This document shows, in pieces, positions 1 to 64,000 of a stretch of DNA of 64,000 nt; the stretch's first letter is position 1; every line of letters begins with the position of its first letter. Origin of the DNA: Octopus vulgaris. Its lineage: Eukaryota. The stretch spans positions 14,570,001-14,634,000 of the forward strand of contig OX597840.1 of assembly GCA_951406725.2 (NCBI GenBank), written 5' to 3'. Made by a program: the position numbers and the translations under genes. The notes beneath the pieces are model-generated. The model did no database searches. It was not told the origin of the DNA and saw only the letters and a program-made list of their open reading frames with translations.

Positions 1-330
1 TGATTTGCTGTACTTGATAAGACATGTCAAGCTAAATATAAGCACTGTCTTCAACACACACAGGCTTCTCCTTTCAGGTGCCAGTGCCACTTAAAAAACA
101 CATGTGCAAGTGCTGCATTAATGCACCTGTGCTGATATTACGTAGATGTGTTCATGCTGGTGGCACTTAAAAGGCACCCAGCACACTCTCTTAAGTGGTT
201 GGCATTAGGAAAGGCATCCAGTCATAGAAACCATGCCACAACAGACACTTGGAGTCTAGCCAGCTCTCTGTCAAACTGTCCAACCGATGCCAGCAAGGAA
301 AGCAGATGTTAAATGATGATGAGGATGATA
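1..330 (+). mobile_element. SINE-like repeat family C (AGGAAGGGCATCCAGC core, (GAT)n tail), 5' truncated
   Basis: gttggcattaggaaaggcatccagt core and gatgttaaatgatgatga tail. Similar copies at about 9060-9275, 24375-24900(-), 39395-39700, 53395-53540, 58640-58865 and 62388-62490. Confidence 0.75.
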
Positions 331-649
331 AAATCAACAGTGTAACAAAACTGTATTACAAAACATTGTCCCAAATTATAATGTATTGCACTAAGAGATG
401 AATATATTACATAACATATTGTATTTCATAACAGACCATGTTACAGACAATAACACACCTGACAATAAATCATGTGACAAACTGGTATGCAAATTATATT
501 TGTGTTACATATACAATATATTGCTTTATAAACCGCGTACCTTATTATAAGATTATGTTAGCATTGCAAATCCTAAAAGATGTATACTATGTCGTTCATC
601 TAGCTTTGCATACATATTTCTATATGTGCATGCACTTGTGAGGTGGGTG

Positions 650-1010
650 GGGGGCTGTGTCATAAGCAGCATACTTACCAACCACATGGTTCCAGGTTCA
701 ATTGTACTGTGTGGAACCTTGGGCAAGTGCCTTCTACTGTATATCCTCTGGCCGACAAAAGCCTTGTAAGTGGAATTGGTAGATGGAAACTGAAAGAAGC
801 CCATCGCATATATGTGTGTGTGTATGTGTTTGTCCCCTCACCATTGCTTGGCAACCGATGCTGGTGTGTTTACATCCCTGTAATTTAGCGGTTCGGCAAA
901 AGAGACAAATAAAATAAGTACTAAACTTACAAAGTCCTGAGGTCAATTTTCTTGACGAAAGGTGGTGCTCCAGCATGGCTACAGACAAATGACTGAAACA
1001 AATAAAAGAA
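650..1010 (+). mobile_element. tRNA-derived SINE family A (octopus-type)
   Basis: ggctgtgt head, ggttca B-box-like, ccttgggcaagtg, internal (TA/TG)n, ggtgctccagcatggc...aatgactgaaaca tail; more than 12 copies in the window. Confidence 0.85.
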
Positions 1011-1240
1011 TATGCATAAGTACATATATATATATATATATATCCACACACGCATTATATACATATATAATTCTAAGAGAGTTAGAGGTTGTGAATCCAA
1101 CCAAGGGATAATATCTATCCAATATACTGCTGGTAGAATACCCAATTATCAATACACAAGTGTTTTTTTTATTGCATGGCAATGAATGTAATAAATGGGT
1201 GAGGATAAAAAGTTGTTTTACCCTTAATTTATACAGCAGT

Positions 1241-1581
1241 AAGAAAATGGAGGGAATCAAGAGGTGGTGTTCATAAACTTTTAGCCATTATATTGTGTCT
1301 ATTTATTTAAAAAAAACAAACAATATACATGCATGTGTAACATATTATGCTTTACATATATAAAAATACCAGTGATTATTAAAATATATAATGTAGAACA
1401 CTGAAAATAGAATGTTCTACATTATATATTTTAATAATTACTGGTATTTTTATATATGTAAAGCATAATATGTCACACATGTATGTATATTGTTATAACT
1501 ACTTTTTTTAAAAAAATAAATAGACATAACATAATGTCTAAAAGCTGATGAATACCACCACTTGATCCCCTCCATTTTCTT
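1241..1581. repeat. Long inverted repeat (fold-back), about 160-bp arms, about 11-nt spacer
   Basis: aagaaaatggaggg...aatgtagaaca (1241-1400) is the reverse complement of tgttctacatt...ccctccattttctt (1413-1581), with scattered substitutions. Confidence 0.9.
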
Positions 1582-1624
1582 TTTGCCATATATATATAAA
1601 ATATGAAGAGTTTTCATGAGTGAT

Positions 1625-1905
1625 ACTTTAATATATATATATGTCATGTGATGATGTGACTGACCAGGCTAGCAGATGTTGTTACACATTGCTGGTCACA
1701 GTGCACTTTTGCATTGTTTTAGCCTTCAAAGACATCATCTCATTGGCTAGGCAAGCAGGCCAACATTCTCCCACTGATCAAAAGGAGGAGTGGAGCAACA
1801 TGAAATGAAGTGTCTTGCTCTAGAACACAACACACTGCCCGATCATGGAATCGAACCCACGATCTAGCGAGTGTGAGTGCAACAGCCTAACCACTTGGCT
1901 ACACA
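1625..1905 (-). mobile_element. tRNA-derived SINE family D-related, old copy
   Basis: Reverse complement has a tggttaggc...gggttcgattcc head and a 3' part matching 21600-21718 (ggctaaaacaatgc...acatctg...gtcacatcatcacatga). Confidence 0.75.
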
Positions 1906-2924
1906 CTCTCATCTATATGTATGTGTGTGTGTATACATATATATACACACACACAGTACAGAACTAAAGTAATACAAAGCAAAATAACAATAAACAAGAA
2001 TATAAATATTTAATATCAATAGAATCTTTATTGCCTGAAAGTTTCAAATTTCATTCTGGTTGTGACATTATTAACCCTTATACAGATTGGTCGATCTGTT
2101 AGCCTGCCATAATTCTACTCGAAACCAGACCAGGCTGATATCTTCAAGAATATCTATAATATTCTTTGTCGACCAAGATTCAGATATTTTATTTCCAGAG
2201 TTTTAAATAATACCCCTCTTTCATTCATTTTGAATTGTGTCATAAAAATGATTTCACCTGCTTTAGTATCTAGAAGCCTCAACGAGTTTCATGTCCACAG
2301 GGTTGAATTATATTTCGTTCCTATAAGGAATAAAACTGGAATGGAATGGAATTGTGGATATACTTCAATATCTTTCTTCTTCATCACCATTGCTTCCATC
2401 ACCACGATCATCGTTGTTATTATCATCATCATCATATTCACTATCATCACCACCACCACCATCATTACTACTGCCATAATCATCATTACTGCCATCACCA
2501 CCGCCACCATCATCATCACCGTCAACATCACCATCATAACCACCTTCATCACCACCACCTCCATCAACATGTCGTTCTCTATCCTAGCTGTCCATGGGTT
2601 GCCTGTGTGTCATCTCTAGTACAGTGTCTTGCCATTTATTGTAATCCTCTCTCATCTCCTTTGTAAACTTCAACTTCCTGAGATCAAATTTCACTGCTTC
2701 TTCACCTATATTCCTCTTTGGTATTCCTCTTCTGTAAATTTCTCTCATGTTGGTCCCTTCTTGCTCCTTCTTCACCCAAACCTCATCCTCCATGTTCACC
2801 TCACATCTTTCCTCCTGCACACTCTTCTCCCCTGCATGCTTCTTCTTACATGTGATTTGCACCTAATCTTTCTCTCAGTTTATTTGTCCTCTGTTGTCCA
2901 TGGACACCAGTGGTTCTCAACCAG

Positions 2925-3445
2925 GGTCTTCAATGTGAAGGGGTCCCAATGCAAATACATATATCTTTTTTCCAGTGACGAAAAGTCACTTATCTTGAAA
3001 AAGTGTAAACAAGCAATAATAATTCTCTGAGCGAGGTATAAACAGTAGCTGCACGACAATGTGAAGTATATTTATCATTTAAATGTGGCTAACCACTAAG
3101 GGTGGATACCACTGTAGTTTGTAGCCCAGGAGAACATCATCTCCAGTTGGCTATTGACACACTTTCTGTGCCCTATCAGTATTTGCAAAGGGAAGCCATC
3201 CTTCTCATCTCCAATCTGATGTGATATGCATGGACCCTGCTTTCTGGGTATTTACCCGTTGTCAGTGCACTACAATCACCGGTCTTTGATGCGAAGGGGT
3301 CCCAATGCAAATACATATATCCTTTTCCCAGTGACGAAAAGTAGCATCCACCCTTAGTGGTTGGCCACATTTAGGTGGCAAATATACTTCACATTGTTGT
3401 GCAGCTACTGTTTATACCTCGTTCAGAGATTTATTATTGCTTATA
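2925..3445 (-). mobile_element. Penelope-like pseudo-LTR fragment with partial tandem and inverted duplication
   Basis: Direct repeat 2925-2986 vs 3281-3342; inverted repeat about 3011-3108 vs 3346-3442; HHR-like motif at 3227-3270 (-). Confidence 0.65.
3227..3270 (-). ncRNA. Degenerate type I hammerhead ribozyme
   Basis: Minus strand: gtgca CTGACAA c-gggta-aa-taccc-a GAAA gcagg GTC catgca. Core differs from CUGACGA by one CpG transition; stems I and III are imperfect. Confidence 0.55.
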
Positions 3446-3872
3446 TATTAATAATCATAACAAGGGATTGGCAATAAGCCTCTCCCCATGCTGGAAAAAT
3501 AGATGCCAATAGACGCTATTACCACCTTGAGATCTCCGAGAATACCACACGGGGTTGTAGGCGAGCAAAAGAAAGATGATAAATTAAACTTTTGGTTAAC
3601 CATGTACAAGATCCTATTTCAAGTAAAGAAAAATATTGCTCACTGCTCTCATCAGCAACGATATTCCATAGAATAAATTTACGAGAATCCACACATATGC
3701 ATAGATGCCAATAGACGCTATTACCACCAGCCAGTAAATGTGCACACTCGTAGAAATACACAGTAAAGTAGAATTCACATCACCTTTTTACAACCACATG
3801 TACTATGCAGTAGTTTTTATTTCTGCGCTGAACCCCTGGTAAAATCATTAATGATTTTTATCCTTTATTATA

Positions 3873-3904
<32 letters not shown>

Positions 3905-4469
3905 GTATGTATATGTTTATACGTCTGTGTTTGACAACCGATAGTGTGTTTACGTTCCTGTAACTTTGCAGTTTGGCAAAAGAGACTGATAGAATAAGTA
4001 CTACGCTTACAAAGAATAAGTTCTGGCATCGGTTCATTCGACTAAAGGTGGTGCTCCAGCATGGCCGCAGTCAAATGACTGAAATAAGCAAAAGAATAAA
4101 AATGAATAAAAGAATACATACATATACACAGTATAAGTGCAGTATAGAATATACAGCCATATGATGTGGGGATATAGAAAATTATGCTATATAAATTAGT
4201 ATGATATAAGATGGTGTATATATTTATGTGCAGCAGTGTTTTATATATAACAGTGTGTATATATGTAAATGTTCTACTGGAATTGAATTCATTTTTCCAT
4301 CGAACTCATCTGTTTTTTCCGATTTACTTTAATTCCCTTCTTTTGATAGAGAATATGACAATGAAAGGTCACACACACAGGCACACATATACATACAGGG
4401 TGTCTACATACATACATAAATATACAAGTATGTACTCATATATACATTTATATGTTTATGTATATATAT

Positions 4470-4507
<38 letters not shown>

Positions 4508-5065
4508 TTTATATAAACATATATATATATATATACCTACACACATTTATGCACTCTTTACTCTATTTGTATAGAAATGTTTTCCATAGAATTTTCAACA
4601 AGATTTAATGTGGTAATTCTCAGTAATTCCAACACAAAAATAATTTTCTTTCTTTCTTTCTTTTTTGCTTTCTTTCTTTTTTTCATATCTTTTCCCCTTG
4701 AAATTTTCTTTCTGATCATGTATTTTTTTTTAAGTTTCATTTATTTTACATATTTATTAATTCATTTCTCAAATTTATTTATTTATCTTTTTTTGAAAAT
4801 TTCTTTTTTTATTTACGTTTCTTTTCAATGGAACAAATAAAGAATTTCTTTACAACTCTTTCACGGAATGAGATTAACTCTTTCTCTTTTGTTCACAAAG
4901 TTATTCTGTGACCGATTTATTTTCCAAGTGACGCAGTCAAAGATTAAGTTTATTCTGCTTACGCAAATGTAGCACCTAGTTGGGTTACGCGGTGAAAAAG
5001 GGTGTGTATGCATGTATACATACATACATGCATACATCAATAACTACAAACATACATACATACAT

Positions 5066-5283
5066 ATGATGGGGTACTGAAAGGTTACTTACTGTAAGGG
5101 TATCATGAAGGGCCAGGCTGGAGGCCTAACCTTCTAAGTTCTTTTACAGGGCTTCAAAAAACTGAAGGACTGCTGTAATAAGTGTGTATCTGAGAAGGGG
5201 ATATGTTGAATAAAATCATAATTAACTGGTCCTCCTGTATTTTCTTTTACCCAAAGGCAAGAACTTTTCTGCACTCCCTCATG
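5066..5283 (+). mobile_element. Mariner-derived non-autonomous element
   Basis: TIR-like atgatggggtactgaaaggtt / aacttttctgcactccctcat. The interior resembles a decayed mariner transposase C-terminus (KCV.L.G.YVE*-like). Confidence 0.6.
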
Positions 5284-5315
5284 CATACATACATACATAC
5301 ATAAATACATACATG

Positions 5316-5508
5316 CAACGCTAAATTTATCATTGTATTTAGGTGTGCTGAAGCACAGAGCCCTGTTGACCATAGGGTGCGGGGGGCCATCTTCCTGCCC
5401 CCAAAATATTTTACAATGAATTTCTTGAGCATGTATGCTTGACTGTCCAAGTAAGGGACCTCATAACTTAACTAGCACAGAGCTACATTTGTCCTAAATC
5501 TGGTACTG
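5316..5508. mobile_element. hAT-type MITE
   Basis: Homologous to 60262-60433 (gcacagagccc...gtccaagtaaggg...taactagcacag...catttgtcctaaat...actg); flanks catacatg/catacata. Confidence 0.65.
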
Positions 5509-5611
5509 CATACATACATACATGCATACATACATACATACACACATACACACATACATACATACATACATACATACATACATACATACATACATACACA
5601 CATACATACAC

Positions 5612-5660
<49 letters not shown>

Positions 5661-5891
5661 TACATTACTGGGGCCCTGGAATATGTAACACACTACCTAA
5701 ATGCCAATTAGGCTTCTCAAAACCAGTTCCAGATCCAATCCATCAGTGAAACTGTCAAAATCTGTAAAACTGTCCAGAAGTTTATCATTTCAATATATAT
5801 ATATGAGCTTGTCTAGATATGCAGCTATATGCATGAGAATACATACAGAAAGCAAAACATACAAATCTGCACATATACATACATACATAGG

Positions 5892-6300
5892 TGTAGGAGT
5901 GGCTGTGTGGTAAGTAGCTTGCTTACAAACCACATGGTTCAGTCCCACTGCGTGGCACCTTGGGCAAGTGTCTTCTACTATAGCCTCGGGCTGACCAAAG
6001 CCTTAAGAGTGGATTTGGTAGACAGAAACTGAAAGAAGCCTGTCGTATAAATATATATATATATGTATATATATATGCACGTGTGTGTGTATATGTTTGT
6101 GTATCAGTGTTTGTTACCCCAATATCGCTTGACAACCAATGCTGGTGTATTTACGCCCCAGTAACTTAGCAGTTCAGCAAAAGAGACTGATAGAATAAGT
6201 GCTAGGCTTACAAAGAATAAGTCTTGGGGTTAATTTGCTCGACTAAAGGTGGTGCTCCAGCATGGCCACAGTCAAATGACTGAAACACGTAAAAGAGTAT
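5892..6300 (+). mobile_element. tRNA-derived SINE family A, near full length
   Basis: gtaggagtggctgtgtggtaagtagcttgc head through aatgactgaaacacgtaaaagag tail. Confidence 0.9.
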
Positions 6301-6539
6301 ACATACATACACACAAAAATACCTTGTTGTTGATGTTGAAATTCCAATGAAATCTTGAAATCTTAGCAAGAAATCTTCAAGTAAAACTGAACAATGACAT
6401 ACATACCAACACACACATGCATGCACACTCACCGTTAATTCAAGCGGGGCCAGAGAAAAGGTCCATTGGACCAGCTGAGAACAAGTATCACACTCTCTTG
6501 TATCAAGCTCTCCTTCTCCAGATCATTAGCCAACAATGT

Positions 6540-6593
6540 ATGTATATATATGTATATCTATCTATCTATCTATCTATCCATCTATCCATATCC

Positions 6594-6639
<46 letters not shown>

Positions 6640-6640
6640 G

Positions 6641-6671
<31 letters not shown>

Positions 6672-6849
6672 CATATATGTTATATATATATATATATATA
6701 TATGTTATATATATATATATATCATATATGTTATATATATATATATATCATATACATGTTATATATATATATATATATCATATATATGTTATATGTTATA
6801 TATATATATGTGTGTGTGTCTGTATGTGTGTTATATATATAATATATGT

Positions 6850-6883
<34 letters not shown>

Positions 6884-6982
6884 GTTATATGTTATATATA
6901 TATATGTGTGTGTGTCTGTATGTGTGTTATATATCATATATATGTTATATATATGTTATATATATATATATATATATATATT
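6540..6982. repeat. Compound microsatellite (TATC)n/(TA)n with higher-order units
   Basis: Direct inspection. Confidence 0.95.
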
Positions 6983-7082
6983 AGGGAGTATATCCAAACT
7001 TACAGGGAAAAATTAGATTTAGGAACAATACAATCAAATTTCAAGTATAAATATAAATTAAATTAGAATAAAACTCAGCTCA

Positions 7083-7157
7083 TCTTGTACCGCAGTTTCG
7101 TCTTTTTTTTAGCAGATGAATATAATTTATCTGCCAAGGCTAGACTCTTCAGTAAGC
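7083..7157 (-). ncRNA. Type I hammerhead ribozyme with extended stem II
   Basis: Minus strand: ctta CTGAAGA gtc...ttggcagataaat-tat-attcatctgctaa...gac GAAA c-tgcg-GTA caag. Core intact; stem III is close to the palindrome ACCGCGGU. Confidence 0.75.
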
Positions 7158-7610
7158 AGCCTTTGTTATCCTAGAAGTACATATAGTTAGAAGCATGTAC
7201 GGTTCTAAGGACTTGCATTCTCTAAGATGAGCTGAGTTTGTAAACGTTTTTGATTTTCATTTCATGAATTTATCCACTTTTTGTGTATCTAGTACTTGCT
7301 TCTTCTTCTAGAGGCCTTTTAATGTACTTATATATGAATAACATATAGTCTAATGACTAATTTGTCTTTTGTGCTAGATCACTGGTAATAATAATTTATT
7401 TTATTACCCTTTTTACTATATACATATTATATATATATGTTTTCTTCATCTCTTAACTATAGAACTGTAGTAGTAGTTCTTGTTGTGTAGCCCCAAGTCA
7501 TCTCTCATTGAGTAGACTTGAGAGTCACACTCGCTTGTTAGTGACATTTATACTTTTACATGAAATATTAATGAACTACAAGAGATTAAAATTGTTAATT
7601 AATAGATAAT

Positions 7611-7816
7611 TAGGCAATCTTTCGGTATAAGTACATACGTAGATTTGTTTACATTTCTGAAGATAACAGAAACCCTTTTCTCTCACCCCTAACCCTAACA
7701 CAAACCCTAACCCTAACCCCCTCCCCATATATAAAAAAAAACACTTTACGGAGAGTGATGATCTTCTTCTTGAAATGTATCCGGTACTTCCGGTACTTAT
7801 ACCGAAAGAACGCTGA
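7611..7816. mobile_element. MITE with 17-bp perfect TIR core and internal (CCCTAA)n
   Basis: tctttcggtataagtac (7618-7634) / gtacttataccgaaaga (7793-7809); ccctaa units at about 7686-7718. Confidence 0.75.
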
Positions 7817-7854
7817 TAATTATTATTGATTATTCTGTTGTAAAAGGCAGAAAC

Positions 7855-8060
7855 GTGGCAGAGCTGTAAACATGGCAAAGAACAATGCTTAGCAGTATTT
7901 TATCCATCTTTACGTTCTGAGTTCAGATTCTGCCAAAGTCGATTTTACCTTTCATCCTTTTGCAGTTGCTAAAATGAGAACCAGTTAAATACTGGGGTCA
8001 ATGTAATTGACTTACCCCCTGCCCTGAAGTTGTTGGCCTTGTGCCAAAACATGAAACAGT
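7855..8060 (+). mobile_element. SINE family B (Nin/Deu-like central domain)
   Basis: atgcttagcagtattt...ttctgagttca...gtcgattttacctttcatcctttt...accagtt...ctggggtcaatgtaattgac; more than 15 copies in the window. Confidence 0.8.
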
Positions 8061-8247
8061 TATTTTGGTTTTTATAGGTGCAGGCGTGGCTGTGTGGTAA
8101 GAATCTTGCTTCCCAACCATATGGTTCTGCTTTACATGCAGTAAACCTGTAAACTTATGATTCAAGGCATCATTTTTGAACCCTTTATAATCTATTATAT
8201 TAAATGTTTAATTTAATATGATCTATTGTACTAAATATGAAAACACC

Positions 8248-8650
8248 ATGGCTGTGTAGTAAGAGGCTTGCTTCCCAACCACAAAGTTCTGGGTTCAGTC
8301 CCGCTGCGTAGCACCTTGGGCAAGTGTCTTATACTATAGTCCCAGGTTGACCAAAGTCTTGTAAGTGGATTTTGCAGAGGGAACCTGAAAGAAGCCTGTC
8401 ATATATATGTATATATATATATGTTTGTATGTATTTGTGTGTGTGTGTCTGTGTTTGTGCCCCCACCATCACTTGACAACAATGTTGGTGTGTTTACATC
8501 CCTGTAGCTTAGCAGTTTGGCAAAAGAGATCAATAGAATAAATACTTGTCTTACAAAGAATATGTCCTAGGGTTGATTTGTTCAACTAAAGTTGGTGCTC
8601 CAGCATGGCCACAGTCAAATGACTGAAACAAGTGAAAGAAGAAAAGAATA
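8248..8650 (+). mobile_element. tRNA-derived SINE family A
   Basis: Same head, body and tail as 5892-6300. Confidence 0.9.
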
Positions 8651-9984
8651 TCATGAAGCAATAAAAACTATTACTGTGTTGTATCAATGTTTAGCAGTAT
8701 TTGGTCTGTCTTTACATTCTGAGTTCAAATTCCACTGCGGTCGACTTTGCCTTTCATCCTTGATAAATTAAGTACCAGTTGCATACTGGGACGATCTTAT
8801 TGACTGGCCCCATCCCTAAAAATTTCGGGCCTTGTACCTTGAGTACAAAAGAATACTTTACTGACTTAGCTAATGATGTACCCTAAAAATTACGATAAAC
8901 ATTTAAATAAGATGAGAGAGCAAGGAAAAAGCTTTGGAAATTATGTTTGTGTCCTGCAATGAAATGAAAAGTCAGTTCTGATCTCTTTTTCTTTTTTTTT
9001 GTGTGTGTGTTTGTGGACAAGTGATTCACCAAGACTGATAAATGCCCAAAGCATTTGGCAAAATACTGTGCTTGAGAAGACCTGTCTAACCGAGTGAGTT
9101 TGTAGTCATGACTAATGCCAGTGTTTCATAACTGACACCTATGATGATGGCATGTAAAAAACCCACTCACCAGGCTCTTGGAGTGGTTGGCATTAGGAAG
9201 GGCATCCAGCTGCAGAAACCGTGTGAAATCAGACTGGAACCGGGTGCAGTTAAACAATGATGATGATGATGATGTTTGTGTGCGTGTGTTTGTTTCTCTG
9301 TCTCCCTGCCCTTCCAACTCATCCACAACCCAAAATGGTCATTGCTAAAGAATCCACACCAAAATATCCGTACCCAATCATCTTGTTCCATAACTGCATT
9401 AAACCCCAGACAAATGAAAAACTAAGTTGACACTGATTGGATTTGAACTGTGAATGTTGCAAGGCAAATCTAAATATAAAAAAGAAAAAAGAAAAAAGTT
9501 TGGTCTCACAGATTGACTTGTTCTACCTTGTATTTCAGTTTCCACTTTCAACCAATTCTCAAATATTGATTTCTAGTGTCTGCTAAAATGGTAAAGGACC
9601 TTTATCAATAAAAAATATAATAATATTTGTTATGATACTGAAGGAATTCTTTAGAATTCTTTAATGTCTGAATTTGTTTTTGATTTTTCATGGTTTTCTA
9701 ATATCTTTTACACCTTTTAACACTATTTCTTTTATCTGGAATGCTGTTAAAACAAATTACTGCTATGAAATCAAAAGGAGAGCATTTTACTGATAAATAT
9801 TAAGAAAGCAGTTAAAAATAGTTTGGACCATTTTATAAAAAGATGGAAAATTGGCCAAGCATCAGACAAGATGTCTTGCAGTGACCATTCTGGCTCTTGG
9901 CATTTTGAGTTCAAATTGTACCTGATTCAGGGTTAACTAGCTGACCACAATAGTGCTCCTTTGTTCCAATAGTGGAGAAGCCTC

Positions 9985-10340
9985 TTTTACTTGTTTCAGT
10001 CATTTGCCTGTGGCCATGCTGGAGCACCGCCTTTAGTTGAGCAAATCAACCCCAGGACTTATTCTTTTTAAGCCTAGTACTTATTCTATCAGTCTCTTTT
10101 TGCCGAACCACTAAGTTACTGGGACGTAAACACACCAGCATTGCTTGTCAAGTGATGTTGGTGGGACAAACACAGACACACATATATATATATACATATA
10201 TACAACAGGCTTCTTTCAGTTTCCATCTACCAAATCCACTCACAAGTCTGTGGTCGGCCTGAGGCTATAGTAGAAGACACTTGCCCAAGGTGCCATGCAG
10301 TGGGACTGAACTCAGAACCATGTGGTTCGTAAGTAAGCTA
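9985..10340 (-). mobile_element. tRNA-derived SINE family A
   Basis: Reverse complement of the family A consensus. Confidence 0.9.
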
Positions 10341-10484
10341 CTTACCATGCAGCTACTCCTCCACTTGCAAACAGATTAAATATATCTACAATAGCGTATT
10401 GCAATAATATGCAATAGGGGATGAAAAATGGTTAAAGGGAATAGATAAGTAACTTTTAGAATATATCTCGAGGCATGGAGAGAT

Positions 10485-11120
10485 ACATTGCTTCCCAACC
10501 ACATGGTTTTGGGTTCAGTCCCACTGTATGGCCCCTAGGGCAAATGTCTTTTACTCTAGCTTTGTGCTGACCAAAGCCTTGTGAGTGGATTTGGTACACA
10601 GAAACTGAAAGAACTTGATGGTGGCAAGCTGGCAGAAACATTAAAATGCTAGGTAAAATGCTTAGCGGAATTTCATGTCATTACATTCTAAGTTCAAATT
10701 CTGCCAAGATCGACTTTGCCTTTCATCCTTTCGGGGTTGATAAATTAAGTACCAGTTGCACACTGGAGTCGATGTAATCGACTTAATCCCCTTTCTCTGT
10801 CCTTGTTTGTCCCCTCTATGTTTAGCCCCTTGTGAGCAATAAAGAAATAAGAACCTGAAAGAAGCCTGTCGTGTGTGTGTGTGTGGGTGTGCATCTTAGT
10901 GTCTGTGTTTGTCCCCTTCAAGTACTTGATAACCAGTGTTAGTGTGTTTACATCCCTGTAACACACGAACCGTTCAGAAAAAGTGACCAAAAGAACAAAT
11001 AACAAGCTTTGAAAAAAAAAAGGTCCTGAGGTCAATCAGTTTGACTAAAATTCCTCAAAGCAATGCTGTAATAAATTGCATGGCTGCCTTCCAATGACTG
11101 AAACAAGTAAGAGATAAAAA
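10485..11120 (+). mobile_element. Family A SINE interrupted by a family B SINE (about 10620-10850)
   Basis: Family A breaks at gaaactgaaagaa and resumes at ctgaaagaagcctgtcg after a complete family B copy. Confidence 0.8.
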
Positions 11121-11244
11121 ATTGGGATTACTTCCCTTCGTTTATTTTTAATTATGCTAATTGTACTGATAAAATTACTTCTGAATCTTTCTCAATTTGT
11201 AAAAAACTGCATCAAGTGATCAGCAGAACTGGTTAGGCTGTATT

Positions 11245-11280
11245 GTGCTGATGAGGCCTGATAGACTGAAACAGGTCTAT
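11245..11280 (+). ncRNA. Minimal hammerhead-like core, weak stem I
   Basis: gtg CTGATGA ggcc-tgata-gact GAAA c-ag-GTC tat; all core nucleotides present, stem I only about 3 bp. Confidence 0.45.
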
Positions 11281-11684
11281 TGTTGCTTCCCTTGGCTTTG
11301 AGTAAACAAGTAAATTATGTTCATAAATTTAATTCTTAATTACCTGAAATTATTTCCCCATTTCTCTGAGAATTTCCTAAAAGTTATTGATGGGTTTTAG
11401 GTTGTACCAATCTTTACCCAGTGGGGTGGAGGAGAGAAGGGGCTCTGCATGGTCACAAAACATTGCTAGAAACAGAAGTCATATGAAGTGAAGTAACATA
11501 AAATAATATAGTCTTTGGTAGACAATGTCTCTCATAATTGATTTTCTTATACAAATAATGGAATGAATGATTAACTTCCTCGTCTTTGTGCAAATGTAGT
11601 ATCAACTTGGATTGTGTAGGGAAAGAGGATACACACACATATAACTATATATATATATAACACAAATATACATATATATATACT

Positions 11685-11740
<56 letters not shown>

Positions 11741-12189
11741 CTCACACATACACACATACACACACATACACACACGCATACAAACAGGTAGAATAGAGAG
11801 CTATGTATGCTTTTGTTCAACCCCTCAAAGGTCTCATCATCCCCTCAAGGAATATTTTTACTGTTTGGAATATAATTGTCAATAGTTCTTATGAACTTAC
11901 TGATATCACCTCATCTATCTATCTGTTTGTCTGCCAGTCTGTCTGTCTATGTATATTTGTATGTATGGATGGATGGATGGATGGTTGTTTGTTTGTTTGT
12001 TTCTTTGTTTGTATGTATGCACATATGTATGTCTGTATCTATCTACCTATATATCTATATATGTGTCTAACTATCTATCTATCTCTCTTTGTATATATAT
12101 GATGCATATATGTATCTATCTATCTATCTATTTGTCTTTCTATATGTCTGTCTCTCTGTCTATCTGTCTCTCTCTTCCTATCTATTTAT

Positions 12190-12237
<48 letters not shown>

Positions 12238-12309
12238 TTATATATCTATCTTTTGTCTGTCTGTCTCTCTCTATCTATTTGTCTGTCTCTCTCCCTGTCC
12301 ATTTGCCTA

Positions 12310-12345
<36 letters not shown>

Positions 12346-12814
12346 TTTATATGTCTGTCTGTATATTTATCTATCTATCTGTCTGTTTGTCTAATCTATC
12401 AATAAATTTATTTATCTGTCTGTCTGTCTATCTATCTATCTGTCCGTCTATCCACACACACACACTAACACGCACATACAAATATAAATGTATCTGTGTG
12501 TATATGTGCATACACACATACAGTATTTACATGAACATTTGTATATCTTTGTATAATCACACACACAAACTCACACAAACACAGAAACACATTTCCAAAA
12601 CGGCAGATACATATACACACGGACACATATGATTAATATTTAAACAGGGATAAAATACACTTCATTGTCTCATTGTATCTCTGTCAAAATTCTTCACTTG
12701 ACTCCATTGATAAATGATTTCTTGTCATTGCTTCTTGTTGTTTCGCTAAGAAACTTTCCGCTTTTCATAAATTTGTTGCTGTTGTTTGTGATGATGCTGG
12801 TGGCAGTAGTGGTT

Positions 12815-13017
12815 GTGGTATTGCTGTTGTTGTTGTGGTATTGCTGTTGTTGTTGTGGTATTGCTGTTGTTGTTGTGGTATTGCTGTTGTTGTTGTGGTA
12901 TTGCTGTTGTTGTTGTGGTATTGCTGTTGTTGTTGTGGTATTGCTGTTGTTGTTGTGGTATTGCTGTTGTTGTTGTAGTATTGCTGTTGTTGTTGTGGTA
13001 TTGCTGTTGTTGTTGTA
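12815..13017. repeat. 20-bp minisatellite (gtggtattgctgttgttgtt) x about 10
   Basis: Near-perfect tandem units. Confidence 0.95.
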
Positions 13018-14877
13018 GGTGTTGATTGTGTTGTAGTTGATGTTGACTTTTGTCAGACTTTGATTTATCATTCAGCCTCAAGCAGGTATAGCTGTGTGGC
13101 AAAGTAGTTCCTTTCTGAACTTCTTGGTGTTGAGTTCAATCTGATTGTGTGGCACCTTGGGCCATGCATGTGTCTTCTATTATAAGCCCCAGGATGACCA
13201 ATGCTTTGTGAGTGAATTTGCTTAACAGAAACTGAAGGCAGCAAGCTGGTAGAAACGTTAGCACACCGAGCGAAATGCTTAGCAGTATTTCATCTGTTTT
13301 TACGTTCTGAGTTCAAATTCTGCTGAGGTTGACTTTGCCTTTCATCCTTTTGGATTAAGAACCAGTTATGTACTGGGATCGATGTAATTGACTTAATCCC
13401 TTTGTCTGTCCTTCTTTGCCCCCTCTATGTTTAGCCCCTTGTGGGCAATAAAGAAATAAGAAACTGTAAGAAGCTTGTTAGATATGTTCCAGTGGGAATA
13501 TTGTCCAAACTGTCATCGCCACTAATATGTCCCATGATGACGATGTATTTCGTCATCTCTACAGGACTGGTCCCAACAGCATACCTTCGCTCACCGACTC
13601 TACTGATTATATCAGTCCACTGTTTATTAGTAGTAGACCAACTCACTTCTTGCCAGGGGGCATCTGCCACAGCAGTTACAATCTGCATTGAGGTGCAACC
13701 AGAAATGGTGACACCAGCTTCTGTAGTTCAACCCAAAACCCACTAGCTCTACTAGTTCCTCTGGAATAAAAGAAAGTCTCTCTTACTCGATAAGCAACAG
13801 GAAAGGTTCAACAATAGGGAGAGCATCCACCTGTAAAAGTCCTGCTTCGGATAAAAGAAAATGTTCCAAATACTCAAATAAGTCTTTTGGAAAACAGTGG
13901 CAACAATAACAACAACAGTTCTTACATGATTCCAAATACTCAGATCTGTTGATTGGATGCTGTGGGAAGACAAATCTTCTTTCAGCACTAAATGGAAAGA
14001 TAGTAATTTGGGTCTCTGTCACAGTTCCAAGTATAAAAATGTTGAAGGGAAAGTATTGGACAATCCAACAGTATTTCTTTGGCGCAAGAAAAATTTGATG
14101 GAAAGATGAAGAGAAAAATTACATCTCTCTGCTTATGAGAAGATGGTAGCAAATAAATAAGTACAATAGACCATACAACTTTCCTCTGTAATTATTATTC
14201 CTTCTTCAACACACAATGGAAGTCTGCTACAAGTTGGTACTCTTTGAGGATAAAGTATTTACTAATCTGTTTGTAATACTGGGCCTTAAAATACTTCCTT
14301 CGCTCTTTCCTCCCTAAAGTTTTGGCAGATGTTGCCTTGGAAACTGGTGCTTGTTGTTCTTTTTGCTGTTTTTATTTTTGTTGTCCTCTTCTTCAGGACA
14401 TTCACCTCTCAACCCTGCATCATCAAACCTACCCCCTTTGTCTCCACACTTCTACTGGATGCATTTCTGGTATCGCTCCATGACCTTTGTGGGTCATTAG
14501 GATTTGCAATTCCATTTTGATGTCCCCTGACCATATGTTACTTTTCCTTAAACCCCACTTTGACCATTTTCCCATGCTGCAACACAGAACTCACCACTAA
14601 CCATGGGTCTACATCATGTCTAAAATCTCTTCATAAATAAGTACTGGGGTCAATTCTTTTGACAAAACATTCTCCAAAGCAGTGCTCCAGCATGGCTGCA
14701 ATATCTTTCACCCACACCTTTTGTAATTTGTAAAGTTTTTCGTTTACTTTCCATGCTATCTTTTTCCTTTCTTTGTAACCTCAGGTGAACGTTTCAGATC
14801 TTTTCAAACTCATTTGGTTAATAAAGACGAGATTGTTAATCGTTATAACTGTTATTATTAATATTATTATTGTTGTT

Positions 14878-15725
14878 ATGGTGGTGATCTGGTGAATTTC
14901 TTGACACAATGGACTACTTAGTAGCATTTCATCTGTCTTCACATTCAGAGCCCAAATTCTGCCAAGGGTGGCTTTGCCTTTCGTCCTTTTAGGGTTAAGA
15001 CAATAAAGCTTGCCACCTTAACACACAAGTTTCTTACCACACAGCCACACCTGCACCTCAAGTAGAAAGGATTATTATTATTATTACTATTGTTATGAAA
15101 AAGGTTGTGAGTTGGTTGTCTCATTAGCATTCTGGCAAAATATTTAGTGGTATTTCTTCAGTCTTCACATTCTGAGCCCAAATTCTGCTGAGGTCGTCCT
15201 TTTGATTGCCCCTCCCTCTCGTAAAATTTCCGGCGTTGTGCCTTTAGTAGAAAGGATTAAGTTCTCATCTCACAGCAGCAAGCTGGCGGAACCATTAGCA
15301 TGCTGGGCAAAATACCTAGTGGTATTTCATCCTTCTTTATGTTCTGAGTTCAAATTCTGTGAAGGTTGACTTTGCCTTTCATCCTTTTGAGGGTCAATGA
15401 AATAAGTACCATCTGAGCACTGGGGTCAGTGTAATCGACTTAACCCTACCCCGGAATTGCTGGCCTTGTGCCAAAATTTGAAATCATAATTATTATTATG
15501 AGAAAATCAGTGAGTTGGCAGAATTGGTAGCATGCTTGATAAAATACTTGATAGCTTTTCATCAGGCTTTACATTCTGAGTTCAAATTCCGCCGAGGTTG
15601 ACTTTGCCTTTTATCTTTTTGGAGTTAATACTATAAAGCACTCATTAACCACAGGAATTGCTGTGGTCAACGAACCCCTCTCTCAAAATTTCAGGCCTTG
15701 TGCTTACCACAGAAAGGATTATTAT
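14878..15725 (+). mobile_element. Cluster of four family B SINE copies separated by (ATT)n
   Basis: Repeated ttctgagttcaaattc / gactttgcctttcatcc / ggccttgtgcc blocks. Confidence 0.8.
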
Positions 15726-16070
15726 TATTAATCTTTGTAAACTGTGTCTACATCTTGTTAATCTCCTCAACCAATGCTTGTCTGTTTATTTAGATTTATT
15801 TACTAAGTTTCTACCAAACACAGATTAATTATCATCTCACATCAATAGTTTTGGTTTATTTTATCTTCCCTTTATTTACATTTGGTATGTAGTGTGGGTA
15901 GGTGGGTGGGTATTTCTTCCAATATATTCCCCAGAAATCTTATCAAATACCAACAAATCCAAACACGCCCTCTTCCCCTTGCAAATATTAATGACTCCAA
16001 CAATAACATCAGCGACAATAAAACAAAAATAATGGAACGATAAAAATATCGATGACAACAACAGTCACCA

Positions 16071-16110
<40 letters not shown>

Positions 16111-19100
16111 CAAATAATAAGAAGAATGATATCTCTAATTTAAAAAAAAAAAAAATACAAAATACATTGAACAACAACAGCAACAACAATCTGAATCAAT
16201 AGAAGGCTATATTTGATACCTGCAAGGAGAAATTTATAACAAACACAGAATTTTGCTCAAAACTGAAAAAAAAAAAATTGAATATGAAAATATGAATTTA
16301 TAAAAAGAAATTACAAATTTTAGAAATAAAATAACAAAAGATAAAAGGGAAAGAAAGAAGGAAAGAAAGAATGGAAAGAAAGAAGGGAGGGAGGGAAGGA
16401 AGTAAGAAAAGGAGTAGGGAAGGCAGGAAGGAAGTTGCTAATGTTTGTCTTATGTGTTCTTTCTTTTCTATTCTCAACAATTTATATCCATGGGAATATG
16501 TCAAGTGGTGATTTGTAAAATATATAGAACAGTGATGATGATGATGATGATGATGACGGTGATGATGATGGTGGTGATGATGATGGTGATGGTGATGGTG
16601 ATGATGAGGATGATGGTGATGATGATGATGATGGTGATGACTATGATGGTGATGGTAATGGTGGTGGTGGTGGTGATGATGATGAAAATAGTGATGATGA
16701 TTATGATGATAATGGTGCTCAGTTCTGCTAGTGATGATGGCTATGGGTGACTGATAATGTTAATAATGACATTGATGATGATGATGATAATGATGATGAC
16801 TGCTGAGGGTGTTTCTATCTCCTTTATCCCAATTTCTGTAATTTTTTTATTTTCCTTGTGGGGCAGACGAAATTGAAAGGACTGAAGGCAGACACTTTCC
16901 CCTTTGGCCGAGCCCTGATCGATTTTTTAAAATCCCATTTCAAAAGGAATATGGAAGTTAAGAGGGAGATGCTATCCCCACCACCACCACCAGTAAATTT
17001 GTTGAAAGGTGGAAGAATGTGGCGAGGTTGTCCTTAGTGAATGGGTCTGATTTAAGTTGATGCCTTTAGACCTAGAAGTAGGGAGGAGAGGGGAGCACTT
17101 GTCATGGTATTCCTGATGAGTTGAGAGACTCAAGATCTGTGGGGTTCTTTGATTGCCCCTGGGTGGTGATTCTTTGCGTTTTTAGGGAATTTATTAAAAA
17201 ATTTTGTTAAATTGTTTTTGTTCCAATTTTTAAAGTTGTTTTATGTAAACCCCCACTGTTGTTTGTCTTTGTATTGTCATAAGTATTATTTGCAGCCCTT
17301 GTGGCCAATAAAGAAACAAAAGTTCTATATACTAAACTACTACTACTACTACTACTACATTGCCACTAATAAGAACAAACTACTGCTAGAAATAGAAGAC
17401 AAGTTACCTTGAAATCATACTCCACTAACTAAAAGAAGGAAGGCTACTATGTATAATGTAAATGATGGTATGGCCATGGCTGGAATCATCTTTACTCACA
17501 AATCTGTTGGATCAGGGCTGAGTTGGGGCTAAGCGACAATGACAACAACAATATGAGCCAATCAAAATATGCTAGATATAGTAACTGATTCTACCTCATT
17601 AAAGGAACGATATATAAGACAAGATGAGCCCTGATTTACAAACCTTCCTTCTCCATCACACCACCTTAACTCTCTTTACTCCTACTATCACCACTATTAA
17701 TACCACTATTACCTCTACTACTACCACTATTACCACCACCATCACAACTATACTACTACTGCTACAAACACTACATCATCATCACTACCACCACCACCAT
17801 CAGCATAAACACCACTATTACTATCACTATCTCCAGCTCTACCACCACCATTACCACTACCACTGTTACTAGCACTAATACTACTACTACCACCACCACC
17901 ACTAACACTATTATAACTACCACCATCATCACTAAAAATGCCACCACTATTATTATTATAAATGCCACCATCACCATCATCGCTATAAATGCCACCACCA
18001 TCATCGCTATAAATGCCACTACCTCTACCACCTTCTCCAGTACTCCACCACCACAGCCATTACCTCTACCAATCTACCCCCCCCACTACTGTGACACATG
18101 CTATTAATTCAATCTGTTACATTTTTATTTTTGTGAAACCATTTTTGTTTTGAAAAACAAAAGTTAAAAAGAAAAAAAAGAGAACATTTTTGGTGATATA
18201 AATTTATATTTCTTTACTTGGCTGGTTTTTATTGAAGTTGTTCAATATTTTCATTGATTTCTGTTTTTATTTTCGTTTTTTTTTTTGTTGACTGGAAACA
18301 GTTCCCTAACCCTGCTCCGCTCTCCCTTGACTGTTTCCCCAACCCTCCCTACACCCTTACTCCCATCCCCACCATCTGCCTAATCTATATTCATTATTGA
18401 TTTGTTATGAAAATAGAAAATAAGCATAATCGATCTGGTTCGATTTGATTCGATCTGATTGCATGTGATCAGATTTGTCATGAAGGTCTTGGTTAACATC
18501 GGCACTTCTCTCAGCTAATTTCAGATGATGGTCAGAGGCAGGTGCGAGGGAGTGCAGGTGTGGGGGAACGGTAGCGTGGGGTGCCAGTGTTTATGTCCAG
18601 CCATGTCCTTTGTTTCATTAGTGAAACTAATTGCTTCTCACATCTCTCAGGAGGTCATACCCCTTTGGATTATGGACTTAATCTGCCACAAGGCTTTAAT
18701 CTTCCCACCTGGCTTTAATCGCCATCGTACCTTAGGTCTCTCAAATGGACACCACCCTGGTGCAGATATTCTGACCTGGTCTCCATGTTTGACAATACCT
18801 TCCTCCCCACTTCCCTCCTCCACCATTCTTCTACGGCGTAATAAAGGGTTTAAGAGCACTGCCCTTCCTTCCTGACTAAAAGATTAAAGAAAAAAGTTGT
18901 GGACAGAGAGGTGGGGGTCGTAAAATGGCCCAAATTGTTGCTATGGTTGTAGCTTAACCCCAGATTAGTTCTTGTCCATGATCAAAGATTCTCCAGCTGT
19001 GACCACCCTCTCTCTTTTCCTTTCTTTTCTTTTTTCATTAGGGATTGTCTGACATAGTGTATATACAGCTGGGCTATATTATGCATTGGGTTCTTTTCAG

Positions 19101-20834
19101 ATGGTAGGGTGTGATTTGAGGGAGATTTTGTTGTTATTTCTAGAAAGAAGAATGAACACACAGCTGCCCTATGTTGGTTTGTTCAGGTAGGAGTTTGTGG
19201 TTGGGGTATTACAGAAGCAGGGGTGAAGAGGTGAAATTAGTTTCAGAGAGAGTTAAAGCACAAAACTTCAATGTAGTAATTTAAGAGAAATTTGATTGCT
19301 ATTTTTAGCGGTTTCATGTGACCCCTTCCCCCATAGAGGCTCCTTTGATCTTTGAGAAACCTTTAACCCCATTGACCTTCGAGAATCCCTCTCTACTCTA
19401 GCCACCCTGAGAAAGTCAAGGCAATAATGTTACAACATGATCCTTTGTGTGAAAGTTCCTGAAGGAAGCAGTCGTGGGGGCGGGTGAAGGATAGAGTACA
19501 GTGGAAAAATGGATTCAGTGACAGTTTGGGGAAGATCCTGGGTCGAGGTTGTTTTGGAAATTCATTGGAAACAAGGTTGCATTGAATTTAATTAATAAGA
19601 AACCATGGACCTCCCTTCTCCCTTTCTGTCTCATTCATTTATAAATCCTCACTTCTAGATCTACACTTAGACTCTCTCTCTTTCTCTCTCTCCCCTGCTT
19701 TCTTTCACTCTCTCTATCCCCCTTAACAATGAGGTTGACACAAAAAGTAAAACAAAAAAAAAAGTGAAAGAGTAAAACTAAAACTAAAGCAAAAAAGCAA
19801 AAAAATAAATGAATGAAAACGTTTCATTTACATTATTTCATAAAAACTATCCAACAACTAGTCATATAAAATTGACATACAGTGTCATCTCTACATCACA
19901 CTGATGACGATGACCACCACCACCAGATTTGTCACCACCTCCACCACCATCACAATAGTCACCAACATCACCACTGTCACCAACATCCACCACCTCCACC
20001 ACCACTATCACCACCACCACCCACCACCACCATCACCACCCACCACCACTATCACCACCACCACCACCATCACCACCACCACCGCCACCATCACCAGTAT
20101 ATTATCAATATATCCCTCTACACTCTCACATATCAAATATAGGTTGTATTGATTACTTCTTAGTGTTCCTGTCTCTTAATTGTAATCCCTCCAATATCTC
20201 CTCATATCTTTCGATTTCGATATCTTTTCATATCTTTCGATATCACAACATATCAATAGTGATATAATCAGTGTGATAAACCTTAAACCTGCTCCGTTGG
20301 ATAATTTCTGGTGTTTTTGCGATGTCCAGAATGTGATGGCGTGTTGAGAAAGATAAAGTGTGTGTGGTGATGGCGATGATGGTGACAATGATGTCGTTGA
20401 TGGTGATGGCTGGTTGTCATCACCATTATCATCACAATCATCATTCTCATTGTTTCCTTCATCATAACTAATCACCCAACACCAACATCCTTCTTCCTCT
20501 TCTCTCTCCTCTTCTGCTTTCCCTTCTTCCTCCTCCACTTCTCTCTCCTTCCCTTCTTCCTCCTCCTCTTCTCTCTCTTCTATTCCCCATCCCTCCTCCT
20601 CTTCTATCCCTTCCCTCATCTTCTTCCTCCACTTCTCTCTCCCCTCCTCTTCATAACCACCACCACCACCACCACCATCATTATTATCATCATTGACACA
20701 CCATCATCATCATCATCATCATTATCATTGCAATCTTCATCAACTTGCTTAAAATAGTAGCCAAATGTCCCTCAGATCACAGTTACCATCTTAACTACAA
20801 AAGGACTGATTGAATTATATAGTCCTACACAGCT

Positions 20835-21258
20835 TTAAGCCTTTTACATTTAAGCTGGCCATACCCAGCCCAAATACTTTGTTTCATGTTCAAATTAACC
20901 AGATCTAGCCTCTCACACCTACCTTACAATGCCATTCTATTAATTAACAATCACATAATTGAAATCTTGAAGCCCCAGGATAATACATGATTAATTCAAA
21001 ACAATGTGAATAAATAAGAATTATATTTGACAGAATAATTTGAACACCGAGGGATTAAAACAGCCTGGCTGAAATAATCTACTTGTTTTATGTTCAGACA
21101 AGCCAGATCCAGCCTCTCACACCAACCCTATAATGCCATTCTATTAATTAACAATCACATCATTGAAATCTTGAAGCTCCAAGATAATGCATGATTAATT
21201 CAAGACAATGGGAATAAATAAGCATTGGATTTGACAGGGTAATCTAAATGCTGGGTTA
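20835..21258. mobile_element. Tandem pair of piggyBac-type (TTAA) MITEs
   Basis: Two about 200-bp direct copies (ccagatc.agcctctcacac...tttgacag...ttaa), bounded by TTAA. Confidence 0.6.
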
Positions 21259-21413
21259 AAAAGACAGAATGGTCATAGCTGGAATGTCTGAGATCAGTTA
21301 TATCTAGCCTCCTCTTTGCTACCCATGTGCTTCATATGGTCCACAGATATGCCATGAGTTTTCTGAGGTCAGTTACCAAAGGAGAGGCTATTGCAGTGTT
21401 TATATTGCATTAT

Positions 21414-21718
21414 GTGGAGGCGCAATGGGCCAGTGGTTAAGGCAACGGACTCACGGTTGTAGGATCGCGGTTTCGATTCCCAGACCGGGCGTTGTGAGTG
21501 TTTATTGAGCGAAAACACCTAAAAGCTCCACGAGGCTCCGGCAGGGGGTGGTGATCCCTGCTGTACTCTTTCGCCACTCTTTCTCACGCTCTTTTCTCTG
21601 TTGGCCTGCTTGCTTAGCCAGCAGGGTGGCGTCATTCAAAGGCTAAAACAATGCGAACACATTGTGACCAGCGATGTGTAACTACATCTGACGGACTGGT
21701 CGGTCACGTGATCACGTG
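21414..21718 (+). mobile_element. Young tRNA-derived SINE (family D) with 12-bp TSD
   Basis: A box tgggccagtgg, B box gtttcgattcc, CpGs retained, tail tcacgtgatcacgtg; TSD atattgcattat at 21402-21413 and 21719-21730. Confidence 0.9.
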
Positions 21719-21750
21719 ATATTGCATTATATCAGTGCATGTGTTTTCTT

Positions 21751-21927
21751 GCTGCAACAGATGTCACAGATGCAACAGATGTCACAAATGCTACAGATAC
21801 AGCAGATGTCACAGATGCAATAGATGTCACAGATACCACAGCTGCAACAGATGTCACAAATGCCACAGCTGCAACAGATGCCACAAATATCACAAATGTA
21901 ACAGATGTCACAGGTGCAACAGATGCA
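21751..21927. repeat. 9/18-bp minisatellite (acagatgtc/acagatgca)
   Basis: Tandem 9-mers. Confidence 0.9.
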
Positions 21928-22157
21928 CCCATTTCAGCTTTGAAAATAGTTTTAACTACTATTCTTTTCCTTGTTTGAGTCATTAGACTGCAATGATGCT
22001 GGTGCACTGCCTGGAAGAATTTTTAATTGAACAAGCCTGGTACTTCATCTATTGGTCTCTTTTTGCTACGAACCACTAAGTTACAGGGATGTAAACAAAC
22101 CAGCACCAGCTGTCAAGTGGTGGTGGGGGATAAACACAAAGACACACACACATATAT

Positions 22158-22548
22158 CAGGCACGTGCCACCAGTAATTACTCAGGGTAGGCATCTGGTG
22201 ACCTTTATGTAGTAAAATACACAAAAAAATATGACTCTGTTGAAGGCAGATTTATTTCTGCCTTTATAGCATGTAAAGAAAATGATGCTGTAGAAATATA
22301 CGCAGCACATGTACTGCAGCAGTCCTGTGTGTAGCTTAAATACTGAGATTGAAAGGCAGGGGTGAATTATGCCTACCTAATCTACAAAAAAATTAGGTAT
22401 TTTGTATTTTATGCATAATAATCAGACTAACCTTCATAATTTTATTGAATGTGGAGCATATTTTGCCATAAAAGGAAAATGTTGCTATCAATCTATTTTG
22501 TTCAAGGTAGGCACTGCCAGCCTTGCCTACCCAGGCAGTATGTCCCTG
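22158..22548. mobile_element. hAT-like MITE inserted in a family A SINE (21960-22702, -)
   Basis: cagg...cctg termini with subterminal gggtaggca / tgcctaccc inverted motifs; splits the SINE in its (TA)n linker. Confidence 0.55.
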
Positions 22549-22893
22549 ATATATACGATGGACTTCTTTCAGTTTCTGTCTACCAAATCCACTCACAAGG
22601 CTTTGGTCGGCTTAAAGCTACAGTAGAAGACACTTGCCCAAGGTGTCACACAGGCTGAACCCAGAACTATGTGGTCAGGAAGCAAGCTTCTTATCACACA
22701 GCCTTGGTGTTTTAATATTTAATATTTAGTGTTGTATTCTGGATGCAATAGATCATGAAGGGTTGAAAAGTGCTGCCTTGATTCATAAGTTTACAGGTTT
22801 ACAGGATGAAAGCTGACCTAGGGTTAAATATCAAAGATAGCAACAACAACAAGATAACTCTGTATATAAGTGAATTTGACAAAGGCTTGTTAA

Positions 22894-23113
22894 CCCTTTT
22901 GTTACTGTATTTATTTTGAGATGCTCTGTGTTTCTTTCAGTTACTTTAAATATAACAAAGAATTTAGTAAAATAACTTGGTTGTCATTCAGTTAGTTTTA
23001 GGAACATAAATTGTGACTAAGGTTTGGTGGAAGATTTTAATTCAAAACTTTTGAAAACAACACATTTGTTCTCACAGTCAGAGCCAGTTTCAGTCGGGTT
23101 GGTAACGAAAGGG
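22894..23113. mobile_element. piggyBac-type MITE
   Basis: TTAA-cccttttgttac ... gtaacgaaaggg-TTAA. Confidence 0.8.
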
Positions 23114-24231
23114 TTAAAATTGATGGAAATTGTTTTTAGTCTTTATCACTTATATTTCTTGTTAATCCAACTTTAACCATCCCATCTTTTATACAGATAA
23201 AATGCATCTCAAATCATTTATCCAAAGTCCTATCCAGGCTATTTTGTTTTTATTTAAATAAACAAAAAATCGGAGTGTAATTTGAGGAAGATTTGGCTGT
23301 TGTTTCTTGCACCTTGGGTGACCTTGTAGAAACCCTTCTCATTGGTTCATAGTCAAAGATGTTTATTTCGGTATTGGCTATCCTATATTTTATTCAGACA
23401 TGGTGAATTTTAGATTGTATTATCCAATGTCACATACTGCTTTCTTTATAAAAACACAGTAGGTGCCTGAATTGAGAAAGATTTCACTGCTATTACTAGC
23501 ATGCTAAATAACTATGTACAAAGCCCGATATTGTTGTTTTGTCAATAGACCAGTTTTATTGAGCAGTAAAACCTCGCTAATTACAGAGATTCAATCATTT
23601 ATGACTGATTAAGATCTGTTTTACTACGGTTCAATACACTCTGTTATGGCCTTGTGGTTTGTGCCAACTCTTATATTTCCCCCTCCCCCCCCTGCCCATG
23701 TCTTGTTTACCTGGTTCTCACATCCTCTCCTTCAGCTACTAATGTACCCCCACCACGTCTGAAACACTACCCCCCATTGCTTTTTAAATTTCTTCTAGTA
23801 AACAAACATTACATTATATATATATACATGTGTGTATGTATGTGTGTATATATATGCATCTGTTTGTATGTGTGTGTGTTTGCGTGTGTATATGGGTATG
23901 TATCTCTGTTTGTATCTCTGTTTGTCATATGTCTGCGTATGTGTGTGGTTGTCCACACATATATATGTTTGTACATATATAATTCTATTTTCTTTTATGA
24001 TCAGTCTTCTGTGAAGAGAGCTATAACATTTCCATGTCATAGCATCTTCTGCACAAAATAGTATCAGCTGTTCACAAGTCCTCACTAAGTGGTGAGCACC
24101 ATCTACACTTTACCATATCGGATGGCTGTTGACTCTCCTCAGTTCTTCAGCCTTTGATGAGACTACCCAACTGGGTTACATATTAGCAGTAGCATAAGAC
24201 AGACCTGACATATTTAAATAGATGTATGCGG

Positions 24232-24294
<63 letters not shown>

Positions 24295-24910
24295 AATATT
24301 TATGTGTTTTCATGTTTGGATTAACTATATATATACACACACACATATATATATATATGTGTGTGTGTATGTACATCATCATCATCATCATCATCATTTA
24401 ACGTCCGTTTTCCATGCTAGCATGGGTTGGACGATTTGACTGAGGTCTAGCAAACCAGATGGCTGCACCAGGCTCCAGTCTTGATCTGGCAGATTTCTAC
24501 AGCTGGATGCCTTTCCTAACGCCAACCACTCCGAGAGTGTAGTGGGTGCTTTTGACGTGCCACCTGCACGGGGGCCAGTCAGGTGGTATTGGCAATGACC
24601 TCACTCAAATCTTTTTACAGGTGCCACCGACACAGGTGCCAGTGAAGCGATGTTGGTAACGATCATGCTCGAATGGTGCCCTTTTATGTGCCACGGGTAC
24701 GGAAGCCAGTTGGCTGCTCTGGCAACGATCATAACGATCACACTCGGATGGTGCTCTTGACACCCTACTAGCACAGGCATAAGTGCCAGTAAGGCGATGC
24801 TGGTAACGATCATACTCGAATAGCTGCTCTGTCAACGATCACACTCGTATGGTGCTCTTTGCACCCTGCTAGCACGGATGCCAGTCATCGAAATGATTTT
24901 GATTTTGATC

Positions 24911-24962
<52 letters not shown>

Positions 24963-24965
24963 CAA

Positions 24966-25009
<44 letters not shown>

Positions 25010-27065
25010 ACATATACATATGAGTACCAGTTGAATACTGGGGTCAGTATACTTGACTAGTGACCTCCCAACAAATTTCAGGCCTTGTGCCTATAATAAA
25101 AAGGATTATTGTTGTTGAGTCTGCATTGCTCTGGGTGTATTTCTTTTCCTTCCTTTCTGCCTTCTGTATGTGCATACATTCGCATGCATATGTGCATGGT
25201 TCTGAGTGTGTACAAATGTATGGCTATGTCTACGTAAACATGTTTGAGAGGGTGTCACATCCGACACCTTCTTTGCATGTACCATTTCTATCTCCTATTT
25301 ACTCCATCTTATGGCTTAGCACTCTGTCACCATTCATATTGTGGTTAATTTGCATAACAGGGATTATATTAGCACAAACTTAACACTGTATTTCATATTT
25401 TTTAATGAGAACACTGATGAGGTGAATTGATGAGATTATGCAATTTGGCCGAATGCTAGTGTAATTTTGTCAGTCGATTTACTGAAAGACATATATGTTT
25501 AATAAAGCATGGAACACCAGTTATGTTTGCTGTAGATTTATATTAATACTATATATCTGTGTACATACATATATGTATATCTAGTTGATTTAAGTTAATT
25601 GCATACACATATTCACTTTTACATATGGTAGATTTCAGATAATTATACACACACACACACACACATGCACACACATGCATGCACATACACACACATACAC
25701 ATATGCATGCACACATACACACATGCATGCACATACACACACATGTGCAACACATGCATGCACATACATACACACATACACGTGCACACACATTCATGCA
25801 CACACACAAACACACATGCACATACATATGCACATAGACACACACATGCAAATACACACACATGTGCAACACATGCATACACATACACATGCATGCACAC
25901 ATACACATGCATGCACACACATTCATGCACATGTACACACATTCATGCACATGCATGCACACACAAACACACACATATGCACAAACACACACATGCATGC
26001 ACATACACAGACATGCATGCACATGCACACACATACATGCACACACATACATGCACACACATACATGCACACACATCCACTGTTCATCTCATTTAATTGT
26101 ATACCCGGCTACTGTATAATTTGGATAATTGCAAGACTTTTCAAAACACCATTTAACATCAAATTTATACAAAATTGATTGGTTAATTGTTTATGCAAAT
26201 ATATTAAATTTCAGTTAAGTGCAGATTTCTTTTTCTTTTTTGTTTTGTTCCGATTCCAATTAAAAAAAAATTGTACAGTGGAGCATAAAATTTGACATTT
26301 ATTTGATTTGATATCAAATAAACTGAAGAACCTTCTGTTTTCGGATGAGTTAAAATGACAGTAGGCAGTAATATTTTATGTTTACAAACAACCAATATCA
26401 AAAGAATCAAATGTATTCATGTTATTCTTACCATTTCAAAGCATTAAAGATTATCTAAAACTCAGGTTCCAGTCTGGTTTTGTCTTTTATTACTTTCATT
26501 TGTTCAATGAAATTCCTCAACAAATAAAATTTCATAGCAGCTAGAATTTCTAAAAAGTCAGTTTTCAATTATATGGTGAATGAATACTATTTTCTTGTAT
26601 ATATATTAGTGACAGGAAGTATTAATACCAAAAGGTAATATTTATTCCCACTTTAAAATAGTTGTTCTGTTAGAACAAACTATACTGCTGTGGTTTCCAC
26701 AAGAGAAACTCTCATACTGGCTTTTGATGCAAAATGCATTCTTGTTTGTATTGCTAGCAGGGAGATAAATCCTCGCCACCTCCAGCACCAAGACCACCAG
26801 GTCACATGATTTCAACCTTCTTTGGTCCTGTCAATGATGGACACTCAGTTGCTTGGGACAGCAGCAATTCTTCACCCCACCTGCAATGTATAGATTGACA
26901 GTGCCTGTTCTGGCACTGCCAATCTATATCATTAGCTTTATTCAACTTATATATTATTCTATACACATTTACACAAATTTGAAACAAAATGTACATATAT
27001 ATACACAAATATACATACATATAAATATATATATACTTATATACATACATACATGCATAATTATG

Positions 27066-27114
<49 letters not shown>

Positions 27115-27295
27115 GCTAGAACTCTTCCAGGTGGGAGACTTTGCATTTTGATATTTTGTTGAGACATTGCAAAACTAATAACTTAATGTAAAACTCAATA
27201 TACACATGCTTCAGAATGAAGTGTTAGTCGAGTACAGATTGGTAATAAGGAAATAACATGACAAAGGCATAAACAATCATCTTATGAACTTCAGT

Positions 27296-27376
27296 AGCTT
27301 ACAACTGTTTCTACTATAAGATGCAGTGCACTCATAGTTGAGTGCTTGAGTAATGCCTTATTGCTTCATCAGAGCC
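27296..27376 (-). ncRNA. Type I hammerhead ribozyme, long stem II (left arm of palindrome 27249-27539)
   Basis: Minus strand: ggct CTGATGA agcaataag...gcactca-acta-tgagtgc...cttatagta GAAA c-agtt-GTA agct. Confidence 0.75.
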
Positions 27377-27410
27377 TTGAATATGAAATCCAGTTTAATT
27401 GGGATAAGAA

Positions 27411-27492
27411 TTGCATGATGAAGCTATAAAGTGTTACTTAGGCACTCAACAATGTGTCCACTGCATCTGATAGCAGAAACGGCTGTGAGCCA
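27411..27492 (+). ncRNA. Decayed hammerhead copy (right arm of palindrome)
   Basis: catgatga agctata...tgatagca GAAA cggctGTG agcc; core and cleavage triplet mutated. Confidence 0.55.
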
Positions 27493-28704
27493 ATGAAGTT
27501 CATAAGATAATCGTTTATTCATTTGCCATATCATTTTCCATATATCTATATGATACCTTATTACAAACATTCAGAATCTGCATAAAAGCTTCAGTTAACT
27601 GCTGTCATACAAAGAAGTTTAATTAACTTAATTAATTCCACACACCTCTATGTAGGTGTAGTTAATGTATATATTTGTGCATGTACATGCACATGTGTGT
27701 GTGTCTGTGTGTGTATACATACACACATGTATACATATACACACATTATCTCTAAGTAACTAATTATGCCGGGAACTTAGTCAGTCCATCAGATGAGCAA
27801 GCCATTAGACAAGTCTTCAGGTACCAGTCAAATATTATTCTACCATAAATATGACTCTACCATTACCATTGAGTACTGTTGCCCAACCCAACTTCATTAG
27901 TAAATGTTCTGTTGTTATCCATAAAGTTCATGAAAAAAATAACAGCCCCAAACCAGCAACCACACACATACATACACACACTCCCACGCACTAAAGTGTG
28001 TGGGAGTGTCTGCCTTCATTTTACTGAGCTTACAACCATGTTTTCATGCTTCCTTGGTTGTAATAATTTATTTATTACAACAATTATTTTTACACTTGAC
28101 TGAATTTTCTTTTGCTGACCATAGAAGCATGAATCAAGGTGTGGTGGCTATTTTTGTCCTGAAGTCAGGTAAACTGAAGCAGACATATGATTATGTTTCT
28201 TCTAGGACCAAATACTTTGTTTGTTTTAGCAAGGCTTGGACCCTTTAGACATCACACATGTAGAATTATTTATATGACATAGTCAATGGGTAGGTGGAAA
28301 GACTCGTGTTGTGACCATTTCTCCGGAAGAATGTAAGAAGAGAAGAAGATATTTTCAGTTTAGAGATCAAACCTGACAGACACAATGGTCTCTGCTAAAG
28401 GCATCAAAGTTGCAGATCCATTGGCTGACAAAGCTCACCAACTATAGCTCAGTACAGTTTCATGTGAAATACACAAAGTGTAAACATTCACACACACACA
28501 CACATTAGGTCTCTTACGATTCCATTCTACCAAATCTCATTAGTTGGGCCAAAGTTATTAGAGAAGGACAATTTCACAAGATGGAATGGAGAACGTGAAG
28601 TAGATGTCTTAACCACAAACCCATACCTGCACCTGTATGTGTATATATATGTGTGTGAGTTTGTGTATATATTCGTGTGTGCATGCATGCGTGTGTGTGT
28701 GTTA

Positions 28705-28945
28705 TTATTTTACTTGTTTCAGTTATTTAACTGCGGCCATGCTGGAGCACTACCTTTAGTCAAGGAAATTGACCCCTGGACTTATTCTTTGTAAGCCTAG
28801 TACTTATTCTATTGGTCTCTTTTGCCAAACCATTAAGTTACGGGGATGTAAACGCACCAGCATTGGTTGTCAAGCAAGGGGGGAGACAAACACAGACATA
28901 CAAACATATATATATGCACATACATACATACATATACATTCATAC

Positions 28946-28981
<36 letters not shown>

Positions 28982-29120
28982 GACAGTTTCTGTCTACCAA
29001 ATCTACTCACAAGGCTTTGGTCGGCCCAAGGCTATAGAAGAAGAAACTCACCCAAGTTGCTATGCAGTGGGACTGAATCCAGAACCATGTGGTTGGTAAG
29101 CAAGCTACTTACCACACAGC
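28705..29120 (-). mobile_element. tRNA-derived SINE family A
   Basis: Reverse complement of the family A consensus. Confidence 0.9.
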
Positions 29121-29344
29121 AACAATAGTCTGTGTACCATTTTTTCACAAAATATTATTGACAGTAACTTTGAAGTTTTGATCAGCTAAGCCATTGTTAG
29201 ATTGTCCAATGACAGCTTAGTTGGTCAAAACCTCACCTCCAACATCACTATAATTTATATTTACTTTCCATGCTGGCTGCATGAATGGACAAGTTTTGTC
29301 ACAATCCAAGTCAGTTCTTAAATAACTAATGAGAACATAACCAA

Positions 29345-29775
29345 CACCAATCATACAATGGTAGAATTTGTAAAACTTGTTCATTAGATAGGATTTTTTG
29401 ACAAAGGTGATAGTGTTTAATGCTAGATTAGAAACCAATAGTTTCAGTAAACCAAAATTATATATTGGGGCAACTGAATTGTCATTCAAAACTCAATATT
29501 ATAAGCATAAACATCCATTTGACATCCCTGATAAAATGGTGCTACAGCTTTGTCAAAATTTATATGGTTCTTATATGAAACAAATTCAAAATTATTTGAT
29601 TTGTTATGTAGAAAGTACAATCCTATGGGAATGATAATTTCAAATTTAAAATACAGACAAACACTTGTTCAAGGGAAAAATAAAAATTTAGTTCCAAGAC
29701 AGAAATGGTTTGAATAAAAGAATAGAATTATTAACACCTTGCCTTCATGAAACTAGATGTCTTTTGTATAGGTAC
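29345..29775 (+). pseudogene. Penelope-like element (Neptune-type) GIY-YIG endonuclease remnant
   Basis: Frameshifted translation: ICKTCSLD..LTKVIVFNARL...KLYIGATELSFKTQYYKHKHPF...ATALSKFIW...LNKRIELLTPCLH. Matches the Neptune EN pattern CPLxGxCLxxxIVYxA..YIG.T...FKxRY..H..SF..T.LSKYIW..LLNKRSEL.S.C.H. Confidence 0.8.
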
Positions 29776-30359
29776 TTGCCTCTTTGATTGTTGATCTGGT
29801 TTAGGGAAAAGGCATTTCTTTTAAAGCTGCAATTATCTATAAACACTTGTTTAAGCACCAGAATTTCCTTTTTTTAAGAATAGTTTTAGAGTGATCTCCT
29901 TTGTATGGGGTTAGACTCTGCATGAAACAAATAGAAATGTAAAGACTTAGATAATGCTCACATTCCCACAAAACACAGATGGATATGGAATACAGGATTG
30001 TGAAACAGCCATTTTAATAAAACCTAAATCACATGATTTACCTTAACGAATACTTTCTAAAAAAGTATGCTAGTTCCCTGCCAGGGGAATATGACACTGG
30101 TATTATTTGTTGTCCTACCATGAGTTGACCTTTTTCCTATTCCTTTCTGTGCTATTCCAGGATTGACTCCTATCGCCTCTAAACACCCCATTCACATGAC
30201 TTTTTATAAAAGTATTGAGATATGCGTTTCTGCATATGTTTATATATGTATGTGCATGTGCCTTTGTTGGTTGATGGATGTAAGCAATGGTCTTCAAAGC
30301 AGATGATGTCATTTTCTTTGGTTTATCGTCAAAGCATACCTGGTCGTCTTCATATGTCA

Positions 30360-30895
30360 CAGCATGTTCCTTGTATACAAAAGATAAATTCAACTGGTCT
30401 CATTTGTCTCCAGTAGTCTGTGTTGCCATGTCCAGGCTTTTTATTTTTCACATCAACACACCGCTTAATTCCAGATCTGAAATTTTTAGCAGGTGTAAAC
30501 ACATGAACAGATTTCTTTTATCGATTTGGAGGGTACCAACTGCTCTGGATTGAGTTGTTGTCTCACAGACTTTGACATTTATTTTGACAGTTATTTTGTT
30601 CTATACCATTTCAATTCAATGAGTTTTCTGCAATCATGGAGCGGGGAGGAGGATCTTAGTTTTCTTCATTTCATTTCCTTTTTTTGTTGTCCCATTTTTT
30701 GCACCAACTTTCTTCATGTTTTTCCCACATCTTTTCTTATTTTCTTTCTGCCCAACTTCCTTGTTTTTAAAATACATAAACAAAGCCTGAAAGATTGCTT
30801 TAAGCTACATGGCATATTTTATAAATATATCTGCCCAAGTATCATAAAAGCATGAAACTATTAGTAGCTCTATTTGTTGTGTATTTAAATTTATA
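30360..30895. repeat. Unclassified interspersed repeat; second copy at about 37055-37400 in opposite orientation
   Basis: Shared blocks gaggaggatcttag, tttttgcaccaac, cataaaca.agcc..aaagattgctt, aagtatc.taaaagcat.aaactattagta. Confidence 0.7.
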
Positions 30896-30988
30896 TATAT
30901 GTTTGTGTGTGTTCAACCGTTAATCTCTACATATTTTTTTCTCTCTCCATTTTTATTCATTCTCTCGCCACTTTTTTTTCTTCTTAAT

Positions 30989-31026
30989 CCTTTCTATTGA
31001 AGAGCAGAAGCTCAAAACATAAAAGA
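30989..31026 (+). ncRNA. Decayed minimal hammerhead-like motif
   Basis: cttt CTATTGA a-gagc-agaa-gctc AAAACAT a aaag; same architecture as 45464-45498 with transitions. Confidence 0.45.
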
Positions 31027-31124
31027 CTTTTCTATTCTTCCCTGCTCATTGTTCCTATACCTGTCTTTGTCTTTTATTTTTTGTAAATTTGAACTATGTA
31101 TATGTATATATATATATATATACT

Positions 31125-31462
31125 CTTTTACTCGTTTCAGTCATTTGACTGTGGCCATGCTGGATCACCGCCTTTTAGTCAAGAAAAATCGATTCTTTGT
31201 AATCCTAGTACCTATTCTATTGGCTGCTTTTGCCGAACCGCTAAGTTACAGGGACGTAAACACACCAGCATCGGTTGTCAAGCGATGTTGGTGGGGGTCA
31301 AACATAGACAGACAAACATATACACAGGCATACATATATACATACATATATACAACAGGCTTCTTTCAATATCCGTCTACCAAATCCACTCACAAGGCTT
31401 TGGTCAGCTCAAGGCTATAGTAGAAGACACTTGCCCAAGGTGCCACGCAGTGGGACTGAACC
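31125..31462 (-). mobile_element. tRNA-derived SINE family A
   Basis: Reverse complement of the family A consensus. Confidence 0.85.
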
Positions 31463-32383
31463 TATGTATATATTATATGTGTGTGCGTGTACATATGTTT
31501 TTGTGCATGTTCCATAGAGGATGACTCCATACTATCAGTTTACCAAATTTCCTTTACAAAGAATGATTCCATACCAAGTTATGGTAGAGTACAGACCTAC
31601 CCATCGTATTCCCACAGAGATATCACACACAGACAATCAGGGTGCTGTACAGGGATATCTCACACAGAAGATCATGGTATTGTACAGAGATATCAGGTTC
31701 CGGATCAAGAGGCTGCAGACATCTTAAACATGCAGTCATGTGATGTTGTTGTTGTTGTTGTTCACTGTTTGATTTAGCTTTAAACATGTTATAAATATCA
31801 TTGCAACTTGACAGCAATGAGATCCCATCGCATTCCACAGTTTTATTAAGTTGCCAATTGAATTCTGACCAACCAATCAGACACCACTGGTCTCTCTATT
31901 GTCTGCCATTCCTAACCACTAACCGTTTCCTTTGGCTGATTTTCCTACAAGTTTGAAACCATCTTCTATGCAACTTCCCCAGCACTTCACCAAACCAGCA
32001 CGTTAAATTACTTTAGTGATTCCACAATCACTGAACTTTGCTCAAATTCAGTAAATAAAGTCCATTTTGCAACTGGTTACTGCACAAGTGGTTTTCTTTA
32101 TTTGTGTCTTGTGTCAATGGACCAAACATTATGGGATGTACACAGCAGAAAGAGGCAATGGCTATAGCTTAATCAGCTTATTGCATTATACACACACTCG
32201 TGTTTGTGTATGTGTGATGAATATGTGATTTTTCCCTACGTTTATGAATGCATGTTTGAGACTATGTATGTATGTATGTATATATGTATACATACACACA
32301 CATGGATAAGTATGTTTTCATACCTTTATGAATGTATGTGTGGTTGTGCGTATATGTATAAGAATGAATAACTTTATGTATAG

Positions 32384-32417
<34 letters not shown>

Positions 32418-32899
32418 GTCTGTCTATCTATCTCTCAGCCTATCTGTCTCTCTATCACTGTATACACACATACACACACACATATATATATTTACATATA
32501 TATACATATACGTATATACATACATGTTCATGTCTACTTGCATGTATATACAAACACACACACATTCTAATGCTTATTCTTTCATACACTTTCATGTACA
32601 AATACAAATTGTCACGTACACACACATACACACACATACACACACAACTAGTATACAAACATAATTTACTTAGAAATGTGTGAATCCATTTAATCAACCT
32701 CTTTTGTGTAATTGGCAATATAGACATAAGAGTATGTGAATGTATACATGCCCATGTAGTTATATGTATATAGGTTATTGCACACACTACATACACACAC
32801 ATGTAAACAAATCCATACACACACACACACACATATATGCATTCACATACATACAAAAACATGCATATGTTCAGATGTATATATAAACAAATATACATG

Positions 32900-33129
32900 T
32901 ATGCTTATATATTATATATATGTATATATATGTATGTATGTATGTATGTATTTATTTATATATTTATATATATATATATATGTGTGTGTGTATGTATGTA
33001 TATATGTATCTATATATATGTGTGTGTATGTATATATATATAATATATATATGCATGTATATGTATGACATATACACACACATATACATGTATACATATA
33101 TATATTTATGTATGTATATACAGATATGC

Positions 33130-33167
<38 letters not shown>

Positions 33168-33515
33168 GTATATATATATGTATGTATGTGTATATATATG
33201 TATATATATATGTATGTATGTGTATATATATGTATATATATATGTATGTATGTGTATATATATGTATATATATATGTATGTATGTGTATATATATGTATA
33301 TATAAATGTATGTATGTGTATATATATGTATATATATATGTATGTATGTGTATATATATGTATATATAAATGTATGTATGTGTATATATATGTATATATA
33401 AATGTATGTATGTGTATAGATATATATATGCACACATATGTATGTATGTGTGTGCATATATACACACATATATATATATATATACATACACACACATATA
33501 TATATATACACACAC

Positions 33516-33598
<83 letters not shown>

Positions 33599-34006
33599 GT
33601 TTATTGGAGCTGAAATGCATCTTACACCCTGAGTTTCACAGCATCGAAATTGTAGATACATAAGTACATATAAACACACATAAATACATATTTACATATA
33701 CGCATGTGTATGTATGCACGTATGTAAGTGTATATATCTAAATGTTGTATGCAGGTTGTGTGTTTAGTTATTTGGCCTAAAGCATTTGAAGAACTGGTCT
33801 AATGCTGTTGATGAAAATATCAACATAAACAGAGAAAAGTTAACAGGAAACACAGGGAGAATGTTTGTCACCTTCACAATACCTGCATAATTGCATTGCA
33901 ACTTTGTTTTGCATTTAAATAATGTGTGTGTGTGTGCAACAGTAAAAGTATAACATCTACTTTGTCAATAAACAAGTAAATATATGTATGTGTGTGTATA
34001 TATATA

Positions 34007-34048
<42 letters not shown>

Positions 34049-34149
34049 TATATGTGTGTTTATATATATATATATATATACATATATATGCGTATATGTG
34101 TGTTCATATATATATATATATATACATATATATGCGTATATGTGTGTTC

Positions 34150-34182
<33 letters not shown>

Positions 34183-34201
34183 TATGCGTATATGTGTGTT
34201 C

Positions 34202-34234
<33 letters not shown>

Positions 34235-34296
34235 TATGCGTATATGTGTGTTCATATATATATATATATATACATATATATGCGTATAATTGTGTG

Positions 34297-34346
<50 letters not shown>

Positions 34347-34430
34347 TATAATTGTGTGTTCATATATATATATATATATGTGTGTGTATATGTGTGTTCA
34401 TATATATATATATGTGTGTGTATATGTGTG

Positions 34431-34466
<36 letters not shown>

Positions 34467-34600
34467 CGTATATATAAAATGTGTGTGTATATATATATTA
34501 TATACACACACACACTTATGTATATAAATCTATCTATCTGTATATATGTGTTTATATATGTTTGTATCTGTGTCTGTGTATACACACACATATATATTTA
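32900..34600. repeat. Large (TA)/(TG)/(TATG) microsatellite fields with higher-order units
   Basis: About 30-bp units at 33170-33415 and (TA)n-gcgtatatgtgtgttca units at 34040-34440. Confidence 0.9.
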
Positions 34601-34832
34601 AGTGTATATACACACATTATATCAAGAAAGATATTGCTAACAAACAACTTTAAAAAATATATCGTTACACCTTGTATAAACATCAATTACAGTATGTATA
34701 TATGTCACTGTGTGTATATATATATATATATGTAGTTATGCTTTTGATTGTTTACTTATATATATGTGTGAGTACATATACATGCCTATGTACATGCACA
34801 TACATATATACATACATACATACACACACACA

Positions 34833-34887
<55 letters not shown>

Positions 34888-35434
34888 ATACACACATACA
34901 TATTATTTACTGATTAATTTGTATATCTTGTTACGTCCATTGTTACCTACTCTAACCCCCCCTACATGCATCCCCACCCACATGTTCCCTGATATTCATG
35001 AATTCCACATGCAGTCCCATGATGTTGTTTGCACAGACTTTGTCAATAATGTGGTGCCTCCAATAAGCCTCCATGGTACTCCACAGTTACTGTTGGGTAA
35101 TATTTAACCATCCTAATTAACATCACTGTTAGTGGTGGCACCACCATCTCTGCCACCACTACCAGTGCTGCTGCTACTACCACCACCACCACCACCACCA
35201 CCACCATTGTAATCATTTTCCTCATCTTTATTATCATAACTGTCATTATTATTATTGTCATTCTGACTCACTCTCATCAGCCTCAACAGAATGATCAGCA
35301 CCGCTCTTAGCTCCGTTATCATCGTCATCATTTTCATCGTCATCATGATCATCATCACCGTCATCTGCACAATCTTTCATCACCAACATCATTATCATCA
35401 TCATCATGATCGTCATCATCATCATCATCATCAA

Positions 35435-35466
<32 letters not shown>

Positions 35467-35962
35467 GTATGATCGTCATCATCATCATGATCATCGCAAT
35501 CACCATCATCATGATCATGATGATCATTATTATCATCACAATCATCATCATCTTCATCATTCTCATCATCCTCATCATCACAATCATCATCATCATCAAT
35601 CTAGTTCACCATTATGGCCTCATCTACCACCATGACAATCAGTCACGTTACCTTTACTATTAATCTTCACCCACATCAGTCAAGGCACAGGTCCTGGTCG
35701 TCACAGTTTCAGTTCCTGAGCAGGGGGATGAGTTGTTCCACTCTTTACCAACTGCCTTGCCAGGCAAAATGCTCAGCGGCATTTTGCCTGTTATTATGTT
35801 CTAAGTTCAAATTCCACCGAGGTCAATTTTGCTTTTCATCCTTTTGGAATTGATAAATTAAGTACCAGTTGAACACAGGGGTCAATGTAATCCACACATC
35901 CCCTCCCCCAAAATGGCTGCCCAAGTGGCAAAATTTGAAACCATTATTATTATTGTTAATTG

Positions 35963-36002
<40 letters not shown>

Positions 36003-36177
36003 GATTATGATTATTATTATCATTATTATTATTATTATGTTTTTTCCGTCTTTCTTCAAATTTTCTTCTGTTTCTCGCCGAGTGTTTTCCATACACCTAG
36101 GGCAGAGAAGCTCATTGTATGCATTCCCAGATTACACACGCAAATTCACAGATAAAATATGTATTTAGAAATTATTA

Positions 36178-36209
<32 letters not shown>

Positions 36210-36212
<3 letters not shown>

Positions 36213-37045
36213 AATGTCACACAGTATCCAATATCATGATGTTGTTGATTGAAGACATTGTGTCTACTGGGGGTTTGTAGTGTCAAGTGACAAGGACCTC
36301 AGACAGTACTTTATACAGTATGTGTGTTATTCCAAGTAAAGCTGATTATTGTAGTACACCTAGATTGTAGGGTATGTCAAATGTTTCCAGATGTTTCTTC
36401 ATATTGGGTGGTATAGAGCCCATTGCTCTGATAACAACAGGGATAACCTTTATGTTTGACTCTCGTAGCTGCCACATCTTGGCAATCTCAATTCTCAGGT
36501 CTTTATGTTTATTAATCTTCTCTCTTTCATTCATATGTTGCTCTCCTAGCATTGCCACGTCAGTTATTAGGCATCCTTGTTTGTCCCTTGTTTGCGGTAG
36601 CACGTCCACCTCCCAGTCGTTTCGGCCCGCACGGTTCCTCCGAGGGTGCCCTTCGCCGAGTGTCCGAGGCGGCTGGTATGTTCACTGTGAAAAAATTAGA
36701 ATGCTCAGAATGAGCCCCACTCTAACCTTCAATGCTCTAACACCTTGTCTTTCTGGAAGTCAAAGTCCCAGAGGATTTTTACCTTCCCATTTTCATCCAT
36801 TAACATTTTCCAGTGTATGTTGGTACCAAGCACCTGTTACCTCATATCCATACTTCCGGCATAGTAGCCATTGAAGCTTTTGGGATACTTAGTCATGTCT
36901 GTGCTTGTACTCTTTCTGCGCAAGACTTTCACAAACTCTAGCAATGTCAGTCATGCTTTCAACCCTTTTCCCACACATTCTGCAGAGGCTCATTGCACTT
37001 GTGTGGTGTATATCCCTTTGCACTGATTGCTCAATCCAGTGACAG
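36210..37045 (-). pseudogene. R4/Dong-clade non-LTR retrotransposon 3' end (CCHC knuckle plus restriction-like endonuclease)
   Basis: LCRMCGKRVESMTDIARVCESLAQKEYKHRHD*V...KILWDFDFQKDKVLEH...CLITDVA...EKINKHKDLRIEIAKMW...VIPVVIRAMG...LQ*SALLGITHIL; 3' end abuts (TAA)n, as is typical of Dong. Confidence 0.9.
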
Positions 37046-37440
37046 GTAAATATTAATTTAATACACAACCGAAACAGTTACTAATAGTTTAATGCTTTTA
37101 GGATACTTAAAAGAGACATATTTATAAAGTACACCATGTATCTCCAAGCAATCTTTTGGCCTCTGTTTATGCATTAGACGCTGGACAGCGAGAAAATTAG
37201 AAAGATTGTGGAAATAAACATAAAGAAGGTTGGTGCAAAAAATCGAACGAGATAAAAGAAACGAAAGCAAGAAACCTAAGATCCTCCTCTTCGTCCGCCC
37301 TAATTTCAGAAACTTCATTAAATAAACTGGTTTAGAACAGAATAACAGAAAGTCAGAGACAGCAGTTCAGTTCAGAGCAGGTGATGTCTACCAATTCAAG
37401 ATTTACTTTTATTTCCTGTAACATACGTGTGTGAGTATGC

Positions 37441-37476
<36 letters not shown>

Positions 37477-37548
37477 ATAGAAATGGTAAAGCAACAAAAG
37501 AATGAAGGAGCCCTTGATATTATGTAAATAGAAGAATTTATCTGTGAA

Positions 37549-37822
37549 ATATGTGACAATTATTCGGTAGCCATGATAAAACTCCGAGACTTGGATGTCA
37601 GGATGGAAATCCACACCGCCACCTTTTCAGTTATCCGGCCATCAGAAAAAATGCTATGAAAAATCTACTGGCAACTGTTTTTTACTATCTTCAATGAATG
37701 TTTACACAGTTTTCTAAGCATTTTTTCCAATGGCCAGATGACTTAAGCGATGGCAGCGTGGATTTCCATGCCGACATCCGAAACTCAGAGTTTTATCACG
37801 GCTACCAAATAATTGTCACATA
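37549..37822. repeat. Inverted repeat, about 113-bp arms
   Basis: tgtgacaatta...aaaaaatgct vs agcatttttt...taattgtcaca; (TA)n on both sides. Confidence 0.85.
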
Positions 37823-37909
37823 TTACAATTACAGATATATATATATATATATCGTTTTTGGATTTGGTTTGCAAGATTCTTTATATGAGTTCATGTGTTG
37901 AAGCATATT

Positions 37910-38194
37910 CTATTGTGTCTGGGGAGAGACATTTTCTTTTTGTGCCTTATTATTTAACACAATCACCGGTAAAATTTTCACGTTTTTCCTATTTTTTATT
38001 GTCCTAAAATATTTGTTGTGTCTTGCAACCTTTTCAATAGTCTTGACTATTGAAAAGGTTGCAATAGTCAAGACTATTGAAAAGGTTGCAAGATGCAACA
38101 AAAATTTTAGGACAATAAAAAATAGGAAAAACGTGAAAATTTTATTGGTGAGTGTGTTAAATTATGAGGCACAAAAAGAAAATGACTTTCCCCA
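37910..38194. repeat. Near-perfect inverted repeat with nested central hairpin
   Basis: ctattgtgtctgggga... vs ...tccccagacacaatag; lies between (TA)n tracts. Confidence 0.9.
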
Positions 38195-38203
38195 GACACA
38201 ATA

Positions 38204-38250
<47 letters not shown>

Positions 38251-38789
38251 AATATAGTCCACAGATAAGGTCCAGAGATTCTCTGTATCAAATGATTCAA
38301 GCTTAGATTCCAATGTTCTTGGAGGGGATCAATTCCACAGGGTAAAGAATGGCTATAAGAGGAATCAAGTTGAGCAATTATGTGGATAAAAAAATTTGTT
38401 ATATTAAATATAACAGTTTGGGTATAATCCAACTTGTTACATTTAATATATCTAATTTGTGTACCCACATTATTGCCTTTCTCTCTCTATATATATTTGT
38501 GTGTGTGTATTGTTTATAAAAATGTTGTCATTCCTAAAGCTATTATTTAGTATTATAACAGATGTCAATTGTCAGGGACTGTTTAGCTTAATAGTACAGA
38601 GTGCTCAACTGGTACCTGAGAGATACAGTGTACAATTCTCTAGCTACCTACTGGCAACTTTTTTTCCTATCTTCAATGGGTGTTTACCCAGTTTTGTAAA
38701 CTGTTTTCTCAGCCATCCTGCGTTTGAAATTTACTTTATTTTCTGTAACGTCTGTATGTGTGTGTGTCTGTGTGTGTGTGACCCCTTCG

Positions 38790-39100
38790 ATAATGAATGA
38801 CCATAAGATTGCACCTAAAATGTTCTCCAAGTCACAAGTCCGGGCAAGTTTGTTTATGGAAGACCAGCAGTTGGCTATGCATACCAGCCTCCCCACTCTA
38901 TGCCACCAGTGTTGTCCAAGGAAAGGGCAAAGGGGCTGATAAAGCTTGGCACCACTCATGTCGTAACTCCTTTTCACAGCTGAGTGAACTGGAGCAACAT
39001 GAAATAAAGTGTCTTGCTCAAGCACTCAACACACAGCCCAGTCCGTGAATTGAACTCACTACCTAATGATTGTGAGTCCAATGCTCTAACCACTGAGCTG
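38790..39100 (-). mobile_element. tRNA-derived SINE family E (second copy 50768-51075, +)
   Basis: gtggttagagca...gagttcaattc head; ttgagcaagacactttatttcatgttgctccagttcactca body shared by both copies. Confidence 0.75.
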
Positions 39101-40395
39101 TCCACCTTCACTTTCATTACCATCACCAACATGGTTTTGAAGTCCACCTCTCCATGCTCTTGTGGTTCAGAAGGAAATTGGTGGAGCAGACTTTCCACTG
39201 TCAGATGCTCTCCCTCCCACCATTCCTCACCTGTATCCAAGCAAAGTAAGATTTCACCATTTGCAAGGAAGATTGTAAAAGTCATTTAGCCACCACATGT
39301 TATGCTGCAGTGGGGTATATTCCAGGAGTGGACACACAAGTGGAACTCCTCTTTGCATAAGATTAATACAAGAATAATATAACACAAGATTATGAGTTAC
39401 TTGGTGACCCTGCAGGTGCTGGTGCCATGTAAAAAGCAACCAGTCCACACAGTAGAGTGGTTAGCATTTGGAAGGGCATCCAACTGTAAAAATCATGCCA
39501 AAAGTAACCTCACCTGTGCTAGTGCCACATAAAAATGCATTGAGTCCACTCTGCAGACTTGTTGGTGTTAGGAAGGGCATCCAGCCATAAAAACCCTGCC
39601 AAAACAGACACAGTAGTTTGGGGTAGTTTTTCTACCTGGCTGACTCCTGTCAACTGTCCTACCCATGCATGCATGGAAGATGGACGTTAAAAAGATGATG
39701 AGGCAGAAGAGGATGGAGAATAAGAGGCTTTAATGGTAGATCACAACATTTGTTCCTGCACTGCACATCAGCTTTCACTTGCTAAATTTATATTCAAATA
39801 CCATTATAGAAAATCATTCTTTATAATTATTATACAGTTTGAATATTTTTCAGCAACAGCCATGCGTAGGTGATTCATCGGGTGGAATATGACTAATTGC
39901 TGTTTGATCATTCCAAAAGGAATTAATTGTAATATATGAATGTAAACTCAGTAACTCAAAACTGCAATACAGTGCAGAAACAAATGTTGTGATCTACAAT
40001 TAAAGACTGATATTCCTATGTATACATATATTCATACACACACACAGACTCACACACATACACATACACACACACTCACACACATACACACACTCACACA
40101 AGACTATATTTATGTATATATATATAGATATACACACGTATATATATGGTGTGATTATGTTTCTGTAACTTACTGTATAAAGAGACCAATAGAATAAGTA
40201 CTAGGCTTACAAAGAATAAGGCCTGGGATCAATTTATTCGACTAAAGGCAGTGCTCCAGCATGACCACATCCAAATGACTGAAACAAAAGAATAAAAGAA
40301 TAAACTTAGCAACTGAAAACAGTACAGTGCAGAAACAAATGTTGCAATCTACTATATACATACATGTTGCAACCTACTACATACATACATACATA

Positions 40396-41046
40396 CATTA
40401 TGGCTGCCCCCTCGTTATCGAGTATAGCCATTGCACGAAGCTTAACTGTTACTGGTGCTGTGATCGAATGTGACTTTTTAGCCCAGCTAAAGATCTACGA
40501 TGTCTTGTACAAAATTGGCAACTAAAACCTTTACCGGTAATAGCCGGCTGTAGTTGTAACTGGGCTTCATGTACCTTTGCATGTCGTTTAAGTCCTCCTG
40601 CCGAATTACACTCTCTTCCACATGCGTGACAGATATGATTAGTATGGTGTGTTACACCACCACCAGTGGCCAGGTTGTCACTCATCTGTCTCGTTTTATG
40701 ACTACGAAGATGACTCTTGAGTCCAGCTTTACTGAGGCAGGGTCTTGCACAGACACTGCATGTCAGCATCATACGAAGACCCTTCCCATCTGGAAGTGTA
40801 ACAGCAATGCCCTTCCTGACATCCCTCCTTACTTTCTCATGTGCAACTCGAGATTTCTCAAACATGGCTGTCCCCTCATGCACAATCCTTCTCCACCTAG
40901 TAGCTATGCCCTCCCATGTGTCAGGAGAGATGCAAGCATCTCTTAAGGAAGCCTTCAGCAAGTCCTTATACCTCTTTTTTGGTTTATGTGGAGGTCGTTC
41001 TCCTTTAGCTAACTCTCCATAAAAGAGTTGTTTTGGCATCCTTGAA
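40396..41046 (-). mobile_element. 5'-truncated RTE-clade LINE; open C-terminal ORF (40449-41046) with three C2H2 zinc fingers
   Basis: RMPKQLFYGEL..G.R....PKKRYKD.LK..L......TWE..A..W is the RTE post-RT signature. Fingers: CSVC..LKSHLRSH, CHAC..LKRHAKVH, CQFC..LKSHIRSQH. 3' UTR stem-loop atggct..ctcg-ataa-cgag..agccat and (ATGT)n tail. Confidence 0.9.
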
Positions 41047-41058
41047 TACATACATACG

Positions 41059-41111
<53 letters not shown>

Positions 41112-41283
41112 CTACTATATACATATATCTATAATCACACACACACATATATATTTGGAGAGAGATTGATAGATGATACACACATAGAATTGTATATTTA
41201 TGTGTGCGTGTATATATATATACAGACATATGCATATACATACATATAAATAGTGCTTGTTTGTGTGTATGTCACCTTCCCTC

Positions 41284-41345
<62 letters not shown>

Positions 41346-42429
41346 TGCATGTGTCCCCAATATAAAAGTGCATATATGCAAATGTGTGTGTGTGTTTGCA
41401 TAGAAGTCAGTATGAAGCATGTGATGTTAATGGTGATGATGATGATGATGGAATCTGTTGAAGTGCTTAAGGTGATGGTAGATGTGGTGGCAGTGGCGGT
41501 GGTGGTGGTAGCAGTGGTGGGCTAGGGTGGGGATGGAAGATGGTTGGCCTCTGTTTTCAGACAAAGAAGGGAAAACATTCATTTCTGAAATGTGATCAAC
41601 GTATCAGACAATTATCAGGTGATTAAATTTGATTTTATAGCCTGTCACATGACCAACATTATGATGGTGATGGTGATGATGGTCCATGGGAGATGGTGCG
41701 GGGCGGTGGTGGCTGAATTTACATCGAACCGATTGTATATGTGGTTAACATAAGGGAACGATGGCCACGTGTAGTGTGGAGAGAGTGGAAGGTGAAGAGT
41801 TTGAATTTAACGTCTGACCAAAATAAATTCATTTTCTCAGTAATCAAAACATTTAAAATCTCTGTCAGTCGGTACCCTCCACCTACCACCCACCCCCACA
41901 CAAACACACACAACCTATTATCTTACAACTCTCGACAAGTGATATATTAAAGTCTCTTAAATGTTTGTAATATCCATTGAGACAATTTAATTTGCACGGA
42001 ACTGAAAAATTTTACCTGGAGTGTACAAGGGCTATCTTCATTGTCATCACCATCATCATTATTGTGGTCTTCATCACCATCACCATTATCACAATCATAA
42101 TTATTATCTGCATTTTTATCACCACCACCATCATTCTTCTCTCTAATATATTTACCGTCTTCATCTCCAGTCTACTGCTATTTTCATCTCCGGTCTGCCA
42201 GTGTTTCCTTCATCAAATGCAATTTCCTTCAACATTAATCCTAAACCTCTCTTATCTTCTTTCAGTATCCAGTGGAAGTGATCATCAGTATTTTCTCTCA
42301 TACACACACACACACACACACACACACATGCAGATATATATATATATATGTATTTTAATATTTTGCTTATGTATAGCAATGTTTAGCAATTCAAACCTGC
42401 TGTTTGAATTTTAGAATAATATATTTAGA

Positions 42430-42510
42430 GGATCTGAAGAAGCTAAAAGGTGATGCTCAAGAACTCATCTGTGGGTGCATTGCATCTTCTAGCAGAAACA
42501 GCTGTAAGCT
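42430..42510 (+). ncRNA. Type I hammerhead ribozyme, same family as 27296-27376
   Basis: ggat CTGAAGA agctaaaag...cttctagca GAAA c-agct-GTA agct; perfect palindromic stem III ACAGCUGU. Confidence 0.75.
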
Positions 42511-43185
42511 AATGAAGTTGATTAAGTAATTTCTGTTCATTTCCTATTTCTTAAATTTCGTATACATATGTGTATGTGTGTGTGTATGAATGTATGTGTG
42601 TGTGTGTGTGTATATGGAGAGAGAGAGAGAGCGAGAGAGCAAATGGCTATAGTCAGGTTGGGTGTGAAGTTGGGGTATTTCCAGAGAAGCACTTAACCCG
42701 AATACTGGGCTATCAAGACTGTCAGGATCCACATCAAAGCCAGAATACTTCAGGTGTAGAAAATCCAAGTTTCATGACGATTATATCATCAACTGGGTTT
42801 GGTGAATAGTAATTAATCCAATGCAACTTCCTTAGCTTACTGGAGGGAGAAAGGGAAGGAGGGAGAGGAAAACGAATAGAAGACGAAAGTGAAGTAGGAG
42901 GAGAGGAAGAGAAAAAATTAAATAGTGGTCAGGAGGATTTTAAGCTATATATCTTATACATGTGTAACCAAAATAAAAATTAAAAATTAAAATAGAATAA
43001 TAAAAATAGAATGGGTAGTGTGATATATAGTTATTGGTGCATGGGTATATATATGTATATTCAAGGAGATGCAGACATATACTCAAGGAGATACACATGT
43101 ACACACATACATACACAGCCATGGACACATACACACACACACACGCCCATGTGCATGCACACAAACACACATGCACACACATATA

Positions 43186-43419
43186 CAGTAATTCCTGAAC
43201 TATCGTGGGTATTACTTTCCACAACCTCCCCGCAATAGGTGAAAATCTGTGAAGTAGAAACAGTACTGAACTGTATATTTTTTTTTTCTTTATAATTTGT
43301 ATAAATTTATTTTATTATAAATACAAAATAATGCCACGGAAGAATCAACATAATCTTAAATAATAAACTGCGATAGGTGAACCGCAAAAGGGGAACTGCA
43401 ATATGGTGAGGGATTACTG
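43186..43419. mobile_element. Tigger/pogo-type MITE
   Basis: TA-cagtaattcct ... agggattactg-TA. Confidence 0.8.
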
Positions 43420-43462
<43 letters not shown>

Positions 43463-43465
43463 ATG

Positions 43466-43503
<38 letters not shown>

Positions 43504-44334
43504 TACACATACGGACACCCACATATACCAACTTCTTTTTCTTCTTTCTTTCCTTCTCCTTCCGATTCTTCTCCTTTTTCTTCCCCTCCTCCTACTTCAC
43601 TTTCATCTTCTCTTATTCATTTTCCTCCCCTCCTTCCCTTTCTCCCTCAAATCCTTATACGTATCCACCCTCTTGATTCTACCCCTACCCACCCACCCAC
43701 ATAATATCTTAGCCACAGACACATCCCGCGTACACACTTTGTTCTTTTTTTTTATTTCCACTTAGTATTTTCCTAACAACAATGTCTGAAAAAGACGCAC
43801 AATATAATAGCACGCCGCTGATGCTAGTCTGAGAAAGTGCTTCTCCAATGCCTAAAACTGCAAATATTGCACGACTTTTCTTCTCGAATTTTTGCGTAGA
43901 CTCGCATTGCAAATGGAGATGGTAGAGGAACATTTATAACTTATATCACTTCAATTAAATCGATGGTTCTAAAAAATCAAATGAAAATCAAATGGCCATA
44001 TTGTTTAAATGGTGGAGGAATGCAAACCCAAACAGCTGTTTTATGGTGACTTTACAGAGGGGAAACAATCAGTGTAAACCTACAAAGTGGTTTAATGATG
44101 CTCTTCAATATTTTTCTTCCCATAAACATATTTAATCATGATGAGGTGGTCTGTGTGTGTGTAAGCAACACCAAAACAAAACATTTGTAATTTCAATTTT
44201 TAACCCTCCCCACCCTGCATCAAACAAGTTCATGTGTGTGTGTGTGTATGTGTGGACGTACACGCATTGTGTGTGAAAGAAATAACATATTTAGAAACAG
44301 AAAATTATGCTATTAAAATGAATGATACTTTACA

Positions 44335-44680
44335 GGTACAGGCGTGGCTGTGTGGTAAGAAGCTTGCTTCCCTACCACATGGTTCTGGGTTCAGTCCCAC
44401 TGCATGGCTTTTGGGCAAGTGTCTTCTAATATAGCCTCGAGCCAACCAAAGATTTGGTAGATAGAAACTGAAAGAAGCCCATCATATATGTATATGTTTG
44501 TGTGTCTCTGTTTGTCCCCCCACCATCGCTTGACAACCAATGTTGGTGTGTTTATGTTCTTGTAACTTAGTGGTTCAGCAATAAGTACTAGGTTTACAGA
44601 TAATAAGTCCTGGGGTCGATTTGTTCGACTAAAGGCAGTGCTCCAGCATGGCCACAGTCAAATGACTGAAACCAATGAGA
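44335..44680 (+). mobile_element. tRNA-derived SINE family A
   Basis: Matches the family A head, body and tail. Confidence 0.9.
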
Positions 44681-45338
44681 AAAATACTTATACTCATGCA
44701 GACACACACACTGATAAACTCAGTGGTAGCGATATACTTCTATAGAGTGTGAGAATGAGTGTGGTAAAAATGTATAGAGATTGAGGAGAAAGTTTACCAT
44801 GAGAAAACGAAAAAGATAGACGAATAGAAAGAGAGAGAAAAGATCTTTTTCTGTTGCTGACACAGATTTTGAAATTTTAAAATTAATTGAAAATTTTAAA
44901 ATTTAGTATGTTGATGTACTTTTTCAATGCCATCATTTTTCATCCAGTCAGAAAAGAGGATTTGTGCATAATGGCTGTCATAAAATGAAAGTAAACAAGA
45001 TAAGATGAGGTTTTAAACAAACTGAAAGCAATGCATAGGAGATAATACACATGCAAACAGAGTGAGTGTCCAAGAGTATGTTAAAGATATATATAGAGAG
45101 AGAGATACATTGGTGTTGAAAGACTGTGAGTGGGAGAGTTGTTGATATAAAAGTTAAATTATTTCTTATAGAGAATTATATTTTTTACTATTATTTATGG
45201 ACAACCTTATCTTTGAGATGCAGATTTTGAAAATCAAAATCATTTTACATGAGGATGCACCATTTCCAAGCCATTTTCGGCTAGATACACATACATAACT
45301 ACATACAGTCACATTTATTTAGTGTATATACATATAAT

Positions 45339-45386
<48 letters not shown>

Positions 45387-45463
45387 CTGTGATCTCTTGA
45401 GCACCACCAGCAAATATATTTTTTTCCTCTGCCTTCCCTTCTCGGGATCTTTCCTTTTCCTTT

Positions 45464-45498
45464 GTTTCCGACGAAGAGCTCCGCTCGAAACGTTAAAC
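45464..45498 (+). ncRNA. Minimal type I hammerhead with variant core CCGACGA
   Basis: gttt CCGACGA a-gagc-tcc-gctc GAAA c GTT aaac; palindromic ACGU stem III. Lies in a CpG-retaining, about 215-bp element between (TA)n tracts (45385-45600). Confidence 0.7.
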
Positions 45499-45616
45499 CC
45501 TCCTTCCCTTCTTTCCTGAGCGTCAAATAATACTTTAATTGTTCCACGTCCTCGCGTTGCTGTGTTTTTTTCTGTGTTTTCTTGTTTGGATTAACTATAT
45601 ATATATATATATATAT

Positions 45617-46050
45617 CATTGTTGTTGGCATCCTATTGTCTCGGGAGACAATGGAGTTGCGCATAAACTAATCCAGTCTGGTTTTTACATTTCATGTCCT
45701 CTTCAATTTCCTCTCCAGTTTTGTGCAGGCCTGGGCTAGATGTAAGAAACTCCTGGGTAACCCAATTGTCTGGATTCCTCTCTTGACCTTGCTGACAAAG
45801 TCCAAAGGAGTGCAGAGCATTACGTTTGGCACCAGCTTGGTTGAAGAAGCTGCCAGAAGAGTTTCGAGTTGAACATTAAACTGCCTATGGGGCTTCACTC
45901 CTGATTTCTTTGAAGGTTGTCTCCTTTCTGTAACCCTGGATAGGGGATGGGGCCATACCGGGTACTGTCAGCCGAAGCCAGCTGAGCCCAGGACTCATGT
46001 CAGGCAGGGTCGTCAGTCCCTGAAGTAGTGAAGAAAATCGCTACCCACTA
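45617..46050 (-). mobile_element. Probable non-autonomous RTE-derived element (5' leader plus 3' tail)
   Basis: Minus 3' end ccattgtctcccgagacaataggatgccaacaac resembles RTE 3' stem-loop tails; the body is GC-richer with no ORF. Confidence 0.45.
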
Positions 46051-46058
46051 CCTAATAA

Positions 46059-46108
<50 letters not shown>

Positions 46109-46125
46109 TCCCTTATTCACTACGG

Positions 46126-46158
<33 letters not shown>

Positions 46159-46404
46159 GCAACAACAACAATAACAATAATAATAATAATGGTTTAAAAT
46201 TCGGGTACAGAGCCATCAGTTTTTGAAGGGAGGGGTTTACTCAATGGTTTACCAGAGCTCAACAGGTACTTATTTTATTTTGTCTGAAAGGAGGACAAAG
46301 TCGACCTTCGTGGAATTTGAACTCAGAACGTAAGGATGGACGAAATGTCACCATGCATGTTGCCTGACATGTTAATGGTTCTACCAATTTGCCACCTAAG
46401 TTAT

Positions 46405-46479
<75 letters not shown>

Positions 46480-48339
46480 GTTAATAAGAGTAATAGCAAC
46501 AGTATTAGTAAATGAAAGACTTTATGAAATAATTTTATCTTCTCCTCCAAGTCGACAATTTTTAATATCCTGATTAATCTGAATATTTTTCCAATAAGCA
46601 AAATTAATTTAGAAATCTTATTAACAAAATTAATTTTACTTTCTCATTTTTTTTTCTTTTTCTATTTATTTTTCTTTCTCTCTTTTTTTTTCATTTTTTG
46701 CAGAGGGAGGAAGAATGGGATGTAAATTTAATTTTTTTATATATATATATATATTTTTTATTTTTCTATTTTGGGTTTTATTTTCTTTGCTCGGTCACCA
46801 AGTTTTGAGCCGATAATCACATATTAACTAACACAATGTATGGCTGTCTGCTAATGAACTTTGGTTAACGCAATCTATTATATGCTTGCTGAAGTCATCG
46901 CTGCCACCACCTTCATAATAATCATCATCATCATCTACATCATCATCACCACCATCATCACCACCATTGTCTTCATGTTCATCATCATCATCATTATCGT
47001 CATTATCATCATCATCATCATCATCACCACCAGCATCACCATATTAATCACTACAACATCTTTATTGTTGCTCTTATCATCGTTTTTCCTCTCTGTCACT
47101 CCTCCCCCTTCTCAGCTTTCCACTTTTCCTTCTCCTCTTCCTCTTCCTCATCATCATCACTACCACCTCCACCATCACCACCAGCATTGTAATAATGCTC
47201 GTTTCAAATTTTGGTACAAGGCCAGCAATTTCAGGGCAGGTGGTGGGGTAAGTCAATTACATCAACCCCAGTATTCAACTGGTACTTATCTTATTGATCC
47301 CAAAAGGATGAAAGGTATAGTCAACCTCAGCAGAACCACCACAAATACAACCACCTTCACTATCATCACACTGTTGAAGACTGTACCCAATGGGATGTGA
47401 ATGTATGCAGGTGTGTGTGTTTGATTATCGCATTGAAATGAGGATGTTGACAATGACGATAACAACGAGAGCAATGAAAATGGCAACAGGAATGATGATG
47501 ATGATGGGAAGGACAAAGATGTTACAATGACAACCTCCATTATGGCGATGACAATGAAATGATGAAATGATGACAGCAACAACAACTACAACGATGATGA
47601 TGATGATCATCATCATGCCAATAAGTGGAAATGGAGGTGGAGATGAGTGTGATGGTGGTGGTGCACAAGAAGAAGAAGAGGGGGAGGAGGATGAGGAGGC
47701 AGAAGGGGATTATGATGAAGGCGAACCAGTTAAATTAACTTTTCAAAGCCAGAAGCTTCTAAAAATTAATTTAGCAGTTTCACTTGTAGATTTACATTTG
47801 GTTGTCTATTGGTGGGTGGGTGACAGGGTCCAGGAGTATGGAGAGGGAACCCCTGCAGGGGGTTGGAATGTTTTTCTGTCTACATTTCTTGTATTTTCAT
47901 AACATCTCCCCCTCTACTCTTTTATTCCATTTCTATTCTGTTGTTCTGTTATTCTTGTTCATCAATTCCTTCATTCATTTCTCATTTGTCCTTTCAGTCT
48001 TTCATTTTTCTTTAGCCTTTCATCTCAGAAGTGAATTGGCTGAGTGGTTAGAGTATGGGACCAAATGCCTTGTGGTGTTTGTTTTGGTTCTCTACACTCT
48101 AGGTTCATGTCCAGCTGTGGTCACATTTTCTTTTCTTCCATTCTGGGTTAATATAGAATAACAGCCCGAAATGGTGGAATTGTAGAATTTGTGGAGATAA
48201 GGTGCTTTGCTATGCTTGTTCCAGCAGATGTTTCTAGCCTAAGATCAAACCCTACCAGGGTCAACTTTGCCTTTCATCCCTTTATTTGTGTTGGGGGTTG
48301 GAACCTTAAAACATATTCTTAGAAGATGGAATGGCCTCT

Positions 48340-48648
48340 GGATGACCAAAGCCTTGTGAGTGGATTTGATAGAAAGAAACTGAAAGAAGCCTGTCGCCTC
48401 TCTCTATATATATGTGTGTGCGCGTGTGCGTATGTATATGTTTGTGTGTTTGAGTTTGTCCCCCGACATCGCTTGACAACCAATGCTGGTGTGTTTATGT
48501 CCCCGTCACTTAGCAGTTCAGCAAGAGAGACCGATAAAATAAGTACTAGGCTTACAAAGAATAAGTTTTGGAGTCGATTTGCATGACTAAAGGTAGTGCT
48601 CCAGCATGGCCGCAGTCAAATGACTGAAACAAATAAAAGAATAAAAGA
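48340..48648 (+). mobile_element. tRNA-derived SINE family A (5' truncated)
   Basis: Matches the family A body and tail. Confidence 0.85.
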
Positions 48649-49153
48649 ACATTTAAAATTAATTGAACGAAACACAGAGCATCTTAAAATAAATACAGTA
48701 ACGAAAGGGTTAAGTGGTGAGCTGGCAGAATCGTTAGCATGCTGGGCAAAACGCTTAGCAGCATTTCATCTATCTCCATGTTCTGAGTTCAAATTCCATC
48801 AAGGTCAACTTTGCCTCTTGAGGTCAATAAAATGGGTACCGGGTATCACAGGGGTCAATGTAATTGACTTATTCCTTCCCTTAAAACTGCAGGCTTTGTA
48901 CCAAAATCTATATTTTACTCATTCTTTTTTTTTTTCTTGTCATCTCTTTCCTTTTCTTTTATTTTTCCATAGAATTTCACCTACTTCTTTATTCACCTTT
49001 GTCTATTCTGTTATTCTTTCTCACCTATTCCTTTATTCTTTCATCTCTTTTTTTCGTTCTTTTCCTTCTATCCTGTAATTCCTCACTTTGCTCTTTTTTT
49101 TTTTCATTCTACCATTTCACTTTTGGTCTCATTTATTAATTGCCACCATTTAT

Positions 49154-49193
<40 letters not shown>

Positions 49194-49240
49194 GTTTGAT
49201 GTTACAACAAGAGAAAAAGAACTCAATATGAAATTGCAGC

Positions 49241-49277
<37 letters not shown>

Positions 49278-49348
49278 TTTATAATTTAACTGTAACACTA
49301 TATATAAATGCTCATTTCAATCATGTAGTTTTACAGCTGCATACACAT

Positions 49349-49406
<58 letters not shown>

Positions 49407-51224
49407 TCTATATTCACTTCCAAAGTTCATTTGACATTTTTTTCCCCTTCTTGAATCTCAAAAACCAATTTTATTTTTTCCCTTTACAAGACACGGGGAT
49501 CTGTCTTCATCACCAAAAGTTTGAAATTGGATCTGCTATTTATTCATTGATTATTCATTTACTATCATTATTGGTTTTTCTTTCACTTATTTTCCTTCAT
49601 CATTTGCCATTCTAGATTTCCCCTGTACTCTTGGTTTTTTACTCTAAGTCCCACTCTATGTCTTCCCATCCAAGTATCAGCACCAAATGCACTGTGTATG
49701 CTCATATATACAAGCATCTATGTGTGTGTGTGTGTGTGTACAAGTATCTATCTATCTGTCTGTCTGTCTGTCTGGCTGTCTGTCTGTCTATCAATATATA
49801 TTTATATATATAATCCCTTACTATATATACATATACACACATATACATACACATACATAATACAGACACATACATATGTACATGCACTCACACACACATA
49901 CATACATGCATACACACACGGACATACATATATACATACATACACTCACACAGATATACATACATATGTAAACACATGCATACATACATACACACACATA
50001 CATACATGCACTCACATATACACATATACATACACATACATACTTACATACATACATGCACTCACACACATATACGTACACACACACACATACATACATA
50101 CATACATACATACATGCATACATACATACAAACATATACGTACACACACATGCATACATGCACACACATACATATATATATACATGCATACATACATACA
50201 TACATACATACATACATACATACATACATACATACATACATACATACATACATACATACATACATACATACAGACATACATACATTTATTCATGTATATA
50301 TAAATTTTTTTGTCCGCATTAGTAAGAAAATGGTAAAAACTCTCCAAGTTCTGTGTCTTAAACCTTTCTTTTCTTTTTATCTCACATGATGGAACCCAAT
50401 TTCATTCTGGTCTTCAATGTCTTTATTACAAAATGTCTCTGTTATAAAAACCAGTTTATTCATAGAAAAATTCCAACTTAGAATTGAAAAATATAATTAC
50501 TCCACATTTTGCTCAGACCCCAAATGGTTTTCTGCCCTTCCTTGTATTCTCCACTCACCCTGCTTCATTTCACCATTCATTAACGTTTATTTTTCTCTAC
50601 AAGCATGTACTAGAAGAGAGAAAGGGTTTTTATGGCTTGACACTTCTTATTGTCAACCCTTGTATCTGGTATTTTTAACTGGTTCCTGAATTTATGGTCC
50701 TTCTGTGCATTGTTAACCAGGAAGTGTTTCCCCTTATTGTTTTTGTAACATACTGTTGGTTTAAGTGGAGGTGTATGCCTCTGTGGTTGAGCATCGGGCT
50801 CAAAATCATGAGGTAGTGAGTTCAATTCCCAGACTGTAATGTTCTTGAGCAAGACACTTTATTTTCATGTTGCTCCAGTTCACTCATCTGTAGAAATGTA
50901 TTGCAACATCACTGGTGCCAAGCTGTATCAGCCTTTGCCTTTCCTTTGGGTAACATCGATGGTGAGGAGAGTGGAGGCTGGTATGCATGAGCGGCTGCTG
51001 GTTTTCCATAAAACAACTTTGCATAGGAGGGGTGCAATTCCATGTGTATTCAGGACCAAAGGGGGTCTTTACCCTTTTATTAGTGTCAATCTATTATTTG
51101 GTGTGTCACAGTTTTCGTTACGTGTTCATTTGTTCTATATATGGCACACATTCAATTATTTCAGTAGATCTTGCGTGTAATTTTTTGGGTTTTACTGGGG
51201 AGCACAATAACAATATTCTACTCT

Positions 51225-51432
51225 CTTTTTTACTCTTTTACTTGTTTCAGTCATTTGACTGCGACCATCCTGGAGCACTGCCTTTAGTCTAGCAAATCGA
51301 TCCCAGGACTTATTCTTTGAAAGCCTAGTACTTATTCTATTGGTCTCTTTTGCCAAACTGCTAAGTTACGGGGATGTAAACATACCAGCATTGGTTGTCA
51401 AGCGATGTTGGGGGGGGGGACAAACACCCCCC

Positions 51433-51472
<40 letters not shown>

Positions 51473-51635
51473 CGATGGGCTTCTTTCAGTTTCCGTCTAC
51501 CAAATCCACTCACAAGGCTTTGGTCAACCCGAAGCTATAGTAGGAGACACTTGCCCAAGGTACCATGCAGTGGAACTGAACCCGGAACCATGTGGTTGGC
51601 AGGCAAGCTACTTACCACACAGCCACTCCTACGCC
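51225..51635 (-). mobile_element. tRNA-derived SINE family A, full length
   Basis: Reverse complement of the family A consensus. Confidence 0.9.
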
Positions 51636-51653
51636 TATATTCCAATATAACCG

Positions 51654-52590
51654 ATATTCTTTTATAAATTTTATTGTAAAAGTGAAGGTTGCAAATTTAA
51701 TGATTCCAACTGTTACATCGGCCAAGCAAGTACAACATAACACTCTCTTGTAGGCTGCTCATGAATTTAAAACGAAGAGCAATTGAAATACTCTGCCATG
51801 GAACAAAGCTAGATAGGGAAATATTGACTTCAAATTTTGGCACAGGGCCATCAAATTTGGGTGAGAGGGTGCAAGATGATTACATTGACCCAAGTTCTCA
51901 GCAGGTACTTCTTTTGACAACCCACAAAAGGATGAAAGGCAAAGTCAACCTTGGGAGAATTTGAACCCAGAACATAAAGATGGATTAAATACTGCTAAGC
52001 ATTCTGTCAGCTTGCTGCCTTTAGATAGAGAAATATTCTTTTCTACTCTAGGCACAAGACCCAAGATTTTGGGGGAGGGGGCCAGTCAATTAGATTGACC
52101 CCTAGTATGCAACTGGTACTTAATTTATTGAACCCAAAAAGATGAAAGGGAAAGTCAACCTTGGTGGAATTTGAACTCAGAATGTAAAGGCAAACAAAAT
52201 ACCACTAAGTATTTCGCCCAGTGTGCTAACGTTTCTTATTTCTTTATTGCCCACAAGAAGCTACACACAGAGGGGACAAACAAGGACAGACAAATGGATT
52301 AAGTTGATTATATCGACCTCAGTGCATAACTGATACTTATTTAATCGACCCCGAAAGGATGAAAAGCAAAGTCGACCTCGGTGGAATTTGAACTCAGAAC
52401 ATAGCTGCAGACGAAATACTGCTAAGCATTTCATCTGGCGTGCTAACGTTTCTTCCAGCTCATCACCTCTAGATAGGAAAATATTGACAGAAAAACTTCT
52501 ATACTTTATAGAATTCCCCACAGAATTAGACAATATATTATGGAAGCAATATCCATCACAAAGCAGTGCTACGATTAAAACACAACTTAC
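51654..52590 (+). pseudogene. Penelope-like (Naiad-like) GIY-YIG endonuclease remnant, split by family B SINEs (51829-52469, -)
   Basis: IFFYKFYCKSEGCKFNDSNCYIGQASTT / SCRLLMNLKRRAIEILCHGTKLDREILT [SINEs] ..KTSILYRIPHRIRQYIMEAISITKQ. Contains the YxFxC..C..YIG, R..., EA..I motifs. Confidence 0.75.
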
Positions 52591-54625
52591 GTATGTAACA
52601 AATGCAAATCGAACAATGTTGACCTCCAATGGTCAGGTTGTGACCATTAGAAATCTATATAAACATAATGTTCTCTCTATAAAAAGGGGACAACATAGAT
52701 GTCAAAATTACTCCATTTCCTAAATATTGCTTGGAAATGTTAATAAAGATGGATTTGGATACTCTATGGTTCCAAACAAACAACAAGGATCTGATATAAA
52801 AATATGAGAATACTCTAAGGAGAAGAGGCTCAACTGGAATACAGTTTCTTTTGATATGTTTATTATCCAGTCGTGCTGCTTTCATGGATTTCACCGATTC
52901 TGTCACCAATCAGTTCTATTGGAGTTGGGAGCCTGAGTCAGGATAAATCTCGCATTAGCTGATTACACAACCATTGATGCTACCCCTAAGGATGCATTGT
53001 AGGTATTATTTTGATAGAGTTTGTTGATCCTGACCGTTGATCTTCTAGAATCCTCCACTCAGCATCAAAGTTAGAAACTCCATTGGCTCAGTTGAGCTCT
53101 ACTACTGTCTCCTTAAAATCCACCACACCACAGATCCATAACTTTGCCATATCCTTGGCAGGGTGGTTGAACAGGTGCTATGCCTTGCCAAAGGGCAACC
53201 CATAACTATGAAGGGTACAGCTGTTGCTCTGTGGGGTGGTTTCAAGATGTCTGCAGACCTGCATTTTGATATGTAATCTGTAAATATTGATGGTATGGTA
53301 GGGTGGTTTTGTTTGTAAGAGTTACATTTTGGTCAGTATTACAGAACTTTCATACCTTGTTTGTGAGTGGATTTAACTATGAAACTACTTAAAGGTGGTT
53401 GGCGTTAGGAAAGGCATCCAGTTGTAGAAACACTGCCAAATCAGACTAGAGCTTGGTGCAGCCTCTATGGCTTTCAGACCCCGGTCGAACCGTCCAACCC
53501 ATGGTAGCATGGAATACGGATGTTAAATGATGATGATGATATGTAACAGACTTTCTGATGTTCTAAGAAGTAATTCATGGTTGGATGGCTTATGCTAACA
53601 TGTCTGAAATTTACATTAGTGAGAAATGAATAGCTATTTTATGGGTGAAGGAGTTTGGTTCGTTTTACCGAAATTTTCTATTAAACTAATTAAAGATTTT
53701 TGTTTATTCTGTCATTGGAAACCATATCTTTTATTTACTCAAAGTTTTTGAGTGTGGTTATTTCTATCTCCCTCTCTTTGTTTTTTTTTTACTCCTATGC
53801 CTTCAAGTTAATAAATACCTGGTAACTTCCATATCAAGCATCTTATCCTTTTAATGGAATTTTTATAGAAAAATACATAAAAAGTTTCCTATTGTCTTTC
53901 TCTGAATATAATTCTGCTAGATACAGAAAAGTTTATCACACCTGCCTGGACACACACTATGTAAATTACCAGAATGAATATGAAAATACTGTATCTAAAT
54001 GTCTAAAAATTCTGACAGTTCATTCTCTTTGGTTGGTCTCAGAAGGACTAAAGTCAAAGTGACTTTCAGAACAGAAAGACCTAGAACAAACAGGGCAAAA
54101 GACACCCTTTACAAATACTGTGATGGTTTGTTAATGAATATAAGAATGAGTGTGTAATGAGGAATTAATTAATGCACCACAGTGATAGAACTGCAATGTG
54201 TGTGAGGAAATATAAGAGAGAGAATGTCTGAAAATAAATTTAGTTTGTTGAGGTGTTAACTCTAGAATGATTCTCACATCCAAGAATAAATACATGTTCT
54301 TCGAGACAATTAAATAACTCACTCTCTTCCTCTCACTCGATCTCTCACTCCCTTTCATTTTCAATCCCATTCTCCCTCACATCCACTCATACATCTGCCT
54401 ACCCAGAATCTATCATTAAATTTGACAGTAAGTAAATGACGAGACATTAAACAACACACCACACAGCATATGACTGTATTACTTTCTGTGTAAGAATATG
54501 TATTTAGACAAGATTTAAAAATAATTTCGGTGAAATGATGATGACGGTGGTTTAACTCCAAAATTAGTCTTAGGTGTAACACTAAATACTGATTCTCACA
54601 GAGCATTAGTACACACGCACACACA

Positions 54626-54670
<45 letters not shown>

Positions 54671-55619
54671 CAATTGGTCCGAAAGGAAGTGCCGTTCTTC
54701 ATAAAGATGTTATTAGTTGATGTATTACTCTAATCCACACACTTGGGCAAGACATGTGAACAGTTACACCAAGCACAATCTACTCATCAATTTTATTCTT
54801 AAACAGATAATCAATATTTTCATGTAATCCTCTCTATTTCTTATCTGGAAATATCATGGGGAGCTGGCAGAGGAAGGGGCAGTGGCAGGAGGAGGGAATA
54901 GACGTCTGTGCTTGTGGGAATATATGTATGTGTATTTTCTGTGTGTCTCTTTATATATACAAATGTGTGTGTGTGTCTGTGTATGTATGTACACATATGT
55001 GCACATTTTTGTACATTGCTACTATTTCTGTCTTTCACTCTCTTCCACCTTTCATTGTCATCTTCTCACTTTATCTCTTCTTTTCTCTCATTAACTCACT
55101 GCCTCTCTCTCTCTCTCTCTCTCTCTTATACATATATATATGTATATATTCATGCATCTGAGTGTATACATTCATTCATACATACATACATACATATATA
55201 AATTTCTATATATACATATGTATTATGAAGAGAAATAACTTAGTGGCATATATTTGAACAGCAAAAAGGAATAAGGTGTGTGTGTCTGTGTGTGTGTGTC
55301 CTTGTGTATCAATGATTTTCAGTCTGTCTTCCGGTTAGTTTCCAGGCAATTTATAAAAACTTCAAAATAAAATAGTATGTAAAACATTGTAAAAATATGT
55401 AAATTTAAATATTACTGTATGTAAAACTAAACATAAATCTATATAAATTGAAATAAAACTATATATATAGTCATAAAATACAGTGTACATTTAAACATGT
55501 GAGGAATCCACATGTGGGATTCAACATGCTAGAAAGAACAGCTAGGTTCTATAACCACAAAATTAAGGATAAAATTCAACAGGAACGAAATGAAAAATAA
55601 AAACATTTTACCATCTAGT

Positions 55620-55700
55620 TTCCTGGACCAATTGGTTTCTGATTTTAGTTTAGCAAGTAAATAACATATACTCGCTAGGTGAAATCATCCTCAGCAGGAA
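55620..55700 (-). ncRNA. Intact type I hammerhead ribozyme (left arm)
   Basis: Minus strand: ttcctg CTGAGGA tgattt...aaatca GAAA c-caattg-GTC caggaa. Confidence 0.85.
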
Positions 55701-55779
55701 CACCTTGGGTTAAATATATAAACACGAGGCGATCAAACTATGTGCCTCTTGTTTATACATCCTAATGTAACCCAAGGTG

Positions 55780-55858
55780 TTCCTGCTGAGGACGATTTCA
55801 CCTAGCGAGTATATGTTATTCACTTTAAACTAAAATCAGAAACCAATTGGTCCAGGAA
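55780..55858 (+). ncRNA. Type I hammerhead ribozyme (right arm)
   Basis: ttcctg CTGAGGA cgattt...aaatca GAAA c-caattg-GTC|caggaa; 6-bp stem I, palindromic stem III ACCAAUUGGU, predicted cleavage after 55852. Confidence 0.85.
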
Positions 55859-56324
55859 ACTAGATGGTAAAATGTTTTTATTTTTCATTTCGTTCCTGTC
55901 GAATTTTATCCCTAATTTTGTGGTTATAGAACCTAGCTGTTCTTTCTAGTGTGTTGAATCCCACAAGTGGATTCCTCATGTATTTAAATGTACGCTGTAT
56001 TTTATGACTAATACATAGTCTTCCTCATGAGCCAGTTTGGTTCCTTAGAGCAGAGGCTATTATTGAACAGTAGAAAAGGCAGTGAGAGGACACAATATAG
56101 CTGTGGATCAGAGGCTGGAGTGTGTCTGAGAGTGCTAATCAGTTGGGTGGCTCTTTTTCTGGATGGGATCTTGGACGTTTGTATGTATAACAGTGGCACC
56201 ATCTCAGATGTGAGAGCTCCACTGTGGGCCAAACTTGTACATTCTAGAGTATCGATAATTGTTGGGGTCTAAAGCATCTTCTGTCCCTTACAAGAAGGCC
56301 AGTGATTGGGATGTGGTACTAGTT

Positions 56325-56374
56325 ATGTCAAAGATGTACTTTCACCAGGGCAGTTTTTCATCAGGCCTTGACAT
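56325..56374 (-). ncRNA. Decayed hammerhead-like motif
   Basis: Minus strand: atgtcaaggc CTGATGA aaaactgccctggt GAAA gtacatc tttgacat; long stem I, broken stems II and III. Confidence 0.4.
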
Positions 56375-56569
56375 GTCATTGAGTTAAAAAACCTTGGACG
56401 ACTAAGGTTTGAGCATTACTGATCTGTGAAGTTATGCACATACATTTGTAGGTCTTGTAAACACAAGTGGAGGAAAGCATCTTTAAAACTAACCTGGGGT
56501 CTCTGGGAATTCTTCTGTATTTGGCCCCACATAGGTATCTCCCTTTATTGGAATGCATTTTTATGGAAT

Positions 56570-56900
56570 TGTTTTCAATTGCGTTTGTTTGGTTGTTCGT
56601 CTGTGGACAAGATATCTCAAGAGCTGCTGGATGGATTCACATGAAACTTTTAGGGCTGTTTGACCTTGTGACTGGCATGAACTGATTAGATTTTGGGATT
56701 GATCCAATACCAGACAAGGATTCTGGATTATTTTTCCTGTTTTTTAACTTAATTTTTGAGAGTGGTGGGGTTCAGTTATAGTATTCTCGTTTGTGAGATG
56801 AGTTTATTTCAGATATTCTCATTTTAAAAATCATCTCTGGCTAATCATTGAAAAGATGTTCGTGTTGCCTTGATGGAGGTTTGCGCTCTCTCAGTGCTCT
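56570..56900 (+). mobile_element. Helentron-associated (HINE/DINE-1-like) non-autonomous element
   Basis: gtttgtttg..gtctgt..caagatatctcaa..gatggattcacatgaaactt..gattagattttggga, and a 3' ggaggtttgcgctctctcagtgct hairpin end typical of this class. Confidence 0.6.
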
Positions 56901-57059
56901 TGCTTTTTCTTTTTTTCTGTTTTCATTTCTTTTCTTTGTGTTTACAGAATTGTTTCTCAAGATTGTTTTCTCATATCTGCTTCACCATCTTTATAAAATA
57001 TCCTTTTAATGTCTTCCTCATCACCATCATCATCATTGTCATCATCATTAAATGGAAAC

Positions 57060-57260
57060 ATCTTTTGATGGAGATAAAATATAAGTATTTCTGTCTCACT
57101 TTGTTTACATTAGATTCGGAGTGTAAATAAAGCTGGGTGTTGGTTAATTTACTAAATATTTGTCTAGTTTTTCCTGCTGGATTAGGACTTGTCAAAGAAA
57201 GGTGTTGGTTTTCCCATTGTTGTTTGAATATTGAAGAAATACAGAATTCTAGAGAGGGGG
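57060..57260 (-). pseudogene. Possible PLE reverse transcriptase C-terminal remnant
   Basis: QIFSKLTNTQLYLHSESN resembles the PLE motif T.IYRKPTNT..YLH..S.H; short and degenerate. Confidence 0.35.
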
Positions 57261-57536
57261 AGGTAGAGGCAGTGAAGTTTGGTTCTTGTAGGTCATTGAG
57301 AAGAGGAATGGAATTTCTTGACCATATATTTTGTGGAGGGATGGGCTAACTTTCCCTGTGTAGACCCATGATCTAATAAGACTTAATGGAACCCCAGATT
57401 ATTGTCCCTTAAACTCTTCTCTTTTGTGTAGGCCACATTATTGTTGAAACTATGTTCTTTTCTTTCTCTCTCATTCTGTTGATGTTTTATGGCTATGTCT
57501 ATCTATCTATCTGTCTGTCTGTCTGTCTATTTATCT

Positions 57537-57568
<32 letters not shown>

Positions 57569-57585
57569 ATCTATCTTTCTTGTCT

Positions 57586-57620
<35 letters not shown>

Positions 57621-58299
57621 GCCTACCTACCTACCTACCTAACTACATATCTATCTATCTATCTATCTATCTACCTGTCTATCTGTCTGTCTGTCTATTT
57701 ACCTGACTATTTATCTACCTATCTTTCTATCTATTTATCTATCTATCTATCTATCTATTTATCATCTATCTGTCTGTCTGCCTTAGTCTCTGCAAAAACA
57801 AAGAAATATATATATATAAACAGCTACCTATAGTCACCACTCTTTCTCTTTCATATATATATGTGTGTGTGTATCTGTAAGTGTGTTTGTGTATACACCT
57901 CTGAACTGCTCTACCTACTTACCTACCTACTTATCTAACTCACTTTCTTTACTCTAACTTCCCCCCCTCTCTCTCTGTCTCCATCTCCATCCATTACCCC
58001 CACCTCCCAATCATATTACATCAAAAATGCTATCAGAGTTTAGACTCCAGCAAAGCGAAAGATTGAAGATGTAAGACGACAGATTGATGTAACAGCAGCA
58101 CCAGCAGCAATAGCAGCAGCAGTAGCGCTAGAGCTTGAAATATCGATACTTCAGAAAGATATCACTTAGTGTGATAAGTTTAATGGTGTATCATTTACAT
58201 AAAGATAGTGATTAGAATAATGGCACAAATGGATCTTTTGAAGTTAGAGTTTGGCAATAACAGTCAATTGTTGGTAAAGGATATCTTCCTGATAATATC

Positions 58300-58600
58300 T
58301 GTGTCGTGGTGTTATCCAGTTGCATCATGATGATAATCAACTCCACCTTGATGTTATCCTGTTTGTTCGATTATAATATCAATGTCTGTCACAAGGATAT
58401 TGAAGACTTTGTGATAATATCTATGCATTTTCTGATCACTATCCATTTAACTGTATTGATATCCATGTCTGTTGTGATGATATCTATGTCCAGTGCGATG
58501 ATATCCAACTTTGTTTGGGATAACATCCACATTTATCAAGGTGAAATCCATATCTACTGTGATGATATGCAAGTTTGTTGTGCTGTTATTGTCTGTATAT
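58300..58600. repeat. Ancient, about 21-bp minisatellite (tgtgatgatatccatgtctgt-like)
   Basis: gatatc-like cores recur at about 21-bp spacing. Confidence 0.6.
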
Positions 58601-59614
58601 TTATGTTTGTGTCATGTAAAAAGCATTATTGTGGGTGGTGGTGCCACTTGAAAAGCACTGATGCTGGTGCCACGTAAAAACCACCCAGTTCACTCTGTAA
58701 AGTGGTTGGCATTAGGAAGGGCATCCAGCTGTAGAATCCCAACCAAAAACAGACTATGGAACCTGATGTGGTCCATGACCTTACCAGTGCCTGGCAAGCC
58801 ATCAGCTCATGCCAGCATGGAAGGTAAATGTTAAATGTTGTTGATGATGACGATGATAATGATGATGGGGATATCAATATCTGATATTCACACGTTCCTC
58901 ACCATTTTACATTCATTATCCATATTGACATGGGTTGGATGGATCATCGCAGTCCATGTCAGTTCTTATTCAAAGTCACTATCCACCATCTTGATTGAAA
59001 GACCATATCTTGTGCCTACATTTCATTTTCGGCTTGATTTTTATGACCGGATGCCTTTCTTAACTCCAACCCCTTTACATCCTGTACTGGTTGTATTTTA
59101 TCAGGGCACCAACATTAAAGACGTTGTCATGTTCTCATCATTGCTAAAGTCTTTTGTTGATTCAGTATTCTCTCCACTCATTTGCTAACCACTATGTACT
59201 GTTGTATTGGCTTTTGCTTTTGTTTTTTCTTTACCATAGCATGGACATTGGTGACATGGCTAACCTAAAGCTTGAAGAACATCTGAGAAAGACTGTTGAT
59301 AAGTGAATAAAAGGAACAAGAATATAATGGTAGAAACAGTGTATTGGGGGTGAGACAGTGGTCAAGGTGGGTGGAGGGAGAGAATGACGGACAGGAAAGA
59401 GGTGGGCAGTGGTCAGAGTTAGTGATGTGTATCAATAAATAAGATGTCCAAAGAGAAGGAATGCTGACCAGCTATACAGAGTGGACAACAATATTGGGTA
59501 GACATAGGTTTAATGAAGTTTTTTATGCATAGACTTTATGATGAGTGAGTGAGGTAAAGTTGTAAGAAAGATGGTGGAGGGGATGGGATGTAGGTTGGTT
59601 CAATACCATCCCTT

Positions 59615-59967
59615 GTTATCATGGTAACAGGGTATCATGGTAACAGGGTATCATGGTAACGGGGTATCATAGTAACAGAGTATCATAGTAACAGAGTAAC
59701 AAGGTATCATGGTAACAAGGTATCATAGTAACAGGGTATCATGGTAACAGGCTATCTTAGTAACAGGGTATCATGGTAACAGGGTATCATGGTAACAGGG
59801 CATCATGATAACAGGGTACCATGGTAACAGGGTATCGTGATTGGTAACAGGGCATCATGTTAACAGGGTACCATGGTAACAGGGTATCGTGATAACAGGG
59901 TACCATGGTAACAGGGTATCTTAGTTACAGGGTACCATGGTAACAGGGTATCATGTTAACAGGGTAT
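59615..59967. repeat. 16-bp minisatellite (atggtaacagggtatc) x about 21
   Basis: Tandem units with minor variants. Confidence 0.95.
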
Positions 59968-60261
59968 TGTTGAGTGATAGAGAGGGTGTTAGAGAGATGA
60001 GAGACTCAGATAGGTTCAGTGTGATTTCTAGATACACAGGAAGTGTGTTACAGTGAAAAGGGCAAAGAGTGGGAGATAGACAGGGGATGAGTGGAAGGAG
60101 AGGTGAGTGATAGAGAAGACGAGAGAATAAAAAAAATGGGACAGGGCAGGTAACATACCAGGTGAGGGACTTAAATACATCCTAGTTTCCATCACTTCTG
60201 TCATTTCAATGTATATCTGCTATACTTGCATGGTTTGGCAAGCTTTCTCTGGCACTGCATG

Positions 60262-60433
60262 CAGAGCTGGATTTACCATTGCGCTTAGGTGTACTCAAGC
60301 ACAGGGTCCCTAAGTAAGGGGCCTTATAACAGGGCCCTGTCCAAGTAAAGGCCCTCATAATGGGGCTCTATCCAAGTAAGGGGCATTATTGCTTAACTAG
60401 CACAGGGCCACATTTGTCGTAAATGCAGCACTG
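60262..60433. mobile_element. hAT-type MITE with 8-bp TSD
   Basis: cagagctggattta...taaatgcagcactg; TSD actgcatg / agtgcatg. Confidence 0.75.
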
Positions 60434-61682
60434 AGTGCATGGCACTAATATTCTTTTCTACCCTAGGTACAAGGCCCGAAATTTTGGGGGACGGGGCCAG
60501 TCAATTAGATCAACACCAGTATGTAACTGGTACTTAATTTATTGACCCTGAAAGGATGAAAGACAAAGTTGACCTCGGTGGTAAAGACTGACGAAATACT
60601 GCTGAGCATTTTGCCCAGCGTGTGCATGGTGCTAATATTAGTCTTTTGTTATCTCCTTTGTGGGGTTCATCATCCAGAGATCCACCTTCTCAGGTTATCA
60701 ATTTCTGCTTTTGGGATATTTCAGTGAATTAAGGAAACATCTGTTAATGTTGGTGATGTGTCTTTCTATTGTTGTGATATTTTGCCTAAGGGTTAGGGTT
60801 AACGTGTCCAGTACTCTGTATTCTGTGCCATTTTCAAATAGTGTGAGGTACTGTGGATGTCTCACATCCTTCTTAAATGTTTGCTGCAGATATTTTAAAA
60901 TGTAATTTAATTCTTACATTGCAGAATTCAGATATAACTACTCGAAATTTCATTACTCTTAACCAAAGAAAGTATTTCTATAGAGCAGTCTGTCCTTTGT
61001 TGATGAATGTCATGCTTGAAACTATTTTCAGTTGAGATATGTCAAGTTTATTGAGGCAATATGACTAACAGAAAATACCAATTCTGCTTTTTGGCAGATA
61101 TTTAACATCATTACTGAAATAACAAATTTATCAAATTTATCAAATTTATTTAATTTTGCGATTAAAAGGTTAAGAGTTAAGATATAATCTATACCAATTC
61201 TTGACCATCAGAACCTTCATAATTGTCCATAGTTTACCAATTTACAATTAGGATAAACAAATTCAATGCTTTTTTTCATGTGACTGACCAGACTATCAGA
61301 TGTTGTTACACATCGCTTGTCACAATGCGCTTTTGCATTGTTTAACCTTCAAATGATGCCACCGTTGCTGACAAGGCGAGCAGGCCAACAATTCTGCATG
61401 ACTGAAGGGAGAGTGGAACAATTTGAAATAAAGTGCTTTGCTTAAGAACTCAATATGCCACCGAGTCAGGGAATTGAACCCTCAGTCCAGTGATCATGAG
61501 TGTATAGGTGCAGGCGTGGCTGTGTGGTGAGAAGCTTGCTTCCCAGTCAGATGGTTCTGGTTTCAGTCCCACTGTGTGGCACCTTGCTTGAGTGTCTTTT
61601 ACTATTGCGTCAGGCTGACCAAAACTTTGTGAGTGGGTTTGGTAGACAGAAACTGAAAGAAGTCAGTCATATATTTATATAT

Positions 61683-61891
61683 AAATATTCTATAATTATA
61701 TACATAATTATAATAAAGGGTTAGCTAATTGTTTCACCACATACTGAATTTTAAAAAAATGCTAATGTCTTTTCAACTACCATGAAATTTTATGGTATTT
61801 GTAAAGGCATTAGCATCTATTTCTAATTCAGTACGTGGTGAGACAATTAGTAACCCTTTATTATAATTATGTATATAACTATAGAATATTT
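61683..61891. repeat. Inverted repeat, about 100-bp arms, 8-nt spacer
   Basis: aatattctata...taccat / atggta...tatagaatatt. Confidence 0.9.
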
Positions 61892-62084
61892 TGTTTAATT
61901 TACCTAAAAGGTTTTTTAATGTACTGACTACTTGGTGAAATTGTTATTATTAATAATCTTACCCTATATATATATATATGTGTGTTTCTATTTGGATATA
62001 TTTGGGGTACTTAAATGTATTCATGACTTTGCATCTACTTTTCCATAGGTATGTCTAAGTATTTCATTTATTTTCATTTTGTGT

Positions 62085-62141
62085 TCCTCGCTGATGAAGG
62101 AAGAATCCTTTTTAATACAGAAATCAGAACTGATTCAAGGA
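62085..62141 (+). ncRNA. Type I hammerhead-like motif
   Basis: tcctcg CTGATGA agga...taca GAAA tcag-aa-ctg ATT caagga; stem I 5/6 bp, stem III 5 bp, stem II imperfect. Confidence 0.55.
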
Positions 62142-62676
62142 TGACTATATTTTGATGAATTTCTGTTAGCTTGCTTTCTTTGTTTTAACACATGGTGTAA
62201 TAATACAAGTGAAAATATTTTATGTTGTCAGACAATTTAGCATCTGATTTACAACATATTGGAAGAGAAAAATTTTTTTCTCTTGCCCTTATTTATAATT
62301 ATATTTATAATTTTCATCTTAAATGGTATTTTTCATATCCTGGCCACTGATAACATTTTTTAAGAAAATTTTATCCTTATATTACCGGAGCCTGGTGCAG
62401 CCTTCTGGCTTCCCAGATCCCCAGTCGAACCGTCCAACCCATGCTAGCATGGAGAACGGACGTTAAACGATGATGATGATGATGATGATGATTAGAAGTG
62501 TATATATATATTGTTATCACCATATTAATATGGCAGTCTTATAGATATAAGACTAAAAGCTGTCGCTGATTAGCTCCGTGAGGCCATCGCCTTAAGCTAG
62601 CTATTTGACACACAAACTGCGTCCATTATAACCTTTGAACAAGGGAGGTCAGCCGTTTCACACTGCTAGTCAGACA

Positions 62677-62719
62677 GCTTCAGACACGTTTCAGGGTATT
62701 TGCCCCTTGTCAATGTAGC
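62677..62719 (-). ncRNA. Minimal type I hammerhead, decayed by transitions
   Basis: Minus strand: gctaca TTGACAA gggg-caaata-ccct GAAA cgt GTC tgaagc; reconstructs to CUGACGA...GAAACGCGUC. Confidence 0.65.
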
Positions 62720-62843
62720 GTAGTCGACCCAGCAGGTGTCGCCACTGATCATCTCTGTTCGAAGGTTTTATTTACCTAGTTTCTGTGGAATACATCCACT
62801 TGTTTTCAATAATAGAAATATTAAAATTACTAAGTCTCTCTAA

Positions 62844-63022
62844 GAAGACAGACAAGCAGGAAGGAAAGGTCAAGTTAAGAGTGCGCGTCATAATTATTGA
62901 AATAAAACTTACTTGGAAGAGGACACGTGGTGTTATGTATGCATGTTTTATTTATTAAATTGTTATTATATGATTGAATGTCACACGTCCTCTTTCAAGA
63001 GAGACTTAGTAATTTTAATATT

Positions 63023-63059
<37 letters not shown>

Positions 63060-63283
63060 GTTTGTGTGTCTGTGTTTGACCCCACCAGTCATTTGACTGC
63101 ATCCATGCTGGAGCACCGCTTTTAGTCGAGCAAATGGACCCCAGGACTTATTCTTTGTAAGCCTAGTACTTATTCTATTGGCTCTTTTGCCAAACCGTTA
63201 ATTTACAGAGACGCAAAAACACCAACACCGGTTGTCAAGTGATGTTGAGAGAACAAATACAAACATACAAACATATAGACACT

Positions 63284-63323
<40 letters not shown>

Positions 63324-63493
63324 AAACTTACTTGAAAGAGGACGTGTGGCATTCAATCATATAATAACAATTTAATAAATAAAACATGCATACATAATAC
63401 CACGTGTCCTCTTCCAAGTAAGTTTTATTTCAATAATTATGACGCGCACTCTTAACTCTTTACTTGACCTTTCCTTCCTGCTTGTCTGTCTTC
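62844..63493. repeat. Inverted repeat (62844-62999 vs 63331-63493) with a family A SINE fragment in the spacer
   Basis: gaagacagacaagcagg...ctttcaag vs cttgaaag...cctgcttgtctgtcttc. Confidence 0.9.
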
Positions 63494-64000
63494 CTCTCTA
63501 TCTGCCTCTCTCCCTCTCTTATTATTCATCCATTCTGGTTTCTTCTCCTCTCCCTTTCACCGTTCCCTCTCTCTCTCACTCCTCCTCCTCCCTCCCGTCG
63601 CTGACCAGAGGGCTACTAACTTTCTTTCTGACTACTGCCTTCAACAAGTCAACAACGGTTTCTCCTGTCTTTGTAAGCCGTTTTCTCAATGCGTTCAAAT
63701 GAATTCCTCCACCATCTAGGCTTAAAAAGCCCTTATCGTTTGTTTCTCCTGGTCCTGTCTTTTACTGTTTTTATCTTTATTTGTACTGTTTTTATCTTTA
63801 TTTGTATTGCTTTTACTGTCCTGTTCTTGTCACTTTTTTTACCCCTCTGCAAAAAAATCCCAAATTTTATTTAATTTGCTTTACGGGAAGGACTGTTTCA
63901 ACGGAGTTGTGTCCTGCCCTTACCTTCGAAACACGCAATCAGTCGAAACAGGGGTAGCTGAAGAAGAGGAATGTTCCTGTTTTTTCGTTGTTAAAAAAAG

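Follow-up and report, generated by a model that had tools for sequence, protein, structure and literature searches.

Background

Retrozymes of a size similar to the repeat described here, and a link between them and Penelope-like elements, have been published (PMC7229834; bioRxiv 10.64898/2026.07.22.740005). In the available text of these sources, metazoan non-LTR retrozymes are tandem copies with one type I hammerhead per unit (PMC7229834; bioRxiv 10.64898/2026.07.22.740005), the monomer being non-coding and 350-390 bp long in mussel, its predicted circle highly self-paired, and Penelope-like elements present in the same genome (PMC7229834). Penelope elements, for their part, are known to carry a tail at one end and inverted truncated arms; according to the accessible portions of the same papers, the EN+ pseudo-LTRs of the Neptune clade combine a partial tandem with an inverted 5'-truncated arm, have a one-end tail of 30-40 nt and a hammerhead near the 3' end, and occupy (TA)n targets (PMC8557442, PMC3846280). 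The hammerheads of Penelope-like elements, as presented in the available part of another study, have a dimer-forming palindromic stem III and an extra base between A9 and G10.1, and a variant with a U3-A8 core has been reported among them (PMC4209133).

The protein of the green anole element Poseidon-Ac cuts and extends both strands of AT-rich DNA, and its two internal RNA starts downstream of the hammerhead match genomic ends with and without the tail; it needs only RNA +20 to +172, hammerhead cleavage being dispensable (PMC11167929). Poseidon-Ac is autonomous, its starts lie in an AC-rich stem-loop within its own ORF, and in vitro, as the available text of that study describes it, the start site was the same on both strands and used no primer homology (PMC11167929).

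The questions addressed here concern the copying of animal retrozymes into DNA and the features by which a Penelope RT recognises its RNA. Within a 64,000-nt stretch of octopus DNA (the window), a sequence-only reading had described a hammerhead and a downstream motif, present in two copies (A and B), and had placed copy A in the pseudo-LTR of a Penelope-like element. We find that this locus is a decayed copy, on the minus strand, of a 357-nt ORF-less hammerhead-bearing repeat (family A). Our main reading, to which we assign a probability of about 0.7, is that it is a retrozyme-like copy that was likely moved in trans by a Penelope-like RT/endonuclease, with a conserved RNA fold that likely binds this protein and sets two internal start sites. 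Both the element class and the insertion geometry are already known and the window copy is dead, so that it is the head fold and the statistics of the ends that are of value; a conserved fold tied to two start sites is apparently undescribed. Freely accessible full texts, searched for cephalopod retrozymes and for a head fold of this kind, yielded no paper on either subject, and the combination of a five-family head fold with two fixed internal ends apparently goes undescribed in the available text on metazoan retrozymes (PMC7229834; bioRxiv 10.64898/2026.07.22.740005).

Results

The locus and its parts

Table 1. Features of the two copies in the window. Monomer positions (+) are counted from the predicted hammerhead cut.
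Feature	Position	Strand	Description
Sense arm	2925..3342	-	418 nt = 1.17 family A monomers, +248 via the cut site to +309
Inverted arm	3340..3442	+	103 nt, monomer +121 to +223
Type I hammerhead, decayed	3221..3279	-	Stem I with 3x1 internal loop, core 3265-3259, stem II, GAAA, stem III; G8 to A at 3260; stem III palindrome disrupted at 3240 and 3238; predicted cut 3233/3232
UCCCUU-containing strand	3174..3200	-	Predicted 3' part of long rod helix; predicted partner 3293-3319 (pairing across the hammerhead) or, in the next monomer, 2937-2963
Head hairpin P1	3156..3172	-	GRCACA/UGUGUC, 5-6-nt loop; conserved sequence, no two-sided change
Head stem P2	3122..3153	-	UAGCY/RGCUA, 4x3 internal loop AKCU/UGG, 6-bp covarying stem; apical loop GAU(G) at 3138-3135
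Head domain P3	3042..3115	-	8-bp helix, 3115-3108 with 3049-3042, 6/8 pairs covary; encloses GCCA/UGGC hairpin (3089-3074) and main end site of family copies (3065-3058)
Tail hairpin and tail end site	3010..3035	-	CUC..GAG hairpin 3035-3025; second, 'tail' end site 3017-3010
Copy B (family B)	about 62510..62848	-	364-nt monomer, U3-A8 hammerhead core; ends at main site; accompanied by a 36-nt inverted stub at 62990-63025 ending at the tail site

The motifs proposed for copy A from the letters alone were located on the minus strand where they had been placed: CUGACAA at 3265-3259, GAAA..GUC running to 3233, UCCCUU at 3193-3188, the hairpin at 3172-3156 and UAGCC..GAUG..GGCUA at 3153-3122. Stem II, which had been drawn with a 2-nt loop, consists instead of 4 bp with a loop of 4 nt. 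The tandem-plus-inverted, Penelope-type geometry was also recognised correctly, with a direct repeat of 62 nt (2925-2986/3281-3342, 92% identity, spacing 356) and an inverted repeat slightly longer than first given (3011-3113/3340-3442, 103 nt, 90%). The direct repeat is the two ends of the sense arm, an overlap from copying more than one monomer, and the inverted and sense arms meet head to head with a 3-nt overlap at 3340-3342. The outer end of the inverted arm is a 'tail' end continuing into TA-rich DNA, while the sense arm stops at the non-canonical +309 against a hAT-like terminus, an end that is probably a later truncation; the adjoining 15-nt motif at 2908-2924 (plus strand) is what we take to be a hAT-like terminal motif. 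The same 15-nt motif (L138:2071) follows a family D copy ending at the cut site. Relative to the family A majority the sense arm carries 31 differences, 10 of them of CpG type.

The downstream structure is common to copies A and B. Their resemblance exceeds chance: 100 of 158 aligned columns are identical and the alignment scores 102, where the best of 1000 dinucleotide shuffles reached 55 (60 against a shuffle maximum of 41 for the motif part alone). A duplicated unrelated repeat piece (62844-62999, 63254-63493) lies between the sense arm of copy B and its inverted tail stub. Taken by itself, the window copy of family A folds no better than shuffles (z -1.32). In 2800-3600 the curated Rfam covariance models gave no match to the head fold and no hammerhead match at E up to 10, with two weak unrelated matches (E 2.6 and 9.2); over the whole window there were 239 Rfam matches, the 150 listed being miRNA/snoRNA-type matches on simple repeats.

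Five related families of closed monomers

A search of the genome (2.8 Gb, 227 contigs) with copy A gave 662 candidates, 40 of which were scored, and the 39 other full-length matches are 87-90% identical; a closed 357-nt monomer was defined from 30 loci (L001-L030). Family B, with a 364-nt monomer, is represented by 2730 candidates (loci L031-L060; its counts leave out L045, L046 and L049, which overlap L039 and L034). With a pattern designed to exclude A and B there were 12 matches, against 0 in its control, and these led to families C (361 nt) and D (353 nt); family E (350 nt) was found by a covariance model. The A and B majorities are 56% identical, far above shuffles; identities between family majorities range over 55-86%, and pairs among A-D score 9-42 SD above 200 shuffles, from which it follows that the families are homologous and not convergent.

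With non-coding monomers of 350-364 nt, inside the span of about 170-400 nt expected of non-LTR retrozymes, each bearing one type I hammerhead, the five families resemble the metazoan retrozymes and their mussel monomers in the available text of PMC7229834. The octopus copies differ in being mostly dispersed insertions of 0.6-2 monomers with inverted arms, not long arrays, and their circle is a prediction. In 50 of 113 loci the arms are longer than a single monomer, reaching 3.75 units, and no long tandem arrays were found in the sampled loci. The longest ATG ORF is 18-55 codons across the five families. The unit is a closed monomer (357 nt in family A), with no ORF above 55 codons in any family, which lends no support to the reading of the locus as the pseudo-LTR of an element with an ORF.

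With a looser stem pattern there were 121 matches, as against 6 in its control, and those listed are, by appearance, mostly indel variants of the same families. Three loci (L145, L162 and L167), whose head-bearing variants have diverged further and stand between A, D and E, suggest that more than five families exist. Outside the assembly, a metagenome search gave one match, with its inner stem unpaired and no model match, and viral contigs gave 43 pattern matches that by eye are without the upstream hairpin. Among RNA records a family B query had no holder listed; contigs of four RNA runs contain family B pieces, a kind of record that cannot show expression, ends or circles.

The hammerhead

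The family A majority is a real type I hammerhead motif, with the core C3-U-G-A-N-G8-A9, G12-A-A-A and an NUH triplet; its cleavage is a prediction. In it the core CUGACGA is restored, as are stem I and the palindrome of stem III, which bears out for the family the hammerhead claimed from copy A, in which the core fails through the change of G8 to A. Position 8 is G in 25 of 34 family A segments and A in the other 9, a pattern of CpG decay; 19 of 30 loci keep the CUGANGA core and 8 of 30 have the strict pattern fully intact. Families B and C have instead a U3-A8 core, as in the Penelope-like hammerheads (PMC4209133); in family B the U3 is compensatory to A8 (U3 in 41/42 and A8 in 42/42). The octopus motifs share with those hammerheads the dimer-forming palindromic stem III and the extra base between A9 and G10.1, and differ from the motifs in the available part of that study in a stem I of 6 bp with a 3x1 loop and an outer helix, in a short stem II like that of canonical metazoan type I hammerheads, in a C at position 4 in most of family D (20/32) and in the AUA triplet of family E (PMC4209133).

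Stem III is self-complementary in all five families although its letters differ, four being perfect palindromes and D having a central mismatch, and its self-duplex is calculated at -4.8 to -14.9 kcal/mol. The window copy is predicted to be inactive as a ribozyme because of the G8 to A change and because two stem III changes weaken this self-duplex (-2.3 against -14.9 for family A). Dimers of B, C and E are predicted to take the active hammerhead fold, but in A and D another dimer fold has the lowest energy. In loci that were selected as spanning the hammerhead, the cut site shows no excess of 5' ends (8/182 against about 8 expected), and the DNA therefore gives no sign of cleavage.

A rod and a branched head

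Folded as circles, all five family majorities are 7.4-9.5 SD better than 40 shuffles each, again resembling the highly self-paired circles of metazoan retrozymes. The predicted circle has the same layout in every family, a rod of 44-49 pairs enclosing the hammerhead, to which UCCCUU belongs, plus a branched head. The downstream motif of the sequence-only reading is real, but it makes up about one third of a larger conserved fold. In the GAUG stem 4 of 6 pairs covary, but the 6-bp hairpin P1 is conserved in sequence, with two-sided changes at none of its 6 pairs.

Covariation was counted in 20 real copies of A-D in an alignment blind to structure, for 29 named pairs (580 cells). Pairing is kept in 91.9% of the cells against 84.1% in shuffles and 31-45% in slid controls, and two-sided changes occupy 69 cells against 25 in shuffles. 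Besides the GAUG stem, covarying pairs fall in P3 (6/8) and the UAGCY/RGCUA stem (1/5), with none in P1 or in the GCCA/UGGC hairpin (0/4). The number of pairs with a two-sided change, 11, was also reached in 98 of 500 shuffles, and since the families are related the covariation amounts to a handful of events and the cell counts are inflated. RNAalifold independently recovers P1, P2 and P3. In family E and in one subfamily of A the apical loop is GAU closed by C-G.

Two sites at which copies end

The free 3' ends of the copies fall mainly at two sites, in windows that were set after the data were seen: of the 45 ends in family A, 24 lie in the main window (+165 to +176) and 18 in the tail window (+217 to +231); of the 39 in family B, 20 lie in the main window (+173 to +179) and 17 in the tail window (+233 to +239); for C the counts are 10 and 11 of 27, and for D 16 and 3 of 28. 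Near the cut site there were 0, 0, 1 and 1 such ends in A, B, C and D. The main site lies within P3 just 3' of the GCCA/UGGC hairpin, about 10-16 nt from it in A-D, and the tail site follows the CUC/GAG hairpin. Most 3' ends continue into (TA)n, the targets being rich in TA/CA. Main ends in CA repeats were seen at 6 of 22 family A loci and 0 of 20 family B loci, in agreement with the letters of the RNA where the start lies (p 0.02), and short primer-template pairing may guide priming, unlike the result obtained in vitro with the anole protein.

Of 55 inverted blocks in all, 15 have a non-canonical end and were left out; among the 40 with two canonical ends, 38 join a short end to a tail end. 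If family E, for which the query spanned the tail, is set aside, the count is 25 of 27 (p 2.8e-6). A point that the literature makes qualitatively thereby comes to constrain the integration mechanism. Partial tandem, inverted truncated arm, one-sided tail and microsatellite target are all present in the family copies, and in each of these, as well as in the hammerhead near the 3' end, they are like the Neptune-clade pseudo-LTRs in the available text of PMC8557442 and PMC3846280, from which they differ in having no ORF and in a tail of 45-65 nt. They are like Poseidon-Ac in having two internal starts that match genomic ends, in the cut site not being an insertion end and in the use of both DNA strands; they differ in that their two arms use different sites (PMC11167929, available text).

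A search for an autonomous partner

The window itself gave no match to an RT/GIY-YIG ORF. In a search for GIY-YIG families, 150 of 6136 candidates were scored and 20 larger regions examined. A young autonomous two-ORF family of Neptune type with many intact copies was found (L103-L110; L106:641-5460, G000:C6:133343000-133351000). In L106 a 781-aa RT/GIY-YIG frame with a Cys linker of Neptune type is intact, overlapped by an upstream 479-aa frame with no convincing Pfam match. This family has (TA)n targets, a U3-A8 hammerhead with a 6-nt palindrome, and a two-end pattern like that of the repeats, with ends about 70 nt past the cut and an added tail of about 35 nt, and two of its inverted copies show the short-plus-tail arrangement. 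Its terminus shows no likeness to the head beyond shuffles, and the octopus family termini have no sequence match in the sampled autonomous families.

A covariance-model scan of 50 GIY-YIG loci met only three separate repeat insertions and no head belonging to those loci, and 14 loci of another Penelope family gave no head-model match. Among these 64 loci (some overlapping), drawn from the best GIY-YIG matches, 150 of 6136 candidates having been scored, and from one further family, no partner sharing the terminus was found; in none of the RT/GIY-YIG loci tested, the kind of element that the sequence-only reading had suggested looking for, does the motif form the locus's own end. A hammerhead pattern excluding A-E gave 0 matches. 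Beside L064 lies a divergent Penelope family that was considered as a partner and rejected, having its own small hammerhead and no head. Other Penelope-like families (L238-L251; L093; L076/L117) likewise have small hammerheads of their own and lack the head fold.

Discussion

Because of their Penelope-like end geometry, the octopus families are best read as non-LTR retrozymes moved in trans, and we infer such mobilisation from the two-site priming of the anole protein, from the known tails and inverted arms of Penelope elements and from the position of the head in the equivalent stretch of RNA. In the proposed mechanism, transcripts of tandem copies would be cleaved by pairs of hammerheads that dimerise through the palindromic stem III, and would be circularised. 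The protein would cut both strands of a microsatellite and prime from each end, with one start at about +174 and the other in the tail site (+218 to +238), on circular or uncut multimeric RNA as template, consistent with the arms longer than one monomer. A few matching bases would then let the two cDNAs join head to head, giving the tandem-plus-inverted layout.

As for the head, we tentatively propose, at somewhat less than even odds, that P1, P2 with its internal loop and the P3 junction form a recognition and initiation platform that captures the Penelope-type RT, the halves of a dimeric protein using the two start sites asymmetrically, one for each end of the double-strand cut. If true, this would be the first covariation-defined cis element for the telomerase-related RT class, and would name the step that returns animal retrozyme circles to the genome. 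The five natural variants, with their compensatory changes and base-level start sites, are ready test substrates.

The head could instead owe its conservation to the needs of the RNA circle (stability, ligation, export or escape from decay), the retrozymes being moved by Penelope-type proteins with starts set only by unpaired AU-rich linkers matching the microsatellite primer. This is consistent with structure that spans the whole monomer beyond the head, with the location of both end sites in AU-rich linkers, with the difference in CA-repeat ends between A and B, which agrees with the RNA letters, and with an autonomous family that has two sites and no head fold; yet the most conserved single-stranded letters (AKCU/UGG and GAU) and the helices lie within the equivalent of the anole minimal template (PMC11167929, available text), and the main site keeps a nearly constant distance from the GCCA/UGGC hairpin, so that we regard it as unlikely, on the order of one chance in a few. 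A little less probable still is an origin of the inverted arms by self-priming or fold-back on an antisense template in place of priming at both DNA ends. Self-priming was proposed for rotifer Penelopes from junction palindromes (PMC3846280, in its accessible part), and some junctions here do lie in local palindromes or helices (e.g. L160, L168, L009), but the outer ends are sense-strand start sites abutting microsatellite in the short-plus-tail combination, and the anole protein cuts and extends both strands.

That the copies represent what is left of the pseudo-LTRs, truncated at the 5' end, of a Penelope-like element with an ORF, the head being its terminus, seems highly improbable to us. 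Upstream of the hammerhead the aligned copies run into the previous monomer and not into an ORF, each of the five families closes into its own unit of 350-364 nt, and tblastn on 142 head-bearing loci found RT/EN pieces in just 6, from different families and in no fixed arrangement. On the other side, Penelope insertions have exactly this geometry (PMC8557442, PMC3846280), such termini are the probable source of retrozymes according to the available text of bioRxiv 10.64898/2026.07.22.740005, and a parent could have been missed, 150 of 6136 candidates having been scored.

Other identities were rejected by inspection against known consensus features: a SECIS element, HDV-like, twister or pistol ribozymes, Pol III A/B boxes and an octamer promoter (the octamer occurs in A only). 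GAUG as a start codon was set aside, no ORF following it, as was a 30-bit model match at window 26597-26766, by eye without the motif. Elsewhere in the window a hammerhead-like string at 11248-11277 (plus strand; CUGAUGA, short stem, GAAA, CAG, GUC) is apparently decayed and gave no match to the head-fold covariance model, and at 36346-36874 and 40449-41111 open frames of 111-220 aa resemble, by eye, pieces of non-LTR retrotransposon ORFs.

Follow-up and report, generated by a model that had tools for sequence, protein, structure and literature searches.

A covarying and apparently undescribed RNA domain beside the hammerhead ribozyme of retrozyme-like repeats in the Octopus vulgaris genome

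The window analysed here, a stretch of 64,000 nucleotides of the Octopus vulgaris genome (contig OX597840.1, positions 14,570,001 to 14,634,000), carries near its right end the main arm of an insertion of family B1 (62510..62848, minus strand), which comprises 339 nt of a 364-nt unit in circular permutation and is about 96% identical to other copies. Read along the minus strand, this arm contains i) a type I hammerhead ribozyme (HHR, 62719-62677) with its GUC at 62685-62683, predicted cleavage between 62683 and 62682, a core of the U3-A8 variant (UUGACAA), and a helix III of one pair plus a palindromic loop that reads CGCG in the family and CGUG in the window copy; ii) UCCCUU (62646-62641), 36 nt past the cleavage site, within a strand (62630..62646) of the helix closing a multi-branch loop, for which pairing with the upstream strand of a rod (62752..62767, minus strand) is predicted; iii) hairpin 1 (62623-62607; 6 bp, loop of 3-5 nt) and hairpin 2 (62603-62571; a base of 5 bp, a 2-nt bulge, one C-G pair, a 1-nt bulge, and an upper stem of 6-7 bp); iv) the 5′ strand of helix P4 (62559..62568), which closes the next domain and whose partner strand is absent from this copy, its end being site 1; v) hairpin 3 (62535..62554), which differs in length and sequence among subfamilies, and hairpin 4 (62519..62534), absent from the preliminary description and found 46-56 nt past hairpin 2 in all 19 subfamilies; and vi) a 3′ junction at end site 1 (62500..62510), +9 from hairpin 4 and followed by the (TA)n target. 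The letters thus confirm the HHR, UCCCUU, hairpins, and 36-nt spacing of the preliminary description; what it had called a short tail ending in (TA)n is more of the unit, with further helices. Nine differences from the family majority, one of which makes the single break in HHR stem I (62680) and another of which breaks the rod (62636), mark this as a decayed genomic copy.

A 36-nt piece of the B1 unit (unit positions 199-233, ending near end site 2) lies inverted at 62990..63025 on the plus strand, and is likely the other arm of the same insertion. Between the two B arms sits an inverted copy (62844..62999, plus strand, 94% identical) of the end of a neighbouring repeat at 63331-63493, which was the best match among 40 candidates scored; 62844..62999 is likely a template switch onto local sequence. 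The left arm as it stands consists of 36 nt of retrozyme joined to an inverted repeat end from about 300 nt away. An abundant SINE-like repeat, presumably a typical octopus SINE, occurs at 63086-63240 and many other places.

At the other end of the window is a family-A1 copy (2925..3342, minus strand) whose 419 aligned columns exceed one 357-nt unit, leaving a terminal redundancy of 62 nt. Its HHR and motif (3120-3270, minus strand) follow the same order with a spacer of 39 nt, as had been proposed, and an inverted, 5′-truncated arm (3340..3442, plus strand) ends at end site 2. The two copies are less foreign to each other than the preliminary description supposed when it called them otherwise unalignable: they have HHR stem II in common (27 nt at 85%), they are 73% identical over the motif and 41% in the spacer, and intermediate subfamilies bridge them. 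Hairpins 1 and 2 form in both window copies when folded alone (z -2.2 and -3.2); the 149-nt stretch originally flagged, folded alone, does not form the HHR fold (z -1.1).

Each of the two window elements derives from a non-coding unit of 353-364 nt that occurs in tandem and in circular permutation. Head-to-tail units read from the flanks measure 364 nt for B and 357 nt for A, with one type I HHR each; across six families the units are 353-364 nt long, within the range of about 150-400 nt typical of metazoan non-LTR retrozymes, have a GC content of 40-49%, share no ORF (on the circles, sense frames opened by ATG reach 18-52 aa at most and are unlike between families), and occur in arrays of dimers up to at least hexamers with a period of 353-364 nt. 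Each of the 19 subfamily majority sequences has a single type I HHR per unit with a complete core, in the CUGANGA, CCGANGA, or U3-A8 form, the last being a variant described for PLE HHRs in the accessible text of PMC4209133 and thus common to both. The HHRs are canonical metazoan type I, with a helix I of 6 bp, a helix II region of 13-16 nt, and a short helix III (insert of 4-8 nt, mostly palindromic) whose form points to dimer cleavage.

The preliminary description had assigned the elements to the pseudo-LTRs (pLTRs) of Penelope-like elements (PLEs), which carry minimal HHRs. That identity was rejected because i) what precedes the HHR is the remainder of the unit, with no RT + GIY-YIG ORF flanked; ii) nearby PLE fragments are not contiguous with the unit, and sampled PLE ends lack the motif; and iii) helix III is present, whereas the minimal HHR has no helix III and a long helix II. 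These are instead free-standing units, and by their features they fit the metazoan non-LTR retrozymes, cleavage and circles being predicted here. Metazoan non-LTR retrozymes are described in the available part of Cervera and de la Pena 2020 (PMC7229834) as short non-coding tandem units, 350-390 bp in mussel, and are like ours in having one type I HHR per unit, GC below 50%, and predicted branched circles. As far as that text goes they differ from the units here, the majority of whose copies are scattered through the genome, have inverted arms, and stop at one of two fixed 3′ ends. No cephalopod is named among the retrozymes in the accessible parts of PMC7229834 and the review PMC7761336.

First-look searches of the 2.8-Gb genome gave 2,764 and 771 candidates for the B and A repeats, respectively. 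A pattern for the hairpin-1 motif matched 3,972 times, against 6 for a reversed control pattern, and an HHR pattern 7,007 times, against 863 for its control; a pattern designed to exclude families A and B had 0 matches. From the fetched loci we took 208 full-length copies, of which 195 were sorted into the 19 subfamilies and 13 left out; 4 of the 19 rest on 2 copies each, and since pattern matches and DNA queries served to gather the subfamilies, others at a greater distance may have escaped. In all 19, UCCC lies 35-41 nt past the cleavage site, with CCC invariant, and hairpin 1 starts 54-64 nt past it. Linkage of motif and HHR was sampled in both directions: an HHR lies 45-67 nt upstream in 54 of 85 sampled motif copies (background, 35 of 1,530 windows), the remaining copies being 5′-truncated or decayed by eye. 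In turn, the motif was found in 33 of 70 HHR-pattern loci, and in 14 of 30 when the 40 hand-chosen loci are set aside.

Outside the Octopus genome analysed, the domain turned up solely in runs whose sequence is near-identical. B-type sequence occurs in four runs labelled as other organisms (968, 500, 12, and 6 contigs), and the two runs with 12 and 6 contigs may be contamination. Four runs presumed to be RNA gave contigs covering the unit only, with neither a silent control nor a usable back-joint. A metagenome pattern scan returned 66 matches, which we treated as chance and not as true motif copies, the best three scoring 18-22 bits with no upstream HHR by eye.

Hairpins 1 and 2 covary. Across the 19 pairs, the family majorities of the 19 subfamilies show 17 double changes on a single branch. 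Pairing is kept in 16 of these, where the null mean is 3.3 (sd 1.6) and 0 of 2000 null draws came as high; since a single family's structure supplied the pairs and the alignment itself supplied the tree, this figure is not a strict probability. Hairpin 1 accounts for 5 compensatory events and no breaking ones, with 113 of 114 family cells paired, and hairpin 2 for 11; in family K two hairpin-1 pairs have been replaced together. HHR stem I, the positive control, also covaries (11 vs a null of 3.4). In 28 real copies, picked from 38 for closeness to their own family, 93.8% of cells are paired and 11 of 18 pairs have changed on both sides, as in 0 of 500 shuffles, and slid registers pair only 29-51%; RNAalifold, unaided, predicts 15 of the 18 pairs. 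A second structured RNA thus does covary between diverged HHR families, at a fixed distance from the HHR, as the preliminary description had proposed from two copies. The GAUG that it listed as a feature is not a defining one, since the hairpin 2 loop varies (GAUG, GGCG, GGUG, GUGUG, GUUGAU, AGU); what is constant is the geometry of a 2-nt bulge, one C-G pair, and a 1-nt bulge. The motif is 47-73% identical between distant families, against 41-54% for the spacer and 40-56% for the following sequence in most pairs, and the invariant letters at the bulges and stems of both hairpins suggest sequence-specific recognition.

A protein-coding reading of hairpin 2, which had seemed possible from A versus B, fails on indels and compensatory changes. 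A local hairpin between UCCC and a GGGAG just upstream is possible in most families, and was rejected when its covariation proved not significant (2 double changes vs 0.8, p 0.17); that of hairpin 4 is likewise not significant (p 0.39). Rfam covariance models gave one unrelated match (E 7.7) on 381 nt, no match at gathering score on 8 loci, and over the whole window only microsatellite-driven miRNA-type noise among the 150 of 239 matches listed; this agrees with the earlier failure to place the motif, with the limited sensitivity implied by the fact that Rfam also missed these HHRs. SECIS elements carry an AUGA/GA quartet and an apical AA, and lie 3′ of a UGA-containing ORF; the alignment has no such quartet, no ORF, and no Rfam match, so that the motif is not a SECIS. 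We regard hairpins 1 and 2 as a real RNA domain beside the HHR, supported by covariation and apparently undescribed.

The predicted circles are strongly structured (circular MFE z -5.9 to -8.4). In these models the HHR lies at the end of a long rod, of which UCCCUU forms part of one strand enclosing the HHR; hairpins 1 and 2 are the first branches of the multi-loop, and are followed by P4 enclosing hairpins 3 and 4. The modelled domain is therefore larger than the 149 nt flagged, since P4 and hairpins 3 and 4 lie beyond hairpin 2. Of the 19 subfamilies, 12 have a P4 of at least 7 bp with changing sequence; for several of the other 7, the majority sequence stops short of the partner strand. Hairpin 1 is not formed in the predicted family E circle (probability 0.03). 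The predicted fold of the monomer has its first 50 nt paired to its 3′ end, which leaves the motif as a branch in the interior.

Insertion ends bear a fixed relation to this domain. In six families, 114 of 135 distinct 3′ ends fall at +8..+17 or +56..+77 from hairpin 4 (uniform expectation 8.9%), and only 2 of 135 fall within the motif; 5′ ends show no such clustering and extend past the cleavage site, with 10 of 161 within 5 nt of it. End site 1 is mostly single-stranded in the predicted circles (unpaired 0.66-0.92 vs a mean of 0.36-0.38). For B-type copies 59 of 68 ends adjoin (TA)n or (CA)n-like sequence, and for A1 just 22 of 58 adjoin a microsatellite; the (TA)n is best read as the insertion target and not as part of the unit. 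Both orientations are held at 11 of 27 B1 and 10 of 28 A1 loci, and more than one unit at 14 of 27 and 8 of 28. Units within an array are near-identical (in B2, 0.2 differences per 108 nt vs 2.8 between loci), as expected of rolling-circle copying, and also of local amplification or an uncut multimer template; inverted arms are hardly closer than separate loci (B1, 3.4 vs 4.4; B2, 2.0 vs 2.8). Partial tandems, an inverted 5′-truncated arm, two 3′ ends, and a microsatellite target together make up the anatomy of insertions mobilised by EN+ PLEs. The available account of EN+ PLE insertions (10.1101/2021.04.23.441226) likewise has partial tandems, an inverted 5′-truncated arm, an optional tail, and microsatellite targets; EN+ PLE units as described there and in the accessible text of PMC4209133 differ from those here, which have no ORF and an HHR with helix III, not a minimal one with long helix II.

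The same genome holds candidate helpers. Intact 775-781-aa RT+GIY-YIG ORFs, of which we take the 781-aa and 775-aa ones to be Neptune-type, are present in many copies, and also end in (TA)n. We sampled three autonomous PLE families, leaving out Poseidon-type, Naiad, and other PLE clades; in all three, an HHR or a motif resembling one lies close to the 3′ end, and (TA)n closes the element. In these three the hairpin motif model found nothing convincing (the best match, at 14.5 bits, is on the opposite strand, upstream of the ORF), and no homology was found between the units and their pLTRs, so that the absence of the motif counts against simple mimicry of the helper's end.

A PLE helper has been proposed for metazoan non-LTR retrozymes (PMC7229834 and PMC7761336, in their accessible parts), and would be common to them and the units here; Li, Clavereau, and Pollet (bioRxiv 10.64898/2026.07.22.740005), as far as that text is available, treat retrozymes as non-autonomous PLE derivatives. 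Their Xenopus retrozymes resemble ours in PLE co-occurrence, in the presence of monomers, dimers, and multimers, and in unit size; in the portion available, 24 of 57 Xenopus families match annotated TEs, nearly all of them PLE ends, whereas the units here have no homology to the three sampled pLTRs, and no common structure beyond the HHR is described. The review PMC7761336, in its accessible text, states that retrozyme repeats have no conserved motif pointing to a helper; the 19 subfamilies here have a common covarying domain. Closest in behaviour is the PLE protein of Anolis (the Poseidon element PAc; Frangieh et al. 2024, PMC11167929), which, according to the part of that paper available, needs RNA +20 to +172 past HHR stem II and starts copying at two internal sites. 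PAc and the units here are alike in required RNA just past the HHR, two internal starts, AT-rich targets, and read-through of the HHR site; from the same text, PAc is autonomous and its required region is coding, whereas our units are non-coding, and its tail measures 30-40 nt, compared with about 45-60 nt here.

The domain is likely gripped by a borrowed Penelope-type copying enzyme or by a host protein. Because the Anolis enzyme combines two internal starts with required RNA past the HHR, much like the geometry seen here, our best reading is that of a PLE-binding or positioning domain, and on that analogy we give roughly even chances that hairpins 1 and 2 and the following helices form a protein-binding domain recruiting a Penelope reverse transcriptase in trans. 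Tandem transcripts would self-cleave, probably as dimers because helix III is palindromic, and the cleaved units would be ligated into circles by a host ligase, as in known retrozymes; hairpins 1 and 2 and the later helices would then let a PLE RT-endonuclease, the candidate partner, load in trans. As with the Anolis enzyme, the PLE protein would nick (TA)n and prime internally on the RNA at two fixed sites downstream, and copying that runs round the circle or along an uncut multimer would yield copies of more than unit length. In favour of this reading, besides the covariation, the invariant letters, the clustered 3′ ends, and the mostly single-stranded end site 1, intact Penelope-type ORFs share both the genome and the (TA)n target with the units. 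Against it, besides the lack of a convincing motif match in the three sampled PLE families, i) end site 1 lies about 60 nt past hairpin 2 and adjoins a different hairpin, hairpin 4; ii) the ends coincide with AU-rich stretches able to pair with a (TA)n primer, so that microhomology alone may set them; iii) only 22 of 58 A1 ends are at a microsatellite, and the family E circle lacks hairpin 1; and iv) the inverted arms of B1 and B2 are scarcely more similar than separate loci. Among the four functions proposed in the preliminary description, reverse transcriptase recognition has the best support, if indirect; end protection fits poorly because the motif lies on an interior branch and the first 50 nt are paired with the 3′ end.

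We put forward with considerable reserve, as a rather doubtful extension of the PLE-binding reading, that hairpins 1 and 2, P4, and hairpin 4 would make up the element through which an animal retrozyme is recognised by, and so recruits, a Penelope reverse transcriptase, and would be the first of its kind to be defined. Such a parasite-specific aptamer would have been maintained by selection through many successive subfamily turnovers, would not be copied from the helper's end, and would fix two rolling-circle start sites.

It is possible, if on the unlikely side, that a host protein binds hairpins 1 and 2 in order to ligate, stabilise, or localise the circle, or to keep the HHR off once circular. 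The motif is kept in all 19 non-autonomous subfamilies and was not found in the three autonomous PLE families sampled, a distribution that would suit a requirement peculiar to small circles, and the accessible part of PMC7229834 argues that a factor besides self-pairing must hold the HHR of circles inactive and that their closure is the work of host ligases; this reading would leave unexplained why the two 3′ end sites keep a fixed distance from the domain, and no host factor or known binding motif was found for it (no Rfam match). That the hairpins are mere architecture, the most stable branches of a unit that must fold as a compact branched circle, we think improbable: the whole unit is indeed structured and P4 is kept while its sequence changes, but the motif sequence is conserved more than the spacer or the following part in most pairs, and its specific bulge geometry would be needless for pure stability. 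Very improbable indeed is that the motif drives cap-independent translation or is a second self-cleaving ribozyme, as the lack of a matching known family might allow, since the ORFs are short, differ between families, and are nowhere conserved, the changes are compensatory and loop indels would break any frame, two plain hairpins with variable loops have no conserved multi-helix core, catalysis lacks support, and only 2 of 135 3′ ends fall within the motif. We give equally little credence to a DNA-level internal promoter, for which one could cite that tandem units need transcription, that no promoter is known for them, and that the B families carry a stretch we liken to the B-box consensus; compensatory and G-U-type changes mark RNA pairing, and the B-box-like stretch is missing from the other 16 subfamilies.

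The element class is known, and the covarying domain is apparently undescribed. Our literature search, with most subscription papers outside it, found no account of retrozymes that share a conserved structured domain, nor of retrozymes from cephalopods; the published mussel retrozymes may show the same hairpins, which would lower the novelty. Since this genome combines the covarying domain with two start sites that could be mapped and with Penelope ORFs that are young and intact, the question of which enzyme copies animal retrozymes into genomes becomes directly testable in the published in vitro assay.

Several further observations concern the repeats and PLEs at individual loci. Many 5′-truncated copies (L099, L102, L111, L115, L120, L133, L136, L141) break at or just before UCCCUU, the point at which the long rod would begin for an incoming reverse transcriptase, and this may be a stall site or a sampling effect. 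Other HHR-bearing repeats (L169, L205, L193, L198, L186, L203, L212) seem on visual inspection to have, 70-140 nt past the cleavage site, either a UCUCCCCUU stretch or a small hairpin like those described above; the motif model confirmed none of them, and gave no score at those places in L169, L205, and L193 (hairpin) or in L198 and L186 (UCCCCUU). The third of the PLE-like families sampled (L278-L289), left without a clade assignment, has an 833-aa frame without a Pfam match, and its HHR has a very long, branched stem II. The 781-aa RT+GIY-YIG family (L076-L083) has a 3′ HHR with a U3-A8 core, like retrozyme family B, and its 3′ region contains what we take to be repeated CCAAT/CRE/TATA-like boxes. 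Finally, L272 (G000:C1:27839000-27848900) represents a very young PLE family with a period of 4.27 kb, identical over 87 aa in the 150 copies listed; a 454-codon open frame overlaps its 775-aa RT-EN frame, suggesting a frameshift, and an HHR-like motif at its end has the core CCGAAGA, which retrozyme families M1 and M2 also have.
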